64,000 nt of DNA from sequence record PP601403.1; one strand, 5' to 3'. This document shows, one piece after another, positions 1-64,000 of the stretch. Positions within the stretch are counted from its first letter, which is position 1. Each line of letters begins with the position of its first letter. The position numbers were made by a program, and so were the translations under genes. A model generated the notes under the pieces. The model was not told the DNA's origin. It was given only the letters and a program-made list of their open reading frames with translations, and made no database searches.

Positions 1-1
1 G

Positions 2-712
2 CGTGACAACTTCTTTGCTGAAATGTCATCAATGCTTGGTAACGTTCGGATGGCTGGGTTTACTGGTTATACCATTAATGACCTACTGATGGTATTCGAT
101 AACTTGAACGAAGTACTCGATCTTACTTTGTTCGATGCTGAACAATACCGTGTGGATGATCTTTCTCTGAGTTGTGAGAACATGGGTACATCTCAGCTCG
201 GTGAGTTTGTTAGTCATGAAATCATGATGAACGTTATGGATCTGCTGATCAAGTACGGTCTGACCACAATTTCTTTCCGTGGTTCTAACTGTGATAACTT
301 CGGTGGTGACGGTGGTTTGAGCAACATTGTTATTCTTCCGTATAACGTAACATCGTTGACTGATAATGATTTTGATATGGGTTCTAAAGCAGAAGCTTTT
401 GTAACCGCACTGACTAATCAGATCTTCACCAAACTCAATGGTATCAGTATTAACCAGTTGACCCCGATTCGTTTTGATGTCCACGCAGAACTCTTTGGTA
501 CCACTACCATTAATATGTGTGTAGTAACCGAAGATAACATCTCAACCGGATTCTCCATGAATGACGCTGGATCAGTCTCTGGGATGCAATCTCGCACCTT
601 CCCGACTTTTGCTATTAACAACGCTTCCTCTATTCTGGGTAATGATTCTACCGCTATCCAGATGGGTGCCAACTTCTATAGCAACATTAACGAATACTTC
701 ACCGGCTACTAA
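2..712 (+). CDS. 5'-truncated conserved jumbo-phage protein; synteny suggests a phiKZ gp69-like (PicA/Imp1 nuclear import) protein
   Basis: The frame is open from base 2, upstream of the ATG at 23, so the gene starts before the window. The identity rests only on its position two genes before RNAP beta-C. Confidence 0.35.
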   Translation, partial: RDNFFAEMSSMLGNVRMAGFTGYTINDLLMVFDNLNEVLDLTLFDAEQYRVDDLSLSCENMGTSQLGEFVSHEIMMNVMDLLIKYGLTTISFRGSNCDNFGGDGGLSNIVILPYNVTSLTDNDFDMGSKAEAFVTALTNQIFTKLNGISINQLTPIRFDVHAELFGTTTINMCVVTEDNISTGFSMNDAGSVSGMQSRTFPTFAINNASSILGNDSTAIQMGANFYSNINEYFTGY

Positions 713-733
713 TTTTAGATGTAAGGATTTATA

Positions 734-2257
734 ATGAACCAACTTAACAGTATTTACCAATCCATGCTCAAATCCTGGGGCGTAAGTTTCACTCCCGATC
801 ACGAACTTATCCTCAATATGGCTGGTCAAGAAGTCCCAGTTAAAGTAGAAGATAAACAAGTCTACCTTCCCACCAACGATAACCTTAATGGTGTTACCAT
901 TGGTAAGGTATTCTTCCACCCTGCTTGTGAATCAGTAATGTCTAAGGAAACTGAGATCTTCAAAGTTATCCGTAAACTTACCTGTGCACGTATTTACCAA
1001 GTATTCCAACCTATCGCTCAAGTACTGTTTGCTGTAGCCGGTAAGAAGACAGGTAAAACTACTTCTGGTAAGATGTTGGAGAAACTGGAACCTTTTAAGA
1101 ACGCTTCTAAAGAAGTTAAAGAAGATGTTCTTACTCTGATCAAAGGTATTGGTATTACTCTGGAAGGTACGGGGATTGATAATCGTCTTATCAACTGGAA
1201 TCTGATCAAAGGTGGTAAAGATGATCAAGATCGCCATGTTTACTACACTGCTATTCCGGATTACCCGTATTACCTTGAACTGTGCCGAGTAGTAGCTCAA
1301 AACGATCATGTTAAACAAACAGGTCGTTTGAACTTCAATAACAGTAATGTAAGTAAAGCTGCCATGGAGTTAGTGATTTATCTATTCGAGATGGTTTTCC
1401 CATCATGCCTGGATAACACTATAGCAAGTTACTCAGTAGTGTCTCCGGATGCAGCTCGTTTAACAGCCTACCTGCACTCTTACGGTTTGGTGGTAAGTGA
1501 GCTCAATTCCCTGATCAGTAAGTTCCGTAAGGATTTTGATACCATTGGTATTTATGGTATTGAACTGGACTGGTTGACTGAACTGGATTCACTGGGTGAA
1601 TACAAAGGTCTTATACCTCCCCTGGACTACAACAACTACAATGTGACCACATCTGGTGACAATGTAGGAAGTCGCGCTCCCAGTAAAGCTGTCACTACCT
1701 TTAATCTATTCGGTGGTAACACTACTCAACAAAACCAGCAGCAACAAACCAACACAGCTGTAAAACAACCTAATGCTCCGGCGGCTCGTCCTGGTGAACA
1801 TTACATGGGGTGTGACTACACTGAGTCCAATGGTGTATTTGAGTTTAAGTTCCAAATGCCTGGTGGTTTGATCCGTTCTGTATCGATGACCGAAGATAAC
1901 CGTATTATCAATGAAATTGTAATCAACCCTGCAATGAGTGCGATGAACGGTCTGGGTAATACACCTCTCGGTGGTATGAATGATCCACGTTTGCTTATGG
2001 CTCTTGCTCAAATGCAAAACAACGGTATTCCTCCCCTGATGGGCATGGGTGGTGGTAACGGTGGTGGATTTGTTCGCGATCCTTACACCGGGCAAATGGT
2101 TCCTACCGGTGGTAATAACGGTTATAACAACAATGGTTATAACTCAGCACCGCTTGGTTCCAATGATGCTTGGGGGAATAACAACAATCAATATCAACCG
2201 ATGGATGCTTACACTGCAACTGGTGCAGGTGGTACTGTAAGTGTAAATAACTTCTAA
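734..2257 (+). CDS. Conserved phiKZ gp70-like protein with a Q/N/G/M-rich low-complexity C-terminus
   Basis: 507-aa ORF with RBS AAGGA, followed by a hairpin terminator. It sits immediately before the RNAP beta-C locus. Confidence 0.55.
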   Translation: MNQLNSIYQSMLKSWGVSFTPDHELILNMAGQEVPVKVEDKQVYLPTNDNLNGVTIGKVFFHPACESVMSKETEIFKVIRKLTCARIYQVFQPIAQVLFAVAGKKTGKTTSGKMLEKLEPFKNASKEVKEDVLTLIKGIGITLEGTGIDNRLINWNLIKGGKDDQDRHVYYTAIPDYPYYLELCRVVAQNDHVKQTGRLNFNNSNVSKAAMELVIYLFEMVFPSCLDNTIASYSVVSPDAARLTAYLHSYGLVVSELNSLISKFRKDFDTIGIYGIELDWLTELDSLGEYKGLIPPLDYNNYNVTTSGDNVGSRAPSKAVTTFNLFGGNTTQQNQQQQTNTAVKQPNAPAARPGEHYMGCDYTESNGVFEFKFQMPGGLIRSVSMTEDNRIINEIVINPAMSAMNGLGNTPLGGMNDPRLLMALAQMQNNGIPPLMGMGGGNGGGFVRDPYTGQMVPTGGNNGYNNNGYNSAPLGSNDAWGNNNNQYQPMDAYTATGAGGTVSVNNF

Positions 2258-2273
2258 ACAACAATAAGGTAGT

Positions 2274-2303
2274 CCTGTAAGTCAGCATTAGCTGACTTAC
2301 AGG
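2274..2303. terminator. Bidirectional hairpin terminator
   Basis: cctgtaagtcagc-atta-gctgacttacagg, a 13-bp stem between convergent genes. Confidence 0.8.
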
Positions 2304-2318
2304 CTATTTACTTAATCT

Positions 2319-2657
2319 TTAATTTTCTCTTCTAACTCTTGTTACCTGAATAACAGAGTTAATGTTTTCTCTAGTAACAGTCCAAATTCCTTTTAAGTGG
2401 GAGAAATCTTGATTAGGATTTTCTATCCCATTTAAATAAGAAATAGTCCAGATCATATCTTCAGGAATAAGACTATTCATTCCCCCCATACTCCTAAGTA
2501 GTTTATGAAAGTTATTACGATAAGCAAATCGTAAACTATCATCTACGAAAGGAGAGAATGAAGCTCTAGCCAAAAGGATTTCTTTACAGCTTCGAATAAT
2601 GGTTTTGTATTCTTCAGTGTAGAAAAAAGAATTACCAGAGTTCATAGAAATTGGCAT
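2319..2657 (-). CDS. Small protein, possibly T4 gp53-like/LysM-like baseplate wedge protein
   Basis: 112 aa with RBS AAGGAA. The motif AYRNNF...IWTISYLNGIENP resembles the gp53-type Y...W.I..LN.I.DP pattern. Confidence 0.4.
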   Translation of the reverse strand: MPISMNSGNSFFYTEEYKTIIRSCKEILLARASFSPFVDDSLRFAYRNNFHKLLRSMGGMNSLIPEDMIWTISYLNGIENPNQDFSHLKGIWTVTRENINSVIQVTRVRREN

Positions 2658-2693
2658 GACAAAAGTTTCCTTTTTATTAATTTTTTACAAGCC

Positions 2694-2727
2694 CTATAAT
2701 ATTTCAGACCGATATTATTAGAATGTA
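2694..2727 (+). promoter_or_regulatory. Putative early phage promoter (34-bp motif, copy 1)
   Basis: ctataatatttcagaccgatattattagaatgta aligns without gaps to five other intergenic copies. Confidence 0.7.
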
Positions 2728-2748
2728 ATTCTAGGGAGATATTTAAAA

Positions 2749-2871
2749 ATGAAAGACAAGAAACCTAAAAACCAAGTGACCTTTAGAACTGGTGGTGTCG
2801 GTGTCGGCATGAATGCCTGTCGAGCTAACTCATCTGCTGCCAGACTACAGGATCAAAAATATGAAAATTGA
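2749..2871 (+). pseudogene. Orphaned original 5' end of the RNAP beta-C gene (40-aa remnant ORF, not in the ORF track)
   Basis: RBS GGGAG. Translates MKDKKPKNQVTFRTGGVGVGMNACRANSSAARLQDQKYEN*; 24 of 26 core residues match the N-terminus of 3948..6047. Confidence 0.85.
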
Positions 2872-4043
2872 TGAAAGACTACTTGCTTATAAACCAATTT
2901 CAGTTACTCTTAACTTTGATTGGGAAAATACCTCATTTGATCAAAGAGCTCAAATGCGTTGGGACTATATTCAGGAACAGAAAAAGAAAGATCCTAATTA
3001 TGTTGGATATGATTTTCCTGAACATTTCCGTAGCACACATGGTGGAAGAACGAAAGAAACTAAATACAGCGTGACTTTTGACCAACTAATAAGTACCATA
3101 GGTCAGTTAATCAGTGCCAGATATGAAGATGAACTTTTCGTTACCTTTGGAGGTACTAGTCACAAAGGCTATTTAGTAACAGCTATTAATGAAGACGACA
3201 AAAATCAAATGGCGCAGGTTCATCGTATTGTAGCATGTACCTTTATCCCATTGCCAATGTCATTAATTAATAAAAGAGAAAAAGCTATAATCAACCATAA
3301 AAATGACATTGTTACATGTAACCAGGTATCTAATTTAGAGTGGACTACCCTTAGAGGTAACACCATTAAAGCTGTGGAAACAGGTCTAATAGATTCAACT
3401 TCCTTTAAACTTACGGTGACACAACCGGGTCCGTTACTGGGTAACGAATATTATTTCTTTAGTAAAGGAGATTTGGTCAAACAAGGTTTCTCTCATTCTC
3501 CTGTTTGGGAATCTGTTAGAACAGGTTCTGTATATCTATGTGGAACGTGGTCAGAAGTCTCTAAAGAGGAGATGGAAAATAAACCTAGAGGTGTTCCAGA
3601 TAAAGACCTAGTTATTATTAGGGATAAACGTACAGGAAGATCTGATTCCTCTGCTACAGTAGGAACTATAGTTACTGAGGGTCCTTGCAAGGGAGCGAAA
3701 TTCGCCCTTTATGGTGGTTCGCAACTAAAAGAATATGGTTTTGATCAGAGTAGTTTAAATAAAGCCATACGTGGAGGACTTGGGGTTGTCGCTGGTTGCA
3801 CCTGGGAACGTATGACAAGAGAGGAAGCTGTCAATATTCCGATTGGTTTAACGCCTGAACAATTAGACCACATTAACAAAACCAGATTAAAGAAATCAAA
3901 ATAACATTCAAAGTCCACTGGTTTACAGCGGGCTATTTGGAGGAACAATGCAAAAGAAACCGAATAATCAGGTAACCTTTAGAACAGGCGGGGTTGCCGT
4001 AGGAATGAACGCTAGTCGTGCTAACTCATCGGCGGCGAGATTG
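2848..4043 (+). mobile_element. HNH cassette carrying a replacement 5' end for the RNAP beta gene
   Basis: The HNH ORF is flanked by two protein-level copies of the same 26-codon RNAP segment (2770..2847 and 3966..4043). Confidence 0.75.
2861..3904 (+). CDS. Free-standing HNH homing endonuclease 1 (likely start MKIDERLL at 2861, not 2813)
   Basis: VHRIVA...INHKND...N..SNLEW HNH motif plus two C-terminal G...GTW/GCTW-type repeats. RBS CAGGA precedes 2861. Confidence 0.85.
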   Translation: MKIDERLLAYKPISVTLNFDWENTSFDQRAQMRWDYIQEQKKKDPNYVGYDFPEHFRSTHGGRTKETKYSVTFDQLISTIGQLISARYEDELFVTFGGTSHKGYLVTAINEDDKNQMAQVHRIVACTFIPLPMSLINKREKAIINHKNDIVTCNQVSNLEWTTLRGNTIKAVETGLIDSTSFKLTVTQPGPLLGNEYYFFSKGDLVKQGFSHSPVWESVRTGSVYLCGTWSEVSKEEMENKPRGVPDKDLVIIRDKRTGRSDSSATVGTIVTEGPCKGAKFALYGGSQLKEYGFDQSSLNKAIRGGLGVVAGCTWERMTREEAVNIPIGLTPEQLDHINKTRLKKSK

Positions 4044-6047
4044 TTTATGCTCGGTAAACATCTCGGAAAATCGTCTGTTATTTGGCATCCGACAAATAGA
4101 AAGTTTAGTGCTGGTGATGAAGTTGAGTATGGTAAGACTGCTCGTAAAGTAGAAGCAGAGTCTGATGTGGAAGTTGAAGCTATTTTCTTTCCACGTAATA
4201 TCCTTAATACCACCGAGCCTAATCTTTGGGGTAAAGTAAACGTTATAGTTCGTAATCTAGAAACGGGAATTTATGACGTGATTGAACTGGATAAGTTCAA
4301 TACTCAAAACATGGATTTGGGATTCGAGTACAAATACGATGACGATTTACTTCGTAGTATCAAACCTGGTAGTCAATATCGTAAAGGAACTGTGTTTGGT
4401 CAGTCAGCTCGCATTTCTGAAAGTAATGAATGGTGTCCAGGTATTGAAACTAAAGTGGCTGCTATGAGTCATGTGTATACAGAAGAAGATGCTGTTTTGA
4501 TCTTTGAAAGTTATGCGCGTAAGATCGGTGTTACTTTTAGTCGTAAACATGACTTCCAGTGGAACGAAGAAGAGTTCATTCCGCTTAACTTGTACGGTAG
4601 TGCCGATAAGCCACAACTCTGTCCACTGTCTGGGGAACGTGTTCGGGAAGATGGTATTGTAATGGGATTTCGTCGTAAGGATCCTAATGCAGGTATCTCT
4701 GGGATGACTAAACGTTCCTTGATGATTCCAGATCCTATTTATGACGTATTGTTTTACTCAAGTCCAAACTGTATTGTAGCTGATATCGAAGTTCAAACAG
4801 AACGCTACAAGAACCAATCTAATAATCGTAAAGCTGAGAAGCTCACTCAACCTCACACTTTAATCTTGGAAAAGATTGAAGAAGAATATAACAACTATTA
4901 TAACGATATTGTTAAATGGTTCGTTAATAAGGAACGTCAATATGCCGACAATGTTCCTTTGTCAGGTAAACTCTGGAATCTGATCTTTATGGCACGCGGT
5001 GCTATTACAAGGGATTTCAGTACACCTCACTCTAATGGTAAATTCCATAAGGTGAAACGCAAAATCCACAACATCAATCTGAAGGACTGGCGTATTATCG
5101 TTACTCTTAAGGAAGATGTAGAAGGTAAAGTGCGTTTCAAGAATACCGGTATGGATGGTAACAAATCTGTTATCATGAAAATCCTACCAGACTCTATGGC
5201 TCCGGTAGATGAGTATGGTAACAAAGCTGATATGATTGTAGGTAATACCCCTGCATTTCGTCGTCAAACTTTGGGCTCGTTGATCGAGCTTGACGTGAAC
5301 TTTGTTAACCAATATGTTTACCGAGAGATTAAACAAGCTTTTGAAAGTAAGGATTACGCTACAGCTTGGGATAAAGCACATCTGTTCTACAAAACAGTTA
5401 ATCCCTCATTTGGGGAACTGGTAGAACAACTGAATGCTGAAGAACGAATGGCTCACCTAAGATGGATTATGAAAGATGAGAATGAATTCGGGATTCTAGC
5501 ACCTTCTGGTACGGATGACATAGGGATTAAGATCACTGAACGTTTGGCTGATACTTATGCTCATATCAAACCAACTCCTGTTACTTACATGAATGAGAAT
5601 GGAGCTAAGATCACCACCATTCACCCGATTGTAATCAGTTCACTTTATTACTTGATGTTGGATAAGTTTGGTGATGACATTAGTTGTCAATCTATGCCGA
5701 AACTTAATATCTTTGGACTTCCAACCTCACTTAGTAAACACGAACGTTCTCGTGACTTCTATCGAGCCACGTTGAACCGTAACGTTGGTGAAACTGAAGG
5801 TCGGTTGTTTGTTAACCAGAAAGGCGGAGCTGCTGCTGTACGTAGTTTGGCACTAGCTAACAGTCCTGAGTTGTTAAGCTTAGCCGGTAAACGTATTATC
5901 CGTGCTGATAATCCATTCTTGATCAAACATCTGATTAAACCAGGTGAGGAACGTCGTAACCATTCGCTACAAGTGATTGATAACATCATGAGTGACTTTG
6001 GTCTTAAACTTAGAACAGAACGTTCTAGTGACCGTACCAACGATTAA
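3948..6047 (+). CDS. rpoB: Non-virion RNA polymerase beta subunit, C-terminal half (phiKZ gp71-73-like)
   Basis: KNTGMDGNKSVIMKILP..MAP corresponds to the beta motif KMAGRHGNKGVISKILP. Also ADMIVGN...RRQTLG and YYLMLDK. RBS GGAGGA. Confidence 0.9.
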   Translation: MQKKPNNQVTFRTGGVAVGMNASRANSSAARLFMLGKHLGKSSVIWHPTNRKFSAGDEVEYGKTARKVEAESDVEVEAIFFPRNILNTTEPNLWGKVNVIVRNLETGIYDVIELDKFNTQNMDLGFEYKYDDDLLRSIKPGSQYRKGTVFGQSARISESNEWCPGIETKVAAMSHVYTEEDAVLIFESYARKIGVTFSRKHDFQWNEEEFIPLNLYGSADKPQLCPLSGERVREDGIVMGFRRKDPNAGISGMTKRSLMIPDPIYDVLFYSSPNCIVADIEVQTERYKNQSNNRKAEKLTQPHTLILEKIEEEYNNYYNDIVKWFVNKERQYADNVPLSGKLWNLIFMARGAITRDFSTPHSNGKFHKVKRKIHNINLKDWRIIVTLKEDVEGKVRFKNTGMDGNKSVIMKILPDSMAPVDEYGNKADMIVGNTPAFRRQTLGSLIELDVNFVNQYVYREIKQAFESKDYATAWDKAHLFYKTVNPSFGELVEQLNAEERMAHLRWIMKDENEFGILAPSGTDDIGIKITERLADTYAHIKPTPVTYMNENGAKITTIHPIVISSLYYLMLDKFGDDISCQSMPKLNIFGLPTSLSKHERSRDFYRATLNRNVGETEGRLFVNQKGGAAAVRSLALANSPELLSLAGKRIIRADNPFLIKHLIKPGEERRNHSLQVIDNIMSDFGLKLRTERSSDRTND

Positions 6048-6079
6048 GAAGTTCTTTTAGTTTAGTAAAAGAGGATCAA

Positions 6080-8104
6080 ATGAAAACAATTAGATTAAGA
6101 GAATTTGCTGGACTTGATCAAGTTGCAATGCTCAACATGACAGAGCGTCGTTATAAAGTAGAAGTGATCGACGACCAAGGGGAGAAAGTAATCACTGATA
6201 GTTGGTTATTAGCTATCAACTGGTACACGCTTATTCCTCATCGTTACTTCCATGATGAACCTTATCACATTGACGAGGTAATCGTTCTGAAGTCCAAGGA
6301 AGGACGTCAGAGCTTTATTGACGATGACAAGTTGAAACATCCGGTGGATAACTTCCTAGGTCGTATTATGCCTAAGAACGACGATCCTGCTTTCTACGAT
6401 ATGATTAAACAATTGATCTTTGTTTATCATAATGCTTGTCATAACTATTTGTGCGTTAAATCTGAACATGGCGTTGTATCGGCACGTTCTATGGATGTGC
6501 TCCATGTGCTGAGAAATCCAAAGATCGCTGATCTGAAGAAACGTGTTCAATCTGGTCAAACTTGTATGGCTGATGGTGCTAAGGAGTTTGAACAGATCAT
6601 GATGACTGAACCTGATTTTGATAAATCAGTATTCGGGTTGTTGTATCGTACTCGCTCAGTATCAAGTGTTCAGTCATTCCAGTTGGTAATTGCTCGTGGT
6701 GACGTAACTGATCTTAATGGTACTATCCTACCTAATACCATTATGGAATCGTACGCTGATGGCATTACTAACCTTGCTGATAGTCTAGCAGACTCTAAAG
6801 GTGCTGGTTTCTCGTTGATCTCTAACGGACAAGCACTACAAGACTCTGAGTGGTTCCACAAGAAGATTCACAACGTAGCCCAGGTAGTTAAAGGGATTGA
6901 CTACCAAAAGGACTGTGGGAGCACTACAGGGACGATTGTAAAGATTGTCTCTAAAGAGTTTAAACAGTCTTTGGCTGGGAAGTGGCGTATTATGGAAGAT
7001 GGTTCTTTGGAACTATTGATCGGTAAAGCGTTGGATAAGATCGAAACTGGAGAAAAGATCACTTATCGTTCTGTTGCTTGGTGTAGACATGGTAGAACAG
7101 GAAGACCGTGTTCTGTGTGTTTTGGTAAAATGGAATCAGCTCTACCGTTTAACCCATATACCAGAAGAGGAGCAGTACCTGGATTGTTCTACGGTTCTAC
7201 TCTTGCTGAACCTATTGGTCAGTCTATCCTTAAGACTAAACACCGGATCGGTTCTGCATCTGCTAAAGGGTTTGTGGTTAACCGAGCTGATGCGGATTAC
7301 ATCACCGGTGATGAGTCTGGTGATTACATCTACTTTAAGAAAGAGATCCTTAATGAAGATTCTGATCCATATTTGATTTTGGATAAGGAAACACAACAGG
7401 ACTTCTCTGACTTTAAGTTTATGGAAAACTTGGAAGATATTGATCTGTCCCGTGTTCTTAGAACATATGAAACAATTAAACTGCGGGTAAGTATTTCTAA
7501 CCCTATGTTTGAGAGTAAGAAAGCAGTTCATTATCCAATCATCACTACTACTGTTGCGAGTCGCGACGCAAGGATGACCAGAGCACTTGTAGAGTACTTG
7601 TTGGAACAACCTATAGAAGAGGAGGGTAAAACCTTTAAGATCTCCCTGAAGGGGTTTGATGCTAAGGAACCAGCATTTGAGTTACCGCAAGTAAACGAGG
7701 ACTTGGATGCCTATCGTAAGAGGGTAGAAAACAAGTTTAAGTTTGATGAAGTTAAGAACCGTTGGGATCACTGGATTACTCCTGAAATCTTTGGTGAGTA
7801 CGTAGTATCTCTTTGGAAGGTAATTGATGAGAAGTACAAAGGTGCTAATATCATCATGACCGATATCTTCCTCTGGGCTTGTGCCGCTATTGATCCTAAT
7901 AACTTGGATTACGGATTACCTGGTGAAACTGACAAACGTGTATTTGTTTCACTGCATGAGTCCATTATCCATGGTGGAATGAGTAATGCACTAGTATACG
8001 GTTATCAGAAAGAGAGCTTAATTAACGAACCATATCGGTTTCTGGTTAAGAACCGTAAGAGTGGTGTATTGGAAGCCTTCATGAATCCAATTGCAATTAA
8101 GTAA
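6080..8104 (+). CDS. rpoC: Non-virion RNA polymerase beta' subunit, C-terminal part (phiKZ gp74-like)
   Basis: Bridge-helix-like GAGFSLISNGQALQDSEWFHKKIH, DCGS, Zn-site C...CSVCFG, and trigger-loop-like LAEPIGQSILKTKH. Confidence 0.88.
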   Translation: MKTIRLREFAGLDQVAMLNMTERRYKVEVIDDQGEKVITDSWLLAINWYTLIPHRYFHDEPYHIDEVIVLKSKEGRQSFIDDDKLKHPVDNFLGRIMPKNDDPAFYDMIKQLIFVYHNACHNYLCVKSEHGVVSARSMDVLHVLRNPKIADLKKRVQSGQTCMADGAKEFEQIMMTEPDFDKSVFGLLYRTRSVSSVQSFQLVIARGDVTDLNGTILPNTIMESYADGITNLADSLADSKGAGFSLISNGQALQDSEWFHKKIHNVAQVVKGIDYQKDCGSTTGTIVKIVSKEFKQSLAGKWRIMEDGSLELLIGKALDKIETGEKITYRSVAWCRHGRTGRPCSVCFGKMESALPFNPYTRRGAVPGLFYGSTLAEPIGQSILKTKHRIGSASAKGFVVNRADADYITGDESGDYIYFKKEILNEDSDPYLILDKETQQDFSDFKFMENLEDIDLSRVLRTYETIKLRVSISNPMFESKKAVHYPIITTTVASRDARMTRALVEYLLEQPIEEEGKTFKISLKGFDAKEPAFELPQVNEDLDAYRKRVENKFKFDEVKNRWDHWITPEIFGEYVVSLWKVIDEKYKGANIIMTDIFLWACAAIDPNNLDYGLPGETDKRVFVSLHESIIHGGMSNALVYGYQKESLINEPYRFLVKNRKSGVLEAFMNPIAIK

Positions 8105-8113
8105 GGAAATACA

Positions 8114-8290
8114 ATGAAACATACCGTAGAACAAATTGTAACCTTGGCAGGATCCACCCGTAAACAGTTTGGCGATAAATGGGTTCCTGCTCGCCCAACT
8201 GATGGTAGTGGTCTGATTACAAAGATCAAACATGCCTGGTTGGTCATCACTGGTAAAGCCGACATTGTGGTTTGGCCTTGTAACCAATAA
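8114..8290 (+). CDS. 58-aa hypothetical protein (below the ORF-track cutoff)
   Basis: RBS AAGGA. MKHTVEQIVTLAGSTRKQFGDKWVPARP...KHAWLVITGKADIVVWPCNQ, directly followed by a terminator. Confidence 0.7.
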   Translation: MKHTVEQIVTLAGSTRKQFGDKWVPARPTDGSGLITKIKHAWLVITGKADIVVWPCNQ

Positions 8291-8300
8291 ATAACTTACC

Positions 8301-8327
8301 CCTACCTAGACATAAAGTCTAGGTAGG
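8301..8327. terminator. CTACCT-family hairpin terminator
   Basis: cctacctagac-ataaa-gtctaggtagg. Confidence 0.75.
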
Positions 8328-8345
8328 TTTATTTGGAGTATAGTT

Positions 8346-8693
8346 ATGAAACGTCTTTACCTGATCAAATCTGGAACTGACTTACTTCCTTATTTGATGC
8401 CAAAGTTAAATCAAGTTCACGTACCTAAAAAGAAACGTGCTATAATGAAAGCAGGAACCGATCTTGTTCTTATTTATAGTAAAGGGAAATGTCTTGTACA
8501 GCGAGCAGATATCCGGACTCCCTATCGGCACATGATTTTCACGTTTAATATTACAGATTGGAATAAGTATATTTACCCTATGGAACTTACCTGTCTTTCC
8601 ACACAGGGGCTAATAACAGATCAAGTAGATGGATTGGCTTGGGTTCAACCTGAGACATTTAAACCAAATAGTGTAAACGTTAAAACGTATTAA
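8346..8693 (+). CDS. Hypothetical protein
   Basis: 115-aa ORF with RBS GGAG. Confidence 0.7.
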   Translation: MKRLYLIKSGTDLLPYLMPKLNQVHVPKKKRAIMKAGTDLVLIYSKGKCLVQRADIRTPYRHMIFTFNITDWNKYIYPMELTCLSTQGLITDQVDGLAWVQPETFKPNSVNVKTY

Positions 8694-8699
8694 GGATGA

Positions 8700-9098
8700 A
8701 TGATGAAAAAGTTCTATTGTTTTACTGCTGGACAACTGGTACCTTCCTGGGTTGTCGATTTTACTTCCCCAGACCGTGAATCACAAATTAAAAATAAAAA
8801 TGCCAAGATAGTTTTCTCCAGTTCTTGCATAGGTATTAAAGAAGAGAAAGGACGCGTCAAGCTTCTTAGACTAAATGATAAAATTGATGACAAAAATCAT
8901 TTTTATATAGAAATTAAAACTATGGTTAACGCAGAAGTTGGTGGTGTTGGTAAGGGTCGTGGTATTCATGTTACCAGTAGAGGACGCCAAAAGGATTTTG
9001 GTAAAGGTCTTCATTATTCACATTCCATTGTAAATGGTAAAGAAGTCCTAATTCAACTGAAAGGATTTGAAGATGTCGCTATCCAAGGAAGTAAATAA
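8700..9098 (+). CDS. Hypothetical protein
   Basis: 132-aa ORF with RBS AAGGA, tightly coupled to the previous gene. Confidence 0.7.
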   Translation: MMKKFYCFTAGQLVPSWVVDFTSPDRESQIKNKNAKIVFSSSCIGIKEEKGRVKLLRLNDKIDDKNHFYIEIKTMVNAEVGGVGKGRGIHVTSRGRQKDFGKGLHYSHSIVNGKEVLIQLKGFEDVAIQGSK

Positions 9099-9255
9099 AC
9101 TCTTTGATGAAATAGAGTATAAAATCTCTAAATTTCAAAAGAAACTAGTTGATCGAAAGGAACCTAAACGTTCAACATTACCTGGAGGTGGAGGAGGTGG
9201 TTACCAACCACACCCTACAGATAAAGAAGTTTCCCCTCCACCTAAGAAACAGTAA
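9067..9255 (+). CDS. Small basic Gly/Pro-rich hypothetical protein
   Basis: 62 aa; overlaps the previous gene's end and stops just before a terminator. Confidence 0.5.
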   Translation: MKMSLSKEVNKLFDEIEYKISKFQKKLVDRKEPKRSTLPGGGGGGYQPHPTDKEVSPPPKKQ

Positions 9256-9262
9256 TGTAAAC

Positions 9263-9289
9263 AACGTAGTGAGTGTTTCTCACTACGTT
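9263..9289. terminator. Hairpin terminator
   Basis: aacgtagtgag-tgttt-ctcactacgtt. Confidence 0.7.
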
Positions 9290-9407
9290 TACAAAAAGGT
9301 CTGTTAATAAATACAGCAGTCATAATTCGTTAGAAACCAATCTTTTGTGACCACTTTCCAAGAGGTTAAATGATATAACGTTTTATGTGTTCTAAGGGAG
9401 ATACCTA

Positions 9408-11549
9408 ATGAGAAAGACGTTAGAGGTTTATAAAGCTAGTACCTACGTTAGGCTCACTGGGTATAAACCGGAATTAGTTAAACAGATATTAATGCCTTTT
9501 TGTAAACGTAACTTTGCAAGAGTTCAAAAAGTTCCAGGTGATTTATACGGAACACATAAGTGGGAAATTACTCATGTGTTTGCGAGATTCAATAACGATA
9601 AAACTGAATTAAGGTTCTGTTCATCGATGCTACCTGAACTAATTAAACTCATGACTAGTTCTGGTTATAAAGAGTCACGTATTTCTATTCAAGACGAAAA
9701 GGTAATTAAACCTAAAAAGGTAGTGTTACCTTTACTCAACCCAAAGATCAAACCAAGGGATGAAGAACAGGAAGAGTTCTGCGAGTTCATGATGAACGAA
9801 GATCCTCTTTCTATTAACAACCTTCCGCCTGGGAGGGGAAAGGCTCAACCTCTTACATCTCTTGTTAAAGTTCCGAATGGTTGGAAGAAGATGGGTGATA
9901 TCAAACCAGGCGATAAAGTTACAGCTTGGGACGGAAGCACCGTTAATGTTCTTTCTATACATCCACAGGGTGTGAAAGACATTTACGAATTTACCTTTGC
10001 TGATGGGAGAATAGCTAAAAGCACCCTAGATCACCTCTGGAAGGTTTTTGATACCGTATCCAATACTTGGGTAGTACTAACAACCAAAGAGATCATACAG
10101 GGTGATGTAAAGCGTTTTTCAATACCATTGTTTAAACCTTCAAAAGAAGAATACGAAGATTTAAATGATCAGTTGGAAATGAACTGTTTGGTAATTGACG
10201 GTAAAGTTGAAGATCAAACCTTTATGGCGAGTCGTGCCGAATACATTACCGAGTTGGTAAGATCATTAGGTGGTATTTGTGAGTGTAAATATACTGATGG
10301 ATTTTTCACAGTAACTGGAGACATAAGTCCTGTAGAAAATAAACTCGGTATTACATCAGTGTTCAAGATCAGTCAAGAAGAAGCTCAGTGTATTTCTATT
10401 GACCATCCAGATCACTTGTACATCACCGATAACTACGTAGTAACACACAACACGTTCTGTGCTTTATTTTCAGCACACCATGTTGGTGAAAGAGTTCTTA
10501 TCACAGTTCTACCAAGGTTCGTTGATATCTGGGTTAAAGCGTTCGGTGAGTTTTACAATATCAAACCTGAAGATGTAGTAGTGGCTGACATCATTGGTGT
10601 ACCTGAGCTACATCAAGCTATAATTAATAACGTGATAGATCCTAAGATCATCATTCTTCCTTTAACTAAGATAGATATATATCTGAAGAAAATGAGAGAT
10701 GATGAAACCCTACCAAGTCTTGATCAAGTGTTCGATGATCTTGGTTGCGGGATACGTGTTATTGACGAAGCACATGAATCGATCTATTCGGTTTATAGTA
10801 GTTTGATGTTTGGTAACCACAAACGTACTTTTGTGTTATCAGGGACATTGAAAGGTGATGACGAATTTGTAAACAAAATTTACAATGCGATCTTTCCTTT
10901 TAGCTGTTACTTGAGATCCCCAGAACACACACCTTACATGCACGTTGTTGCTTATTTCCATCGAATGGATATGAACAAGCATCGTATCAATGTTAAGGGA
11001 TTCGGGGGTTATAGCCATGTGCTGCTCGAGAATGGAATATTAAAGAGACCACAGTTGTTCGAAAGTTATTATCAAATGTTACTGGGTGCTTTTAAACAGT
11101 ACTATTTGGACGATTATCTCGACGGACAGAAATGTTTATGGTTCTTTGCAACGATAGATTTTTGTGAGAAATTCAATGAACGATTATTGGAAGACTATCC
11201 GGATCTAGACTCTATTGTTTTTAATTCTAAAACAAACAAGAAAGATCCTACTGGGTATAGGGAACATCAAAACGTTGTTACCACACCTGGTAGTTGTGGG
11301 ACTGGGCGAGATATACCAAAACTTTACACAGTCATATCCCCAATCGCGGTCTCTTCCTCTCAGCGCAATAACCAGATGGTGTGTCGTACTAGACCAGTAG
11401 ATAAATGGTGGCCTGGCTTAATGCCTAACTTTGTTTACTTGGTCTGTAGTGACATACCTAAACAGGTTGAGTACGGAAGGAAAAGAAGAGAACTATTCCA
11501 AGGCGTTTGTAAGAAATTTTCTATTATCGATAGTGGTGTAAGAATGTAA
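9408..11549 (+). CDS. SF2 (UvsW/DEAD-like) helicase, phiKZ gp75-like, intein-containing
   Basis: Walker A LPPGRGK|T is split by an intein. Walker B VIDEAH, motif III SGT, TTPGSCGTGRDIP, and motif VI QMVCRTR. Confidence 0.88.
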   Translation: MRKTLEVYKASTYVRLTGYKPELVKQILMPFCKRNFARVQKVPGDLYGTHKWEITHVFARFNNDKTELRFCSSMLPELIKLMTSSGYKESRISIQDEKVIKPKKVVLPLLNPKIKPRDEEQEEFCEFMMNEDPLSINNLPPGRGKAQPLTSLVKVPNGWKKMGDIKPGDKVTAWDGSTVNVLSIHPQGVKDIYEFTFADGRIAKSTLDHLWKVFDTVSNTWVVLTTKEIIQGDVKRFSIPLFKPSKEEYEDLNDQLEMNCLVIDGKVEDQTFMASRAEYITELVRSLGGICECKYTDGFFTVTGDISPVENKLGITSVFKISQEEAQCISIDHPDHLYITDNYVVTHNTFCALFSAHHVGERVLITVLPRFVDIWVKAFGEFYNIKPEDVVVADIIGVPELHQAIINNVIDPKIIILPLTKIDIYLKKMRDDETLPSLDQVFDDLGCGIRVIDEAHESIYSVYSSLMFGNHKRTFVLSGTLKGDDEFVNKIYNAIFPFSCYLRSPEHTPYMHVVAYFHRMDMNKHRINVKGFGGYSHVLLENGILKRPQLFESYYQMLLGAFKQYYLDDYLDGQKCLWFFATIDFCEKFNERLLEDYPDLDSIVFNSKTNKKDPTGYREHQNVVTTPGSCGTGRDIPKLYTVISPIAVSSSQRNNQMVCRTRPVDKWWPGLMPNFVYLVCSDIPKQVEYGRKRRELFQGVCKKFSIIDSGVRM
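9843..10451 (+). mobile_element. 203-aa class 3 mini-intein in the helicase P-loop
   Basis: Starts AQPLTSLV, ends VVTHN followed by +1 Thr. Block B STLDHLW and block F AQCISI give the W-C-T signature. Only a LAGLIDADG remnant (ELVRSLGG) is left. Confidence 0.9.
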
Positions 11550-11558
11550 ATAAAAACT

Positions 11559-11590
11559 GACTCTACCAAGCTTTGATGCTTGGTAGAGTC
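11559..11590. terminator. Hairpin terminator
   Basis: gactctaccaagc-tttgat-gcttggtagagtc. Confidence 0.75.
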
Positions 11591-11601
11591 TTTATTAAAG
11601 G

Positions 11602-12105
11602 TTGAGAGAAATGCAAGCTAATTTTAATACGATTACATTCTCGCTTCCTAATGTGAGAAACGAAGAAGTTCTAAATGCTATTGTAACCGGACTAATGTCT
11701 ATTATAGCTAATCAGTTTAACAACGGTGATGAAATGAGTTGTGTTTTTAATAGAGACATTGCTTATTACAGCATGGGAGAAGTTATAACTGATAATGTAA
11801 TGGATGAACAACAGTTCCAATCTTTACATCAACAAGCTGTATCTGGACTAGAACATATATTAACACATCAGTTAACTACTCTAGAAACGCTTGTAACGAC
11901 TTCTGAAGGACTTTCTGATATAATCCCATACGTTTCCCCTGGTGTGATCTTGCTTTACATTAGAGAAGGTTTGGTGAGTAATATCAATGGCACGTACGCA
12001 GGGATAGAAAGTAATAATCAAGCTTATTTCGAATACTGCCAAATAGTAGGAGATAAGCCAAGTAACAGTTTTCTTACTAATGGTGATTTCAGTGAGATCG
12101 TTTAA
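11602..12105 (+). CDS. Acidic hypothetical protein
   Basis: 167-aa ORF, first of three similar-sized acidic ORFs. Confidence 0.65.
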   Translation: MREMQANFNTITFSLPNVRNEEVLNAIVTGLMSIIANQFNNGDEMSCVFNRDIAYYSMGEVITDNVMDEQQFQSLHQQAVSGLEHILTHQLTTLETLVTTSEGLSDIIPYVSPGVILLYIREGLVSNINGTYAGIESNNQAYFEYCQIVGDKPSNSFLTNGDFSEIV

Positions 12106-12490
12106 TCCAGTACCAATTAAAGAAAATAACTTAGAAGTGATAAGTCATCACTTTCTATTACCAAGGTTGTATAAACCAGTGTTTACACCACAAGCTGTTT
12201 TAAACGAATGGTTGGTGTTTGCACTTGGTCAATGTGTGATAGAGAACACTTACTGCCGTGGTCCTTTCTGTTTTATGTCAAATGCTTTCGATGGTATTTT
12301 AGAATCCATCGATCCTGGTGACGTTGATATAATCAATGAGATTATAGAAGAACTACAAGAACAACATGAGTTGTTATTTTCTGATCACGTATTTCAATCA
12401 ATCTGTTTTAGTAATTTAGAGTTTTATAAGTTTAGTTATGAGTTGTACCCAACTTCCGGCAGAATCTTATTTCACGTAGATGAAGACTGA
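12080..12490 (+). CDS. Acidic hypothetical protein
   Basis: 136-aa ORF overlapping the previous stop. Confidence 0.65.
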   Translation: MVISVRSFNPVPIKENNLEVISHHFLLPRLYKPVFTPQAVLNEWLVFALGQCVIENTYCRGPFCFMSNAFDGILESIDPGDVDIINEIIEELQEQHELLFSDHVFQSICFSNLEFYKFSYELYPTSGRILFHVDED

Positions 12491-12524
12491 TTCGTTAACT
12501 AACCTAATTAAAAGAGTATAGACA

Positions 12525-13037
12525 ATGAACGCAATTAACCATACACTCCCCGTGGAACCTTTAGCTATATTTGCAAATCCAGCTCCTGTGATGTTTAAGT
12601 TTAACAGTTGTGATCTTTCTGATTACTTTGAGGGATACAATTCAGAGCAAACTCTAATAGCTCTTGAAGGAGCTTTAAACATTATCTTTAATCCAGATAT
12701 TCTTCTAGCTAGAGTTGATAACACATTAACTACTGCTGAAGATCTAGGTTGGGATAGTATTGAAAATACTTTAACTTCTGAAACTGTTTTTAAATTAGTT
12801 AATCAGCATGATAGTTATACGGTTATGACACATGAAGAGTTAACAGATGCCTTTGCTAACTCTTTTGATTCAATTGTAAATAAACTATCCGAAGATATTA
12901 CTAGTGATCACTTTAACTCTGACGTCTCAACTATATACTCAGAGATGACAACGTTTAATAGTATCACTGTAAACTCTTATCTGTACGAAGAGAGAACTAA
13001 TGTACTAAGAGTATACCTTACTTTCAATATGTATTGA
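12525..13037 (+). CDS. Acidic hypothetical protein
   Basis: 170-aa ORF with RBS-like AGAG, followed by a terminator. Confidence 0.7.
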   Translation: MNAINHTLPVEPLAIFANPAPVMFKFNSCDLSDYFEGYNSEQTLIALEGALNIIFNPDILLARVDNTLTTAEDLGWDSIENTLTSETVFKLVNQHDSYTVMTHEELTDAFANSFDSIVNKLSEDITSDHFNSDVSTIYSEMTTFNSITVNSYLYEERTNVLRVYLTFNMY

Positions 13038-13046
13038 ACATACATA

Positions 13047-13084
13047 AGTTCCCTACCTAACCAATTAAGGTTAGGTAGGGAACT
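13047..13084. terminator. Bidirectional CTACCT-family hairpin
   Basis: agttccctacctaacc-aattaa-ggttaggtagggaact, 16-bp stem between convergent genes. Confidence 0.85.
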
Positions 13085-13101
13085 TTAATTTACTTTTCTA
13101 T

Positions 13102-13359
13102 TTACTGACCAAGGATTTCTTTGTCGAGAATGCCTTTAGCAGAATCACGTTGTACTTGAGCTTCACCAACACTTACTTTGGCTTTTTCAAGTTGAGCTTC
13201 TACTTTACCCAGGTGAGTTTTAGCTGCACCTAGTTTAACTTCAGCAGCGTGATAGTTCTTCAGAGCTTCACTCTGCTCTTTGTACTCAGGGGAGAGTACA
13301 GCGCAACCAGTCAGACCCATAAAGGTCATTGCTACAGCGAGGGTTTTCCACATCTTCAT
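13102..13359 (-). CDS. Small lipoprotein with a coiled-coil body
   Basis: Signal peptide with lipobox LTG|C followed by a heptad-rich helix. RBS GGAG. Confidence 0.75.
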   Translation of the reverse strand: MKMWKTLAVAMTFMGLTGCAVLSPEYKEQSEALKNYHAAEVKLGAAKTHLGKVEAQLEKAKVSVGEAQVQRDSAKGILDKEILGQ

Positions 13360-13404
13360 TTTACTACTCCAGATGTTTATAGTTAAAGGGACATAAAATC
13401 CCCC

Positions 13405-13438
13405 CTATAATTTCTCAGACAGATATAATCCTAATGTA
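13405..13438 (+). promoter_or_regulatory. Putative early promoter (copy 2), upstream of HNH2
   Basis: ctataatttctcagacagatataatcctaatgta. Confidence 0.6.
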
Positions 13439-13470
13439 TCACTACCAGGTGTAAATAAAAGGACAATATA

Positions 13471-14535
13471 ATGAGTGAAAATAATTACGTTTCAGTAGAT
13501 GCTGTATTAACCGATGTATACAAGCCTCTGACAGATATCTTAGGTTTGCAATATGATGGCACCATGAGTTACGAAGAACGTGTTCAAAAGCGTTACAATT
13601 ACGTTAAAGAGCAATTGGAACTAGATCCTAACTATGAAGGTTGGGATTGGGTAGAATATCAAGTTTATAGTAATAAACAAGACGATCTACCAGAACTACT
13701 TTCCAGTGATAAAGCCCTTGTATCCACTAAGGGTAAAATCGCTAAGAAGAAACTTAATACCAAAGGGTTCACTGTTTCTATTGGAACACTAACAGCTAGA
13801 TACCTTCGTATTGAGATTAAGTTCACTAATGGTGAGAATAAACCAGTAGCAGTGCAACGTGTAGTAGCATCTACTTTTGTACCAAGAGATAACACCTTAG
13901 AGGATATTCCATATTTGACACTAACAGTTTCTCACGGTAATGGTGTTCCTACCCATAACCAGTTTAATAACTTGAGTTGGAAAACTAAACAACAAGCTAT
14001 TAATCATAGTTTAAAGGAAAAGCAAACTGAGAAAGTTAAAGTCACTTATCCTGTTGTAGGTACATTTATCAAGGATGGAGAGCATATGAACAAAACTATC
14101 GTATTCAATACACGTAAAGAGATCATCGATAGTGGGTTAGACGTTGTTACTATTTATCAAGTACTCCGGGGAGAACTCCAAACAGCATTTGGTTGTACTT
14201 GGAAATGTACTGATAAAGAACAAACATCTACGCTTCCAGAAAACTTTGAACAAGTGCTTTACTTTATCAAAGCTAATAAAGGGACGGTTGGCCAAGAGGT
14301 TAAACCTATTCTAGCTACTGTAATAAAAGAAGGGCAGTTTAAAGGAACCCGGTTTGTTCTAATGGGAAGAAAAGAGGTAACAGACTCTGGTTTTGATCAA
14401 GCTCATGTTTCTAAGGTATGTAATGGAAAACTCAACTCGCATAAAGGTTGTAGTTGGAAATACATAACTCAAGAAGAAGCTAGTAAAATACCCAGAGGTA
14501 TTACACCAGAACTAAAGTCATACTTGCTAGGCTAA
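13471..14535 (+). CDS. Free-standing HNH-family protein 2 (degenerate active-site motif)
   Basis: Same architecture as HNH1 and HNH3: YEERVQKRY..EQLE.DP N-terminus and two GCTW/GCSW repeats. The HNH motif reads VQRVVA...VSHGNG...NNLSW...QAINHS. Confidence 0.8.
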   Translation: MSENNYVSVDAVLTDVYKPLTDILGLQYDGTMSYEERVQKRYNYVKEQLELDPNYEGWDWVEYQVYSNKQDDLPELLSSDKALVSTKGKIAKKKLNTKGFTVSIGTLTARYLRIEIKFTNGENKPVAVQRVVASTFVPRDNTLEDIPYLTLTVSHGNGVPTHNQFNNLSWKTKQQAINHSLKEKQTEKVKVTYPVVGTFIKDGEHMNKTIVFNTRKEIIDSGLDVVTIYQVLRGELQTAFGCTWKCTDKEQTSTLPENFEQVLYFIKANKGTVGQEVKPILATVIKEGQFKGTRFVLMGRKEVTDSGFDQAHVSKVCNGKLNSHKGCSWKYITQEEASKIPRGITPELKSYLLG

Positions 14536-14540
14536 CAAAT

Positions 14541-14571
14541 ACCTCTACCTCCCAGTCCGGGAGGTAGAGGT
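14541..14571. terminator. Bidirectional CTACCT-family hairpin
   Basis: acctctacctccc-agtcc-gggaggtagaggt. Confidence 0.85.
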
Positions 14572-14579
14572 TATCATCC

Positions 14580-15884
14580 TTATTTAACTATTCTATTTAA
14601 ATCAAGCTTAACCATTTTCAACTGAGAGCTATGCATCCCCTTCATACGCTGAAGCATGATGTGGGTGAAGATAAGAACTGTTTCGGCAGAAACACGGTTT
14701 TGAATAGCGCCTAGCTTTTCTCCGCAGCAAACTTTACAAAGGTTAAAGTCACCTTGTTCGCAGAACTGGGGAACTCTAAATTGCAGTGGTTTACCTAACA
14801 GTGCTTTATCAGCTTTAGTTAATACTTTTAGACCATCGGTAGTTTTATAATAACCACCTACCCAAGATCCGAAACTAAAGTCATTAAGTGTTACTGTTTC
14901 TGTTCTTGGAGTTTGGCAATCAGTATCAATGGCTTCAATACGGTCAGTAAGAAGGATCATTACTTTAACTTCTGCACCACCTTCACCGGTTGCATTACCA
15001 CGGTCATAGGAACCAGAAATAGCAGTATTGATATAAGCTGGATAGTTATCTTTATCCCAACCTTCATTCAACGAGTTACGAAGTAGTTGATACTTACCAG
15101 TATTAAAATCAGGAACCATATCAAATACAACAAACATTTTCTTACGGGCGTTATCAATGAACTTCTTATCAATGAAAAAGTCTTTAGACGGCCCGTTGTA
15201 TTGAATAGAGGCATCAAGTGCTACAACTTCGTCAATGACTTTAGCTACAGCTGCTGCATCATTGAGCTTATTCTCTTTCTCTAGTTCATTAAGTAGTTTA
15301 TCTCGAAGTTTGATTACATCAGGATGAACTGTAAGAACATCTAAGGAAGATGCTTTAACAAATACATCATTAAGACCTTCTAAGTAATCAAGGTTCTTGG
15401 TGATGTTAAGACATTGAGTGACGGATGCTTTATCAGAGGGAATAGTTTCACCTTCTTTAGGATCATCTACCATGATAGAGTCAATAAGACCACGTACTGT
15501 ACCAGAGGTAATTGGTCCATTGATATAACTTGCCGCATGACCAACTGATTCAAAGAAAACGACTAGGTTTACTAACAACAATCCTACAGTCGTTTCAATC
15601 TTCTCTTTAACGAATTCATGAACTGACATATCGACTGTGATTTTATCGTTCTTATTAAAGAGAGCTTTATCGTACTGCGCGTGCTCTATAACAACTTTCT
15701 TACCTTCTTTAAGGAAGTATACTTCTTTAGTGTCAGGATCTCGTAGAAGCGCGTAGGGAACTGTTTTGAGCTTGTTATTGTTAGCTACAGAAGGAGTTAC
15801 AATAGAGAATACTGAAAGTAGAAATGATTTACGATTGTAAGCTCTATTATTAATTGCTTCAAAGAGATAATCAAACTTGTTCAT
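14580..15884 (-). CDS. rpoC: Virion RNA polymerase beta' subunit fragment (phiKZ gp80-like)
   Basis: Bridge-helix-like GSYDRGNATGEGG, DTDCQT, FRVPQFC...LCKVCCG Zn site, and MKGMH. Confidence 0.85.
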   Translation of the reverse strand: MNKFDYLFEAINNRAYNRKSFLLSVFSIVTPSVANNNKLKTVPYALLRDPDTKEVYFLKEGKKVVIEHAQYDKALFNKNDKITVDMSVHEFVKEKIETTVGLLLVNLVVFFESVGHAASYINGPITSGTVRGLIDSIMVDDPKEGETIPSDKASVTQCLNITKNLDYLEGLNDVFVKASSLDVLTVHPDVIKLRDKLLNELEKENKLNDAAAVAKVIDEVVALDASIQYNGPSKDFFIDKKFIDNARKKMFVVFDMVPDFNTGKYQLLRNSLNEGWDKDNYPAYINTAISGSYDRGNATGEGGAEVKVMILLTDRIEAIDTDCQTPRTETVTLNDFSFGSWVGGYYKTTDGLKVLTKADKALLGKPLQFRVPQFCEQGDFNLCKVCCGEKLGAIQNRVSAETVLIFTHIMLQRMKGMHSSQLKMVKLDLNRIVK

Positions 15885-16755
15885 CTAGTTTAACCTTTTC
15901 CAATAGAGTTTGTGCTTTGTAAATCTCATCCATATTTTCGGCGACTTCTTCTAACAAAGCGAAATATTGGGATTTGATTTGACCATCAGTAAGATCAGAG
16001 ATAAGCATTAGGGAAAGAACTTGCTTAAAGTAATCTAGTTTGTTCTCAGTAAGTTTTATCCCAAGATCGGAAACAAACAAGGTCATTAATACTTCTAGAG
16101 AGAGTGTAGAAGCACCACCTTTAGTAATGTGTTCCCAAGCTAAGGTTTCTTTAAGAAACTCTTTATTAGCTTGTACACGACGTTTAATGGTAGGTTCCAT
16201 GTATTCAGTGTCATCGTTATCTAGGATATTTAAACCAATGAGAATACCTTTGGTAACATTAGGAGAAACCTCCTTAATCATATAAGGGAAGTTCTCTAAA
16301 TCATAATCTGGTTCAACACGTTCAATGACACGAATGAAACGTTCCTTAGCATCGATCAATTCGTCATCCAGGATCTCTACCAGTTGCATTAAATCGTCCA
16401 TACCGTCTAGAGTATAAATAGTATCTAGAATGTGGACAAGATCTTTCAAGCTATCTGGTGAAACATAATCGTAATCGATGATAATTCCCATCATCTGTAA
16501 ACAATCTACTATGCTGTCGATCAGAAGTTTTCTGATATGCATAACAGTGTCAGATGTTTCAAGGGATTCGTCAATTAAGATATTGGTAATCTGGATGTCA
16601 TTTCCATTCTCAGGAAGAGAAATAGAAATTAAGTTATACGCATCCTTGAATAATATAGCTGCTTCAGGCATTAACCTTGCAGCAAAATCCTGCCACATCT
16701 CGCCTAAATTTTCTACAGCAAGATTTCTGTCTCCAAGATCAATTATCTCAGACAT
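15871..16755 (-). CDS. Acidic hypothetical protein, probably virion-associated (phiKZ gp79-like)
   Basis: 294-aa ORF coupled to vRNAP beta'. An ATGTTATG motif lies ~35 nt upstream. Confidence 0.6.
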   Translation of the reverse strand: MSEIIDLGDRNLAVENLGEMWQDFAARLMPEAAILFKDAYNLISISLPENGNDIQITNILIDESLETSDTVMHIRKLLIDSIVDCLQMMGIIIDYDYVSPDSLKDLVHILDTIYTLDGMDDLMQLVEILDDELIDAKERFIRVIERVEPDYDLENFPYMIKEVSPNVTKGILIGLNILDNDDTEYMEPTIKRRVQANKEFLKETLAWEHITKGGASTLSLEVLMTLFVSDLGIKLTENKLDYFKQVLSLMLISDLTDGQIKSQYFALLEEVAENMDEIYKAQTLLEKVKLDEQV

Positions 16756-16794
16756 AAGTCATGTTCCCATTCTGTTATTAAAGGAGTTCATAAC

Positions 16795-17487
16795 ATGAGC
16801 AAAAAGGCCCAACAAAATGCAGCTGCAAAACGCGCTCGTCGTAACACTGCGAGTAAAGTAAAACGTAGTGATCGTAACGCTAAAGGTGTCAAGGTTCTAC
16901 CTGGTCGCAGACCCGCTCGTGGTAACGAAGCACTGACTGCATTGGCACAAGCTCTCTCTCGTTCTAACCTTGATGATCCACTCCAGTACATCCTTGATGG
17001 CGGTAAAAGTGAAGGTGAATTCAATCCGCAATCATTGATCAAAACCTCCCGTAAAGCTGTAGGCGAAGTTTACAAACTGTTTAGTTATGTAGTGTTGGCT
17101 GAACGTTTGGTACAACAGAAAGCTTTTGTACATGACTTTGCTTGCGATCTGGATCGTGTTACTAATGAACTGATCGAGATTGATCGTCAAGTTATGCGTT
17201 TGCCTAAACTGGCAGAAATTGATCTGGAATCTTTCACCATCGACATGCTTGATATTGGTGGTTACGTAGAGAACCTGGCTGATCAACTTTATACCGAGAT
17301 TGAAGCACTTGAGAAACACAGCTTCGTTATTGAAGATCGCCTCAATAAAGCAGCTCATGATTTCCAAGTTTCTCACCCAGAAGTTACCGAACAAGATGCT
17401 CGTTTGGTAATCATGGAAACTATTTCTCAGGAACGTGTTAATAAGTTCCGTCAACTGCAACAACAAGCCGAAACTGCTGAGGTTTAA
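16795..17487 (+). CDS. Conserved hypothetical protein with an Arg/Lys-rich N-terminal arm
   Basis: 230 aa with RBS AAGGAG; N-terminus KKAQQNAAAKRARRNTASKVKR. Confidence 0.75.
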   Translation: MSKKAQQNAAAKRARRNTASKVKRSDRNAKGVKVLPGRRPARGNEALTALAQALSRSNLDDPLQYILDGGKSEGEFNPQSLIKTSRKAVGEVYKLFSYVVLAERLVQQKAFVHDFACDLDRVTNELIEIDRQVMRLPKLAEIDLESFTIDMLDIGGYVENLADQLYTEIEALEKHSFVIEDRLNKAAHDFQVSHPEVTEQDARLVIMETISQERVNKFRQLQQQAETAEV

Positions 17488-17489
17488 TA

Positions 17490-19124
17490 ATGTCTGAAGA
17501 AATTCAAACCCAAGAGTCCGCTAAACCTATTAAACGGATTAAGCCGATCGAATATCTGCGAGAAGCCATCATCCAAGGTAAAGAAGCTAATCAAGCTTAC
17601 TCTCTTCCTTTATTCCTCGGTAGCTTGACTTCTCAACACGAAGCTATCCTTACTACTGCTACTGTGTACGCGCAACTTAAACAAGTTGACGATGATATTA
17701 ACAGTGGTAACAGTAATATCTCTGAAAGTGTTCGTAACTCACTGCGTGTTAAGTTTGAAGAACTGCAAGAGAAACATTTCCCAGAAGTAGAACAAGATGA
17801 GCTTGGGGTAATGTTGATCAACTACTTCCAGTTCTATCAACGTGGGTTGGATCGTGTACTAGCTCGGGAAGATAATCAAGAATTCATCGATCCATCAGTT
17901 CTGATGAACACATTCCCATTCCGCAATGAACGTATTGGTATTATCAACCCGATTAAACCACAAGTAAAAGCTAAAGACTCTGTACGTGACCGTATGCGTC
18001 GCAGTAAGCTTAAGCTTGCCAATGAACCTGATACCTTCTCCTTGATGTTGGTTAACTCTCGTGTATTCTTGAAGATGAAAGTTCCTACTCCATTGGATAT
18101 GGTTCTGCTCATTAACAAGATCACTACGGAACTTAAAGGTTACGGTGAACGTTATCGCGTTTCCTCTATGCATCTGGAACGAGCACTGATTACTCGTATC
18201 CTGGTGAGCTTCATGTTGGAACGTGCTACCTATTGGTCTGTTGCCGATATTCTTGATGCAGAAGAACTGTTCAAGATCATCAAGTTCGAAGACGTTGGCA
18301 TTATCGCAACTACTCTTCTTGCTAATGCTGCTCCTAAAGGTGTGAGTTACACTATCTCCTGTTTGGCTGATAAATGTGACTATAACGAGACTAATCTGAT
18401 TGACCCAGCTAACCTTGTGGTTTATGACGATATTCGTCTACCGCAAGTGTATAAAGATCAAATCAGTGCTATCTTGAACACCGGTAAGAAATTTACCATT
18501 GAAGAACTCAAAGCCTCAGATGTTCCTTACACTGACTTTGAAGGTAATGTGATCGATACTGTTGTTAAGCACGACAACGGAGCTGGTGAAGTTCATATCA
18601 AGTCACCTTATCTGGCTGATTACTTTACCTGCTTTGATAACATGGCCGAGCAGATCAACCCAGAACTTCGTGAACTTGCTGTGCAATTCCCTAATCAGAA
18701 AGTGTACGCAACTAAACGTGCTGAAGTAATGGGTTCTATCCGAATGGCTGAATATCTTCAGTGGTTTGATAAAACCGTTACTTTGCCGGAACCTGGCGAA
18801 GATGGAGAACCTGAAGTAATTAGTCGTCAGGAAGATCCTAAAGGGTTTGATCAAGGTCTCCTTGATATGTTCAATAGCGACGATAACTTGCTGCGTGATG
18901 CACTGGATAAAGTCATTAAGAGTGTACCTAAGTTGACTTATGTCTACATCGGGATTCCTGATGATCACTGTCCTAAGTGCAAAACCCGTGCTAATGACGT
19001 AATCAAGGAGATTAATGGAGGTTTCACTCCTATTGATCCGATTCTGAATTTTTTCGACCATACCCGGATGTTGATAACGATGCGACGAGATCTCGTGACT
19101 TTACAAGAGGAAATTCTTTCCTAA
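17490..19124 (+). CDS. Putative tail/baseplate-hub assembly chaperone (T4 gp26-like / gpG-like) with CxxC-type motifs
   Basis: 544 aa with SCLADKC and HCPKC cysteine pairs. A -1 slippery heptamer lies 23 codons before the stop. Confidence 0.5.
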   Translation: MSEEIQTQESAKPIKRIKPIEYLREAIIQGKEANQAYSLPLFLGSLTSQHEAILTTATVYAQLKQVDDDINSGNSNISESVRNSLRVKFEELQEKHFPEVEQDELGVMLINYFQFYQRGLDRVLAREDNQEFIDPSVLMNTFPFRNERIGIINPIKPQVKAKDSVRDRMRRSKLKLANEPDTFSLMLVNSRVFLKMKVPTPLDMVLLINKITTELKGYGERYRVSSMHLERALITRILVSFMLERATYWSVADILDAEELFKIIKFEDVGIIATTLLANAAPKGVSYTISCLADKCDYNETNLIDPANLVVYDDIRLPQVYKDQISAILNTGKKFTIEELKASDVPYTDFEGNVIDTVVKHDNGAGEVHIKSPYLADYFTCFDNMAEQINPELRELAVQFPNQKVYATKRAEVMGSIRMAEYLQWFDKTVTLPEPGEDGEPEVISRQEDPKGFDQGLLDMFNSDDNLLRDALDKVIKSVPKLTYVYIGIPDDHCPKCKTRANDVIKEINGGFTPIDPILNFFDHTRMLITMRRDLVTLQEEILS

Positions 19125-19561
19125 GTAGCGATCAGTCTGGTCAACTCCAACCAAGGTTCAAAGAGCAGAGTGATAAACTGCTCTTTGAAACCTACCGCAA
19201 CATGCCACAAAGTAAATTAGAATTGTTGATTACAGAACGCAGAGCTTATATGATGAAGTTTGGTTGGGTTGCTGATAGAGAACCTTTAAGTAACACAATC
19301 AAATATAATCGAGCTCGCAGAGACTCTAGTCATCAGTTCAGTGCGGCTGCGGTTGGGGAGATGTTCGGGTTTAGAGAATATGGTGAGATCTTACCGCTTA
19401 AAGATTTCTTAACTCTTCCATGTAACGTATTAGAAGATATCATTGATTCTGTGGCTGTTGGTAAACGTAAAGCTAAAGAAGTAGCTGACCGTATGACCAA
19501 GAAAAACAAAGGAATCCCTGATGCGGAACAACTTCTAAAACAACTTGAGAATAAGGATTGA
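19037..19561 (+). CDS. Frameshift-accessed C-terminal extension (gpT/gp51-like); ORF track starts it at ATG 19202
   Basis: The frame is open for 51 codons upstream of ATG 19202, which has no Shine-Dalgarno. C-terminal LKDFLTLP..VLEDII resembles tail-chaperone T-region motifs. Confidence 0.6.
   Translation, partial: SDSEFFRPYPDVDNDATRSRDFTRGNSFLSSDQSGQLQPRFKEQSDKLLFETYRNMPQSKLELLITERRAYMMKFGWVADREPLSNTIKYNRARRDSSHQFSAAAVGEMFGFREYGEILPLKDFLTLPCNVLEDIIDSVAVGKRKAKEVADRMTKKNKGIPDAEQLLKQLENKD
19049..19055 (+). promoter_or_regulatory. Candidate programmed -1 ribosomal frameshift site T TTT TTC
   Basis: The X XXY YYZ heptamer is correctly phased in the 17490 frame (AAT TTT TTC). The -1 frame is closed by TGA at 19034 and then open to 19561. 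Confidence 0.7.
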
Positions 19562-19564
19562 TGT

Positions 19565-20113
19565 ATGTCTAAAGCACACGTACCGCCTGTAGTGGAACAA
19601 AGTAAAACTGCTGTAGCTCAACAGCAAGCAGTTGTCGAGAAGATGGATACAAGTGTAATGGTTCCTACTGAGAAGGTTCCTACCACACCTGCGACTATTT
19701 ACCAAAATGGTATTGATAACTTTGTAAAATTCATCAAAGGTGAATTTAAATCTGCTAGTTTGCAAGAACGCAGTAACTATCAGTGTGAGTTTATGGGAAC
19801 TATCGTTCAGATGCTCTCTATTGACCCCGAAGAAGTAGCCAAGGTACTTAACCACTTTATCGAAGTGATTCTTACCAACCCGGTGCAGTTTGGTCAAAGT
19901 GAGATCTTTGCTCCACTGTACGTAGTTGAGAAAGAGAAAATGAAACCTGCTGACGAAATCCTTCGTTATAAGCAGTTCATGACCTTCATGGTAAGTTTGG
20001 CTAAGAACGCTCAGAACCGTCAACGTTTTGTAGCTAATGTTGATATGCGTAAATTGCTGAGCTATTTCCCTAAGAAGGCAGCTGACAATTTGCAAGAGTA
20101 TTGCTTCCGTTAA
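19565..20113 (+). CDS. Conserved hypothetical protein
   Basis: 182-aa ORF with RBS AAGGA, followed by a terminator. Confidence 0.75.
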   Translation: MSKAHVPPVVEQSKTAVAQQQAVVEKMDTSVMVPTEKVPTTPATIYQNGIDNFVKFIKGEFKSASLQERSNYQCEFMGTIVQMLSIDPEEVAKVLNHFIEVILTNPVQFGQSEIFAPLYVVEKEKMKPADEILRYKQFMTFMVSLAKNAQNRQRFVANVDMRKLLSYFPKKAADNLQEYCFR

Positions 20114-20123
20114 TACGTAAATT

Positions 20124-20155
20124 ACCTTACCTAACCGTAATTGGTTAGGTAAGGT
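20124..20155. terminator. Hairpin terminator
   Basis: accttacctaacc-gtaatt-ggttaggtaaggt. Confidence 0.8.
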
Positions 20156-20176
20156 TTATGTATCTAATTTTAAGAT

Positions 20177-20210
20177 CCATAGATTTTCAAACCTATATTA
20201 CTATAGTGTA
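20177..20210 (+). promoter_or_regulatory. Putative early promoter (copy 3, TATTAC type)
   Basis: ccatagattttcaaacctatattactatagtgta; contains the phiKZ-type early core TATTAC. Confidence 0.75.
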
Positions 20211-20296
20211 TAAACATGAATGATTTATCGTTCACTTGTTTAAGATAAGAGATTCTTTAATCTCTTCAACCTTTAAGTATAGAGAAGGAATATAAC

Positions 20297-20749
20297 ATGA
20301 TTAATCAAGCTCAAGATCTGAACGCCCAAGCTGTTTCCATGCATCAACAAATGGTTGATCAAACTTTTCAACAACTGAATTCCCAACTGGGCGATTCCTC
20401 TATCCTTCGTTACGCCGCCTGTAACAACTGGGATGAGATTGTAGCTGTTTCCCAAGACACTGCATGTCTGGGTAAGTACACCAATCTGGCGGGTGCTCTT
20501 GCTGGCGTAGCTGCGTCTGTAGCTATTGAACTCACCCGTGAAGGCGGTAGTGTCGCCACTGCCAGCGTTGCTGCTGGTGTGGGCGGTGGACTGATTTTCG
20601 CTAACCGTGAAGCTATCATGGGATTCCAAAATGGTCCTGCTTCAGTGGTTGGTGGTTTGGGTCTGCTGGGTCTGACCCAGGTAGCAGCCCGTATCGTGGC
20701 CGCTGTAGCTCCAAATAAATCTGAAGAAGCACAAGAGTACGTTGGTTAA
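20297..20749 (+). CDS. Early membrane protein with Gly/Ala-zipper hydrophobic helices
   Basis: 150 aa with RBS AAGGA; three hydrophobic G/A-rich segments and strongly biased codons. Confidence 0.7.
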   Translation: MINQAQDLNAQAVSMHQQMVDQTFQQLNSQLGDSSILRYAACNNWDEIVAVSQDTACLGKYTNLAGALAGVAASVAIELTREGGSVATASVAAGVGGGLIFANREAIMGFQNGPASVVGGLGLLGLTQVAARIVAAVAPNKSEEAQEYVG

Positions 20750-20785
20750 TACTTTACTTTACTTTAAATCTAGGAGAATACAATT

Positions 20786-21007
20786 ATGTCTATTTACGAA
20801 ATGTTGGTCTGGGTTGTCGCGATCGTAGTTGCAGTTTATCTGATCATCGGTGTTTATCACCTGATCAAACTGATCAACTGGAAACTCCCTGAGTACCTGA
20901 GCGAAGCAGGAGTTACCAAACAGAATCACGTTAAGGTAGCACTCTGGTTGATCGTGATCTACACAATCTGTGACTTACTGGTAATGCTTGCATCGCCTTT
21001 CATGTGA
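20786..21007 (+). CDS. Small two-TM membrane protein
   Basis: 73 aa with RBS AGGAG and two hydrophobic stretches. Confidence 0.7.
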   Translation: MSIYEMLVWVVAIVVAVYLIIGVYHLIKLINWKLPEYLSEAGVTKQNHVKVALWLIVIYTICDLLVMLASPFM

Positions 21008-21014
21008 TATCTAA

Positions 21015-21046
21015 AGTTACCTACTCCCAACTGGGAGTAGGTAACT
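21015..21046. terminator. Hairpin terminator
   Basis: agttacctactccc-aact-gggagtaggtaact. Confidence 0.8.
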
Positions 21047-21072
21047 AAAAATATTTTATATTTTTACTCTTT

Positions 21073-21106
21073 CTATAATTTCTTAAACCGATATTATTAG
21101 ACTGTA
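21073..21106 (+). promoter_or_regulatory. Putative early promoter (copy 4)
   Basis: ctataatttcttaaaccgatattattagactgta. Confidence 0.7.
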
Positions 21107-21141
21107 GTAAACAATATATGTATTTCAAAGGAGTATAGAAA

Positions 21142-21675
21142 ATGGAAAATAAAGTTTGCAAATCTGTATTGAAAGTAGGTGATGATTTTCCTATAGCTGA
21201 GATCTTTTTCCTCGAGAAAGATTTACCACATCTGGAAACTCTTCTAGGTTCCCTTTATCATAAATTTAAACTTGTTTCTGTCCCCTGCGAGTCGGATGAG
21301 TTTCATCCCCACGCTGAACCGAAACTTTTCTGTAAGACCAATGTTTTCCAGTTTGTTTATAATACTTTTAATTATCAAACAACATCTCCTAGTGAAAGAT
21401 TGATAAGAAAGTTGGAAATGGAGAATTTCTATCAAGAAATGCATAATTGTCCTGATGTTCACGATTTGTTAATTAATGGTAGCCAGTTCTTTACAAATAA
21501 ATTACTCCAAGAGCCTGTATACAGTTTTAAAGTAAAGGCTATTTCGGAAATGGAAAGAATAGAGAAACTTCTTAAAGAAGCTGATCTCCAACTTTCCCCA
21601 GAACAAGAAGTAAAATTACTACGCAAAATTGTTGAAGAACAACAAGTTATTATAAACAATCTAAAAGGAATCTAA
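21142..21675 (+). CDS. Hypothetical early protein, LxPEQ-module family
   Basis: 177 aa with RBS AAGGAG; C-terminal EKLLKEADLQLSPEQEVKLL. Confidence 0.75.
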   Translation: MENKVCKSVLKVGDDFPIAEIFFLEKDLPHLETLLGSLYHKFKLVSVPCESDEFHPHAEPKLFCKTNVFQFVYNTFNYQTTSPSERLIRKLEMENFYQEMHNCPDVHDLLINGSQFFTNKLLQEPVYSFKVKAISEMERIEKLLKEADLQLSPEQEVKLLRKIVEEQQVIINNLKGI

Positions 21676-21677
21676 TC

Positions 21678-22625
21678 ATGGACCACAATTACCCCGAGTT
21701 GAACCCAGTTGTTATTTTACGTTTGTCTTACTTAGAACCCAAAGAAGAAGTACTGGGTGTTATTTATCTGCGTAAAGAATCTGTAGGACGTTTCAGATCA
21801 AACGTTAAGGAACTATTAGGTGATAACTTTGATCTAGTTGAGTTAAATAGCGCGGCGTTTGACGAGTATCTTCAAAAGTCTAAACCTATCACTAGTATAG
21901 AAAGTGACGTCTGTTTTATGTTTATCCCATTTGTACTTATGGATAGTTATTGGGTTAATGTATTCATGAGAAGGTTACGATGCACTGAGTACAATAATAC
22001 CAAGAATGTCACTACCGCAAAAGAACTTTTCTGTAACGTAGAATTTGACATGATGACTGCTTTACAATTAAAGGGGGAACTCGTGGAAGATGAGATTAAT
22101 ATCCTGGGTAATGAAATGATCATTGAAGATGTAGCAATTAATCCAAAAGAAAAGCTAATTTCTATTAGTTTACTTTCACAAGCTAACGATATCATTGGAA
22201 CCTTATGGTGTTTTGAACACAGTAAGGAACTTTATGAATCCAAACTTAAAATGTACAGTGGGAATAGAGTGTTGGTTAGTGACCCTCTAGCTCTATCCAC
22301 TTACGAACTAGCTCCAGATCAAGGGGTCTTCACCCATCGTTGTGTAAACAACCCAGCAATTTTTATAACTAATCATCTTACTACACCACCTTTCCCCCTG
22401 GTAATCAATACGGTAAACGTTCCAACCATTGGTAGTGTGAGGAAACTGCTCGATGAACTTTCTGGTAATGTTAAGCTAAACACCATAACAGTAAAATCAC
22501 AACCGATTGTTGATGTTGAAGAAGACCTCAAAACAGTTGAGAAAATTCTCGCTAAATATGAACTTAAACTAACTGCTGAACAAAAGTGTAAGTTCCTTGA
22601 AGAACTGGTTAAAGTTCTAGGTTAA
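21678..22625 (+). CDS. Hypothetical early protein, LxPEQ-module family, with an internally duplicated domain
   Basis: 315 aa; C-terminal EKILAKYELKLTAEQKCKFL. Confidence 0.75.
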   Translation: MDHNYPELNPVVILRLSYLEPKEEVLGVIYLRKESVGRFRSNVKELLGDNFDLVELNSAAFDEYLQKSKPITSIESDVCFMFIPFVLMDSYWVNVFMRRLRCTEYNNTKNVTTAKELFCNVEFDMMTALQLKGELVEDEINILGNEMIIEDVAINPKEKLISISLLSQANDIIGTLWCFEHSKELYESKLKMYSGNRVLVSDPLALSTYELAPDQGVFTHRCVNNPAIFITNHLTTPPFPLVINTVNVPTIGSVRKLLDELSGNVKLNTITVKSQPIVDVEEDLKTVEKILAKYELKLTAEQKCKFLEELVKVLG

Positions 22626-22630
22626 TTATT

Positions 22631-22663
22631 AACTTCCTTCTCTTTAATGGGGGGGAGGAAGTT
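22631..22663. terminator. Imperfect hairpin terminator
   Basis: aacttccttctc...gggggaggaagtt, with G-U pairs. Confidence 0.55.
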
Positions 22664-22687
22664 TCTTTACTATAAAGGTTTTTATTT

Positions 22688-23257
22688 ATGAAACTAGAAA
22701 TAAAAGAAATGTTAACACGTTTTGCAAATGGTGCTTTCACCAAAGCTTTCTTTACCGCAGGTGGTATTCTACTCACCTGGGATAAAAATATTAATCCATT
22801 AGAAGCATCTGGTACAACTTCTCCTTATTCAACTGCGAGATTTAATTACCTTCAGTCTTTAGTAGATAAAGAATATATCGAATTTGGATTTGGCGAAACC
22901 TTGACATTCCGTTTTCTCATTATTTATATTCCCAATAAAAAGGAACTTGTTACCAAATACCTATTTAAAGTTTCTGATATCTCTATTCCTGACTGTGTGG
23001 ATTATAAAACCAACTATGTTTCCAAAGATCTGTTCTCTGCTCTCAATGTAATCAGAAACAGTTTTACACCAACAGGAACTATTGACTTTGAAACAGTTCA
23101 AGTAAAAGACCCTATTGCTGAATTACCTAAGTGGTCTTTACATAAACAGACTTACACCAATCAAGAAGTACAAGAACTATTAGAAGAGTTTAAGAAAGAG
23201 ATGGTAGAATCTACTAATCAACTCTTTAACCGTTTTATTAACCGTATTAGTAAGTAA
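22688..23257 (+). CDS. Hypothetical protein
   Basis: 189 aa with RBS AAGG; weaker C-terminal module QTYTNQEVQELLEE. Confidence 0.7.
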   Translation: MKLEIKEMLTRFANGAFTKAFFTAGGILLTWDKNINPLEASGTTSPYSTARFNYLQSLVDKEYIEFGFGETLTFRFLIIYIPNKKELVTKYLFKVSDISIPDCVDYKTNYVSKDLFSALNVIRNSFTPTGTIDFETVQVKDPIAELPKWSLHKQTYTNQEVQELLEEFKKEMVESTNQLFNRFINRISK

Positions 23258-23267
23258 GGGATGTAAC

Positions 23268-23786
23268 ATGAATAATAATCGTAATACCTACAATAATGAA
23301 GATTTTGTTTACATGTGTAAACTGTTACAAAACCATGGACTGATACTAGAGTCAATTAGTCCCAATGATATTCTTTTAGCAAAGGTCAAAGATAAATTTC
23401 AATCAATTGAGGTAATATCCGGAATACTTAATAACCGTGAAATAAACAAGGACAATGAAGACAGACGTTGGGTTTCCTATAACGACATGGCTGTGTTTTC
23501 ACCAACATGGAAACACTTCAAAGAAGAATACGTATTCAGTAATCCAGTTAAAGCGATTATCCATTATTGTGAAAACAAAGGTAAAGAAGAAAGTGTATTC
23601 TTCCGTCACACAGACTTGCACCCAGAAAGTGAAACGCTTAAACAACTCCTAGAACTATCTGAGAAGATGACCAAGGTAGGTTTAACCCTAACCCCTGAGC
23701 AAGAGAATACTCTTCTTCACAACGTCGTTGACGAGCTCTCAGCAGAGATAGTAAGTCTTAAGTTAAAGATAGAAGATCTCTCTTAA
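23268..23786 (+). CDS. Hypothetical protein, LxPEQ-module family
   Basis: 172 aa with RBS AAGGGA; C-terminal EKMTKVGLTLTPEQENTLL. Confidence 0.75.
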   Translation: MNNNRNTYNNEDFVYMCKLLQNHGLILESISPNDILLAKVKDKFQSIEVISGILNNREINKDNEDRRWVSYNDMAVFSPTWKHFKEEYVFSNPVKAIIHYCENKGKEESVFFRHTDLHPESETLKQLLELSEKMTKVGLTLTPEQENTLLHNVVDELSAEIVSLKLKIEDLS

Positions 23787-23796
23787 TAGACAAACC

Positions 23797-23830
23797 TAAC
23801 CAACTTCTCCTTTATTGGAGAAGTTGGTTA
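23797..23830. terminator. Hairpin terminator
   Basis: taaccaacttctcc-tttatt-ggagaagttggtta. Confidence 0.8.
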
Positions 23831-23854
23831 ATAAATATGTGAAGGTAAATAAAG

Positions 23855-24853
23855 ATGTCAATTAAAACATTAACTGAAATACTAGGTCTTTCTCTTGAAT
23901 TGAAAGATTATGAAGAACGTGTTCAAAAGAGATATGACTACATTCAAGAACAATTAGAGAAAGATCCTGAGTTTGTAGCTTATGACTATCTGGAATATTG
24001 GCATGGTAGAGCTGATATTCACTATCTGTTTAAAGAAATTATTATTAGTTCTAAGGGAGACTATTATCAGGAGAAGAACGGTGTATGGTCAGAAGCTGAG
24101 CGCTTTAAAACTAAAGCATATCTAGAAAAGGGGTTCAGGTTAGTCGGACACGGGCCAAAAACTTTCCAAACACACAGGGCGGTTGGATCAGTTTTTATTC
24201 CTAAGTACGAACACCTTAAAGACGTACCTTATTGGAAACTTGAGGTAAACCATAAAGATGGCGATAAACACAATCCAGATTTCTCTAACCTAGAATGGAT
24301 GACTAAATCTGAAAACACTCAACACGCTCTTGAAAATGGACTCCAGACATCTGGGTTAAATGACCCTAATACTATTCCTTATCTAGCTACAGTCGTTATG
24401 GAAGGAAAGTATAAAGGTCAACAGTTCGTACTTGCCGGAACCGCTGCATTTGAAAAGGAGGGGATCTCTAGAAGTTCTGTTAGAGATCAATCAGAGGGTA
24501 AATTCCGCGCTATTGCTGGATGTACTTGGAAAGTTATCACTAAAGAGGAAGCTAAAGATTATCCGCAAGGAACCCCAGAGGGATTTATGACATTCCTTAA
24601 ATCCAATAGCGCTTTATCAGATCCTAAGGTTAAACCAGTGTTAGGGGTGGTGCAAAATGGAGCTTTTAAAGGGCATCATTTCTGTTTGTACGGCGGGAAA
24701 CACATAGCCGAGAATGGGTTTGGTCAAGCTCATGTATCAAGACACGCTAAACACAATAAAGTTTATAAAGGAGTATTATGGAAGTATATAACACAGGAAG
24801 AAGCTACTAACTATCCAAAAGGATTGGATAAAGAGATATACGAGACTTTATAA
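23855..24853 (+). CDS. Free-standing HNH homing endonuclease 3
   Basis: THRAVG...VNHKDGDKHN..SNLEWMTKSENTQHA, a near-canonical HNH motif. Paralog of HNH1 and HNH2. Confidence 0.88.
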   Translation: MSIKTLTEILGLSLELKDYEERVQKRYDYIQEQLEKDPEFVAYDYLEYWHGRADIHYLFKEIIISSKGDYYQEKNGVWSEAERFKTKAYLEKGFRLVGHGPKTFQTHRAVGSVFIPKYEHLKDVPYWKLEVNHKDGDKHNPDFSNLEWMTKSENTQHALENGLQTSGLNDPNTIPYLATVVMEGKYKGQQFVLAGTAAFEKEGISRSSVRDQSEGKFRAIAGCTWKVITKEEAKDYPQGTPEGFMTFLKSNSALSDPKVKPVLGVVQNGAFKGHHFCLYGGKHIAENGFGQAHVSRHAKHNKVYKGVLWKYITQEEATNYPKGLDKEIYETL

Positions 24854-24862
24854 CATAAAGTA

Positions 24863-24895
24863 AACTCTACCTACCCAAAGCGGGTAGGTAGAGTT
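24863..24895. terminator. Bidirectional CTACCT-family hairpin
   Basis: aactctacctaccc-aaagc-gggtaggtagagtt. Confidence 0.85.
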
Positions 24896-24896
24896 A

Positions 24897-26627
24897 TTAT
24901 GCTGCTTCTTTTTCTTGTTGAATAAAAGGCTTAACCGTATTGGTGTAGAAAGTAGAGATATCAGAAATAGTCGGCATCCCGTAAATCACGTTGCACAACT
25001 CTACAGCGTTAGCCTGGGGACTAGACGCGTAGTTGATCCCAACTTTACGATATTCCATTCTATCAAGACCTTCTATCTGACAAACCTCCAATCTAGTTGT
25101 TTTGTTAGAAACATTTAGAGCTACTGTTGAGTTCGGATATGCAGCTGCCACATCTATGTCGTCTACGCTGTGCCTTCCTTTACTCTTCCATGACGGTAAT
25201 CCGGCATAGATTGTTTTCCCATTCTCTTCGTTAAGCTCTGCGTGGAGTAGAGCGATCCAATCTCGAAGGTCTGGTTTAATAGATTTGAACTCATCCTCTT
25301 TCTGACGTCCTACTGTTCCCCATACATAACCATTTTCAAGCGCTATGAAAGAGAGCTTATCAGAAATCATACTTGGTTGAGACTGATACGACTTCAACTC
25401 GGAAGATGTCACTAGAGATGGCAAAGACAACGAGTAGTCATTAGTTACTCTATTAATGTCCTCAATTACCCAGTTATCTCGAATGTTGTACATCGCATAC
25501 AAGTATGGTTCGTTCTTGAGCATCCATTTGTGCCACTCAGCAGAACCAGCTTGTAGATGTCCACCAATCTCCGTATAGAGCTTACCTTCCACTTTCTCGT
25601 GTTGAGACGTAGCTTGCAGAGAGTAGGACTCACGTTTACCCTGAGGAGCACGTTTAATAGCGTAGAATGACATCCCATCAAACCACTGCCACTTAGCAGG
25701 AGCTTGAACTACTGGGAACTTCTCATGGTTATCAAGGGGAGTTTTAGATCCATCTACTTTGGTTTTAAACTGTCTTCCTGGGAAGAAAAAGTAATCTTGA
25801 TAAACACCTGGAACTGAAGGATCAGAGTAAACTTCTTTTAAGTTAAAGTTCTCATTAAGCAGCGCATTCTGGTTAGCTTCCATATCAAAGCCAGCGTTCC
25901 AGGATACAATGAAATCTGGTCCTTGTCTGTGCCAGAACTGAATATTGTTATACACTACTTTACCTGGAGTATCTTCTAAAACATAATGGATTTTGACATC
26001 ATGTTTTTCGATATATTCCTTTAGGTATTTCTCTTCATATTCCTTAAGGGTTTTAAGGATGTGTTCATCAGAGTGACCATGGAATATAGAACGAAGTCCA
26101 GACCAATAGACAACTTTTTCAAAGGTGGTAGAAGCCATACAAACAGGACCAGTGGTGTTGTCTGGCATGATGAATGTTTCTACGTCATATGCAGCTACTG
26201 AATAAGCTTCTTGGGGTTGGTGATCAGGGAACTTATCGTAGTATTTTTGCTTATAGACTACGGGGACAGTTTCTTGACATCCGAATACGAAGGGGTTGGA
26301 TTTTAGATCATAGAGTTGAGCAGAACGATCTGGCCGTCCGAATAGTACTTTAGAGATATTAGTAGCGAGTCTAGCTTCATTAGAAGAGTACTTGTCACAT
26401 TTGGATAATTCAATATAATCTTTCTTATCTTTGAAATTACGGTGTTTGGGTTTTACTATATAGAAATCACGTTTATAGTTTTCTATTTTAGCTAATCTAC
26501 TTTTACGAGTTCCATCAGCATAAATATCAGTAATTTTAGCTGTGAGGAGATCTGAATTAGAATCGTATTGATTAAAGGAAAGGTAGGCGTGTTTGCAAAC
26601 ACGCGCGACAATTTTGTTCTCTTCCAT
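24897..26627 (-). CDS. Split family-B DNA polymerase, exonuclease plus partial polymerase half (phiKZ gp82-like)
   Basis: ExoI AYDVETF, ExoII SWNAGFDM, ExoIII YNIRD, and polymerase motif A DIDVAAAYPN near the C-terminus. Confidence 0.85.
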   Translation of the reverse strand: MEENKIVARVCKHAYLSFNQYDSNSDLLTAKITDIYADGTRKSRLAKIENYKRDFYIVKPKHRNFKDKKDYIELSKCDKYSSNEARLATNISKVLFGRPDRSAQLYDLKSNPFVFGCQETVPVVYKQKYYDKFPDHQPQEAYSVAAYDVETFIMPDNTTGPVCMASTTFEKVVYWSGLRSIFHGHSDEHILKTLKEYEEKYLKEYIEKHDVKIHYVLEDTPGKVVYNNIQFWHRQGPDFIVSWNAGFDMEANQNALLNENFNLKEVYSDPSVPGVYQDYFFFPGRQFKTKVDGSKTPLDNHEKFPVVQAPAKWQWFDGMSFYAIKRAPQGKRESYSLQATSQHEKVEGKLYTEIGGHLQAGSAEWHKWMLKNEPYLYAMYNIRDNWVIEDINRVTNDYSLSLPSLVTSSELKSYQSQPSMISDKLSFIALENGYVWGTVGRQKEDEFKSIKPDLRDWIALLHAELNEENGKTIYAGLPSWKSKGRHSVDDIDVAAAYPNSTVALNVSNKTTRLEVCQIEGLDRMEYRKVGINYASSPQANAVELCNVIYGMPTISDISTFYTNTVKPFIQQEKEAA

Positions 26628-26641
26628 TGCTGGGTGTCCCG

Positions 26642-26650
26642 AATGTTATG
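26642..26650 (+). promoter_or_regulatory. Putative late promoter (ATGTTATG)
   Basis: aatgttatg upstream of a head-protein operon. The same motif occurs at 44999, 53389 and (minus strand) 16789. Confidence 0.45.
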
Positions 26651-26714
26651 ACGTCAAATTAGGGTTCTCTAAAATATAGAACCTGTGCTAATTAATTATT
26701 CCCTGGGAGTAGAT

Positions 26715-28064
26715 ATGTTAGGTATCGAATTTATCAGAAAGGAGCAAGATTTAAACTTCTCCTTGGCTGGTATGGAATTTATGGATTTCCAGAAACAGGA
26801 TCGCTACCTGAAGCTGGTTGAGTTCTTTAAGCCGTTGATTAAGAACATGGATGGTGTTATCACTATCGACTGGATCAAGAGTGAGCAAGATGATCTAGTA
26901 AAACTGATCATGGAAATCTCAGGTATCAAAGTAAAGGTTATTGAATACCAAGGTTACGAAGGTAACTTAGGAATTGATGCTGGGTACCTTTCTCCGAATG
27001 CAGTGTTGAATAACAAAGGCATTGATGATTTTGTAGATGCTAAACACACCAAGGTTTCTCAAGCATTCAGAAGTTTGAATGTGGATGTACTCAAAGGCTG
27101 GGTAGATCAAAAGACTGGTATGATTGGTGGGGACTTTAGCAAGATCGAGTTTGATCTTTACATCCAGACTTATCTCGACATGTTTATCAATACTGACAAA
27201 CTGAAGAAGCTGGGTGTTCCGGCTGAGAACGCATTAGCTGGTTTTATTGTACATGAACTTGGTCATGTCTGGACTGCTTTCTATACAGTATGGCGAAACG
27301 TTTCTGATATGATGATGCAGAACAACGCTGTCCGTATGTTGAGCAGAGCTGAGGGCCAGAGAGAACAAATTGAGATCTATAAAGAAACTCTCAAGGTTCT
27401 AGAAGCCGATGCTAAAGTGGATGATAAAATCATTTCAGCACTAGATACAGACGAAGCTAGAAAAGCCTTCTTTGATAAAGCCATCTCAAATCGTGATTTA
27501 CGTCGTACTCTGTCTGTAGGTACCGCTGATCGTGCTAGTGAAGTAATGGCAGATATGTATGCCATTAAAATGGGCTGTCCTAAGGATCTGGTAACTGGTT
27601 TAGTTTCACTCCACGGTTCTGAAGGGATGGGACCTAGTAGTCTTGTGTTCAGTGTCTTTATGTTATCAGCTTCGGTACTTGTATCTTATCCTTTAGGGAT
27701 TGGGCTATGGGGTGTGATTACAACGCTTAACTTCCACGGGATTCTAGCTAGTAAACTTGCACCAGATTACCTTTACGATAGTAATTATCGCCGCATTAAA
27801 ACTATTTTGCGTGAATGTGTTACTGAGTTCTCCCAGAACAAGAAAATGAAACCTGCTGATAAACAGCAATTCTTAGCTAAATGTAAAGAGATTGAAAAGT
27901 TAGTAGAAGAGAATAAACCTATTCTCGAAGGAACAGCGTTCCAACGTTACATTGGCTGGATCTGTTCTGGTACTGATTTCAAAGCTCAAGAGTTTGAACA
28001 TTACACAGCTGAACTTGTTTCCCATAATCTTGCCCTTTATACCGACTACTTTAAAGAGAGTTAA
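26715..28064 (+). CDS. Virion-cluster protein with a zincin metallopeptidase motif and a hydrophobic hairpin
   Basis: FIVHELGH, downstream EVMADMYA, and a hydrophobic segment SLVFSVFMLSASVLVSYPLGIGLWGVITTL. RBS GGGAG supports a start at 26715. Confidence 0.6.
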   Translation: MLGIEFIRKEQDLNFSLAGMEFMDFQKQDRYLKLVEFFKPLIKNMDGVITIDWIKSEQDDLVKLIMEISGIKVKVIEYQGYEGNLGIDAGYLSPNAVLNNKGIDDFVDAKHTKVSQAFRSLNVDVLKGWVDQKTGMIGGDFSKIEFDLYIQTYLDMFINTDKLKKLGVPAENALAGFIVHELGHVWTAFYTVWRNVSDMMMQNNAVRMLSRAEGQREQIEIYKETLKVLEADAKVDDKIISALDTDEARKAFFDKAISNRDLRRTLSVGTADRASEVMADMYAIKMGCPKDLVTGLVSLHGSEGMGPSSLVFSVFMLSASVLVSYPLGIGLWGVITTLNFHGILASKLAPDYLYDSNYRRIKTILRECVTEFSQNKKMKPADKQQFLAKCKEIEKLVEENKPILEGTAFQRYIGWICSGTDFKAQEFEHYTAELVSHNLALYTDYFKES

Positions 28065-28066
28065 TC

Positions 28067-28495
28067 ATGTCACATCTTGCTCACATCGTTACTTTTAAGA
28101 AAACCCTAATTGCTGATGGGATTACTGATCCAAAACTTCAGATTGATCTTACTCGTTCTGCTTATGTTCGTGCTCTGATTAGTCTTAAACATCAATCGGC
28201 TATTGATGGTAAAGATTTTAAACCGTTCTGTAATCACGTTCTCTCTTACTGGAATGAAACTTCTCCCGTAGCAGGTTCATTGGTGGTATCTGAAGTTATC
28301 CACTTCTTTGCTGTACTTGATAAAGCGCTGAGTAACGTAGGTGAAATGGAAGTTATTCAAGTTCCTGTTACTACTGCACCTGAGCTCCCTGAAGGTAAGA
28401 AACTTACTGAGATGGCTTCTTATACAGATCTGGTAAACGCTTTGCTGGTCGAAGCTAGTGAGAAGTATAAGACTTGGGTTGAAGAATACTGCTAA
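28067..28495 (+). CDS. Hypothetical protein
   Basis: 142-aa ORF in the operon. Confidence 0.7.
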   Translation: MSHLAHIVTFKKTLIADGITDPKLQIDLTRSAYVRALISLKHQSAIDGKDFKPFCNHVLSYWNETSPVAGSLVVSEVIHFFAVLDKALSNVGEMEVIQVPVTTAPELPEGKKLTEMASYTDLVNALLVEASEKYKTWVEEYC

Positions 28496-28505
28496 GGAGA
28501 AAGTA

Positions 28506-30041
28506 ATGGAAGATGAAATCGAATTGGGATCTGTTATCCAACTTTCCCCTCACGCTCAAACCGTTCAACTAACCTCTGGTAAAGTCAGTACGGATGACGA
28601 ACCATTAATCTCTTTAGATGATGTCTATGAAGTCACCGGTCAAGAATCAATCAACATTATCGTCAAAAGTGCTCAAGAGTATTTTAAACATAATCGTCTT
28701 CATCGCGACTCCCTGACTTGTTTAAAAATCTCTGGGATGGAAAGTCTTCTTCCTATCTATGATCGGATGAATGCTCGTAAGGGCGGTGAATCTTTCATTG
28801 AAGGTTTCAAGAAAGGTTTCATGGTAATTATGAAAGCCATTGCTGACTTTATTAAGCAAGTGGTTAGTTGGTGTGTGGTTAAAGTAAAAACCATGTTTGG
28901 TTTTGCTAAGACAGAGAAAGAAACAGCAGCAGCTGTTACTAACTTTGAGAATGATGTTAAACCACGTCTTCAGAACCTGATTAAAGATACCTTTGGCAAT
29001 GGTGCTGGTATTGGCACTATTTCATTTGATGAGTTCGTCAAATCACTTCCAGAAGGTGTTACTGGCAAAGAAGCAATGATCATCATTAAACAACGTGGTG
29101 AGAAAGCTGAAGATGCCATTAATCGGATGACTAAAGCTGTTGATGAAGTTCCCAAAGCAATCGCTGAAATTAACAAGTCTATGCAAAAATCACGGACTGT
29201 TAAGAACCGCTTCCAAATGTTGATGCGTGATCTTAAAACTAAGGTTAAGAATAAAGATGTTACCGAAGGAGATATTGTAAACTTCGTAGCTGGTTTGAAT
29301 CACGAGGTGACAGATACTCTTAATCCTGAGAACTGTATTAATATTGCTCAAACCCTTTCTGAAAAGGTATTTGGTGTACAGATCGAAGGTTTCGGGTTGG
29401 AAGGTGGGTTTAAACAAGCTCAGGATCAGCTTAAGAACGCTTTAGAGCGCACCAAGACCAATGTTAATCTGGAAGTACTTGGGATCTATCAAAAGCTCTC
29501 AGACAGTTATACACCGATCATGGCTCAAGCTGATAACATTAAGTTAGACCCTGCTGCTCTTGATGATTTCAAAGTTATCCTTGATGTTGATAGTAATAGT
29601 GTCGTTAATCTGATCGCTACCAATTACCCTCAGTATAACTCTATCCTTAGTGATTACGCACAATTTGGTCAACGTGTTTCCAAATACAACGAAGCACTCT
29701 CCTTGTGTGTGACTATTGTTAATGACTGTAAAGCTGTAGGACAGAGTGTTGTTAAATGGCTAACTGCAATGAGAACTATTGCAGCAGCTTACGTTACCCA
29801 GGATATTGAGAAGATTGTCAAAGCCCATGAAACTTTCACCCCAGGTAACGAAGATAAATACGTGGCTGATAAAGGTGCTTATTTCTTAGCTGATGATCTA
29901 AAGATCCTTAACTCTATTTATCCTGGTCGTAACTGGGTAGAGGAAGCTCTAACTTATACCCGTGCTATTTCTCAAATGCCAGATGTGAAAAAGCGTATCA
30001 ATAATCTACTGGGTCAACTTTCTGTTCCCTTGAAGGTGTAA
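28506..30041 (+). CDS. Internal head protein with G-x-E propeptide sites
   Basis: TGQES, SGMES and KGGESF are followed by an amphipathic helix. RBS AAGGAG supports a start at 28506. Confidence 0.65.
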   Translation: MEDEIELGSVIQLSPHAQTVQLTSGKVSTDDEPLISLDDVYEVTGQESINIIVKSAQEYFKHNRLHRDSLTCLKISGMESLLPIYDRMNARKGGESFIEGFKKGFMVIMKAIADFIKQVVSWCVVKVKTMFGFAKTEKETAAAVTNFENDVKPRLQNLIKDTFGNGAGIGTISFDEFVKSLPEGVTGKEAMIIIKQRGEKAEDAINRMTKAVDEVPKAIAEINKSMQKSRTVKNRFQMLMRDLKTKVKNKDVTEGDIVNFVAGLNHEVTDTLNPENCINIAQTLSEKVFGVQIEGFGLEGGFKQAQDQLKNALERTKTNVNLEVLGIYQKLSDSYTPIMAQADNIKLDPAALDDFKVILDVDSNSVVNLIATNYPQYNSILSDYAQFGQRVSKYNEALSLCVTIVNDCKAVGQSVVKWLTAMRTIAAAYVTQDIEKIVKAHETFTPGNEDKYVADKGAYFLADDLKILNSIYPGRNWVEEALTYTRAISQMPDVKKRINNLLGQLSVPLKV

Positions 30042-30042
30042 C

Positions 30043-30726
30043 ATGGTTAAAGAAGAAGTTGTAAAGGTAATTAATGAACTACGTATTCTCACAGCTAACT
30101 ATAAGAAGTTTCGTGAGTACGTAGAAACCTTCACTAGTGAACCGCGTTGTAAGAAAGGTGTCTTGGAGTTTGTTGATTCCTTGTTCTCTTATAATGACGG
30201 AAATGGTCAAGAGTATCCAGCAGTATACGGTAAGGTTCGTAATAAACTTGGGTTGGAGCTAACTGTAGCTAAGAGTGACATGAACGTTAGATTGTTCAGA
30301 GATGCTCTACGTGATCTTTATCTTGATTCTTCAGCAGTTAATAAGCTGGTAGAGACTCGGATTGAGTTGGTTGCTAAACTTTGTGAATACGTTAAACACA
30401 TTCAATCTGAACTGGATAAGTCAGAACTCACTGATGCCCGTGAACGTCAAGTTTACCTCCGTCGTGCGTTAGCTAGACTTAAAGGTGTTTTCGGTTCTTT
30501 CCTTGCAGCGCGTATTAGCAAAGACTCTTGGTCAGAAGTACGCCCCGCTGAACATGTTCCATATCTAACAGACTCTATGGATGAAATTATCACTAAGTAC
30601 TTTAGTTATCCTGATAAAATCTCCCCTTGGTTAGTTGATTGGGATCACAATGAACTAAGTGATGAATTCACTATCGACAGTGTTGAAACATTCTTAGACT
30701 ATCTAGATACTTTTATTAAGTATTAA
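30043..30726 (+). CDS. Hypothetical (probable virion) protein
   Basis: 227-aa ORF, last gene of the operon. Confidence 0.65.
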   Translation: MVKEEVVKVINELRILTANYKKFREYVETFTSEPRCKKGVLEFVDSLFSYNDGNGQEYPAVYGKVRNKLGLELTVAKSDMNVRLFRDALRDLYLDSSAVNKLVETRIELVAKLCEYVKHIQSELDKSELTDARERQVYLRRALARLKGVFGSFLAARISKDSWSEVRPAEHVPYLTDSMDEIITKYFSYPDKISPWLVDWDHNELSDEFTIDSVETFLDYLDTFIKY

Positions 30727-30734
30727 ATAACATA

Positions 30735-30767
30735 AACTCTCTACTCTCCAATGGAGAGTAGAGAGTT
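30735..30767. terminator. Bidirectional hairpin terminator
   Basis: aactctctactctcc-aat-ggagagtagagagtt. Confidence 0.85.
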
Positions 30768-30777
30768 ACTTCTATGC

Positions 30778-33702
30778 TTAGTTATTCAAATGTCGTTTAA
30801 ACACAATTTCAATATCTTCACGAATAGTCAACAGTCTATCGGAAGTTTGATCAAGCGCTTTTCTAATACTAAATCCATTAGTGTCGTCAACGTTGCTGAT
30901 TACGTCCACAAAGTCATTCCCTGCCATCGCCACCACTTTCACGTCTATGATATCAGGAGTGCGTAGAGCGGTGATTAATGAACTTAGGGAGAACGTTTGT
31001 TTACGTACTTCGTCATTTGCTACTTTATGTGTATTGGTAATCAATACATTCTGAAGGTCATTATCAGTAATCCCTTCATCGGTAAGGTAGTACGTGACAC
31101 TAAGTTTAATATCAGAACGAATAGTTTTCTCAATCCCTTCGTTAATAACGATCTGTGTGAATCCCATGGTGCTGCGGGGTTTAAACAAGATGCGTGTTTC
31201 ATCGATAGCTTGTTTATTAAATTCAACCAATTGATCGTTTACTTCATTAGCAAAGAAATCTTCTACTAAACCAACATAAGTGGCGTCGTAATCATCTTGA
31301 CTGAGTAAGTAGTTAAAGTCAAACCCAATGAAATCCCAATGATATTTAATCAGTCTAGGATGAAGCATAACTGGTTTCCCATGTTCATCATATACTGTTT
31401 GATCTTTGAGATATTTCCAGATAGGTTTGGGAGGTGTTTCATTAGTCATTCTGGGTTCACCTTTACGGTGTTCCAGAACGGCTTTGCCGTCTACAATAAC
31501 TAACTTACCGTTCTCTTTCTTATAAACATCATCCGGATAAACATCAGGAACGTTTTCAGTGTATTTAGCGTATTGAGCCGAACCTACTACTGGACGAATA
31601 CGAGTGTAAAGAGAACGAAGATTCTTACCAAAAGAGATCTTGTATTCAGTTTCAATGATAGCTACGTTTAGACTAGTAAACAAAGACTGATCAATTTTAA
31701 AATCCGCTGTAGACTTGAGCACTTGACCTTCACCAGAATAAGTGAAGATGAAGTTAACAGTTTCATCTAAGTTAACTCTGATCTCATCTTGAGGTTTACC
31801 GAACTGTTTAAACCCTTTCAGATCAATAAGGTTATTATCATCGATATCAAAATTAGAACCCAGATCAAAACTAAAGATGCGTTCTTTATCTTCAGTCCTA
31901 CCTAATAATGTCCCTTTCATAGTGGCAGATACATTAGAACCAGCTGTTTTGAACATCAGTTGAATACTTACTGTGTCATCAGAAAGTTCTTTATACGCAT
32001 CGCTTGATTTGGTTTTGATATTTACAGTGTAACCTGTTTTGCTAGAAAGGATATTAATACTACCAATACCGACTTGAATCCCTAGATTTGCATTCTCATA
32101 TCTAAAGGTTTGGTATTTAATCTCAGGTTTGGCTACTCGATAACAACGTACAGCAGCCCGGTCATTCATTGTATCAATGACATACATGAATGGTGTATAA
32201 ACCATCGACTTAGTTGCCATTGTATCAATCTTGGTCTGGTTATTACTATTGACTAAACTTTCCACTTCGTGAATAGGAAGTAACCGGTTAGTCTGATTAG
32301 TAATGTCAAATACAGAACCACGGATAACTGTTACACGACGACCATTATCAATAGCATTCCCGGAAGCAATCAATTCTTCTAGCGAAGTAAGCACTGTTCC
32401 GGTATGAGTACCAATCGAGCTATTAAACCTGACCATGGATTCGTCGTCAAAGAGTTTATTCTCCTGAATAGGAAGATCCTTAGTGGTACGGTATAGGCGA
32501 CCGGATACTGTATCAATCGACTTAATACTATCGTAACCAAGACGTTCCAGAGTTTGGGTAAAGTCTGAATTACTGATAGGAACTTGACGGCGACGATGAC
32601 CATATATTACCATGTTCTTCAATTCAGTAAACGTTGCACCATTTAACCCACCACTTATAGGAGTAATGGTATCTACAGTTACTTCATTGATATCTCGAAG
32701 TGGTAAAGAGTACTTACCCAATTTACCTTGTTTGTTTCGATAATCAAAATACCCAACTGTATGTTCTTGACTCTTTAGTGTACTTAGATCTTGACTATAT
32801 TCACCCTTAGTAGTGTAGATAAGAAGAGTGATGCGACCCAAAGCGGTTTCGTTCTGTAAATATACAGAAGGGATAGAAGCTTCAAAACTACTTTCATCAA
32901 TTAAATCAATTGTCAAAGTAGGTTGATTAGGATCAAAGTTATCGTTATTAAAAACTACTGACATTTCATAACGATTATCAGAACCATCTGGAGTAATGAA
33001 TGCTCTTACTGCAAACAGTTTATCTTTAAACTCAATAGTGCTACGATAACCAGTTGTAACGTTAACAGGATCTGGACCACGTTCAGTAATCTCTAACTGT
33101 CTCATAGGTAAATGAACAGAAAGATATTTACGATTATCAATATTGAGAATCTCTCGATCAGGAGAGTTACCTACTAGTGGTTTAAGGGGGGAGTTATAGG
33201 AACTGTCATAGACCACCTGATAACCACCATGATCCATTACTCGGATCTCAACTGGGTTCTCTAGTAGGAATGGAATACCAGCTACTGTGAACTGACTATC
33301 AGGAGGAAGAACTACTTTCTTATAAGTGTTAACTTGTGTTCCGTCAGTATCGGTATATTCCAAAGCAATAGAGTTGATAACTTCTTCCGAAACTATCCAA
33401 CGCCAAGTAAGATTAGAAGGTTCACTAAAAACACCGTACCAGTCTTCATCACACATTACTTTAGAAAGGTCAGAAAGATTACGAGCATGGACTGGATACT
33501 TCTTAGCGGTGTTATCACCAAGCCTTGAAATAAACCCGTAGTTAGTACCTACAATCAAATCCACTGCATAGCTAAACGGATGTGATTTACTATTAAGTGT
33601 TCCTGAACCAGCACTAAACGTAGCTTCTATTTCTTTGAATACAGTACCGATAATTCTACTTGGGTTATTAGCGTATTTTTCCAAATCGTCAAAAGAAAGC
33701 AT
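30778..33702 (-). CDS. Baseplate wedge protein (T4 gp6-like; phiKZ gp87-like)
   Basis: 974 aa, beta-rich. GGLNGATFTELKNMV...PISNSDF resembles the gp6/baseplate-J GG.D.E...R...AVT..DY motif. Confidence 0.55.
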   Translation of the reverse strand: MLSFDDLEKYANNPSRIIGTVFKEIEATFSAGSGTLNSKSHPFSYAVDLIVGTNYGFISRLGDNTAKKYPVHARNLSDLSKVMCDEDWYGVFSEPSNLTWRWIVSEEVINSIALEYTDTDGTQVNTYKKVVLPPDSQFTVAGIPFLLENPVEIRVMDHGGYQVVYDSSYNSPLKPLVGNSPDREILNIDNRKYLSVHLPMRQLEITERGPDPVNVTTGYRSTIEFKDKLFAVRAFITPDGSDNRYEMSVVFNNDNFDPNQPTLTIDLIDESSFEASIPSVYLQNETALGRITLLIYTTKGEYSQDLSTLKSQEHTVGYFDYRNKQGKLGKYSLPLRDINEVTVDTITPISGGLNGATFTELKNMVIYGHRRRQVPISNSDFTQTLERLGYDSIKSIDTVSGRLYRTTKDLPIQENKLFDDESMVRFNSSIGTHTGTVLTSLEELIASGNAIDNGRRVTVIRGSVFDITNQTNRLLPIHEVESLVNSNNQTKIDTMATKSMVYTPFMYVIDTMNDRAAVRCYRVAKPEIKYQTFRYENANLGIQVGIGSINILSSKTGYTVNIKTKSSDAYKELSDDTVSIQLMFKTAGSNVSATMKGTLLGRTEDKERIFSFDLGSNFDIDDNNLIDLKGFKQFGKPQDEIRVNLDETVNFIFTYSGEGQVLKSTADFKIDQSLFTSLNVAIIETEYKISFGKNLRSLYTRIRPVVGSAQYAKYTENVPDVYPDDVYKKENGKLVIVDGKAVLEHRKGEPRMTNETPPKPIWKYLKDQTVYDEHGKPVMLHPRLIKYHWDFIGFDFNYLLSQDDYDATYVGLVEDFFANEVNDQLVEFNKQAIDETRILFKPRSTMGFTQIVINEGIEKTIRSDIKLSVTYYLTDEGITDNDLQNVLITNTHKVANDEVRKQTFSLSSLITALRTPDIIDVKVVAMAGNDFVDVISNVDDTNGFSIRKALDQTSDRLLTIREDIEIVFKRHLNN

Positions 33703-33725
33703 AACTTATTTCCTTAAGCATGTGA

Positions 33726-34799
33726 TCACTTCTGTACCCACCACGTTAATTTAATCCCGTATCTACCAGGACCGGAATCATTTCGTTTATCACCTTGAAC
33801 AGGTAACAACAACGGAATCGCTCCGTAATTATAAGCTTGGTACTCTTTAGTACTCAACATTCGATAATACTGGTTACGGTTCTCTGGTCTTAATGCTGGG
33901 TTATAAAGATAGGTGTGTTCGTTAAATGACTGAATCAAACCCAGTTCATTAAACCGCATCCCTACTGAACTAAATTGGACAGAGAAGTCATCTTGACCTT
34001 CAGCTCTCAGTGAGTTCTGGGTATTATCAATGTTAGCCATTGAACCAGCTGGATACGTTGTGGGTATCGATTGTACAGTAGCAAAGATGTGTTCCAAGAA
34101 CTCAGCATCTTTGTTCATGATCAAATGGTAGATTCTGCAATCATAATCAATACGATTACCAAATAGATAAAAATCTCTAGGAGATAAGTTACGATCACCA
34201 GAAGTAACTTCTGAAATGTAATCTTCCCATACTTGGAACAAAGCAGGTATTACACTTGGTTTCGGGTTATAGTAAGTCTGAGCCATGGTAAATGTGCCAT
34301 TCTCTTCTAACTTACTACTCACACGCTGATATACTTGATCACGAATACCAGGTTCTGAACTCTGAGTTTGAATTTGTAAATCACCAAACCCAGTAGATGT
34401 TTTCAGATACTCAGTTAAACAGGTAATAAAAGGAATCTGGTTATTAAGCATTATAGGTTGATTTGCAGCAGCCCAGCGCTCATCTAACATCCCTCTTATA
34501 TAGGCACCCATACTGTATTGCGAGACACCCATTAAACTACAAAGCTTCTCAGAACGACTGACGTTATCATCAGTTAAATTCAATTGTGGTCGAGTGACGA
34601 AGGCTAATCCTATGGTGTTATCGGACAGCGGCATCATAGCCGGTCCTCTGCCTAGTAGCCTAAATCCTCGAAGAGAATTTATTAGCGGTGCAGTATAACC
34701 CGGAGTACCACTATCGAGCATAGCTGCATCAAAAAGCTCTTTTCGTTTATCTAGGGTTTCTCCGGTATAATTTGTAAAATCATTCTCATTTTGTTCCAT
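33726..34799 (-). CDS. Tail-tube-fold baseplate protein (phiKZ gp88-like)
   Basis: F.MAQTY...LFQVWEDYI and P.TYP...DDFSVQF resemble tail-tube/T4 gp48-54 patterns. Confidence 0.5.
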   Translation of the reverse strand: MEQNENDFTNYTGETLDKRKELFDAAMLDSGTPGYTAPLINSLRGFRLLGRGPAMMPLSDNTIGLAFVTRPQLNLTDDNVSRSEKLCSLMGVSQYSMGAYIRGMLDERWAAANQPIMLNNQIPFITCLTEYLKTSTGFGDLQIQTQSSEPGIRDQVYQRVSSKLEENGTFTMAQTYYNPKPSVIPALFQVWEDYISEVTSGDRNLSPRDFYLFGNRIDYDCRIYHLIMNKDAEFLEHIFATVQSIPTTYPAGSMANIDNTQNSLRAEGQDDFSVQFSSVGMRFNELGLIQSFNEHTYLYNPALRPENRNQYYRMLSTKEYQAYNYGAIPLLLPVQGDKRNDSGPGRYGIKLTWWVQK

Positions 34800-34819
34800 C
34801 TGTTACTCCGGGAGTATAT

Positions 34820-35902
34820 ATGGCCATTGCAGCAGTTTTGGCGTTTGGCTCGATGCTGACCTCCCTCGCTACCGTTGTAGGTAAAGGCGGGGAAAACATC
34901 GACAAAGCAAAAGAAGTTATTGACCGAGTAGGTTCAGCATACAATGTTTTAAACACAGCGAGTGTTTCTCAGTCTGCTGGGCGTGTTTTGATCTCTCCGA
35001 TGGTTGCGATTGAGCGCAGTTTGATTCATCAAGAATACGCTCAAGATTTGATGACAATCATTAACTTGCGTGATATTAAAGACGCTCTGACCCACCTTGC
35101 TATGCAGGGTCAAGTAGACGGTATTAAGATCGCATCTCTGGTAGATTCCATTAATCCACGTCGTGCTGGATTCTTGGCTTATCAAGGTGTGGAAGCATTT
35201 GGTGGTCAAGCTCCAAGTAAACCTCAAGCTGCTATTGAAGGTCGTGTAACTATTGCTGGTAAAGATTATCCAGACTTTGGCACTTACGCTCCTCTGGCTC
35301 TTGGTCGTACTGTACAAGCTTCTGTACAGATCGGTTCCACCATGGTTAACTTCCCACTTAACTTCCGTCAAGTTCCTGTTCCTGTCTCTTCAAACGATCT
35401 TGAAGCTATCTTTGAAGCAGCTCGTCCAGAAGAAGGTTTGTTCGGTCGTTACATGATGCTTCAATCAGGTGAATTGACTTCTCCTGAATTCCTTACCGGG
35501 ACTGATCAGATCAAACGTGAATTCAATATCCGTATGAATGACATGTCCGGTTACTATAAAGAAGCTACTGAACGTTCTAGTAAGAACAAGATGGCTGCTT
35601 TGAAAACTGGTATTATGTCCATGAACACTATGGCCAATACCATTATCATGAGCCAAGAGACTGCGGATCAGATCGAAATGGAACTTGGTATCAAGTTTAA
35701 CAAATCTGGCATTGCTGCTATTCGTAAGAAAGTCCTTGCTAACACCATTGTCATTGTTGACGATGGCATGGGTATCTTTACCTTCTGGAACTCTGGTTCT
35801 AATATGAAGGAAGAATATACTCGTAAAGAGATCTCAGTTATTACCAAGAAAGAAAACTCTATGGATCTTTCTTCCCTCATGAAACTCTTTGTTGGGCGAT
35901 AA
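34820..35902 (+). CDS. Inner-body/head protein (phiKZ gp89-like)
   Basis: 360 aa with QGVEAF cleavage-type site; first gene of the head-protein operon. Confidence 0.6.
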   Translation: MAIAAVLAFGSMLTSLATVVGKGGENIDKAKEVIDRVGSAYNVLNTASVSQSAGRVLISPMVAIERSLIHQEYAQDLMTIINLRDIKDALTHLAMQGQVDGIKIASLVDSINPRRAGFLAYQGVEAFGGQAPSKPQAAIEGRVTIAGKDYPDFGTYAPLALGRTVQASVQIGSTMVNFPLNFRQVPVPVSSNDLEAIFEAARPEEGLFGRYMMLQSGELTSPEFLTGTDQIKREFNIRMNDMSGYYKEATERSSKNKMAALKTGIMSMNTMANTIIMSQETADQIEMELGIKFNKSGIAAIRKKVLANTIVIVDDGMGIFTFWNSGSNMKEEYTRKEISVITKKENSMDLSSLMKLFVGR

Positions 35903-35904
35903 AC

Positions 35905-36780
35905 ATGATTCTGATTAAAAACTATTCAAAGGCTGATCTGCTTTTGACCATTGATCGCGAACTCAACCACGTGATTGGTTTCAAAGACTCCATGAAACTC
36001 TTTAAGGAAGTACTGGGTGGTTATAACACTCTGAGTACTTACATTGATCGCAATGCAGTTCTTAAAGGTATTCAGTCTAAAGTTAAATCCAAGATCGGTA
36101 ACAACTTTGATCTGTTGGGTGCAATTGAGATGGGAGTTAACAACGTAGCTTCTGTATTGCCAGAACTGCGTAAACAAGTATCTCAGTCTAGCACTAAAAC
36201 TTATGATGGTGAAACCATTACCTTTAAAGAACGTGGTATTCTTGATACTGTTTCAGCAATTAACTTCTTTAATCGCTACACCAACATGGTTTTAGATATT
36301 CTCCTGACCCAAGGTTATGACGAGAAAGCTGACGTTAAATCACTGCTCAATAAAGTAGACTTTGCTTTCTTCAACGACACTGCTGCTTACTACGGTAATC
36401 TCCTGACTCGTTTCAGTGAAGGTTATAAAGTAGTGCTGGAAGCTATCGAAGCTCTTTCCGATGAGCAAGTAGATGATCTCTCCGAAGGTATTATCGCTGA
36501 AGCAGAAGGTAAGGAAGCTGTTTCTGTTCGTCAAGGTCTTGCACCTCACGAAATGAACCCACTCTTCTGGATTCGACTGTGGAAGATGCGTCGCGATGTT
36601 TCTACCATTCAAGTATCTCAGGAACAGATCGAACTGATGGCAATGAAAATTGCCCGTTTGAATAACAAACGTTCCGGTACTGAAGATCCTGCACTTGATC
36701 GTCAAATCGAGACTTATGAAAATGAGATCTTGAAGAAGCGCGCTAAGATCGAAGCAATCATGGGGAAATACAATGGCTAA
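35905..36780 (+). CDS. Head protein (phiKZ gp90-like)
   Basis: 291 aa, helical with a C-terminal coiled coil; synteny. Confidence 0.55.
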   Translation: MILIKNYSKADLLLTIDRELNHVIGFKDSMKLFKEVLGGYNTLSTYIDRNAVLKGIQSKVKSKIGNNFDLLGAIEMGVNNVASVLPELRKQVSQSSTKTYDGETITFKERGILDTVSAINFFNRYTNMVLDILLTQGYDEKADVKSLLNKVDFAFFNDTAAYYGNLLTRFSEGYKVVLEAIEALSDEQVDDLSEGIIAEAEGKEAVSVRQGLAPHEMNPLFWIRLWKMRRDVSTIQVSQEQIELMAMKIARLNNKRSGTEDPALDRQIETYENEILKKRAKIEAIMGKYNG

Positions 36781-37297
36781 GGACTTCCGACACGCAAGAT
36801 TCGGGTTGGTTCCTGCTAGTTTCACTGATCAGCGAATGGAAGGAAATGAGCAAATTCTCAAATCCTTCCTTAAAGGCATTAATGGGTTTAACCTCATTAA
36901 TAATGCTGAAAGTCATATCGAGGTCTTCACCATTGCTAAAGAGTACATTGGTGACGACTTCCGTAGCTGGCTTTATGTGAACTACCGTTCAGGTTCTGGT
37001 GCTCGTAAAGATCTTGTTCGAGCAATTGTTGGTTACATTAGTGGGAACCTTTCCATTCGTAACGTAACTACTCAGATCAAAATCGATCTGGGTAAAATTG
37101 CTTATATTAAACCTGGTAAACAGATCCAAACTCCAATTATCTATGACGAGTACGATGCTCGTAAAGATAACTTTACAGTAGAAGATGTTGACTTCTCTAC
37201 TATTCAGAATCGTAACATTATGGATCTCTTTGCAGCTATTGGACCTGAACTTACCGCTAAGTTCTGTTTGAGCATTGATGGAGTCTATTATGGCTGA
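36773..37297 (+). CDS. Head-associated protein (phiKZ gp91-like)
   Basis: 174 aa, overlapping its neighbours; synteny. Confidence 0.5.
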   Translation: MAKDFRHARFGLVPASFTDQRMEGNEQILKSFLKGINGFNLINNAESHIEVFTIAKEYIGDDFRSWLYVNYRSGSGARKDLVRAIVGYISGNLSIRNVTTQIKIDLGKIAYIKPGKQIQTPIIYDEYDARKDNFTVEDVDFSTIQNRNIMDLFAAIGPELTAKFCLSIDGVYYG

Positions 37298-38555
37298 TAC
37301 TGTAATGCAAGAACTCCAAATGGCTGAGATCAGTTTAGCTAAAGTTCCTGATGTTTCAGAACTACAAAAAGAAGCAGCTAAGTTAGTAGAAGATATCCGC
37401 ACTGATATTTCTATTAAAGATCGTGTAGAGAAAGCACTTACCGTTATTAATGAAAAAGCCGATTACGAAATCACACCACAGCTGGTTAAAGAAACAGATG
37501 ACATGGTTAATGAGTTCGGCGGTTTAAAAGTTAAAGCAGGTGGTCGTATCTCTGTTGATGGAATGGAAAGCTTTGGTTTAACTGTTACTCCTAAAGAGTG
37601 GCGTGCAAGCCGTGTAGCTGGTTTAGAATCGTTTCTAGCAGACACTTATCGTAACATTAAGCGTTTGGCTAACCAACTATCAGATACGTTTGAGCGTCGT
37701 TATACAGAGCTTACTACTTCTTTGGAAGTACTCGATACTCGTATTGAGAATGTTACTTCTATGTTGGATTCTGTTACCCAGCAACGTGACGGTAAGAAAC
37801 AAGTAGAACTTAATGGTTTACTTGTTCGTGCTCTGACCAAAGGAACTGAACCTCTTCCATCAGATCTTGCTAAACACATTGTAAAAGAAGTTAACTACTT
37901 CTCTTCTGTGATGAAACTCTGTGAGATGGAACTGGGTCGTTATCGTGGTAACATCATTCGTTATTTTGGGAACAACAAACTAAAGGAACTTAACAATGTA
38001 ACCTTTAGTGCACCAAAGATTCTTAACTTCAATGGTAAAGTTGAACCTAAAGAAGAGAATGTTTTTATCCGTAGTGAATCAGCACCTATGCTGGAAGGTC
38101 GAGTAGTGAGTTGTAAATTCGTAGCACCACGTTGGTTGAAAGATCATTACACTGGTGAATCCGAAAACGACATGTACTCAGAACTTCTAGCTGAAACCGG
38201 GTTTGAACTTCGTGCTATAAATCGTAAAGACTCTGGTAGTGTTAATGTCAACACTATGACTCTGAGTCAAATGTTTACTATTCTCAAAGTTGTTCAAGAA
38301 CTAGTTGAATATATTCGTAATCTCAATAATGAATATAATAGTCTTGATCTGAATCCAGAAGAGATCAAAGATAACCTGGTTACTTTGAAACGTGGAGATG
38401 ATGAAGGTAAAGTACGTCAGTACGCTCTGCTCACTACTGATTATGATTACAAAGTTAATCTATTCAGGGCAGATGTATCTAACTACTTGACTGTGCTCTC
38501 CAGTCACCTTCTGACGCTTCTTACAGTTCACCTGGAGTGTTACGATGTCCAATGA
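37275..38555 (+). CDS. Internal head protein (phiKZ gp92-97-type family)
   Basis: DGMESF and AGLESF propeptide sites. Confidence 0.6.
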   Translation: MMESIMADTVMQELQMAEISLAKVPDVSELQKEAAKLVEDIRTDISIKDRVEKALTVINEKADYEITPQLVKETDDMVNEFGGLKVKAGGRISVDGMESFGLTVTPKEWRASRVAGLESFLADTYRNIKRLANQLSDTFERRYTELTTSLEVLDTRIENVTSMLDSVTQQRDGKKQVELNGLLVRALTKGTEPLPSDLAKHIVKEVNYFSSVMKLCEMELGRYRGNIIRYFGNNKLKELNNVTFSAPKILNFNGKVEPKEENVFIRSESAPMLEGRVVSCKFVAPRWLKDHYTGESENDMYSELLAETGFELRAINRKDSGSVNVNTMTLSQMFTILKVVQELVEYIRNLNNEYNSLDLNPEEIKDNLVTLKRGDDEGKVRQYALLTTDYDYKVNLFRADVSNYLTVLSSHLLTLLTVHLECYDVQ

Positions 38556-39528
38556 TCAGCAATCGCTGAGAAAGGGCTTAGAAGCGCTTATTTTGAGTGA
38601 TATTCAGATTGCAGGGAACGAATCCCTGCTTTCTGATGTATTTGCAAAAGTTAGCTCTAATGTAAAAACTGGTGTAGAGTGGGCTGGAGGTAAATTGGCT
38701 GACGGTGCTGTACAAGCACTTAAACAAGCCAATACCTCTATTTTGCAACAACTCGGAGCACGTAAGCTTCTACTCTCTAACTTAGCTAGTAGAACACGTA
38801 ATGACGGAATTAAAGAGAGTTCAACTCTAACTTCCGGTCAGGTTCGTAAACTCACTACGCTAGAAGGTAACGATAAAGTTACTCCTGATAACATTGAAGA
38901 TGATTTAGTTACTCTTCACAATGTAATCTCTGATGTACTGAAATTCCAATTGGAATTAGAAACTTATTATCGGAAAGAGTTGGGTTTACTGAAATCTTTC
39001 TCCTCTGTTAAGAACACCGAAGAAGCAGTTAAATCGATTCAAGCACTTGATCAACTTAGCTTTCCTACTCCCAAGTTCACTATTAAACAGGATTCTATGT
39101 TCCTAACAAGTGTACTTGCTGGTGGGAAACAGTTTGTGTTTAATCCGGACACTTGTAAGTTTACAGTAGAACAAGCTGATCTTAAATCTATCAGTGGTGA
39201 TGCTACTGTATCTTTTGCAAAGGAAGACGTACTCTCTTTGCTGACTAAAGTTAATGCTTTGGTTATCGATTACAATGCTGTCACTAAAGCTAATGAACAC
39301 TACATGAGCTACATCAAGGAGTTCAATACTGTGGTGGGTAAGAGCTTTGTCCATTTGGAAGAGATCAAAGGTCAGATCAGCATTTCTTTGATCAGGGATA
39401 TGCAATCTAGACTAGAAGGTAATCCAAAGGTATTTTCTTTCTACTCTGGTTTCTTACCTAAGATCACTCTTTACATTGACGATTATGTGGAAGCATTGAC
39501 GTCCTTCCTTAGTAAACAATTTAATTAA
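38545..39528 (+). CDS. Internal head protein
   Basis: AGNES site at residue ~25, followed by an amphipathic helix. Confidence 0.6.
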   Translation: MSNDQQSLRKGLEALILSDIQIAGNESLLSDVFAKVSSNVKTGVEWAGGKLADGAVQALKQANTSILQQLGARKLLLSNLASRTRNDGIKESSTLTSGQVRKLTTLEGNDKVTPDNIEDDLVTLHNVISDVLKFQLELETYYRKELGLLKSFSSVKNTEEAVKSIQALDQLSFPTPKFTIKQDSMFLTSVLAGGKQFVFNPDTCKFTVEQADLKSISGDATVSFAKEDVLSLLTKVNALVIDYNAVTKANEHYMSYIKEFNTVVGKSFVHLEEIKGQISISLIRDMQSRLEGNPKVFSFYSGFLPKITLYIDDYVEALTSFLSKQFN

Positions 39529-39580
39529 ATCGTTTCGCGTAAATTCAAACGTTGTCTTTTCTATTCAAGGAATTTTTATT

Positions 39581-40765
39581 ATGTCTCTTCATGATATTTT
39601 TGCTTCCGTAACCGGTAACGAATCCCTCGAAGGTACTGTTGAAGAACAGATCGAAGCTACTGTTGAAGCAGTAGTTGAAGCTCAAGTTGCAGCTGAAATT
39701 GCTGAAGCTGGCGAAGCCATTGCTGAAGCAGAAGCTGATATCAAAGAAAATGAAGTAGCTATTGAAGCTGTGCAAGAGAAAGTTGAAGAACTGGAAGAAG
39801 TCGTAGAAGGTATGGAATCCATGCTGTCTGGCGCCACCCCGTTTAACGCTGCTCTGTTCCATGACCAGTATAAGCGCGCAGCTAAGATTTCTGCCAAGTT
39901 CGGTCAACCGACTGAAGTTCACGGTGTTGAATCTTTCGCAGATGCTTCTACCGCTTCTCTGAACGCTCTGGCTGGTGTTGAGTCCTTCAAGGAAACTGCT
40001 GCCAAAGGTGTTGCTGCTGTTAAGAAGTTCTTCGTTGATCTGTACAACGGTTTCATCAACTTCTTTGCTGGTATCTTTAATAAGTTTAAAGGTATCGAGA
40101 ACCGTGGTAAATCTCTGAAAGCTAAACTGACCGCTAAAGAGAAAATGCCTGAGAAGGCTAAGCTGCCGAAGTCCTCTGGCTGGCTGAAAGCTGACGGTTC
40201 TGCTCCTTCTGTAGGTTCTGTAATGGAATCTGTTGTTAAGCAGTGTCAAGGTGCTATGAACGTTGATGCTTCCGGTACTCCGTTCTCCAACCTGAAAGCT
40301 GCCGCTGAAACCCTGAAGGGTCTGGGTACTGCTTCTCAAGCTGCTGACAGCGATGCTTCTGCTACCTACAAAGTAGCCGTAGAGAAAGGTTCTTTCACTG
40401 TTACCGTTCCTAAGAAGCCGGAAGGTCTGGCCAACGTCTCCGTCACCGTAGGTGCTCCGGAAGGTGAAGGTGTAGAGATCCAAGCTCCGGGTAAAGACAA
40501 GCTGCAAGATCTGGCTACCAAAGTTATGGTTGAAGCTAAGAAACTGCAACTGTCCAAACTGGATCGTAAAGCTCTGGAAGCAACTCGTGATGCCACCATC
40601 GCTAAACTCGAGAAGCTGGGTGCAGAGCAAGGTGCTGATAAGAAAGCTCAGATCGCCGAGTACCGCAATGGTACCAAGGGTGCTCTGAAACTCCAACAGG
40701 GTGGTCTGAAGGTTGCTGGTGCAATCCTGTCCGCTCAGCTGGACTACGTTGCTGCCTTTGCTTAA
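39581..40765 (+). CDS. High-copy internal head/inner-body protein (phiKZ gp93-97-type family)
   Basis: Glu-rich propeptide with TGNES, EGMES, HGVESF and AGVESF; extreme codon bias like the capsid gene. Confidence 0.7.
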   Translation: MSLHDIFASVTGNESLEGTVEEQIEATVEAVVEAQVAAEIAEAGEAIAEAEADIKENEVAIEAVQEKVEELEEVVEGMESMLSGATPFNAALFHDQYKRAAKISAKFGQPTEVHGVESFADASTASLNALAGVESFKETAAKGVAAVKKFFVDLYNGFINFFAGIFNKFKGIENRGKSLKAKLTAKEKMPEKAKLPKSSGWLKADGSAPSVGSVMESVVKQCQGAMNVDASGTPFSNLKAAAETLKGLGTASQAADSDASATYKVAVEKGSFTVTVPKKPEGLANVSVTVGAPEGEGVEIQAPGKDKLQDLATKVMVEAKKLQLSKLDRKALEATRDATIAKLEKLGAEQGADKKAQIAEYRNGTKGALKLQQGGLKVAGAILSAQLDYVAAFA

Positions 40766-40794
40766 TCAACACTGTTGATGCATAAGTAAACTAC

Positions 40795-40828
40795 TAGAGA
40801 AGAGAGGGCTTCGGCCCTCTCTTCTCTA
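40795..40828 (+). terminator. UUCG-tetraloop terminator
   Basis: tagagaagagagggc-ttcg-gccctctcttctcta. Confidence 0.85.
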
Positions 40829-40870
40829 TGTTTGTTCGCTGATTTTATGATCTCTACTAGGAGTACTAAG

Positions 40871-41962
40871 ATGGCTAACGAATTTGTGCCTACTGTAAAG
40901 AGTCCAAGTAAGGATAATCTTTACGAAGAGGTAATGAAACCTTATGAAGAAGGAATGAATTTCTTCTTAAATAAATCTGTTACTGTAGATAACAGTGAAG
41001 TAACAGAAGAGAATAAAGAAACTGTCGCCGGGTTAGAGTCTTTGATCAAAACCTTTACTCAAGAAAACAATACTGCTTTAGTTCTTGATCTTGATAATGA
41101 TAGTTTTATTAGTTATCAAGGTAGTGAAGGGTTTGGTACTAAAGTACGTAAAGGCATCGATGTACTTATTCAGTTTGTTAAAGATGCGGTAAGTTGGTTA
41201 ATGTCTTTAATCAACAATAAACTCTTTAGAATGGATAATCGTTCCTACAGAGTAGCATCGCGTCGTAAACGCTTTGGGTTAACTCAGGAAGACGTTAAGT
41301 ATCCAGCTGGTATGAGACGTCTACTTGTACCTAATAAGGTCACAGATGACGCTCAGTGGGTTTATGCTTCATTAGAAGACGTTAATAACTTCTACCTTAA
41401 AACCGTGCAAGTTTACAAAGACCTAATTGGCCAAATTGCTAAGAACCCAGCTACCTTTGATCTACACCAAGCTATGAGTGATGTCACCACCGTAATGATT
41501 CGTGGTTTAGGTATGAAACAAAATGGTAAGAATGTCGAAGGTACTACAAGTTGGGTAACTGATATTCTTCCTGGTAATCGTTATTTCCGTTTTGATGCAA
41601 GTACTGATAATAACACTGATCGTGTAAACATCTATTTTGAAGATACAACTATGGATGTTAAACTTCGGTCACAGACTTTCTCTCCCACTAGTTTCATGAT
41701 TGATAAAACTCTTGCTAAGATTAAAGAGTTGGTAGATAACATCAGGGCTAATCAGAAAACAGTTGGCGAGTTGTATCGTAAGTTTGAGAAAGAAGTTCTC
41801 CATTACGAAATGAAGCAAGACTATCAGATGACGAAAGATCAAAAGGATTATCTTCGTTGGTTAGTACGTATGAATAAGAAACTTTGTAGTTTGTCAATTC
41901 AGTACGTCACAGCTGCGGTAGATGTTTCTTTAGACTTTTGTGAAGCGGGGATTAAGGAATGA
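40871..41962 (+). CDS. Internal head protein
   Basis: RBS AGGAG supports start MANEF at 40871. AGLES and QGSEGF are followed by an amphipathic helix. Confidence 0.6.
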   Translation: MANEFVPTVKSPSKDNLYEEVMKPYEEGMNFFLNKSVTVDNSEVTEENKETVAGLESLIKTFTQENNTALVLDLDNDSFISYQGSEGFGTKVRKGIDVLIQFVKDAVSWLMSLINNKLFRMDNRSYRVASRRKRFGLTQEDVKYPAGMRRLLVPNKVTDDAQWVYASLEDVNNFYLKTVQVYKDLIGQIAKNPATFDLHQAMSDVTTVMIRGLGMKQNGKNVEGTTSWVTDILPGNRYFRFDASTDNNTDRVNIYFEDTTMDVKLRSQTFSPTSFMIDKTLAKIKELVDNIRANQKTVGELYRKFEKEVLHYEMKQDYQMTKDQKDYLRWLVRMNKKLCSLSIQYVTAAVDVSLDFCEAGIKE

Positions 41963-42492
41963 TCGCTGATATTAATCTGATAAATGAACGAATCTTGAAA
42001 CAGTTGTTTATTTATCAATTAAACAAAGTTAATCACAGTAATCTTCAAATTGATGTCGATTCAGTCCACTTTGCTAAAACTTCTGGTAATAAAGTTCTGC
42101 TTAGAGATAATAGTTCTCCAGCTGGAGTTGTTATTAACAAGATCTCTATTAATGATCTATTTGGTGAAGAACTTGACTTAAGTCAGTTTAAGAACCTGAA
42201 AGTTAATCACCAAATTAAAGGTAACTTTTACCCAGACGAACTCAATCGTGTTCTAAGCGATTTCAACACTAAGATGAGTAAAGTTACAGTAACTGAAGAG
42301 AACGACGTTATAGAAGGATTTAGAGGGGTTCCTGAGGACATTCTAAATGACTTTGTTTTGTTCTGTAAAGTTACAGGGTTCTTTGGGTTAAAAGCTAAAG
42401 ATATCTCATTAACAAAAGAAGATAATGTTCTCACTATTGAGATTCCTAGTACTCATCTTCTTTTCTCTGGTCAACTAAAGGTTTTGGTATGA
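41959..42492 (+). CDS. Hypothetical protein
   Basis: 177 aa, ATGA-coupled. Confidence 0.65.
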   Translation: MIADINLINERILKQLFIYQLNKVNHSNLQIDVDSVHFAKTSGNKVLLRDNSSPAGVVINKISINDLFGEELDLSQFKNLKVNHQIKGNFYPDELNRVLSDFNTKMSKVTVTEENDVIEGFRGVPEDILNDFVLFCKVTGFFGLKAKDISLTKEDNVLTIEIPSTHLLFSGQLKVLV

Positions 42493-43034
42493 TTAACATT
42501 GACCGATATAAACAGCTAAAACAATGTTTGGTGATCTTTGAAGCTTTGTATTTAAAGTCTGTTGTAAAGGTAGATACATTAGAGGTAGATCTTTTCAACC
42601 TTAGAAAAGAAATATTTCATTTGCTAGATGGGATCAATAAAGATTTCGTTATCCCAGTTACTTTATTACAGAACCAACGTTCCCATATTGACTTACGGGT
42701 CTTTCATTACAACTTTGACAGCTTGTACTTAAAGGTCAGTGAAGGTTCAGTTCAAGAAAGTTGTACTTTGGAACAAGCTTACGCAGAATACCCTAACTTT
42801 ACTCCTTTGTTAGATTATTACAAAGAAAACAAAGAAAATGGTGTTATATTCGAAGATCTTAAATTTACAACTACAAAGTTGCTGAATTTGATCCATACTA
42901 CTTTTAACATGTTAGAAGACTTAATTACTCGTAGAGATGAATTTGCTTCTTTTAACATTATCAATCTTCTTAAATTGGTGAATAGTCTACACACAGCAGA
43001 ATTCATTTTTGAATTTACCAACGAATATGAATGA
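42489..43034 (+). CDS. Hypothetical protein
   Basis: 181 aa, ATGA-coupled. Confidence 0.65.
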   Translation: MINIDRYKQLKQCLVIFEALYLKSVVKVDTLEVDLFNLRKEIFHLLDGINKDFVIPVTLLQNQRSHIDLRVFHYNFDSLYLKVSEGSVQESCTLEQAYAEYPNFTPLLDYYKENKENGVIFEDLKFTTTKLLNLIHTTFNMLEDLITRRDEFASFNIINLLKLVNSLHTAEFIFEFTNEYE

Positions 43035-43935
43035 GGTTAAAATGATTAATGTAACAACCCTTAACCCAGATTACGGTGACCAGATCTGTGAGACCATTGA
43101 AGATTCACCTGAGCTTCCTGTCACTCTGGTTAATGATCTTGATCACGTAGAAGAAGTGCTAGATGGTTATTCACAACTCCTTTCTCACGACGAGATGGAA
43201 CTAGCTAACTTACAAGGCTCTGAATGCTACGCTATGACCGTTCTTAAGCTTCGTGGGTACGAAGGGTGCGAGTCATGGATGGAAACGCTTAAAAAGAGCG
43301 CTGAGGCTGCTTATAAAGCAATCATTGAAACACTCCGTGGAATTAAAGAGTTCTTCTTTGGTGAAGGTGAGAAACAAGTTCAAGCTGCTGATGAGAAAGC
43401 ACAAGAATCTGTGGAAGCTTTAGCTGAACTGGATAAGTCAGCTCCTGTACCAGATGGTAAAGTTAAAGAACCCACTTCTTACTTTAAAGGTCTTGGTGAA
43501 TCAGTAGAGCTTCAGAAGCTACTTGATGAACATCCTAGCATCAAACAAGTTATCGATAAGATTAACCAATCAGTTTCTAGAGTTGCTAATTCACAAACTG
43601 TAGGGCAACTTGGCGCTGTTTACCAAGATATCCGTAAGTCAGCTGCTGGTGCCGCTGAAGAACTTACCAAGAAGCTTAAAGAGAGCATTGGTAAGGCCGA
43701 GAAAGCAGCTAATGAAATGAAGTCACCTAAGACTGTAGCTGATGATGCTCCGCAGGAAGTGAAAGACGCAGCTAAAGCAGAACACAAAGAAACTGTTGAC
43801 GAAGCTAAAGAAGAAACTAAGCAATCTCGTTTGATCGCAAGTCTTCGTAATAAAATTGTTACGGTTTTAAATGCTGTCTCTTCTAATGCTAATTCTGTTA
43901 AGGTAGAAAAGCCTGAGTCAGAATTCAAAGGTTAA
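43009..43935 (+). CDS. Internal head protein, paralog of the 49899/61818 family
   Basis: YAMTVLKLRGYEGCESW...IKEFFFG matches YAKTVLKLNG...EGSESF...IRDFFFG. Confidence 0.65.
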   Translation: MNLPTNMNEVKMINVTTLNPDYGDQICETIEDSPELPVTLVNDLDHVEEVLDGYSQLLSHDEMELANLQGSECYAMTVLKLRGYEGCESWMETLKKSAEAAYKAIIETLRGIKEFFFGEGEKQVQAADEKAQESVEALAELDKSAPVPDGKVKEPTSYFKGLGESVELQKLLDEHPSIKQVIDKINQSVSRVANSQTVGQLGAVYQDIRKSAAGAAEELTKKLKESIGKAEKAANEMKSPKTVADDAPQEVKDAAKAEHKETVDEAKEETKQSRLIASLRNKIVTVLNAVSSNANSVKVEKPESEFKG

Positions 43936-43944
43936 GGAGTTAGT

Positions 43945-44946
43945 ATGAGCTTTAAAGAGCAGGTACTCTCACTCCTTCCTCCTGGAAGTACTTTCCTTCG
44001 AATGTTCTCTGTATCTCTTACCCGTAGTAAAGTAGAGTATCAATTAGGAGAACAGTGGAATGGTATTGTAATTGATAAAGTAGATTTAGGTAAACTTTCA
44101 GAAGTTATTCCATTTATCTCTTTAACTTCTACTTGTACTATGAATGATCTTTATAAACAGATTTCTGATCAGTTTGATTTAGGTCTGGTGCAAGGAACAG
44201 ATTACAATGATTCCACTATACTTTTACTAGACGCTACAGATCGCTATATAACGTTACCTGTACTCCCAGATAGCCTTGGTTACTATGGGGAGTTCAAATG
44301 CCGTGTAAGAGCATCTGGTGATAGTTTAAACAGTTATTTCGGTAATCGTGATCTTACTACTATTTCTTTTGATAAACTATTTCCTTTAACTACTTTACGT
44401 TTTTATCTTGTTTCTAGAATCTTCTCTCTACCTACTGGTAAACTCTTTTCTGATGTTGGATTAAGTTCTGACTTCATTAACGAACTCGTTACTACTTTGA
44501 ATAAACAGTTTCCTAGTTATTCTACCGAGTACTTACAAGAACTGTTACATCGTGGTCAAGTAACTGGTTTAGTTAATGATGGTATCTCTGATCTCTTTGT
44601 ATTTAAACTTCCTGATGGGAATGAACTCTTTGTTCGTTTCTCTAGTCAATGGAATGATCTTCCTAATGTTAATTTTATTTTTAACAGTGGAATTAATACA
44701 TTGGATGACAACTCGGAAGGGTTGCTATCTGGAAGTGAATCAGTTGACTTGGAGAATCCGGTTGAGATAGGGGGAGTTTATTTATATAAACAAGCATTAA
44801 CGATAGTTAATGATCCTAATCCTTCTTTAACTCCAGAGGAGAATACTCTTCAATTAGAAGAAGAGATCAAAGAAGAAAGTATCATTAACGATAATGGAAA
44901 AGAGATAGAAATCATAGAAGAAGAAACAGTTGTTACATTCGAATAA
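43945..44946 (+). CDS. Probable virion structural protein with an acidic tail
   Basis: 333 aa with RBS AAGGAG and a Glu-rich C-terminus. Confidence 0.55.
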   Translation: MSFKEQVLSLLPPGSTFLRMFSVSLTRSKVEYQLGEQWNGIVIDKVDLGKLSEVIPFISLTSTCTMNDLYKQISDQFDLGLVQGTDYNDSTILLLDATDRYITLPVLPDSLGYYGEFKCRVRASGDSLNSYFGNRDLTTISFDKLFPLTTLRFYLVSRIFSLPTGKLFSDVGLSSDFINELVTTLNKQFPSYSTEYLQELLHRGQVTGLVNDGISDLFVFKLPDGNELFVRFSSQWNDLPNVNFIFNSGINTLDDNSEGLLSGSESVDLENPVEIGGVYLYKQALTIVNDPNPSLTPEENTLQLEEEIKEESIINDNGKEIEIIEEETVVTFE

Positions 44947-44956
44947 ACATAACGTT

Positions 44957-44988
44957 ACTCTACCTAACCATAAACGGTTAGGTAGAGT
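44957..44988. terminator. CTACCT-family hairpin
   Basis: actctacctaacc-ataaac-ggttaggtagagt. Confidence 0.8.
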
Positions 44989-45027
44989 TGTTTACTCAGA
45001 TGTTATGAAAACACCATATAGGAGTGG

Positions 45028-46545
45028 ATGGAGATGTTTACAGTTAAACTACCATCATCGGAATCGTATCGAATTTCAGTAAGACCTTCAGTGTTTAAAT
45101 CACTAGCTCAAGAGCTCTGTTACTTTAATCTCCATCAGAATAACCAAATCTTCTTTAATGGTGAAGCTGAAGTTTCTAAATTGATTGGTGGTGAGTATAA
45201 CGGAAGAAGAGGAAGTGATTTATCCATTGATGTTGGATATAACGATAAGATCTTTGTAGAGTTTGAATCAGAACCTTCTGGATTTAATGATGAATTAGAT
45301 TCCATGAGAGGTGTTACTACACCTTTACTATGGCAAGATCCATTAACTGGAAGTAGTATCAGACCTATATTCGAAGGTAAACGTTATACAATCACCATTA
45401 ACAAGTTCTTTAAGGATAGGGTTACTGCTGAGTCATTCAGACGAAGGATTCGTTCAGCGATCTTAGGAGAGCATTTAAATACACTATTTGATCTAGATAC
45501 TCACTTTCCTATTCCAATGGAAATATTAGCTTGTTACCAAGAGATCTATAATCGACTAGTTAATGCTAAAGCTGTTGATACTACTAACAGTAACTTTATC
45601 AAATGGTTTAGACAAAACAGTTTAGTACCTACTGATTATATTAGTAACTTAATTGGTAATAACGACTGTTTAGTATTTAAACAACAAATGGCTGATAATG
45701 GAATTGATCACGGCGACGTTCAAATCGCTAAAGTGAACAAAGGCCGTTACATTGGTCAATATGAAGTTAGTTGGAGTTATAGTTATCACTGGAACGAGCA
45801 TACTGAATGGGAATTAACATACCCCATTCAAGTATATCAGCAACCAATGAACGTAGAGTGGATGCCAGATGACTTTGATAACAATAAACGTAGTTATCCC
45901 ACTAGACGTTTCCTAGAGTCTAAACTAGCAAGTATGGTATTTGATTACCTTCAAGACAATGTAAACAAGTATGTCTGTTTACCTAGTCAAGATAACTGGC
46001 GACCTCCAACTACTAACTGGATCTCTCCTCAATTACAAGTATTGATTAACTTAGAAAACGTTCAAACAGAACAAGTGTTATTAAATGTAACACAGATTCA
46101 AGGTTTTGATTGGAATCCAACATTCCTCCATTTGATTTTGAAATACCATAAGAAAGTAACTAAACGACACAGTTCTCCTCTTAACTTTAAACTCTATTCT
46201 AATGACGTAGAAGTATTAGAAACTGACATTGAATTAAGAGAGAATGGTGACTTGGTACTTCTTAGACCAGGAACATTAAAGAACATCTATCGACTCACCT
46301 TTAACTTCGATACTGCTATTAGGTTATTTGATGATGGTTGTATTGATGACTTACTCAATGATCCAGAGTACGGTAAAGTAATTATAGATACACTATTCCC
46401 ACAATACCCATTCCCGCCTGATTGGGGAAGTGGCGGTAAAGATGACTGGTGGAATATCTACGATAATGTTGATGTAGGTGATGGTGAACTAATCGAAGAG
46501 TTCTCATCATACATGATGGGTCTTGGTATTATCGCTTATCGATAA
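45028..46545 (+). CDS. Virion structural protein (possibly neck/tail terminator)
   Basis: 505 aa preceded by the gatgttatg late-type motif; located in the structural block. Confidence 0.45.
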   Translation: MEMFTVKLPSSESYRISVRPSVFKSLAQELCYFNLHQNNQIFFNGEAEVSKLIGGEYNGRRGSDLSIDVGYNDKIFVEFESEPSGFNDELDSMRGVTTPLLWQDPLTGSSIRPIFEGKRYTITINKFFKDRVTAESFRRRIRSAILGEHLNTLFDLDTHFPIPMEILACYQEIYNRLVNAKAVDTTNSNFIKWFRQNSLVPTDYISNLIGNNDCLVFKQQMADNGIDHGDVQIAKVNKGRYIGQYEVSWSYSYHWNEHTEWELTYPIQVYQQPMNVEWMPDDFDNNKRSYPTRRFLESKLASMVFDYLQDNVNKYVCLPSQDNWRPPTTNWISPQLQVLINLENVQTEQVLLNVTQIQGFDWNPTFLHLILKYHKKVTKRHSSPLNFKLYSNDVEVLETDIELRENGDLVLLRPGTLKNIYRLTFNFDTAIRLFDDGCIDDLLNDPEYGKVIIDTLFPQYPFPPDWGSGGKDDWWNIYDNVDVGDGELIEEFSSYMMGLGIIAYR

Positions 46546-46556
46546 AAGGGTTACAA

Positions 46557-47852
46557 ATGGCTCAAACAGTTATCGGACAAGTCCCTGAACCTGTCCAAGA
46601 AGAAAGAGCAATGGATAAAGTCTATCGACACTCCATTGTAGAATCTCATTACACACCCCATACAAGTTTACTTTCATTTGTATCAGGTTCTCCTACATTA
46701 GTTGAGTGGTACAGAGGTAGTTATGGTACCGACGAAGAACAACATGCTTTCACCCCTGACTCTATTGAGACATATAGTTCTTATAAAAGAATCAGAAATC
46801 TCATAGTTAAGCTAGATGACGGTAATGGTAGTTTTAACTTTGACCAAACTAATGCTCAATCTGAACTCACTTATACTGGATATGTGATTTTTGATCTGAC
46901 ACCTAACAAAGGTGATCTTTTCATTAAAGATATTGGTGACGGGCGGGCTGGTCTGTTCAAACTTACTGAACAACCAGAGATTCGTTCTATTGCTGCTGAT
47001 AAGTGTTATTACTTTGAAGCTAAACTCTTTGGTGTAGTGACAGAGGAGATTGAGAATAACTTAAACAGTAAAGTTATTGAAGATCTTTATTACTCCAAAG
47101 ACATTGCTGTAGCTGGCGGTAACGCTGTTCTCACCAAAGACGATACTCAGCTTAATAAGAAACTCTATGATTTCCAATTGGCGATTATGGATGAGATCCT
47201 TGGTAACCATTTCTTCTCTGATGAAAACACTATTGTTATTCCTAATGAAAAGAATGATTATCTCTACGATCCTTATTTAGCTAAGTTCCTCTCTTATACA
47301 TTCCCAGTTAAACTACTTGGGAGTCGTAACAAGATTGAATTACTCAATGTCAACTATTGGGTAGATTCTGGTAAGATGCAAGAACCTCTCACTGTCTGGG
47401 ATATGTTCTATCGTAATGGGTTTGATCATCCTAAACGGTTTAAACAAGATTACTTTGTTCATAACCGAAATGAGATGATGAACACTCGTGGTTATGGTAA
47501 TGTTTACTTTAGCAAAATGGATAGAGTAATCGTAATTCATAAACCATCTGCTATGGGACAGGCTTACGACTTTAAAGGTGGATTGTTACCACAAGGTGTT
47601 TACACCCCTCATCCATCAGCAGAGGGTGAAGATTACCAGTACTACTTCTCCAAAGAGTTTTACGAGGGAGGTGGCACTGAGATGGAACAATTCATCTGGA
47701 AGATGTTCAAAGATAAAACCATTGGCAAAAAAGAGTTGGTTGATATTCTAGAGAAATTCTGGGATTTGACACCAGTCGATAAACTGTATATGAGCGGTAT
47801 CTACGTAGGAGCCTGTAAAACAGCTCTGGTGACGTCGAGCGCTTATGTCTAA
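46557..47852 (+). CDS. Virion structural protein, T4 gp14-like neck/head-closure candidate
   Basis: PNKGDLFIKDIG...LFKLT resembles the gp14-type P..GDLIY...LFEI pattern. Confidence 0.45.
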   Translation: MAQTVIGQVPEPVQEERAMDKVYRHSIVESHYTPHTSLLSFVSGSPTLVEWYRGSYGTDEEQHAFTPDSIETYSSYKRIRNLIVKLDDGNGSFNFDQTNAQSELTYTGYVIFDLTPNKGDLFIKDIGDGRAGLFKLTEQPEIRSIAADKCYYFEAKLFGVVTEEIENNLNSKVIEDLYYSKDIAVAGGNAVLTKDDTQLNKKLYDFQLAIMDEILGNHFFSDENTIVIPNEKNDYLYDPYLAKFLSYTFPVKLLGSRNKIELLNVNYWVDSGKMQEPLTVWDMFYRNGFDHPKRFKQDYFVHNRNEMMNTRGYGNVYFSKMDRVIVIHKPSAMGQAYDFKGGLLPQGVYTPHPSAEGEDYQYYFSKEFYEGGGTEMEQFIWKMFKDKTIGKKELVDILEKFWDLTPVDKLYMSGIYVGACKTALVTSSAYV

Positions 47853-47867
47853 CACGAGGTATAGGAA

Positions 47868-48530
47868 GTGGATCTAACACGCTACAATCACGTTAGAGAG
47901 AACTTGGTGAGTCTTTACAAAACGATTACCGAAGAAACCTTTAACGTTTACATTCCAAAGAGTTCTTTCCTTACATTGAAACAGATTAAACAAATAGAAA
48001 AGAACCCACCTATTAACGGAATGGAGTCTTACGATAACGTGATCGAACGTCCACTTTCTATCCTGCGTATGGCTCAAGCCTTTTCAATGGTTGGGGAAGA
48101 TGACGTTAACTTGGCATTCAGATATCCAAGGAAGGATATTCCAAGGATCTATAACTCCATTCAAGATTACATCATGTATTGGTTAGAGATTAAACGTAAC
48201 TATGCAAGATTTGATTCCCCTGGATTAGATGAATTAGAAATTCTTGAGAAAGTTGCTAAGTATGTTTTCTCTGCTTATAAGGAATATCATATTCAAGAAG
48301 TCAATGATAAGTTCGGTGTTGCTAAGCAATCTGACATGACACTGATGGATTACATCAAAGGCACTTGGATGTATGGTGAACAGTTCCAAGAGAACATCTC
48401 ATTTATAAGCCACCTAGCTGTCTATAGAGAAGAGAATAACCTTTCCCAGTCCCATCACATTACCCAGAGCTCAAGTGATCTCCTACGTGATCTGATGGCT
48501 CTTAAGAACAGGTCAGGGATGGGGGATTAA
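47868..48530 (+). CDS. Hypothetical protein (GTG start)
   Basis: 220-aa ORF in the operon. Confidence 0.6.
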   Translation: MDLTRYNHVRENLVSLYKTITEETFNVYIPKSSFLTLKQIKQIEKNPPINGMESYDNVIERPLSILRMAQAFSMVGEDDVNLAFRYPRKDIPRIYNSIQDYIMYWLEIKRNYARFDSPGLDELEILEKVAKYVFSAYKEYHIQEVNDKFGVAKQSDMTLMDYIKGTWMYGEQFQENISFISHLAVYREENNLSQSHHITQSSSDLLRDLMALKNRSGMGD

Positions 48531-48532
48531 TT

Positions 48533-49879
48533 ATGGGTTTAAACAGCCAAATAGAAGGTTTCTTAAAACAAGCCGGTATTGTTGAAAAGAGATCTGATAA
48601 ACTAATCGATAGTACTAGAATTAAAGCTGTAGTGATAACACCTAAAGCACAGTTTAAAGCATTGGGTGTAACACACTTTACAGAAGTAGCGGATTTCATT
48701 TATAACCGGGCAGAAGTGGTAGCTATTAAACTAAGACTTCAGCCAAGTATTTATTTCGATCACGTTGTTCCTTATCGTGATGATCTAATTATTCAAGTTA
48801 TTATGGATTCAGAATCAGATATGGTGATACGAGAGTTTGTAGCTTCCCCTATGGGAGATAAAGACTTTCGAGCTCAAGGTAATAACTCTCAACAAGCTAA
48901 CTTAGATGCTTTTGATGAAACCAATATGGTTGAATATGAGTTTCAGTTAATTGATAAGGGTTATAACGTCCTTAAGAATATTCCTGTATCTGAAAACTTT
49001 ATGATGTGTAAACCAGGTGATGTACTTCCTCTGGTAATGGAGACATATAGTAAACAAGCTAAAATGCCAAGTGGGGTAAAATACAAAGGTCTGTATTTAC
49101 ACCAACCCATCGATAATCAGAATAACTATAGACAAATACTTATTCCCCAAGGTACAAGGTTAATTGATGTACCAAGTTATTTACAAGCTCATGACGAGTA
49201 CGGGATTTACTCTAAGGGGTTGGGTAGTTTCTATAAGCAGGGTTATTGGTGGATCTATCCGCTCTTTAATACAGAACTTGCTGATAAACATTATCGCCCT
49301 ATCGACATTATCCGTGTCCCTCAGGATAAAATACCCACTCTTGATATGACGTTTGTTAAAACTGCTGATGCATTAACTATTATCTCTACTGGTTATTCTG
49401 AACACAGTGATAACGCTGATGTGAGGAAACAAAACAGTGGTGTAGGTAAGCGTATAGTAATGGCGGATGCTATTGCTGGTGATACTGGTTATCATTATAC
49501 CAAAGGTAGAGCTGTTACTACTAGAGCAGATTCTCTCCAAGAGTATAAACTATCAGATAGACGTAATGGTCAAGAGTACATCCCACTTGATCTGAATCCC
49601 ACTAGTAACGTTTCTCTCCCTATGAGTGAGAACGCTATGAACGAAGGTGAGTTCATTGAAGTAGAATGGCACAACGGCGATGTAGGGTATTTGGAACCAG
49701 GACATCCTGTTAAATACCAGTACATGGGTGAAGGTAACGATATGGTAGTAAGAAAAGGATCTTTGTTAGGTTATCGACAAGATCATCTTCCTATTACCAG
49801 TGGATTAGAACCAGATATGAAACGTGTCTGTAAATTACTTCTATTCCTCAAACGCCAAGAAAAGTATAAAGCAACATAG
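48533..49879 (+). CDS. Baseplate hub-like structural protein (phiKZ gp101-like)
   Basis: 448 aa, beta-rich; synteny only. Confidence 0.4.
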   Translation: MGLNSQIEGFLKQAGIVEKRSDKLIDSTRIKAVVITPKAQFKALGVTHFTEVADFIYNRAEVVAIKLRLQPSIYFDHVVPYRDDLIIQVIMDSESDMVIREFVASPMGDKDFRAQGNNSQQANLDAFDETNMVEYEFQLIDKGYNVLKNIPVSENFMMCKPGDVLPLVMETYSKQAKMPSGVKYKGLYLHQPIDNQNNYRQILIPQGTRLIDVPSYLQAHDEYGIYSKGLGSFYKQGYWWIYPLFNTELADKHYRPIDIIRVPQDKIPTLDMTFVKTADALTIISTGYSEHSDNADVRKQNSGVGKRIVMADAIAGDTGYHYTKGRAVTTRADSLQEYKLSDRRNGQEYIPLDLNPTSNVSLPMSENAMNEGEFIEVEWHNGDVGYLEPGHPVKYQYMGEGNDMVVRKGSLLGYRQDHLPITSGLEPDMKRVCKLLLFLKRQEKYKAT

Positions 49880-49898
49880 CTAAAGGGTAATAAAATAA

Positions 49899-50150
49899 AT
49901 GAATGTTAATATTGATAACCTTGAACATGTGTTTGATACATTGAATGGGTTTGAATCTCTCTCTAATGGAGATCTTACTTCTCCAGATTCTATTTATGCC
50001 AAGACGGTATTGAAACTCAACGGTGTAGATTTTAAAGGCAGAGAAGGTTCTGAGAGTTTTGTCTCTTCTGTTAAAGCAGGTGCTCAAAAAGTTTATGAAA
50101 TGATTAAGAACTTTATAAAAGCTATTAGAGATTTCTTCTTTGGTAGTAAA
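49899..50150 (+). repeat. 252-bp inverted repeat, arm A (partner 62520..62771)
   Basis: Hand alignment gives 23 mismatches in 252 nt, with a ~67-nt perfect core. Confidence 0.9.
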
Positions 50151-50822
50151 ACAAAAGTTTCCAATGACATCAAAATTACTGAAAATAACACAAAGGAATT
50201 GGACACACTAATATTTGGAATCCCGAAGAGTGAATACGATGTATTTAAAGCCAAAGTTTCTGAAATTAAATTTGAAGGCGAACCTTTGTTTAATATCGGG
50301 ATGGAATTGGACACGTATGTTACTGGTTTAAATGGCTGGGAAGGTGGAGTAGAAAAGCGAGGGTTTACAGGTCCAACATTATCAGTTGCAAAACTATTAA
50401 ATGTTCCTAATATAGATTTTCACCACGTTACCAAAGTGGGGTTATTAGGTAAAGAAGTCACAAACACCCTGTCAAAAATAGAAGCTAACACTTTCTTTAC
50501 TATGAATGTCGAAGCTCTAACTAAAATTAAATCAGATATTAAGAAAATCTTACCAGCTAGTGCAAAGTTTAACGAAGAAGGTACCAAAACTCTTGAACAC
50601 TGGACTAAGTTTCTGGAAAAATGTAATGAGGATTGTAAGGGTAGAACGGTTTCTAATGAAGAATGGAAACGTGAATTTAATGTTAGGTACGATATACTTA
50701 CTTCCATAACCGTCAGTAAAGAACTAATCAGGGAATTAAAACACTGTCTTGATTATAACGCTAAACTCGTTGAAAAAATGAAAAACATGACTGGTAGGTG
50801 GAAAAAATATTTAGAACAATAA
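49899..50822 (+). CDS. Internal head protein with conserved propeptide cassette, copy A
   Basis: NGFES and EGSESF sites; the first 84 aa are 76/84 identical to 61818..62771. Confidence 0.7.
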   Translation: MNVNIDNLEHVFDTLNGFESLSNGDLTSPDSIYAKTVLKLNGVDFKGREGSESFVSSVKAGAQKVYEMIKNFIKAIRDFFFGSKTKVSNDIKITENNTKELDTLIFGIPKSEYDVFKAKVSEIKFEGEPLFNIGMELDTYVTGLNGWEGGVEKRGFTGPTLSVAKLLNVPNIDFHHVTKVGLLGKEVTNTLSKIEANTFFTMNVEALTKIKSDIKKILPASAKFNEEGTKTLEHWTKFLEKCNEDCKGRTVSNEEWKREFNVRYDILTSITVSKELIRELKHCLDYNAKLVEKMKNMTGRWKKYLEQ

Positions 50823-50832
50823 TAAACATATT

Positions 50833-50864
50833 GCTAACTCTAGACCTCGAGGTCTAGAGTTAGC
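50833..50864. terminator. Perfect 32-bp palindrome, bidirectional terminator
   Basis: gctaactctagacctc|gaggtctagagttagc between convergent genes. Confidence 0.8.
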
Positions 50865-50874
50865 TTATTATGAA

Positions 50875-51189
50875 TTAATTAGTACTAATACCAAAACTTC
50901 GATGACATACTACTTGATGTGTGTACGCATAACCACAAACAACACTAACAAGTCTAACACCACACTTGTCGTGAAAATTATATTGTAGTTTATTTTCGCT
51001 GTCGTCTTTTAATACCAAATTAGTATCAGAGAACTTACTGTTAGTAACGAGAACTTTGGCATTTATATTTGAAATATAACCACCGCTATCGATATCACAA
51101 CCATTGATAACTACATTGGAAGATTTATCCATCATCGTGTTCAAATCTTCAGTGTTAATGCGTTCTTCATTAACCATTAAACTAATCAT
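50875..51189 (-). CDS. Hypothetical protein
   Basis: 104 aa with RBS AAGGAAA, downstream of DnaB. Confidence 0.55.
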   Translation of the reverse strand: MISLMVNEERINTEDLNTMMDKSSNVVINGCDIDSGGYISNINAKVLVTNSKFSDTNLVLKDDSENKLQYNFHDKCGVRLVSVVCGYAYTHQVVCHRSFGISTN

Positions 51190-51222
51190 GTTTATTTCCT
51201 TTTACTCGGTCAGTAAAGTTAA

Positions 51223-52761
51223 TTAACCCATGTCATCAAAATCAGAACCACCGCCCATAGCTTCACTGCGATGAGAGAGTGACTTTCTGAAAGTCTTCTT
51301 ATCAAAGTTTATATCGTGAACTAACCCGTTTAGAGGGTCTAGTGGATAGATACCAAATCTAGCTGATTCAGCAGCACCTTCACCACGCATCTTACCTACA
51401 TAGTAAGTAAAGTAACATTCATCATTACTCATCTTAGCAACATGGAACGTAATCTCTACATCTACCTCGTTGGTCAGCTTGGTAGAACCCTCAGTCATTG
51501 ATTTACCACCAATGTCTCTTGCAAAGTAAATTTCAGAATCATCATCAGATTCACGAATAAACTTTTTAGCATCAGGGTTTAATTGATGAGGAGTAAAGAA
51601 TGCAGCACCACGTGAACTAAAGAAGTTTCGAGCACGACGATACAAGTCTTGAAGTCTATCGGAACGAGATTCGCCTTGACAACCAGTAAGATCAGCCATA
51701 GCCAAGTAATCATAAGCACCTACGATGATTTCATGACCACGAATTTCCAAGTTACGAACACGTTGCATAATTTCTGTGATGTTATCGTGACTTGGGTTTA
51801 CGCGAAAGAACTGGAAATCCCAACCATTATCTTTAAACCCGCTGATGATAGTTTCTACAACTGTATCAGTAGTTGCTTCAAAGAAGTTTGGTTTAACACC
51901 TGTTTTAGCAGTAACAAAAAGCTCGTACATACGTTTGAAAATCAAACCAAGAGAATCCTCAGCAGACATTAAACAAACAGTAGGAATACGACTCTTATCA
52001 CGCAATACAGGTTTATTATAAAGTGGAACAGATGCCAAGATATGAGCTAGACCAAATGACTTACCACGGTTAGTCAGTGCGTTGATCATGTAGAACAATC
52101 CACGACGAATACCTAAGTCTGGATAAAGTGCTTCATTCAAACCAGCTAAACCAGTTTTCATGATACCTTCAGCAGAAGTCTCTACTTTCAATAGATCGAT
52201 TACAGCTGCGATTGACTTTGGATCATTACTACTGGATTTCTCGACAACTGCTTTATCAAAGTTATTATCGGTATCTGAAATCTTAGCGGAGATAAGTTCG
52301 TTAATTTTAATCCAATCTTCTCTTGTTAGATCTTCTTCACCATCAAACAAGAATGGGCGAACCATGGACTTAAATTCATAACCAAATTTATTCTTAACAT
52401 CATTATCACGAAGTTCTTTGATAATCTCAAAAATAAGTTTACGACTATCTTCTTCGTTATATTGATCGTTAAATGTATTATTAAGAAGTTTCTCTAAAGT
52501 AGGATCAAGAATAACAATTTCACCAACTTTACTGACTGACAAAGATGTTATGATGTTGGAATCAACAGGTTGTTCCCTTATCCAAACTAAAAGTTTACGT
52601 AAGAGCGCTTCTACTCGTTTATCTTGTTGAACAAGACTTTCCTTACTTTTAGGAACCGATTCAGCCAACAAACTCAATTCATCCATCATGTCTGTATCGT
52701 GCAACCGCCAAGCTTGAAACATTGCTGTTGCTATTTTGACAAGACGAATTAGGTTATTCAT
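51223..52761 (-). CDS. dnaB: Replicative DnaB-like helicase (phiKZ gp118-like)
   Basis: Walker A ALTNRGKS, Walker B AYDYL, TPHQLN, and KMRG arginine-finger region. Confidence 0.88.
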   Translation of the reverse strand: MNNLIRLVKIATAMFQAWRLHDTDMMDELSLLAESVPKSKESLVQQDKRVEALLRKLLVWIREQPVDSNIITSLSVSKVGEIVILDPTLEKLLNNTFNDQYNEEDSRKLIFEIIKELRDNDVKNKFGYEFKSMVRPFLFDGEEDLTREDWIKINELISAKISDTDNNFDKAVVEKSSSNDPKSIAAVIDLLKVETSAEGIMKTGLAGLNEALYPDLGIRRGLFYMINALTNRGKSFGLAHILASVPLYNKPVLRDKSRIPTVCLMSAEDSLGLIFKRMYELFVTAKTGVKPNFFEATTDTVVETIISGFKDNGWDFQFFRVNPSHDNITEIMQRVRNLEIRGHEIIVGAYDYLAMADLTGCQGESRSDRLQDLYRRARNFFSSRGAAFFTPHQLNPDAKKFIRESDDDSEIYFARDIGGKSMTEGSTKLTNEVDVEITFHVAKMSNDECYFTYYVGKMRGEGAAESARFGIYPLDPLNGLVHDINFDKKTFRKSLSHRSEAMGGGSDFDDMG

Positions 52762-52799
52762 GCGTAACTCCTTGGTGAAAATTCTGTTAGGTAACTAAT

Positions 52800-53351
52800 A
52801 TGCAAGTTAAATTGGGATTGAAAGAGACCAACGTCTATTTCCTAAGGGAACAAGACCTTGATCTTTTGAATGCAAACAAGCTTCGACTTGTTGATCTACC
52901 TTATCTGCCTAAATTTGATAATGTGGTTGACAGTGACTGCTTGGACTGGTTGGAATACCAACGAGCAGTGGAAAAGCAATACTGTGGTTTTAAGAATACA
53001 ACTTATACACCTCTTGGTGATATTAAAAATGTTGAGTTTAACCGGACAGGTACGGTCTATAAAACAAAGTATCAAGATGTTCTAAATTCCGACAAGAAGG
53101 TTAAAACAGGAAAGCATTTTTACTTCCACACAGCTGGTGGTCAGGTATTCATCCTCAATAGTAATAATATTGTGAAGAACGCCTTGTTCACTGAAGTGCC
53201 GGGAGATCTGTCTACTGCTGTTTATCGTTCCCTGCTAAATGCAGTGGGTTCTGTAGAGTTTTATTTCCGAGACTCTAAGGACTTATTCAAAACGTGCGAA
53301 GAACGTGGTTTCGTTGATCCTGGTTTTATTCTGTCCAAAGTAGTTGCGTAA
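52800..53351 (+). CDS. Conserved hypothetical protein (phiKZ gp119-like)
   Basis: 183 aa between DnaB and the capsid gene, as in phiKZ. Confidence 0.55.
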   Translation: MQVKLGLKETNVYFLREQDLDLLNANKLRLVDLPYLPKFDNVVDSDCLDWLEYQRAVEKQYCGFKNTTYTPLGDIKNVEFNRTGTVYKTKYQDVLNSDKKVKTGKHFYFHTAGGQVFILNSNNIVKNALFTEVPGDLSTAVYRSLLNAVGSVEFYFRDSKDLFKTCEERGFVDPGFILSKVVA

Positions 53352-53388
53352 TGCTTTGTGATTAATAAGGATAGTTATACGTTTAATG

Positions 53389-53397
53389 AATGTTATG
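53389..53397 (+). promoter_or_regulatory. Putative late promoter for the major capsid gene
   Basis: aatgttatg about 80 nt upstream of the capsid start; TATG is the phiKZ late core. Confidence 0.5.
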
Positions 53398-53477
53398 CGT
53401 AAAACTCACTCCTGTTGCGCAAACAAATATATTTGTTTTCGATATCGACATGTCTTTTTAAATGGGAATTTCTCTTT

Positions 53478-55649
53478 ATGACTATCCAATTTTCCGTGAA
53501 GGGTGCTGGCAACAAAGGCGCTCACCTGAAGAACGTAATGGCTAACCTGCAAGCTGTACAATTCAAAGAAGGTAACGTCTGGGCTGGTATTACCGGTAAC
53601 GAATCTCTGAACGCTGTTGAAACCACCATCAATGCCGGTATCGGTTTTAACCAGAAGAATGCTCTGGCTTCCGCTATTGGTTCTTTTGCTGATCAAAGCT
53701 TTGCTGATCGTGCTGCTAAATTTGCTGACATGGTTAAAGTCGGTGGTATGGAATCTTTCTCTGCTTCTATGGAAGCTGGTAAGATCAACCGTCACAAAGC
53801 CGCTACTCTGGAACTGAACGCTCGTGGTAACCGTCAATGGGATGCTGCTGAAGAACTGTTCAAAACTGTTACCATCGGCTATGCTGACGAAAACCTGCAA
53901 CTGCCGATCGACGTAGCTGGTGTTGGTGCTTATAACGTTTCTGGTAACGTAAACGAATCTTTCGAAGATCTGCGCCCGATTGCTTCTGTTCTGGCTGATG
54001 ACAAGTTCTCCTCAGGTGATGACCTGAAACTGGTTCCGGTTTATCCTTCCGATGCAAGCAACCCCAATCGCGCAGCTTTCGTTGCTGAAGCCGACTGGAC
54101 TCCTTGGGACGAAGCTTATGAAGCCAATGACCTGCTGGGTCGTGAAGCTCACAAGACCAACTATCTGGCAATCCGCAAAGCTAACAACCTGATGAGTCTG
54201 TGTCAAGCTCCTGGTGCTCCGCGTTTTGAACAGAACGATGAAATCGAATCTGGTTCCATCCGTCTGAACAGCTTCCTGCTGAAGATCAAAACCAAAGATG
54301 GTGAGGGTTTTGCTACCCTGGACACTTCTACCATGTCCTCCACCGCTATGCGTCCTGGTACCGGTCTGACCTCTGATGAGAAGCGTCAAATCGCTTTCGT
54401 TATCAACGGTATGGACGTCGCCAACCTGAAGACCAAAGCTGGTGCGCCGACCCAACTGTTCAAAACCCTGACTGATGCCGGTCTGCAAGTCTTTGTACAG
54501 TTCGAGTACTCTGCTACCTATCAGCGCTCTACCCGTGCTCTGTCCCCGACTGTATCTCCTGTTACCATTGCTTATGTAATGAAGAACGGTGAGAAGCTGG
54601 TTCCGGGTACCGCTGGTATGCCTGCTGATATTCAAGCTCTGATCACTGCTCAGGTTGTAGAAGCTTCTGTTCACGGTGTTGTTCTGAAAATGAACCACAA
54701 CAACGTTAACCAGAGCCGCTACGGTACCACCGTTGTGTTCGCTAACACCATCAAGAACTACGGTGTTCGTCGTCGTAACCCGATCTCTGTTAAGTATCCG
54801 ATGCAAGGTGATGACACCAACGCTGACGTACTGGCTCAGCTGATCAAGCAGATGGATGTACTGGTTACTCGTGAAATGTCCCATGACGCATTCCGTGCAG
54901 CCCATGGTCACTTTGCATACCTGTATGACAACAACGGCCAGCAGATGGTTAACATCAACGATGATAGCTCCTCTGTTCTGCCGGGTCAGCACTTCCTGAA
55001 CACCACCGCTGTACACAGCAAGTTCAAGCTGCTGGAGCAAGTGTCTACTCTGGATTCCAAAGACGCTCTGGAGAACATCCGCGCTGTCCTGGTTAACAAG
55101 ATCTATGACATCATCACCGCTCTGCGTGTGAACTCCAACGTAGCTGCTTTGAAAGAGCTGGATGGTCGTGCTGAAGAGTATCGCGTAATCGCTCACTCCT
55201 CCATGGCTCCGTTCCTGATGAACGCAGGTGACTACCGTACCTTTGGTAACAACGTCAAGTTTGAAGTTGTTGAAACCAACATCAACTCTGAGAAGGGTCT
55301 ACTGTGGGTTGTACCGAAGTCCAACACTAAAGATGACGAAATCGACATCTACGGTGGTATGGGTATCTGTGTGACCAAGGAACTGCTGGTTATCGAAGGT
55401 GCTGTAACCCAAGCTGATCGTCAGTACCGTATGCTGATCACCCAGCCTGCTTATCAGCACCACGCTCTGAGTTGTGTTGCTGGCCTGGCCGAGATCGAAG
55501 ACATTGCTCAGCTGCTGAGTGACGAAGGTCTGATCAGTGCTGTCAACAAGCACATGGTACAAGTCAGTGGTTCCACCAATCCTGCCGGTGTCCAGAAGGT
55601 AGAAGTAACTAACTTCCCGGCTGGGGCTGGTACTGTAACTGTACCGTAA
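53478..55649 (+). CDS. Major capsid protein (phiKZ gp120-like); likely start MTIQFSV at 53478
   Basis: ~723 aa with the strongest codon bias in the window, TGNES/GGMESF propeptide sites, and DnaB-X-MCP synteny. Confidence 0.85.
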   Translation: MTIQFSVKGAGNKGAHLKNVMANLQAVQFKEGNVWAGITGNESLNAVETTINAGIGFNQKNALASAIGSFADQSFADRAAKFADMVKVGGMESFSASMEAGKINRHKAATLELNARGNRQWDAAEELFKTVTIGYADENLQLPIDVAGVGAYNVSGNVNESFEDLRPIASVLADDKFSSGDDLKLVPVYPSDASNPNRAAFVAEADWTPWDEAYEANDLLGREAHKTNYLAIRKANNLMSLCQAPGAPRFEQNDEIESGSIRLNSFLLKIKTKDGEGFATLDTSTMSSTAMRPGTGLTSDEKRQIAFVINGMDVANLKTKAGAPTQLFKTLTDAGLQVFVQFEYSATYQRSTRALSPTVSPVTIAYVMKNGEKLVPGTAGMPADIQALITAQVVEASVHGVVLKMNHNNVNQSRYGTTVVFANTIKNYGVRRRNPISVKYPMQGDDTNADVLAQLIKQMDVLVTREMSHDAFRAAHGHFAYLYDNNGQQMVNINDDSSSVLPGQHFLNTTAVHSKFKLLEQVSTLDSKDALENIRAVLVNKIYDIITALRVNSNVAALKELDGRAEEYRVIAHSSMAPFLMNAGDYRTFGNNVKFEVVETNINSEKGLLWVVPKSNTKDDEIDIYGGMGICVTKELLVIEGAVTQADRQYRMLITQPAYQHHALSCVAGLAEIEDIAQLLSDEGLISAVNKHMVQVSGSTNPAGVQKVEVTNFPAGAGTVTVP

Positions 55650-55689
55650 TAACTACGTAATGTAGTTAAGTTGTTAATACGCTAACTAA

Positions 55690-55722
55690 AACTCCTACTC
55701 TCCCAAAAGGAGAGTAGGAGTT
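55690..55722. terminator. Hairpin terminator after the capsid gene
   Basis: aactcctactctcc-caaaa-ggagagtaggagtt. Confidence 0.85.
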
Positions 55723-55748
55723 ATGTTTTGTCCTCTATTTTCTTTGTT

Positions 55749-55782
55749 CTATATTTTTTCAGATAGATATTATTAAGTTGTA
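55749..55782 (+). promoter_or_regulatory. Putative early promoter (copy 5)
   Basis: ctatattttttcagatagatattattaagttgta; upstream of the operon containing RNAP beta-N. Confidence 0.7.
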
Positions 55783-55829
55783 ATGTCAGGGAGGTTTATT
55801 TCTGATGTATTAATAGTAGAGAAAATAAG

Positions 55830-56858
55830 ATGAACAATTCACGAGTACATAAAAACTCTGAATTTGGATTTCGTTCTCTTATTGAGAACAATACTTTCGA
55901 AGATCTTTATCTAATTCACCGATCTGGCGTGAAGACCATTCTTCCAGCTAAGACCAGTGAAACGTTGAATAGAGATCCTTTCATGGTTAATCAATTGATT
56001 ATCTATGGGGAAGTAGGAGTACCCGATTGTGTATTAACAGATGTGATTGACACCAAAACTGGTGAAAGTCCTTTTCTGTTGGAACAACTGGGTAAACATC
56101 TATCCGAATTCAAACAAGAACATCCTTATTGCCAACATTGGGCAACACCTTGGGATCGTGCTTTCCATACCTGTCACGATATTAACAAGAACTATTTTGT
56201 TAGTGAATCACTGGGAGTATTGGTTTGTAAAGTTCCAGAGTTAGATAACGTTTTAGCTAAATCGGGATTTCTTCCCATGTACGCACTTCATAAAGAGATG
56301 CCAGAACCTAAGTTAGGTGACGACATGTCTATTGAGGACCGTAACTTTAGCAATAGTGATATTCTTCACGCAACAGCTGTAGTAATTGACAAGCGTAATA
56401 AAATGGGTACTCTCTGGACTACTGTGTTCGGACAGACTTACGAATTACCAGTCATCACCAACTCCCAATTGGAAGATGGTGTATATTTGAAATCAGGTAG
56501 CACTGGCAACGGTCCTTTTGAGTTTATTGCTTATAGCTCTACTGATTTTGATAAGCTGATTCGTGAACGCAATATCCATCGTAAACGTGACGATGCAATC
56601 TTTGATCCGAGTAATAAAGAACTGGCAGCTAAGTTAACTGAACTCAGTAAACTAAAAGCTGAACATAAGAAAGTAAAACTCGAATTACAAGAGTTGATAA
56701 TTGAGCACAAGAAAGTCAAGGAGAAACATAAAGACGAGTTTGATACTTTAAAAGGTAACAGGCTCAATAATACTATACTGGATTGGTTTAGAGCAATCAT
56801 GGGTCCGTTTGGAGGGGATATCAAACGTCTCATAGGTGGATTATTTACGTTTGCTTAG
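55830..56858 (+). CDS. Conserved hypothetical protein with a C-terminal coiled coil
   Basis: 342 aa; heptads KELAAKLTELSKLKAEHKKVKLEL. Confidence 0.65.
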   Translation: MNNSRVHKNSEFGFRSLIENNTFEDLYLIHRSGVKTILPAKTSETLNRDPFMVNQLIIYGEVGVPDCVLTDVIDTKTGESPFLLEQLGKHLSEFKQEHPYCQHWATPWDRAFHTCHDINKNYFVSESLGVLVCKVPELDNVLAKSGFLPMYALHKEMPEPKLGDDMSIEDRNFSNSDILHATAVVIDKRNKMGTLWTTVFGQTYELPVITNSQLEDGVYLKSGSTGNGPFEFIAYSSTDFDKLIRERNIHRKRDDAIFDPSNKELAAKLTELSKLKAEHKKVKLELQELIIEHKKVKEKHKDEFDTLKGNRLNNTILDWFRAIMGPFGGDIKRLIGGLFTFA

Positions 56859-56916
56859 TTGATAAACTAACTAGTAATGGATATAACAAGCACGACTAAC
56901 ATACAAAGGAGAAGCA

Positions 56917-58617
56917 ATGGATCCGCAGTTGCTAAGAAAGATCTCCAAGACCAGAGAACCGTTTACACCGGAACTGGTTGAAGGGTGGCACGAAAAAGAT
57001 TTGAACAAGAGTGTCACGTATCTTGAAAACTGTTTTAGAAATATGTTTAGATCGTTAGAAGAAAAAGGATATGTTTTCGACGGGATCGAAAAAGTTCCTC
57101 CTCTGGAGTTTTATAACGCAATCACCAAACCAGGTAACGGAACGAGTTCCGGAACAAAAGAGTTTGAAATTGCTAAGAACTCTTTTTATGGTGTGCGCGT
57201 AAAACATCACTTCAAAGACCCTGTAACAGGTGTATGTCAAGAACTCAAAGAACCTTTGATGTTCCTACCTTACACTAATCGACATGGAGATATTTATACT
57301 CGTAACTCACTGTATGGTTTACAGTACGTGTTATCAGAACGAGGTCCTTCTGTAGATGGGGGTAAAGATAAAACTATCTTTATTCGTGTAACGGGATACA
57401 AGTTCAAAGTAACCAAGGAATTACATACCTTTAACAGGGTATATAAAGCAGGTGAGAATACAATCACCAATGCAATGAATATGACACTTCCCGCAAACCG
57501 CTTTTATCAAGCGCGTAAAGATCGTCGTATTACCAACACTAAGATTCCTATTCCTTTGTTGAGTTGGTATCTGTTTGGTAAATATGGTTTCTCTCACTGT
57601 ATGGAAGAGTACGGTGAATGCGAGTATCGACTAGATACTGTTGACACTTTGCTTGAACATTATAAAGAGAAAGATGGTTGGGAGATTTATAGTAATACAG
57701 GTGCAATTCACCCAAAGGCTTTTGATAGACCAGTTGGTATGCCTTTGATGGACGATCCTGCAATTGCTATTCGTAGTAAAAATAAAGACGGACAGGTTAG
57801 TAACCTAGCACTGCAATATACTGCTGGACTGCTATACATGTTCGGAGTATTCAACCATGATCTTGATATTACCAAATTGGATGATATCAATTATTGGCGT
57901 TTAATCATTGGTCGCTGTTCTATTAAGTTAGCGCTGCGTACTGAAGATGATATTTATCTGAAACAGATGAACGAACATTTCCTGTCTGTTGAAGAGTACG
58001 CTGATGATCTTACCATTGACAAGTACAACAAGTTCGATATTGAAGTAAAGAACACGTACGACTTGCTCAATTATCTCATGTTGAATTACTCAAACCTGAT
58101 TAAGTTGTATGATCCAGCTGACATGCTCCACAAGGAACTCTCCTCTATGGAATTCCTAATGGATTACATGATCAACCAAGCTAACAACTTTAAGTTCCAA
58201 ATCAGGAATAAAGCAGTTATCATTCCAAAGATCATTAATCGCGAAATTGATACGTTCTTCCGTCTGTTTAACATAGACAAGAGTGTTCGTGATAATAATG
58301 TCTGCTTGGAACAAACCGGAACGGATAATCCGTTTATCGATTATGGATTGGGTGTGATTCTTCAAACCAAGGCTAATGTTGGAAAAGGTCCTGGTAGAAA
58401 GAAAGAAGACTTCGATCCCAATCATCCGGGATCCAAGATTCATGCGTCACAACCCTTTGTCTGTAGTTATCAATTTACAACTAAACCGAATCCAGATGGA
58501 CGAGGGCTACTACAACCACGAGTAAGATTGGTTGCTGGTAGATTCGTAGCACTCCATCCGGAGGATCGACAGTTGTATGAAGCAACGAATCATCGCCTCA
58601 AGTTTAGAGAGCGCTAA
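56917..58617 (+). CDS. rpoB: Non-virion RNA polymerase beta subunit, N-terminal half (phiKZ gp123-like)
   Basis: FLPYTNRHGDIYTRNSLYGLQYVLSERG corresponds to beta IPLMT..GTFVING.ERV. IHASQPFVC and TKPNPDGRGLL correspond to fork-loop motifs. Confidence 0.82.
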   Translation: MDPQLLRKISKTREPFTPELVEGWHEKDLNKSVTYLENCFRNMFRSLEEKGYVFDGIEKVPPLEFYNAITKPGNGTSSGTKEFEIAKNSFYGVRVKHHFKDPVTGVCQELKEPLMFLPYTNRHGDIYTRNSLYGLQYVLSERGPSVDGGKDKTIFIRVTGYKFKVTKELHTFNRVYKAGENTITNAMNMTLPANRFYQARKDRRITNTKIPIPLLSWYLFGKYGFSHCMEEYGECEYRLDTVDTLLEHYKEKDGWEIYSNTGAIHPKAFDRPVGMPLMDDPAIAIRSKNKDGQVSNLALQYTAGLLYMFGVFNHDLDITKLDDINYWRLIIGRCSIKLALRTEDDIYLKQMNEHFLSVEEYADDLTIDKYNKFDIEVKNTYDLLNYLMLNYSNLIKLYDPADMLHKELSSMEFLMDYMINQANNFKFQIRNKAVIIPKIINREIDTFFRLFNIDKSVRDNNVCLEQTGTDNPFIDYGLGVILQTKANVGKGPGRKKEDFDPNHPGSKIHASQPFVCSYQFTTKPNPDGRGLLQPRVRLVAGRFVALHPEDRQLYEATNHRLKFRER

Positions 58618-58636
58618 CGCATAAGGTGGTATTATA

Positions 58637-61048
58637 ATGAACGGCGGAACACTTCTAGGTCGTAACACCCAGATGTTTAACAACAATAACAGTAACCAAC
58701 CGCAAGGTAATCTGCAACAACCCCAAGGTAATATGAACCAAGGTAACCAGTTACTTGGTCAATTGATCCAGTTGTCAAAGGGTGGTGCTAACCTTAATCA
58801 ACAAGGTGGTGGTTCTAGTAGTCTGTATAACTTTAATAATGGTAGTGATCCGTCTTTTAACCAATTCCTTGATCTTAGCGATGCTCAAAGTAATGAAATC
58901 CTTAAGGGACAATCATTAGCTGAAGCAAGTCAACTTGCTGGTGTGGTTTTGCAACATGGATTTAGGCGTATTCAAGGTCCGTATTACAATGCCATTCGTC
59001 AAGGTATGGAACTATTCCGTAGATTGGATCGCAACTCTCCACATTTGGTTGATGATACGAGTGAGCTGTTTTATAACCAGATCATGAGTAACAACAACTT
59101 GTACAATCATATTGTCGCTAATAGCTGTTTGCAGCTTTCTGCTTTGGCCGCTATGCGACTAATGAATGGTGAGAACATTCGCGGGAACGCTAATGTAATT
59201 ACTGAAATGATTGTAGATGCCGTTGGTGCAACCTGTGGTCTCCAGCTGCTGGATTGGATTTGTAAGAATCCTAATGGTTCTACCATCTTCCATAACTCCA
59301 GTCAGAACTTTAAAGCACTCCTTCGTCGTGTAGAAGGTTGCTGGGATAGTATCAAAGCTCGATACGATTTCATCCCTGGTTCTGTAATTCCCTGGGAACG
59401 TGGACAGTTGACAGCTACCATGCGTAAAAATGATCTTCCCAATTACTTGCTTGATGCAAGAATGGGATTTAACTTTGAAGGTTTGATCGGTAACAGTTAT
59501 CAAGCTGTGCAAGATCTTACTCCTTCCCACCATACTGTTAAAGATCATAATCAGGGTATTGACCCGGCTGGTTATCAATTGATGATGGACTACTTCAATC
59601 GCACCAAGTGTTCTGTTGAAGACGGCACATACCCAACTGCCCCTAGTAAGGAAGAACGAGTTCAGCAACGTCAAGATTATCATAACGTTAATGATTTTGA
59701 CCGCGAAGTTAAATCCACCAAGTACTTTACTATGGATACTCGTTTTGATTATCACTTTGACGATTACTTCGTTCAGATTGGTGATACTGGTTGGTACGTT
59801 GCTGAGAACCAGGTCATGATCGATATCATGTCCAAGTTCACCAACGTTAACACTGGTAAGAAATTTGTTAAATCTGAAGTGTTCTATCTTAACCTTGAAT
59901 GGGTTTCACTGTGTCGTTTTGATGTAGCTAACGGAACTGCTGAAATCAAATTCTTACGTATCCCAGGAGAAGATGCATTGAGATTCGCTCTTACAGACCC
60001 GAATCGTGTTCTTCCATTTATGTGGGAACACAATGGAGAAGTTGTTTCCTCGTTTGTTGCTAATCCGGCAGAAACCAATGACTTTGTTCGTGATAATAAA
60101 GTTATTAGTCTGGGTGAAATGCAACCTCTGGAGAAAGAACCGAACATCCTGTCTTCCAGTAATGTAGTTAAAGTAAACTCTGAAAGTGAAGCTTTTGCTA
60201 AGGTAGATGCTTCTCTGAAGACTTTTGACAAGCAAAATCATCTTGATGCATTCATTATGGCAACTGAACTGAATGCACCATTTACATTTGAAGAAGGAGT
60301 TGAATCAAAGAAATTCTACGAGATGTTTAACACCTTGGTTATTGGAGAGGAATTGGATTACTCTAATAGCTATGACATGTTCAAATCTCTGGAACGTAAA
60401 GTTAAGCAGTTTGGTTCTGCTATGTTTGAACAGTTCCTACGTACTCAACTTACCAACTTGGTTAATCGTTGGTTGAATGAGTGCCGTGGGTTCCCTGCTG
60501 AAAACGATGGTGTAAACTTCTTTGTTAAACTTGATGATCTGTTTGATGATCTGGATGCTTTCTGTGAACTGCTGAAGAATAAGGATCATGAGTCACTTCG
60601 TGCTTTCCTAAATCTAGCCGATAATGAATTCCTAAAGAGTAATTTGCAATTTATCAAACCAGCAAAGGAAACTGAAGAAGAACTGTTTAAGAATGTAGAT
60701 AAAGATGATCCGGTAGCCGTAGCCGTAGCTACTAATGAGTTTGCTCAGTCGGTCGTACTCAAACGTCAAGTTATGATCACACAACTGAGAAAAGAGATCG
60801 GTCCTGTAAGTAACGATAAAGTAACTTTGATGGAATCACTTTCACCAGCAGTATTTGCTATTGTAAAAGAAGCACGTAAACGTTCAGAGTTGTTGTTTGG
60901 ACGTCAAGTTCCTGTGTTGCTGGAATTTGAAACTCCAAGTGGTAATCACACTCGTTCTGCTACGTACTGTGATTTTGATCAATCTGTTATGAACATCTCG
61001 GCACTGAAAGGTCTGGGTGAACTTATCTTACTTCGTACTGTAGATTAA
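58637..61048 (+). CDS. Large conserved hypothetical protein with a Q/N-rich N-terminus
   Basis: 803 aa, co-transcribed with RNAP beta-N. Confidence 0.7.
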   Translation: MNGGTLLGRNTQMFNNNNSNQPQGNLQQPQGNMNQGNQLLGQLIQLSKGGANLNQQGGGSSSLYNFNNGSDPSFNQFLDLSDAQSNEILKGQSLAEASQLAGVVLQHGFRRIQGPYYNAIRQGMELFRRLDRNSPHLVDDTSELFYNQIMSNNNLYNHIVANSCLQLSALAAMRLMNGENIRGNANVITEMIVDAVGATCGLQLLDWICKNPNGSTIFHNSSQNFKALLRRVEGCWDSIKARYDFIPGSVIPWERGQLTATMRKNDLPNYLLDARMGFNFEGLIGNSYQAVQDLTPSHHTVKDHNQGIDPAGYQLMMDYFNRTKCSVEDGTYPTAPSKEERVQQRQDYHNVNDFDREVKSTKYFTMDTRFDYHFDDYFVQIGDTGWYVAENQVMIDIMSKFTNVNTGKKFVKSEVFYLNLEWVSLCRFDVANGTAEIKFLRIPGEDALRFALTDPNRVLPFMWEHNGEVVSSFVANPAETNDFVRDNKVISLGEMQPLEKEPNILSSSNVVKVNSESEAFAKVDASLKTFDKQNHLDAFIMATELNAPFTFEEGVESKKFYEMFNTLVIGEELDYSNSYDMFKSLERKVKQFGSAMFEQFLRTQLTNLVNRWLNECRGFPAENDGVNFFVKLDDLFDDLDAFCELLKNKDHESLRAFLNLADNEFLKSNLQFIKPAKETEEELFKNVDKDDPVAVAVATNEFAQSVVLKRQVMITQLRKEIGPVSNDKVTLMESLSPAVFAIVKEARKRSELLFGRQVPVLLEFETPSGNHTRSATYCDFDQSVMNISALKGLGELILLRTVD

Positions 61049-61074
61049 AGAGTTATTCGCGAATAAATCTAAAG

Positions 61075-61102
61075 CCTATACCTGGATCACTCCAGGTATA
61101 GG
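61075..61102. terminator. Hairpin terminator
   Basis: cctatacctgga-tcac-tccaggtatagg. Confidence 0.75.
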
Positions 61103-61220
61103 TCTATTTCATCGTGTAATTCTTTTTAAGCAATTGTTTATGTTAATCCAACAGAATGTATGGGATACTTGTTACTATTGATTAGAAAGCGTTATATGAG
61201 CTTTGGTGTTATTTTAAGAT

Positions 61221-61254
61221 CCAAGAAATCTCAGACCTATATTACTATAGTGTA
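61221..61254 (+). promoter_or_regulatory. Putative early promoter (copy 6, TATTAC type)
   Basis: ccaagaaatctcagacctatattactatagtgta; shares a 29-nt perfect block with copy 3. Confidence 0.75.
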
Positions 61255-61317
61255 TAAACATGACAAGTGTTTATCATATTCAGATATTTTCCACAAGTCT
61301 AGATAAGGAATGTAATT

Positions 61318-61767
61318 ATGCCTATTATTAACACTTCTGCACTGAATCTGAACTCCGACATGTCCGCTCCAGCGCCTACCGTATCTACCAACACTGATAA
61401 TCTCAGTCCGAACAAATGGATCGTTGCTGGCGTAGCTATCTCCGCTGCTCTGGCTGTTAACCTGACCGAACAGGTTAAAGAAGATCGTTTTGATCTGGTG
61501 TCAAACGTTGCAACTGTAAGCGCTGCTGTGCTGGCTGGTGGTGTATCGTACAAGCTAGCCAAAGACGTTGAAGGCGTACCTACTTCACTAGTGGCCACCA
61601 TGGGTGGTTCCTTGGGGATCCTGTCATCAGTAGTTGTAGCGCCTGCTGTTAACGTTCTGGGTAACAAGGTTAAAGATCACTTCTCTACCAAGGTAGAAGA
61701 ACAACCTGTTATGATCGTTGATAACGATGCACTACAGGAATACCTGGAACAGAAAGAAGTTGCATAA
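61318..61767 (+). CDS. Early membrane protein with Gly/Ala-zipper helices (counterpart of 20297..20749)
   Basis: 149 aa with RBS AAGGA and three hydrophobic A/G/V-rich segments. Confidence 0.7.
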   Translation: MPIINTSALNLNSDMSAPAPTVSTNTDNLSPNKWIVAGVAISAALAVNLTEQVKEDRFDLVSNVATVSAAVLAGGVSYKLAKDVEGVPTSLVATMGGSLGILSSVVVAPAVNVLGNKVKDHFSTKVEEQPVMIVDNDALQEYLEQKEVA

Positions 61768-61773
61768 TAAGTT

Positions 61774-61805
61774 TTCCTACCTACCCTTAATTGGGTAGGT
61801 AGGAA
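61774..61805. terminator. Bidirectional CTACCT-family hairpin
   Basis: ttcctacctaccc-ttaatt-gggtaggtaggaa. Confidence 0.85.
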
Positions 61806-61817
61806 CTTAAGATTTTT

Positions 61818-62771
61818 TTATTCTTTATTGTCTTCAACAATCTTTTTAAGTTTACTAATTCCAGATTCAATTTGTAAAATTTGGTTATCACAATGTTTAA
61901 TCAAAGAGGTATTATTATTAGAAGCTTGAACCATGTGTTTACACAGTTTTTCAATTTCTTTTCCACGTTTGATAAAGACTTCTTCTTTATCATTCAAATA
62001 CTTCTTCGCTATTTCATTGTTATACTCAAGATCTTTGGTAACTTCAGCAAGACCTTGGGTTGCGACGTTCCGCATTTCTTGATAAAGCCCTTGGAGAGTT
62101 ACTAGCGGAGCAATAGTTTTAAAAGAACTTATGAAGGTTGCAGGGGTCTTAATATCGTTAAAAACTCTATGCTCGGATGCCACCTTATTAATCTTTTCAT
62201 AAATTTCTTTAATCTCTTTAAACTTAAAACCTGAATCTGAAACTTTAGGACCAGGGACGTTCTCAACATCAAACCATTTTAATAAAGCCTCATGCTGACC
62301 AGCTGTGTATGTGTCTTTAAACTTATAGTAATGATCAAAAGCAAGTGCAACCTCTTTGTTTTCCATGAGGTTTGTAATGCGCTCCATTTGTTTTTCAATC
62401 CTCTCCTTTGCTTCTTGAGTAAGTCCTGTAATTTCCACTGGTTTTATATTAGTTAAAAAAGTTAACTGACTCTTAGTACTTTTAACTGCATCATCAATAG
62501 TTTTAGTTTGTTTAGATCCTTTACTACCAAAGAAGAAATCTCTAATAGCTTTCAAGAAGTTCTTAATCATTTCATAAACTTTTTGAGCGCCAGCTTTCAC
62601 AGAACCCATGAAACTCTCAGAACCTTCTCTGCCTTTAAAATCTACACCGTTGAGTTTCAATACCGTCTTGGCATAAACAGAATCTGGAGAAGTAAAATCT
62701 CCATTAGAAAGAGATTCAAAACCAGTTAAAGTACTTAATACATGTTCAAGATTATCAATATTAACATTCAT
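61818..62771 (-). CDS. Internal head protein with conserved propeptide cassette, copy B
   Basis: TGFES and EGSESF sites; N-terminus nearly identical to 49899..50822. Confidence 0.7.
   Translation of the reverse strand: MNVNIDNLEHVLSTLTGFESLSNGDFTSPDSVYAKTVLKLNGVDFKGREGSESFMGSVKAGAQKVYEMIKNFLKAIRDFFFGSKGSKQTKTIDDAVKSTKSQLTFLTNIKPVEITGLTQEAKERIEKQMERITNLMENKEVALAFDHYYKFKDTYTAGQHEALLKWFDVENVPGPKVSDSGFKFKEIKEIYEKINKVASEHRVFNDIKTPATFISSFKTIAPLVTLQGLYQEMRNVATQGLAEVTKDLEYNNEIAKKYLNDKEEVFIKRGKEIEKLCKHMVQASNNNTSLIKHCDNQILQIESGISKLKKIVEDNKE
62520..62771 (-). repeat. 252-bp inverted repeat, arm B
   Basis: Reverse complement aligns without gaps to 49899..50150. Confidence 0.9.
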
Positions 62772-62813
62772 TTAATTTATTCCCTTTTAGTTAAATACAA
62801 AGCATTTATAAAG

Positions 62814-62844
62814 TTATACACCTACCTTCTTGATAGGTGTATAA
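62814..62844. terminator. Hairpin terminator
   Basis: ttatacaccta-(9 nt)-taggtgtataa. Confidence 0.6.
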
Positions 62845-62857
62845 AGATTAGTTATTT

Positions 62858-63999
62858 TTATTCTTCGTCAGGAAGTTTATCCTCGGGAACTACTTCTTCC
62901 TCATCATTTTCATTAGAGGTGTTTTCGTCTACCACGATATCAGGATCAGCTGCCGGTAATTCATCTTCAGCAAATGGATCAGTATCGTTACTGTCACCAC
63001 TTAAGAATGAATCACCTCCACCCATTGGATCTACTTGAGTTTCATCGACACCAAGGTCATTACCTTCCGGTTCATCAAACTTGGTATCTTGTTTCTCTTT
63101 CTTCTCAACGAGCTTCTTCATTTCCCTACGAGGTTTCTCTTGACCTTTGACATACTCACCAAGGAACTTAATTACGTTACATTGCAAGTTAGTAATATCA
63201 TTGACCATACTCAACATACCGCCTCCATCGCCATTATTAAGAATCATCTCAAATGGAGAAGGAATGTTAAAACGCTCAAACGCATGTTGTAACAAAGCGG
63301 CTTTAATCTGACCAAGAAGTTCATCAGGCTCAATATTAAGTTCTTCAGCTTTCTTCTCAATAAACTTAACACCACCACCCATTTCAATCCAAGCAGAAAC
63401 AAGCTTATTAATAGATTCGATCTTATCTTCGATCTTGTTAATAGTCTCGTTAATAGCAGGAGAAGGAAGTTCCACAAAGAAGTTATTGATAAAGTCAAGT
63501 AAGACCATTTCAACATCATCAATTTCCTGAGATTGTTCTTCAGGAGTAATAACTTCTACGCCATCACCTTCAACGTTCTCAGGATCCTGTTCTTCTTCTT
63601 TTTTCTTCTTACCTTTCTTAGTTCCTTCTACTTCTAACTCTTGCGCTTCTTCTTTTACTTCTTCAGAATCACGTTGAGCATGAAGGGAACCAGTTTGATC
63701 GGGTTTGGTATAAAGAGCTTTGTTCTCTTTAATAATAGTAATCAGATCAGTAAGAAGCGGTTCGTTACACCTAATATGCTTCTTCATGAAGTCAGAGAAG
63801 AACCCGCTAAACAAACGTGACCATTCGGCGGTTTGGTTGCGAAGAAGTTCCTGATCAGCAAGAGCTTCAATAGCAAAGTCATTACCTTCACCAGTGTCTT
63901 CCAACCAACTGCGTTTCAAGCAGAAGTAACCAGCAATAGTGTTAAGCAAACCTTCTTTACTAGACGGATCAATAGTCTTCAAAGGTTCGCGGCTCATCT
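62858..63999 (-). CDS. C-terminal part of a large structural protein, probably the portal (phiKZ gp129-like); likely truncated by the window end
   Basis: The frame stays open to the window edge (CAG precedes the ATG at 63997). It has a very acidic C-terminal tail. The portal call rests on synteny and tail character only. Confidence 0.45.
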   Translation of the reverse strand, partial: MSREPLKTIDPSSKEGLLNTIAGYFCLKRSWLEDTGEGNDFAIEALADQELLRNQTAEWSRLFSGFFSDFMKKHIRCNEPLLTDLITIIKENKALYTKPDQTGSLHAQRDSEEVKEEAQELEVEGTKKGKKKKEEEQDPENVEGDGVEVITPEEQSQEIDDVEMVLLDFINNFFVELPSPAINETINKIEDKIESINKLVSAWIEMGGGVKFIEKKAEELNIEPDELLGQIKAALLQHAFERFNIPSPFEMILNNGDGGGMLSMVNDITNLQCNVIKFLGEYVKGQEKPRREMKKLVEKKEKQDTKFDEPEGNDLGVDETQVDPMGGGDSFLSGDSNDTDPFAEDELPAADPDIVVDENTSNENDEEEVVPEDKLPDEE

Positions 64000-64000
64000 G

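Follow-up and report, generated by a model that had tools for sequence, protein, structure and literature searches.

In Aeromonas jumbo phage ACP1 (PP601403.1; "the window" refers here to the whole 64,000-nt stretch that we analysed), foreign DNA occupies the 5′ end of the gene that encodes a non-virion RNA polymerase subunit homologous to phiKZ gp71-73. Relative to nuclease-free relatives this DNA extends from about 2847 to 4073, and it comprises an I-HmuI-like HNH gene, a hairpin, a GGAGGA Shine-Dalgarno sequence (SD), and the ~42 first codons of a very distant allele of the gp71-73 homologue. We consider it likely that HNH gene and gene start form a co-converted unit, which occupies the 5′ end of the gp71-73 homologue in a subset of Ferozepurvirus-like Aeromonas jumbo phages. 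In essence, the element is an endonuclease gene that stands free, ahead of the polymerase gene, because the same HNH clade sits at this locus directly after the promoter in other genomes, with no leftover of the resident gene start.

Organization of the ACP1 locus

All features described below are on the + strand of the window. A promoter-like block (TTTTTTACAAGCCCTATAATATTTCAGACCGATATTATT, 2680..2720) upstream of the polymerase gene is kept across three phage backbones (A, B, and C), and in genomes of the class I layout described below it constitutes the left homology region. Its core CCTATAATATTTCAGA had 5 matches in the window at ≤3 mismatches versus 1.1 expected. A sigma-70 scan upstream of 2749 gave nothing meaningful, with no sigma-70 match in the block itself, and we infer that the block acts as a promoter. 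Downstream of it is the resident RBS GGGAGA (2734..2739), which belonged to the original polymerase gene start, is the same in sequence and spacing in nuclease-free relatives, and now serves a leftover ORF of 40 codons (2749..2871; encoding MKDKKPKNQVTFRTGGVGVGMNACRANSSAARLQDQKYEN). The initial annotation had described this ORF as unannotated and as running into the HNH gene; GenBank lists it as ACP1_0133, hypothetical protein, and it stops at TGA 2869-2871, which is followed by a second TGA, the double stop lying inside codons 3-5 of the HNH gene. Its overlap with the HNH gene, which starts at ATG 2861 in a different frame, is 11 nt. Within the leftover ORF, 2749-2846 represent the resident gp71-73 homologue (its first 33 codons) and 2847-2871 belong to the cassette.

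The match to empty alleles ends at 2846, and the left junction and HNH leader (ACAGGATCAAAAAT, 2847..2860) carry a weak SD, AGGA, at 2849-2852. The HNH1 gene itself (ACP1_0134, 347 aa) occupies 2861..3904. Between its stop and the polymerase SD is a hairpin (3907..3941), the foot of which pairs with the first SD bases; its folding energy is -13 to -19 kcal/mol, with z-scores of -2.4 to -4.9, in ACP1 and the contigs L009, L014, and L016, and in L016 it has a two-sided change that, as judged by eye, is consistent with compensation. The claim of the initial annotation that the insert brings its own SD, ATG, and diverged gene start was correct: the imported RBS GGAGGA (3939..3944), identical in L009, L014, L016, and L021, lies 3 nt before ATG 3948, where the imported, nuclease-linked gene start begins (3948..4073; first ~42 codons, MQKKPNNQ...FMLGKHLGKSS). 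Positions 3966-4043 of this start duplicate 2770-2847.

ATG 3948 opens a 699-aa ORF that extends to 6047 (ACP1_0135, 3948..6047) and has homology to the polymerase subunit over its full length. It matched chain C of PDB 7OGP (PHIKZ071) with an E-value of 5e-38 over residues 21-641, as well as PHROG 3295, RNA polymerase beta subunit (7e-212, residues 3-697 against profile positions 4-697 of 698), and it is 97-98% identical to the 700-aa proteins of nuclease-free relatives. We take this subunit to be the one known as the "beta C-terminal half". The locus is not a split gene, as the downstream ORF covers the whole family profile and the leftover merely duplicates residues 1-33. Translation of the polymerase subunit would begin at ATG 3948 behind the imported SD, with no need for splicing. 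The full-length ORF downstream and the class I genomes suggest that the foreign copy is the one in use.

Homing endonuclease genes inside phage polymerase genes do occur in introns; phiKZ gp72, for instance, is an intron HNH nuclease within gp71-73. Likewise, PhiPA3 gp210 is an intron-encoded HNH in the virion RNA polymerase gene of a nucleus-forming jumbo phage (PMC11620839). By analogy, 2847-4043 might be a self-splicing intron joining exon 1 (2749-2846) to 4044 onward, or HNH1 might be an intein. We regard both as extremely unlikely and have rejected them, in agreement with the initial annotation. An Rfam search of both strands of 2300-4600 found no intron match at E≤1, and sequence outside the HNH gene is limited to 14 nt on its left side and 139 nt on its right side, and of the latter 96 nt evolve as coding sequence. 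Moreover, class I genomes have no exon 1, yet two of them (L009 and L013), whose contigs span the polymerase gene, keep a 699-700 aa gene behind its own SD. Against an intein, the HNH ORF shares its frame with neither copy of the gene start and is bounded by its own start and stop, and the polymerase has 699 aa, compared with 700 aa in relatives.

HNH1 and its family

A profile of 24 HNH1-family members matched 1U3E, the structure of the HNH nicking enzyme I-HmuI of Bacillus phage SPO1, with an E-value of 7.9e-15; the alignment covers chain residues 15-165 of 174, including the HNH motif. HNH1 also matched PHROG 59, HNH endonuclease, at 7e-21, and its Pfam HNH_3 score was below threshold (17.8 bits vs a cut-off of 24.8). 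His146, Asn158, Leu159, and Trp161 are invariant in the family, and its dN/dS of 0.12-0.21 indicates purifying selection. Relative to I-HmuI, however, HNH1 has twice the length, carries two additional repeats at its C terminus (CGTW..KEEM and GCTW..REEA), has Asn rather than Asp before the catalytic His, and is not intron-encoded. HNH1 has the motif and fold of an HNH endonuclease, its occurrence at this site varies between close relatives and is accompanied by a conversion tract alongside, and its gene is free-standing, i.e., an ORF in another frame with its own start and stop, outside any intron or intein.

The HNH genes at this locus form one clade (support 100/99) with a star-like tree, and the genes are mosaic. 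Among loci with the ACP1 junction the first 150 nt are 89-99% identical, whereas the gene bodies are 50-70% identical. The two other HNH paralogues in the window have no flanking duplication, which shows that members of the family do not generally carry one.

The two copies of the gene start

Over the 26 codons compared (2770-2847 versus 3966-4043), the two copies encode 24 identical residues with only 8 identical codons, 16 codons differing synonymously and 2 non-synonymously; these counts agree exactly with those initially reported. There are 20 nucleotide differences, 17 of them at third positions, and when 20 random substitutions were simulated in 100,000 trials, none gave two or fewer non-synonymous codons (mean 12.4). 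The leftover differs from the corresponding region of pAEv1810 by a dS of 0.278, as does the rest of the gene (0.276), and by a dN of 0.048 (0.003 in the gene body). Between leftover and imported copy, dS is saturated and dN is 0.036.

An in-place tandem duplication followed by divergence could in principle account for two copies of the same 26-33 codons 1.2 kb apart, as could an assembly artefact. We consider the chance of either to be negligible and have rejected them on the comparative data: dS between the copies is saturated, compared with a dS of 0.28 between the backbone and its relatives; a copy of the imported type is the single gene start of L009; and five independent assemblies show the same layout, those of L021, L014, and L016 among them, which argues against an artefact.

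The initial annotation had proposed that the insert carries a diverged copy of the first ~33 codons. A diverged copy is indeed present; the foreign tract, however, reaches ~42 codons, to about 4073, and so overshoots the duplicated part by 30 nt. At this right edge there are 12 mismatches to pAEv1810 in 4046-4073 and then ~1 per 30 nt. The segment FMLGKH..KSS is part of the foreign tract, and empty alleles read YMLGKN rather than the FMLGKH that had been predicted for them. Such an overshoot fits co-conversion, whereas a cassette with fixed ends would not be expected to produce one.

The sole gene start of L009 is 91% identical to the imported start of ACP1 (115/126 nt). Thus, the "recoded" start is not a purpose-built repair device but a distant donor's own natural allele, its 5′ end moved by co-conversion, since the same HNH clade is also found at the locus with no leftover. 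The synonymous differences accumulated when each of the two alleles was functioning in a phage of its own. The donor allele was not found among isolate phages (the best DNA match to 3905-4130 was 80%), and a protein search for further start alleles with residues 1-60 of the polymerase subunit gave no significant match.

Two residues distinguish the alleles. Residue 24 is Cys in all ten nuclease-free or leftover alleles and Ser or Asn in all ten nuclease-linked starts examined; residue 39 is His in these same ten linked starts and Asn in the four nuclease-free alleles. This signature comes from few independent alleles and could reflect shared ancestry.

Related loci with and without the nuclease

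Four relatives (pAEv1810, AVP1, PS1, and PS2) have no HNH gene at the locus, lack 2847-4045, and have a single gene start that matches the upstream (2749) copy at the nucleotide level. Cassette-less alleles of this form had been predicted, and the arrangement that would have spoken against the proposed mode of homing, i.e., the same duplication in relatives with no HNH gene, was seen in none of the four.

Loci with the nuclease were of two layouts. In class I (L009, L010-12, L013, and L017-20), found in eight metagenome contigs with at least four distinct cassettes, the HNH gene directly follows the promoter with no leftover, and everything between the promoter and about codon 42 has been replaced by the unit, which here lies between genes. 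The backbone of L009 is of the ACP1 type (94-96% identical). In class II, represented by ACP1 and five metagenome contigs on two phage backbones, the left end of the unit lies inside former coding sequence: it is joined to the resident gene after codon 33, with the resident promoter, RBS, and 33 codons kept. The exact left junction of ACP1 also occurs in L014, L016, L021, and L022, whereas the junction in L015 is a variant. The leftover of L022, a contig with backbone B, begins as B-type sequence and becomes ACP1-type ~11 nt ahead of the junction. As the junction recurs on two backbones, in one contig with a crossover inside the leftover, we conclude that the layout is inherited and recombining. 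In class II, the 10-14 nt that precede the HNH ATG resemble those of no class I locus found, and among the loci compared there was no direct donor for the ACP1 left junction.

While the ACP1-type backbones are 94-100% identical, their HNH genes are only about 63-82% identical to that of ACP1, and on backbone B identity of the HNH body falls to about 50% in L022. The linked gene starts vary likewise, those of L016 and L009 being 64% and 91% identical to that of ACP1, respectively. IMG/VR scans with the HNH and polymerase proteins yielded no close relatives, just three loci at 66-68% identity, and a JGI metagenome scan for TCTGTTATTTGGCATCCRAC yielded two matches that were both due to chance, in unrelated DNA.

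This variability might arise with no targeting of the locus by HNH1, from a recombination hot spot or from diversifying selection on the polymerase N-terminus, e.g., for escape from a nuclease or defence system. Consistent with this, the nuclease-free alleles of PS1 and PS2 are themselves highly divergent in codons 10-47: in 2776-2848 they mismatch the ACP1 leftover at 26 positions, the background being ~5%. We nevertheless consider this very unlikely, as HNH variant and start allele travel together, and the presence or absence of an HNH gene at one site in genomes 94-98% identical, accompanied by a conversion tract, is a classic signature of homing (PMC2988022).

Proposed mechanism

We propose that the unit that moves and varies consists of the HNH gene, hairpin, SD, and first ~42 polymerase codons. 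In class I it replaces the stretch from promoter to codon ~42, leaving nothing behind, and in class II it joins the resident gene after codon 33, so that a 40-codon ORF survives with its stop overlapping the HNH start. The nuclease would nick or cut nuclease-free alleles near codons 24-39, and the class II junction at codons 33/34 would mark the cleavage site. The nuclease-linked allele would be resistant; enzymes of the I-HmuI type are also able to nick DNA in which their own gene is already present, so such resistance is not required. The class II leftover would correspond to the left homology arm abutting the break, and it may also deliver ribosomes to the HNH start.

A more elaborate form of this proposal, which we offer tentatively and judge to be somewhat doubtful, is that class II is an intron-like but splice-free homing cassette. 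The cut would fall at codons 33/34, the very position of the cassette, the leftover would provide both homology up to the break and a feed of ribosomes from a strong RBS to the HNH start that it overlaps, and the imported start would restore the gene while removing the target. HNH variants, each with its linked start, would then compete to replace each other, serving as weapons with which a jumbo phage attacks the polymerase gene of its co-infecting rivals; if true, this would explain an island of ~50-82% identity on backbones that are 94-100% identical.

Stricter still is a narrow reading of the idea in the initial annotation, with a dedicated cassette whose normal and sole mode of homing would be insertion into the coding sequence at codons 33/34 and whose recoded start would have evolved for repair of the gene and protection of the site. 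In its favour are the occurrence of the same junction in ACP1 and four contigs on two backbones, including the L022 crossover inside the leftover, a leftover ORF that is intact and ends at the same stop in each of the six class II loci, and the leftovers of ACP1 and L014, which differ at five synonymous and no non-synonymous positions. We find it unlikely even so. The same HNH clade is represented at the locus by at least four diverged types of cassette that have no leftover, so insertion inside the gene is evidently not required; the supposedly recoded start is the ordinary sole start of L009; the foreign tract runs 30 nt past the duplication; and synonymous variation among leftovers can come from the working alleles of different recipients.

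At the other extreme, the class II layout may be an accident with no further life, i.e., one imprecise repair that left a decaying pseudogene fragment with no role in mobility or expression. The leftover is dispensable, as class I shows, and its dN relative to pAEv1810 is higher than that of the gene body. This seems to us quite improbable, slightly more so than the dedicated cassette, as class II accompanies HNH bodies that share just 50-70% identity, occurs on two backbones, and in every case keeps the 40-codon ORF intact with its stop unchanged, and as the five differences between the ACP1 and L014 leftovers are all synonymous. We retain the co-converted unit as the preferred explanation of the locus.

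Relation to known systems

The closest counterparts that we identified are the mitochondrial "gene hybrids" (PMC3630166) of Allomyces macrogynus (atp6), Glomus sp. (atp6, atp9, cox2, and nad3), Rhizopus (atp9), and Mortierella (cox2), so the mode has a precedent: there too, endonuclease ORFs bring replacement gene ends. The foreign copy in these hybrids is 64-81% identical in DNA and nearly identical in protein, and the native copy matches close relatives (PMC3630166). As in ACP1, where use of the foreign end is inferred, an endonuclease ORF lies inside a protein-coding gene with no intron, a foreign gene end is in use, and the native end is an unused duplicate; in ACP1 the native part is 2749-2846 and the foreign part 3948-4073, with the HNH gene between. 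The mitochondrial replacements are of 3′ ends, in frame from the resident start, whereas ACP1 is the mirror image. Replacement of the 5′ end obliges the insert to supply SD and ATG itself and leaves the nuclease between the resident promoter and the working gene. The mitochondrial cases also differ in being organellar with LAGLIDADG or GIY-YIG enzymes, rather than of a phage with an HNH enzyme, and the ACP1-type element is additionally known in a layout free of leftovers. Splice-free repair of gene ends is thus known for fungal mitochondrial 3′ ends, and our comparison suggests that the phage gene-start version is a mirror-image variant. In our search of the literature, no description of a duplicated gene start beside a phage endonuclease gene came up.

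Intronless homing of the T4 type (SegB, SegE, SegG, and MobE; PMC2988022) resembles the ACP1 family in presence or absence in close relatives and in co-converted flanks, and class I, with its nuclease gene likewise located between genes, fits it fully. The cut sites of the T4 free-standing enzymes, however, are hundreds to thousands of bp from the insertion (PMC2988022), whereas the ACP1 variable tract ends ~125 nt into the adjacent gene, and class II has an insertion inside the gene and a duplicated start. Endonuclease genes also reside in essential phage genes without intron or intein and with function kept in Aeh1 nrdA (mobE), T4 topoisomerase gene 39/60 (mobA), and phage 25 gene 43 (PMC2988022). 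These genes are split into two reassembling polypeptides (PMC2988022), in contrast to ACP1, in which the downstream ORF encodes the complete 699-aa protein, with the 33-codon leftover being redundant.

PhiPA3 gp210 and phiKZ gp72 resemble the ACP1 enzyme in that they are HNH nucleases of the nicking type, located in the gene of an RNA polymerase subunit in a chimallivirus-like phage, with possible competition during co-infection, although those two ride in group I introns, whereas ACP1 has no intron signature that we could find and has a working gene with its own start. In the PhiPA3 study, the gene was given 17 engineered silent mutations in order to avert its recognition (PMC11620839), which parallels the 16 natural synonymous differences in ACP1.

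The ACP1 locus points to a third way for a selfish nuclease to reside in an essential phage gene, besides introns or inteins and gene splitting: a spare gene start equipped with translation signals of its own. In jumbo phages of the nucleus-forming type, the locus also marks the non-virion RNA polymerase gene as the site of a small island of extreme variability, in which nuclease variants and their linked target alleles can be paired from sequence, giving a natural set of enzymes paired with putatively resistant sites for the study of HNH specificity, homing, and interference between phages. The leftover ORF and the mosaic 5′ end can also mislead annotation and phylogeny of this polymerase marker gene.

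Two starts for one polymerase gene

Over 2300-6100 the window showed 100% identity to Aeromonas phage ACP1 (PP601403.1), a 236-kb member of the genus Ferozepurvirus, record position 124001 corresponding to window position 1. Three genes here, ACP1_0133 (2749-2871), ACP1_0134 (2861-3904, the HNH gene HNH1) and ACP1_0135 (3948-6047), are each listed in GenBank as a hypothetical protein, the first of them having been taken as unannotated in the initial annotation. The 699-residue product of ACP1_0135 matched chain C of the phiKZ non-virion RNA polymerase (PHIKZ071, 7OGP; E=5e-38) and, across its whole length, PHROG 3295 ("RNA polymerase beta subunit"); the next gene (6080-8104, PHROG 3015) encodes a second polymerase subunit. 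Upstream, 734-2257 encodes a 507-residue protein of unknown function (PHROG 3520) ending in a long Asn/Gln/Gly-rich low-complexity tail.

The polymerase ORF opens at ATG 3948 behind GGAGGA (3939-3944), and its start is repeated at the protein level by the first 33 codons of the 40-residue ORF at 2749-2871. We confirmed this duplication and reproduced the counts first given for it: over 26 codons compared, 24 residues but only 8 codons were identical, 16 codons differed synonymously and 2 non-synonymously (Gly to Ala and Cys to Ser). Third positions accounted for 17 of the 20 nucleotide differences, and two or fewer non-synonymous codons never arose in 100,000 random placements of 20 substitutions; by the Nei-Gojobori method dN was 0.036 and dS was saturated. 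The short ORF had also been read as running into the HNH gene; it instead stops at TGA TGA (2869-2874), 8 nt beyond the HNH ATG at 2861, and the two are in different frames.

Nuclease-free relatives identify the resident start

Four isolates (pAEv1810, AVP1, PS1 and PS2), 94-95% identical to ACP1 across the aligned parts of the region, lack 1197 bp of the ACP1 sequence and have a single polymerase gene of 700 residues. As predicted for relatives without the nuclease, their one start aligns with the upstream ACP1 copy; the predicted junction to FMLGKH was not found, as these alleles read ...ARL-YMLGKN and FMLGKH belongs to the insert. The pAEv1810 start had 8 mismatches to the upstream copy in 98 nt, identity stopping at 2846. 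Since dS against pAEv1810 was the same for this copy (0.278) as for the gene body (0.276), the upstream copy represents the resident allele, and we refer to it as the leftover. To the right of the duplication, 12 mismatches fell within 4046-4073, with background density beyond. These comparisons show 2847-4073 to be foreign and 2749-2846 resident by origin, a complete polymerase gene standing behind the imported Shine-Dalgarno sequence and ATG. The foreign segment does not stop with the duplicated part but continues to ~4073. No special process has to be assumed for the synonymous "recoding"; both copies had been working genes in different phages.

In PS1 and PS2, which lack the nuclease, codons 10-47 (window equivalents 2776-2848 and 4046-4082) were far more divergent than the rest of the gene, non-synonymous changes included; these alleles also stand out because they have some residues in common with nuclease-linked alleles while keeping Cys24, Tyr34 and Asn39. 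This divergence may be the scar of earlier cutting and repair, a history that would explain it.

The nuclease and its two layouts

HNH1 (347 residues) had only a sub-threshold match to Pfam HNH_3, while a profile of 24 family members matched the I-HmuI homing endonuclease structure 1U3E (E=7.9e-15), with His146 and Asn158 invariant in the family. As dN/dS between relatives was 0.12-0.21, the gene is retained as a working protein. Relatives in a large protein collection were 65-96% identical. The HNH genes at this locus form one clade (100/99 support), the tree within it being unresolved, and they are mosaic: loci that share the ACP1 junction have 89-99% identity over the first ~150 nt and 50-70% in the bodies, and identity of 2861-3904 to contigs L016 and L022 falls to about 50-60% in the catalytic and DNA-binding body. 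This suggests that bodies have been swapped behind a constant N-terminal module. Two further genes of the family, 28-29% identical to HNH1, lie at 13471-14535 and 23855-24853, each free-standing, closing a plus-strand block and facing a convergent gene; neither has a flanking duplication. ACP1_0145, among these paralogues, is annotated only as hypothetical.

Metagenome contigs recovered for HNH1-related proteins and for two leftover peptides all placed the HNH gene here, between a 112-residue divergent gene on the upstream side and the polymerase gene on the downstream side, each flank being judged where the contig includes it (L022 stops within the HNH gene, its downstream side lying outside the contig). 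In class I, which has no leftover, the HNH gene comes after a conserved promoter-like block and a small hairpin (CTCTTGTATAGACAAGAG or a variant) and precedes the polymerase gene, which has a Shine-Dalgarno sequence of its own. This order occurs on the ACP1-type backbone A (L009), on backbone B, about 85% identical to ACP1 (L010-12, L017-20), and on a third backbone, C (L013); L009 has only one start, 91% identical to the imported ACP1 start (115/126 nt). Class II, the ACP1 layout with a leftover, occurs on backbone A (L014, L016, L021) and backbone B (L022) with a junction identical to that of ACP1, CAGACT followed directly by ACAGGATCAAAAATATG, and on backbone B (L015) with a variant junction one codon later, TAC followed by GGGGTGAAATATG; a search with the 40-residue leftover peptide independently recovered two class II loci. 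Both layouts are shown to recur among these sequences, and the HNH tree gave no order between them. The leftover ORF is intact with the same stop in all six class II loci. In L022 its B-type sequence continues as far as codon ~30 and the final ~11 nt are ACP1-type, which indicates a crossover within it.

Every backbone B and C locus, and L009 as well, has the small hairpin after the promoter block (CTCTTGTATAGACAAGAG or CTCTTGTGGGGACAGGAG; L009 4973-4990, with equivalents in L010, L013, L015, L017 and L022), and the backbone A phages without the nuclease lack it; in L009 the cassette seems to have brought it. Another conserved hairpin (3907-3941) follows the HNH stop and precedes the polymerase Shine-Dalgarno sequence; its base is paired with the opening nucleotides of GGAGGA, and it could regulate the polymerase gene through translation or RNA stability. 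It also occurs in L009, L014 and L016, its stem in L016 being preserved by an apparently compensatory change; the backbone B cassette of L010 has no counterpart. The promoter-like core CCTATAATATTTCAGA recurs with 2 mismatches at 13404-13419, ~50 nt upstream of HNH2; it may represent a phage promoter used by both the polymerase gene and this endonuclease gene.

A model for gene-start replacement

We found no intron signature at the ACP1 locus, and an intein was absent. We propose that empty alleles are nicked or cut by the nuclease within their 5' coding part, and that donor-templated repair would then carry over both the HNH gene and the gene start belonging to the donor, a co-conversion known from intronless homing in T4 (PMC2988022). 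A left crossover in the promoter would give class I, and a left end fixed at the break class II; once class II had formed, homology would reach right to the break, which the L022 crossover fits. The leftover may couple translation from a strong resident ribosome-binding site to the HNH start, which itself has only a weak AGGA.

Closest in logic are mitochondrial endonuclease ORFs that insert in atp6, atp9, cox2 or nad3. They bring along a C-terminal segment of foreign origin, which is the one put to use, and the native C-terminus remains downstream; DNA identity to relatives is 91-98% for the native copy and 64-81% for the foreign one, the protein being nearly the same (PMC3630166). ACP1 mirrors this arrangement at the 5' end: the host is a phage, the enzyme is of the HNH type, and the insert has to supply its own translation signals. 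The free-standing T4 endonucleases are the same class of element, but they cut hundreds to thousands of bp from their insertion site and no duplicated start of a neighboring gene is described for them (PMC2988022). Unlike Aeh1 nrdA and T4 gene 39/60 (PMC2988022), nothing is split in ACP1; the PhiPA3 gp210 nuclease lies within an intron (PMC11620839), of which ACP1 showed no signature. In a literature check of limited reach, we came across no description of a gene start duplicated beside a phage endonuclease gene. The core of the initial annotation, splice-free gene-start replacement, holds, with relatives as predicted, but it goes too far in two respects: the same element also occupies the locus with no duplication, and the principle of an endonuclease-borne replacement gene end is already known from organelles.

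Nuclease variants paired with start alleles

The locus is a variable island: where the backbone has 94-100% identity to ACP1, the HNH gene was 63-82% identical to its ACP1 counterpart and the first ~42 polymerase codons were 64% (L016) or 91% (L009) identical, identity resuming at GTTATTTGGCATCC, about 4077. Every HNH variant was paired with its own start allele. Residue 24 was Cys in 10/10 nuclease-free or leftover alleles and residue 39 was Asn in all four nuclease-free alleles, while 10/10 of the nuclease-linked starts examined had Ser or Asn at 24 together with His39. Because these differences bracket the class II junction at codons 33/34, we infer from a small number of independent alleles that the HNH target probably lies near codons 24-39. 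The locus yields a concrete, testable target-site prediction and a naturally occurring set of nuclease variants matched with target alleles.

Follow-up and report, generated by a model that had tools for sequence, protein, structure and literature searches.

The locus and its proposed slip site

The window that we analyzed is a stretch of 64,000 nucleotides from the sequence record of Aeromonas phage ACP1, genus Ferozepurvirus (PP601403.1), whose taxonomy line reads Caudoviricetes; Ferozepurvirus, and nothing more. The gene under study, here called gene 1, falls in PHROG 4585 (E = 2.4e-86), which has no assigned function, and is orthologous to phiKZ gp77, PhiPA3 gp074, 201phi2-1 gp136, and EL gp47. 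Orthology was based on a tblastn chain to PhiPA3 gp074 together with the notes in the PhiPA3 record that name the phiKZ, 201phi2-1, and EL counterparts. Synteny with the gp78, gp79, and gp80 homologs is kept in relatives, which places gene 1 in the phiKZ gp77 group and bears out, in a broad sense, the description of this phage as phiKZ-like in the original prediction. In the wider neighborhood, gene 1 is flanked by one gene for a virion RNA polymerase beta-like protein and another for a DNA polymerase, along with unknowns, and relatives show the same synteny. The gene immediately downstream, which is syntenic in OBP-like phages, lies outside the recoded gene (Table 1). Every GenBank record that we examined annotates the locus as two hypothetical genes.

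Close to its end, gene 1 reads AAT TTT TTC at positions 19047..19055, so that the heptamer T_TTT_TTC stands in X_XXY_YYZ phase, with codon 522 as its A-site codon. Another 22 sense codons follow before the zero-frame TAA at 19122..19124. The -1 frame, closed by a TGA just 5' of the heptamer, is stop-free from 19037 up to a stop at 19559..19561, and its continuation takes in the ORF that starts at 19202 in the ORF list and at 19250 in GenBank. The ATG at 19202 is the first ATG, GTG, or TTG that the -1 frame offers, and none of GGAG, GAGG, or AGGA occurs in the 20 nt preceding it, unlike the start of the next gene at 19565, which has AAGGA upstream. The original prediction had described the in-phase heptamer, the open -1 frame after the TGA, the ATG with neither a Shine-Dalgarno nor an earlier in-frame start codon, and a slip product of 522 + 168 aa, all of which we confirmed from the sequence. 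A scan of every window ORF of 100 aa or longer gave 51 X_XXY_YYZ heptamers in phase. Leaving aside two that fall in a spurious ORF nested within another gene, the one near the end of gene 1 alone leads into a -1 frame with 100 or more open codons.

Table 1. Features of the gene 1 locus in the ACP1 window
Feature	Position	Strand	Basis or remark
Upstream neighbor, 230 aa	16795..17487	+	ORF list; syntenic with phiKZ gp78 and PhiPA3 gp075
Gene 1, zero-frame product of 544 aa	17490..19124	+	ORF list; GenBank CDS ACP1_0149
TGA closing the -1 frame just 5' of the heptamer	19034..19036	+	Read from the sequence
Slippery heptamer T_TTT_TTC	19049..19055	+	X_XXY_YYZ phase; proposed site of tandem tRNA-Phe slippage
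Continuation in the -1 frame, 168 codons + stop	19055..19561	+	PHROG 19747; alignment across relatives
Dual-coding overlap (last 22 zero-frame codons + stop, first -1 codons)	19055..19124	+	Both frames conserved
Annotated intergenic stretch, coding-like in the -1 frame	19125..19201	+	Substitution pattern; protein-level conservation
Downstream neighbor, 182 aa	19565..20113	+	PHROG 14374 (no assigned function); own Shine-Dalgarno and ATG

Conservation of the signal and of both reading frames

Throughout the lineage the signal is conserved together with its phase and the open -1 frame, and purifying selection acts on both frames. We surveyed 33 genomes or contigs, which ranged from close relatives through phiKZ, PhiPA3, Goslar, SPN3US, RSF1, PCH45, and EL, some of them at only about 22-27% protein identity. 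All 33 carry an in-phase T6 run and an open -1 frame that leads into the downstream ORF. The full X_XXY_YYZ heptamer is found in 32 of them, the exception being PhiPA3, which keeps the T6 run but lacks the first T of the heptamer. No start codon is conserved in the -1 frame among the 33. Conservation of this kind, which the original prediction had put forward as its check, is thus kept across the lineage and far beyond it.

The pattern holds at every distance that we covered. In five independently sequenced Ferozepurvirus genomes the site is identical, all with T6, and the 281 nt around it are 98% conserved compared to 93-95% across the gene pair. Among 13 OBP-like genomes from about nine genera (41-51% protein identity), the heptamer lies exactly 22 codons from the stop and the -1 frame is open in all. 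In these genomes the first possible -1-frame start drifts over about 100 nt, and the annotated starts of the downstream ORF are spread across about 210 nt. Heptamer, phase, and open -1 frame also occur in EL, RisingSun, Miami, Aphrodite1, and Vibrio phage 2 TSL-2019 (22-27% identity), and the same arrangement is seen in KTN4 (phiKZ), Goslar, SPN3US, RSF1, and PCH45. In the phiKZ-type KTN4, the first possible -1-frame start comes 261 nt past the slip site. Finally, a search of IMG/VR for the locus yielded four new contigs, all with the heptamer arrangement. The orthology of the -1 ORFs in the phiKZ/PhiPA3/Goslar/SPN3US/RSF1 group to those of the OBP/EL type is positional, and the similarity between the two is marginal (hhalign probability 8%, P = 0.004).

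The heptamer is more tightly conserved in its nucleotides than the encoded amino acids would demand. Across 22 genomes, the residue just ahead of the run may be N, T, S, A, G, L, or V, yet its codon ends in T in 21 of them. Likewise, all 22 use TTT for the first Phe, though TTC is preferred in most of these genes. Naive products of chance are 1e-11 for the preceding T and 1e-12 for the TTT codon.

Starting at the slip site, selection on the encoded protein can be followed along the -1 frame. Matches of the -1 piece in tblastn start at residue 1 in about 15 genera, and the -1-piece match always begins 66 nt before the gene 1 match ends. An invariant Pro-x-Pro of the -1 frame is encoded across zero-frame third positions, and those third positions that serve as first bases of the invariant proline codons never vary. 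Substitutions in the overlap are few and show no third-position bias. In the equivalent of the annotated gap, the counts from five independent close genome pairs are 47/38/111 at -1-frame codon positions 1/2/3, and protein-level conservation of the -1 frame carries on through this gap.

Roughly 290 phage records and 833 protein clusters contain a homolog. We also aligned the gene 1 family, for which 152 members were used (cluster representatives of 440-620 aa plus ACP1). Phe-Phe stands at the slip column in 146 of these, and all 152 end 8-39 residues past it. Among these members, drawn from search matches of 440-620 aa, there was no single-ORF C-terminal fusion (0/152). Relatives of 686-690 aa, namely, those of phiEaH2 and P0108 and a metagenomic "baseplate protein," were considered as possible fusions of this type. 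P0108, other long search matches, and SPN3US gp39 are not fusions because their extra length is N-terminal. By analogy with SPN3US, the extra length of the phiEaH2 protein and of the 687-aa metagenomic protein is probably N-terminal too.

Probable ribosomal slippage and its alternatives

The lineage-wide presence of an in-phase heptamer with an open -1 frame supports the reading of the locus as a programmed -1 frameshift. On this evidence, gene 1 is in all likelihood a recoded gene that gives two proteins from one start codon. The frameshift in the phiKZ gp77 gene is very probably real throughout the lineage and apparently undescribed; we found no report of frameshifting in these phages in the literature searched. 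We infer that the slip is made by ribosomes. Most of them would pass T_TTT_TTC in frame and terminate 22 codons on, releasing the 544-aa protein, whose final residues are predicted to extend a C-terminal helix. A fraction would slip by -1 with two tRNA-Phe in the P and A sites on TTT TTC and then translate the 168 codons of the -1 frame to position 19561. The resulting protein of about 690 aa would have its first 522 residues in common with the short form. In place of the helix tail it would carry a proline-rich, probably flexible segment of about 50 aa, followed by a mainly helical one of about 115 aa. If the slip occurs at this site, then the downstream ORF (19202 or 19250..19561) would be the C terminus of the long isoform and no independent gene.

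Programmed -1 ribosomal frameshift sites are commonly accompanied by a 3' hairpin or pseudoknot or by a 5' Shine-Dalgarno-like stimulator, but neither is obligatory. At this site we detected no conserved 3' stimulatory structure. RNAalifold returned only two invariant 4-bp helices without covariation. The z-score for single-sequence folding 3' of the ACP1 site is +0.8, and the mean over 22 genomes is +0.19, with Goslar alone folding well. A Shine-Dalgarno-like element was not found at the usual 5' distance from the slip site. Given a site with neither element, the efficiency of the slip may be low, and the ratio of long to short form, which the slippery run probably determines by itself, would be fixed and probably low.

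The same two proteins would result if RNA polymerase stuttered on the T run, such that some of the mRNAs had a run of altered length, which would bring the two ORFs into one frame. We consider this unlikely. To be sure, the conserved core is a homopolymer, with T6 or T7 in 33 of 33 genomes or contigs, and PhiPA3 retains the run but not the full heptamer. The failure to find a ribosomal stimulator points in the same direction, as may the use by these phages of their own unusual multisubunit polymerases, with an RNA polymerase beta-like gene nearby. Yet most genomes have six T's followed by a C and not the longest possible run, and a run of six is on the short side for a polymerase to stutter on efficiently. 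In addition, the run always has the X_XXY_YYZ phase needed by tandem tRNA slippage, an argument that is weak because the conserved Phe-Phe dictates the same phase.

Explanations that dispense with recoding fare no better. It is very unlikely that the locus comprises two genes, with the downstream ORF translated from 19202, from a noncanonical start, or by reinitiation past the upstream stop, and with the run kept solely for the sake of Phe-Phe in the upstream protein. An ATG is indeed present at that position, the Phe-Phe pair is among the most conserved features of the family, and a two-gene layout is how the examined records annotate the locus. However, conservation of the -1-frame protein sets in right at the slip site, before the zero-frame stop or any start codon is reached, and the gap shows third-position bias in that frame. 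The first possible start varies widely among genomes, as KTN4 illustrates, and the one in ACP1 has no preceding Shine-Dalgarno. In addition, the amino acids alone do not account for how strictly the preceding T and the TTT codon are kept. As for one gene that was split by a homopolymer sequencing error or by a recent frameshift mutation, such runs are the classic site of length miscalls. Nevertheless, the layout recurs in every one of the 33 independently sequenced genomes or contigs, from many laboratories and platforms, and a single long ORF appears in no member of the family alignment. Sequencing error is excluded because T6 is common to the five independent Ferozepurvirus genomes and to all distant relatives, and we find the broader idea of artifact or decay hardly credible.

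Possible functions of the two products

With programmed frameshifting as the preferred reading, phage tail-assembly chaperones are an obvious point of comparison. In lambda gpG/gpGT and in the conserved chaperone frameshift of long-tailed phages more generally, P2 gpE/E+E' included, ribosomes shift by -1 at a heptamer late in the ORF, so that two proteins with the same N terminus are made in a ratio fixed by the slip. This arrangement is conserved among very divergent phages although the sequences are not, and a strong stimulator is not obligatory. G-type proteins are small and are encoded immediately 5' of the tape-measure gene, in the interval that separates it from the tail tube gene. Like the lambda pair, gene 1 has a -1 heptamer near its end and an N terminus that would be common to two products. 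Unlike it, the shared part of gene 1 is 522 aa long, its neighbors are polymerase genes and not a tape-measure gene, it resembles no tail chaperone in sequence or fold, and its -1 extension has no relative outside the lineage that sequence searches could detect. Searches of Pfam, NCBIfam, and PDB sequences gave no matches for gene 1, for the -1 piece, or for their alignments, and the sole "tail assembly chaperone" in the Foldseek list of gene 1 had E = 1.4. The suggestion that these proteins are a G/GT-type pair belonging to a tail-chaperone family was therefore not upheld.

Other recoded genes share part of this design. The closest architecture is that of T7 gene 10A/10B, where a slip shortly before the end of a long ORF leads to a longer C terminus, as is proposed here. 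In T7 and with similar phage frameshifts, the C-terminally extended isoforms are those of capsid or tail structural proteins in the virion, whereas the Goslar virion paper does not name the gene 1 protein. Neither gp81 nor gp82 comes up in that paper or in its supplements. Mentions of "gp77" and "gp136" in the literature all turned out to refer to other genes under different numbering schemes. The bacterial example of Escherichia coli dnaX, which gives tau and gamma, resembles the scheme proposed for gene 1 in that a bacterial-type -1 ribosomal frameshift at a heptamer of the X_XXY_YYZ form makes two isoforms of one protein. It differs in that the dnaX slip shortens the protein and is flanked by stimulators, while that of gene 1 would lengthen it at a site where stimulators were not found.

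The original prediction also likened the locus to the T4 gp26/gp51 hub chaperones, a hunch that survives in part. An AlphaFold model of gene 1 (pLDDT 74.7, pTM 0.74) found nothing better than E = 0.3 when compared with the PDB by Foldseek, a fold search in which no solved structure of the gp26/gp51 family turned up. Compared with BFVD, the model matched predicted structures that the database names "Baseplate hub assembly protein, T4-like" or "hub assembly chaperone" (E = 1.6e-4 to 2e-2; TM-score, normalized to target, about 0.48). Gene 1 also has in common with T4 gp51 the motif Cys-Pro-x-Cys-Lys. T4 gene 26, for its part, yields two annotated products, 26 and 26', but 26' is a nested in-frame CDS and not the product of a frameshift. 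At the level of sequence profiles the likeness does not extend to gene 1. T4 gp26 and gp51 both belong to Pfam PF12322 (T4_baseplate; 1e-64 and 4e-52), and 16 members of the gene 1 family matched neither PF12322 nor any other Pfam entry, even at E up to 10. With hhalign, the 152-member profile reached a probability of 3% against gp51 and gp26, and gene 1 alignment A2 reached 6.5% against gp51 and 4% against gp26, none of which is significant. Moreover, gene 1 is twice as long as these T4 proteins and does not lie beside hub genes. What stands, then, is a weak fold likeness that is confined to the 544-aa protein. The motif downstream that had been read as gp26/gp51-like was not borne out, as hhalign gave no significant similarity of the -1 piece to either T4 protein. 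The structure model of that piece (pLDDT 47) was too poor to be fit for a fold search.

Some database records label relatives of gene 1 as "ZipA-like cell division protein" or "baseplate protein." The first of these labels was supported by no tool result, and the second was matched only by weak fold similarity.

From the weak fold likeness of the modeled 544-aa part, we infer that a baseplate-hub assembly factor is the most likely function. A more specific idea, which we offer tentatively and with considerable doubt, is that both isoforms form the missing hub/tail assembly-chaperone pair of phiKZ-like (chimallivirus-type) jumbo phages. Such a pair would be a functional analog of G/GT, with a stoichiometry set by frameshifting and a gp26/gp51-like fold, encoded away from the tape-measure gene. 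If so, the 168-aa extension would be a module that docks on a hub or tape-measure partner.

Few phages receive as much study at present as the phiKZ-like jumbo phages that form a nucleus, and yet all the GenBank records that we examined present this locus as a pair of unrelated hypothetical genes, the second with start codons that appear to have been picked almost at random. If the slip is real, then every genome of the lineage encodes an isoform of about 690 aa that is absent from proteome databases, and also from structure-prediction sets, core-gene lists, and essentiality maps, while the short downstream "gene" would be no gene at all. The recoding signal would then rank among the oldest conserved features of the family, having been kept at about 22% protein identity. 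More generally, the slip offers a testable handle on a core gene without an assigned function, through the ratio of the long to the short form and through the partners of the extension.

Anatomy of the proposed slip site in phage ACP1

Over the 2,072 bases considered here (17490..19561), the window is 100% identical to Aeromonas phage ACP1 (PP601403.1; record position minus 124000 gives the window position), a jumbo phage of 236 kb in the genus Ferozepurvirus. The four sequenced relatives in that genus (AVP1, pAEv1810, PS1, and PS2) are 93-95% identical to ACP1 over the same interval. Our results bear out the original prediction as to the layout of a -1 frameshift site within gene 1, the 544-aa gene at 17490..19124. 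Specifically, 19047..19055 reads AAT TTT TTC, which places T_TTT_TTC in X_XXY_YYZ phase, with 22 sense codons between the heptamer and the gene 1 stop. As had been claimed, a TGA at 19034 closes the -1 frame; from 19037 up to 19561 the frame is open, and no ATG, GTG, or TTG occurs in it ahead of the ATG at 19202. Likewise, nothing purine-rich resembling a Shine-Dalgarno sequence stands at this ATG, while the next gene (19565) has one. In GenBank, the downstream ORF starts at the equivalent of 19250 in ACP1, AVP1, and pAEv1810 and at the equivalent of 19202 in the other two of the five genomes, PS1 and PS2 (loci L001-L005).

Counting every ORF in the window with 100 aa or more, there are 51 in-phase heptamers of the X_XXY_YYZ type, and the one at 19049..19055 is alone in opening a long -1 frame within a real gene. 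A 100-aa ORF at 7074..7376, which has two in-phase heptamers and a long open -1 frame, was rejected as spurious; it is nested in the 674-aa gene at 6080..8104, and its -1 frame is open because it is the frame of that gene.

Conservation and selection across relatives

Homologs of the 544-aa protein were recovered by tblastn from 69 phage records. When the -1 piece (168 codons plus the stop, 19055 to 19561) was used as a tblastn query by itself, translated from 19055, it matched in ~15 further genera, each time from its first residue, and the match always began exactly 66 nt short of where the gene 1 match ends. Thirteen OBP-like loci (CF8, AerS_266, ZPAH34, N1M2, D9, Kc263, AhC3_1, pEt-SU, Survivor, Yubaba, OBP, SXP01, and AH04), with 41-51% gene 1 identity to ACP1, all have an in-phase T_TTT_TTC 22 codons before the stop (T_TTT_TTA in Kc263) and a -1 frame that is open to the end of the downstream ORF. 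The earliest available start codon in that frame varies over about 100 nt among these 13 loci, and the annotated starts of the downstream ORF spread over ~210 nt in genomes beyond Ferozepurvirus. The same arrangement occurs at ~25-27% gene 1 identity in EL, RisingSun, Miami, Aphrodite1, and Vibrio phage 2 TSL-2019, with further examples in four IMG/VR contigs.

A profile search expanded the gene 1 family to 833 protein clusters, and tblastn with a distant representative added 222 phage records, including the phiKZ group, PhiPA3, 201phi2-1, Goslar, SPN3US, RSF1, and PCH45. According to the PhiPA3 record, PhiPA3 gp074 corresponds to phiKZ gp077, 201phi2-1 gp136, and EL gp47, and gene 1 is therefore the gp77 orthologue. 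In KTN4 (species phiKZ), Goslar, SPN3US, RSF1, and PCH45, an in-phase T_TTT_TTT or T_TTT_TTC lies 12-44 codons before the stop, and the -1 frame is open for 165-173 further codons. Comparison with relatives had been proposed as a check on the heptamer region; the T run, its phase, and the open -1 frame are kept in 33 of 33 genomes.

The nucleotides at the site are more constrained than the protein alone would suggest. Among 22 genomes in which site codons were tallied, the codon preceding the run specifies any of N, T, S, A, G, L, and V, but its final base is T in 21. All 22 genomes use TTT for the first Phe codon, and TTC is preferred elsewhere in most of these genes (in OBP, TTT makes up 3 of 25 Phe codons outside the site). 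Treated as independent events, these two invariances have naive probabilities of ~1e-12 and ~1e-11. Immediately upstream, third positions vary in the codons for conserved Thr, Pro, Ile, Asp, and Pro residues (entropy, 0.98-1.9 bits). Furthermore, in a codon alignment of 17 genomes of the OBP/EL group, codons two and four past the heptamer have an invariant C at the zero-frame third position, each C being the first base of an invariant -1-frame proline codon. In the stretch from the zero-frame stop to the first ATG, recorded as intergenic, five independent close pairs have 47, 38, and 111 substitutions at -1-frame codon positions 1, 2, and 3 (chi-square calculated by hand, ~48; 2 degrees of freedom).

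At the protein level, the family was sampled by ACP1 and cluster representatives of 440-620 aa, together 152 members: Phe-Phe occupies the slip-site column in 146, and the zero-frame stop falls 8-39 residues past that column in all. In no lineage among the 33 genomes and 152 family members were the two ORFs fused or the arrangement lost, as expected if both isoforms are needed. The few family proteins of 645-690 aa were considered as C-terminal fusions and rejected, their extra length being N-terminal, or probably so in phiEaH2 and a 687-aa metagenomic protein by analogy with SPN3US. The SPN3US-type and PCH45 orthologues are longer than the 544 aa of ACP1, at 656 and 604 aa (L027 1877..3847 and L036 566..2380, their respective loci); the addition is N-terminal in SPN3US and in PCH45 is partly a longer zero-frame tail, which runs for 44 codons past the slip site.

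Probable slippage and its alternatives

In the simplest reading, two tRNA-Phe paired with TTT TTC would slip together onto T TTT TT, and 168 codons would then be read in the -1 frame. We found no conserved stimulator: RNAalifold yielded just two invariant 4-bp helices with no covariation, and the ACP1 segment folds no more stably than shuffled sequence (z = +0.8). Nor was there a stable 3' structure across 22 genomes (mean z-score, +0.19), with Goslar the sole outlier (predicted -25.1 kcal/mol, z = -2.95; locus L026 3539..3608). Because of this, the heptamer probably acts alone in setting the slip frequency, which would be modest. Alternatively, transcriptional stuttering on the T run may give rise to the same protein. 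PhiPA3, where a G precedes the T6 run and G_TTT_TTT (locus L025 4036..4042) is not a full X_XXY_YYZ heptamer, is consistent with stuttering by the polymerase, and hints that either this or P-site-only slippage on the T6 run may suffice. That most genomes have T6 and then C instead of a longer run argues mildly against stuttering. Taken together, distribution and selection signatures strongly support a -1 frameshift as the reading of this site. No slippage join is annotated in any of the inspected records, and full-text searches of a limited library gave no description of frameshifting in phiKZ, jumbo phages, Chimalliviridae, or a baseplate hub context.

An invariant AGAGGA...TCTTTCC with a 4-bp hairpin lies at the zero-frame stop in ACP1 (19107..19124) and 12 OBP-like loci (columns 60-74 of alignment A3). 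Its conservation is at the nucleotide level, without covariation, and is probably due to dual coding of Arg-Gly-x-Ser-Phe-Leu (-1 frame) and Glu-Glu-x-Leu-Ser-stop (zero frame); the element may have a role in termination or pausing.

The two predicted products and their genomic setting

Searches of Pfam, NCBIfam, and PDB sequences returned no match for the 544-aa protein or the -1 piece, and their PHROGs families are 4585 and 19747, respectively, neither with an assigned function. AlphaFold gives a usable model for the 544-aa protein (pLDDT 74.7, pTM 0.74). The model ends in a helix (residues 517-543), so a slip would replace the final 22 helical residues. Four invariant cysteines (C291, C296, C494, and C497), two pairs well separated in sequence, suggest a zinc site. 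The -1 piece is modeled poorly (pLDDT 47), as a disordered stretch of ~50 residues and then helices. Alignment between -1 ORFs of the phiKZ/PhiPA3/Goslar/SPN3US/RSF1 group and those of the OBP/EL type is collinear but marginal (probability 8%, P = 0.004).

The original prediction likened the pair to the T4 hub assembly proteins gp26 and gp51, and only part of this stands. The 544-aa model has no PDB neighbor. Its best matches among predicted viral structures are uncharacterized jumbo-phage proteins (E = 1e-17 to 1e-5), followed by 250-285-aa proteins (E = 1.6e-4 to 2e-2; TM-score normalized to target, ~0.48) named "Baseplate hub assembly protein, bacteriophage T4-like," "Baseplate hub assembly chaperone," or "Baseplate hub subunit." T4 gp26 and gp51 (NC_000866) both belong to PF12322, and profile comparison of the gp77 family with them was not significant (probability 3-6%); a Cys-Pro-x-Cys-Lys motif is the sole feature common to the family and gp51. 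The -1 piece has no likeness to gp51 or gp26. Since the structural matches are weak and the profiles not significantly similar, hub assembly is a weak lead for the upstream protein at the level of predicted fold, not family membership. Gp81 and gp82 (if numbering follows locus tags) go unmentioned in the paper on the Goslar virion by cryo-EM and mass spectrometry; this would fit an assembly factor outside the virion but proves nothing.

Gene 1 is the last in a conserved order of gp80-like RNA polymerase subunit, gp79-like, gp78-like, and gp77-like genes, and its surroundings are a polymerase neighborhood, not a tail module.

Annotated features around gene 1
Feature	Coordinates	Strand	Basis
phiKZ gp80-like RNA polymerase beta-type subunit	14580..15884	-	PHROG 2962
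Putative HNH endonuclease	23855..24853	+	GenBank annotation
DNA polymerase	24897..26627	-	PHROG 3011

The proposed event is of the same kind as that at canonical -1 frameshift sites, and T7 10A/10B, of the C-terminal-extension type, is closest in architecture. T4 gene 26, a member of the family found by fold search (locus L029 7803..8429, minus strand), also has two nested products, the second annotated as 26' in the same frame, but by a different route. Apart from the weak fold-level lead for the upstream protein, the tail-chaperone label given to the gene 1 pair is unsupported, the pair lacking the positional and homology features that define G/GT-type chaperones. Nevertheless, as far as sequence can tell, gene 1 would follow the logic of G/GT: two isoforms with a common N-terminus, made in a fixed ratio, through an arrangement that is deeply conserved despite sequence drift.
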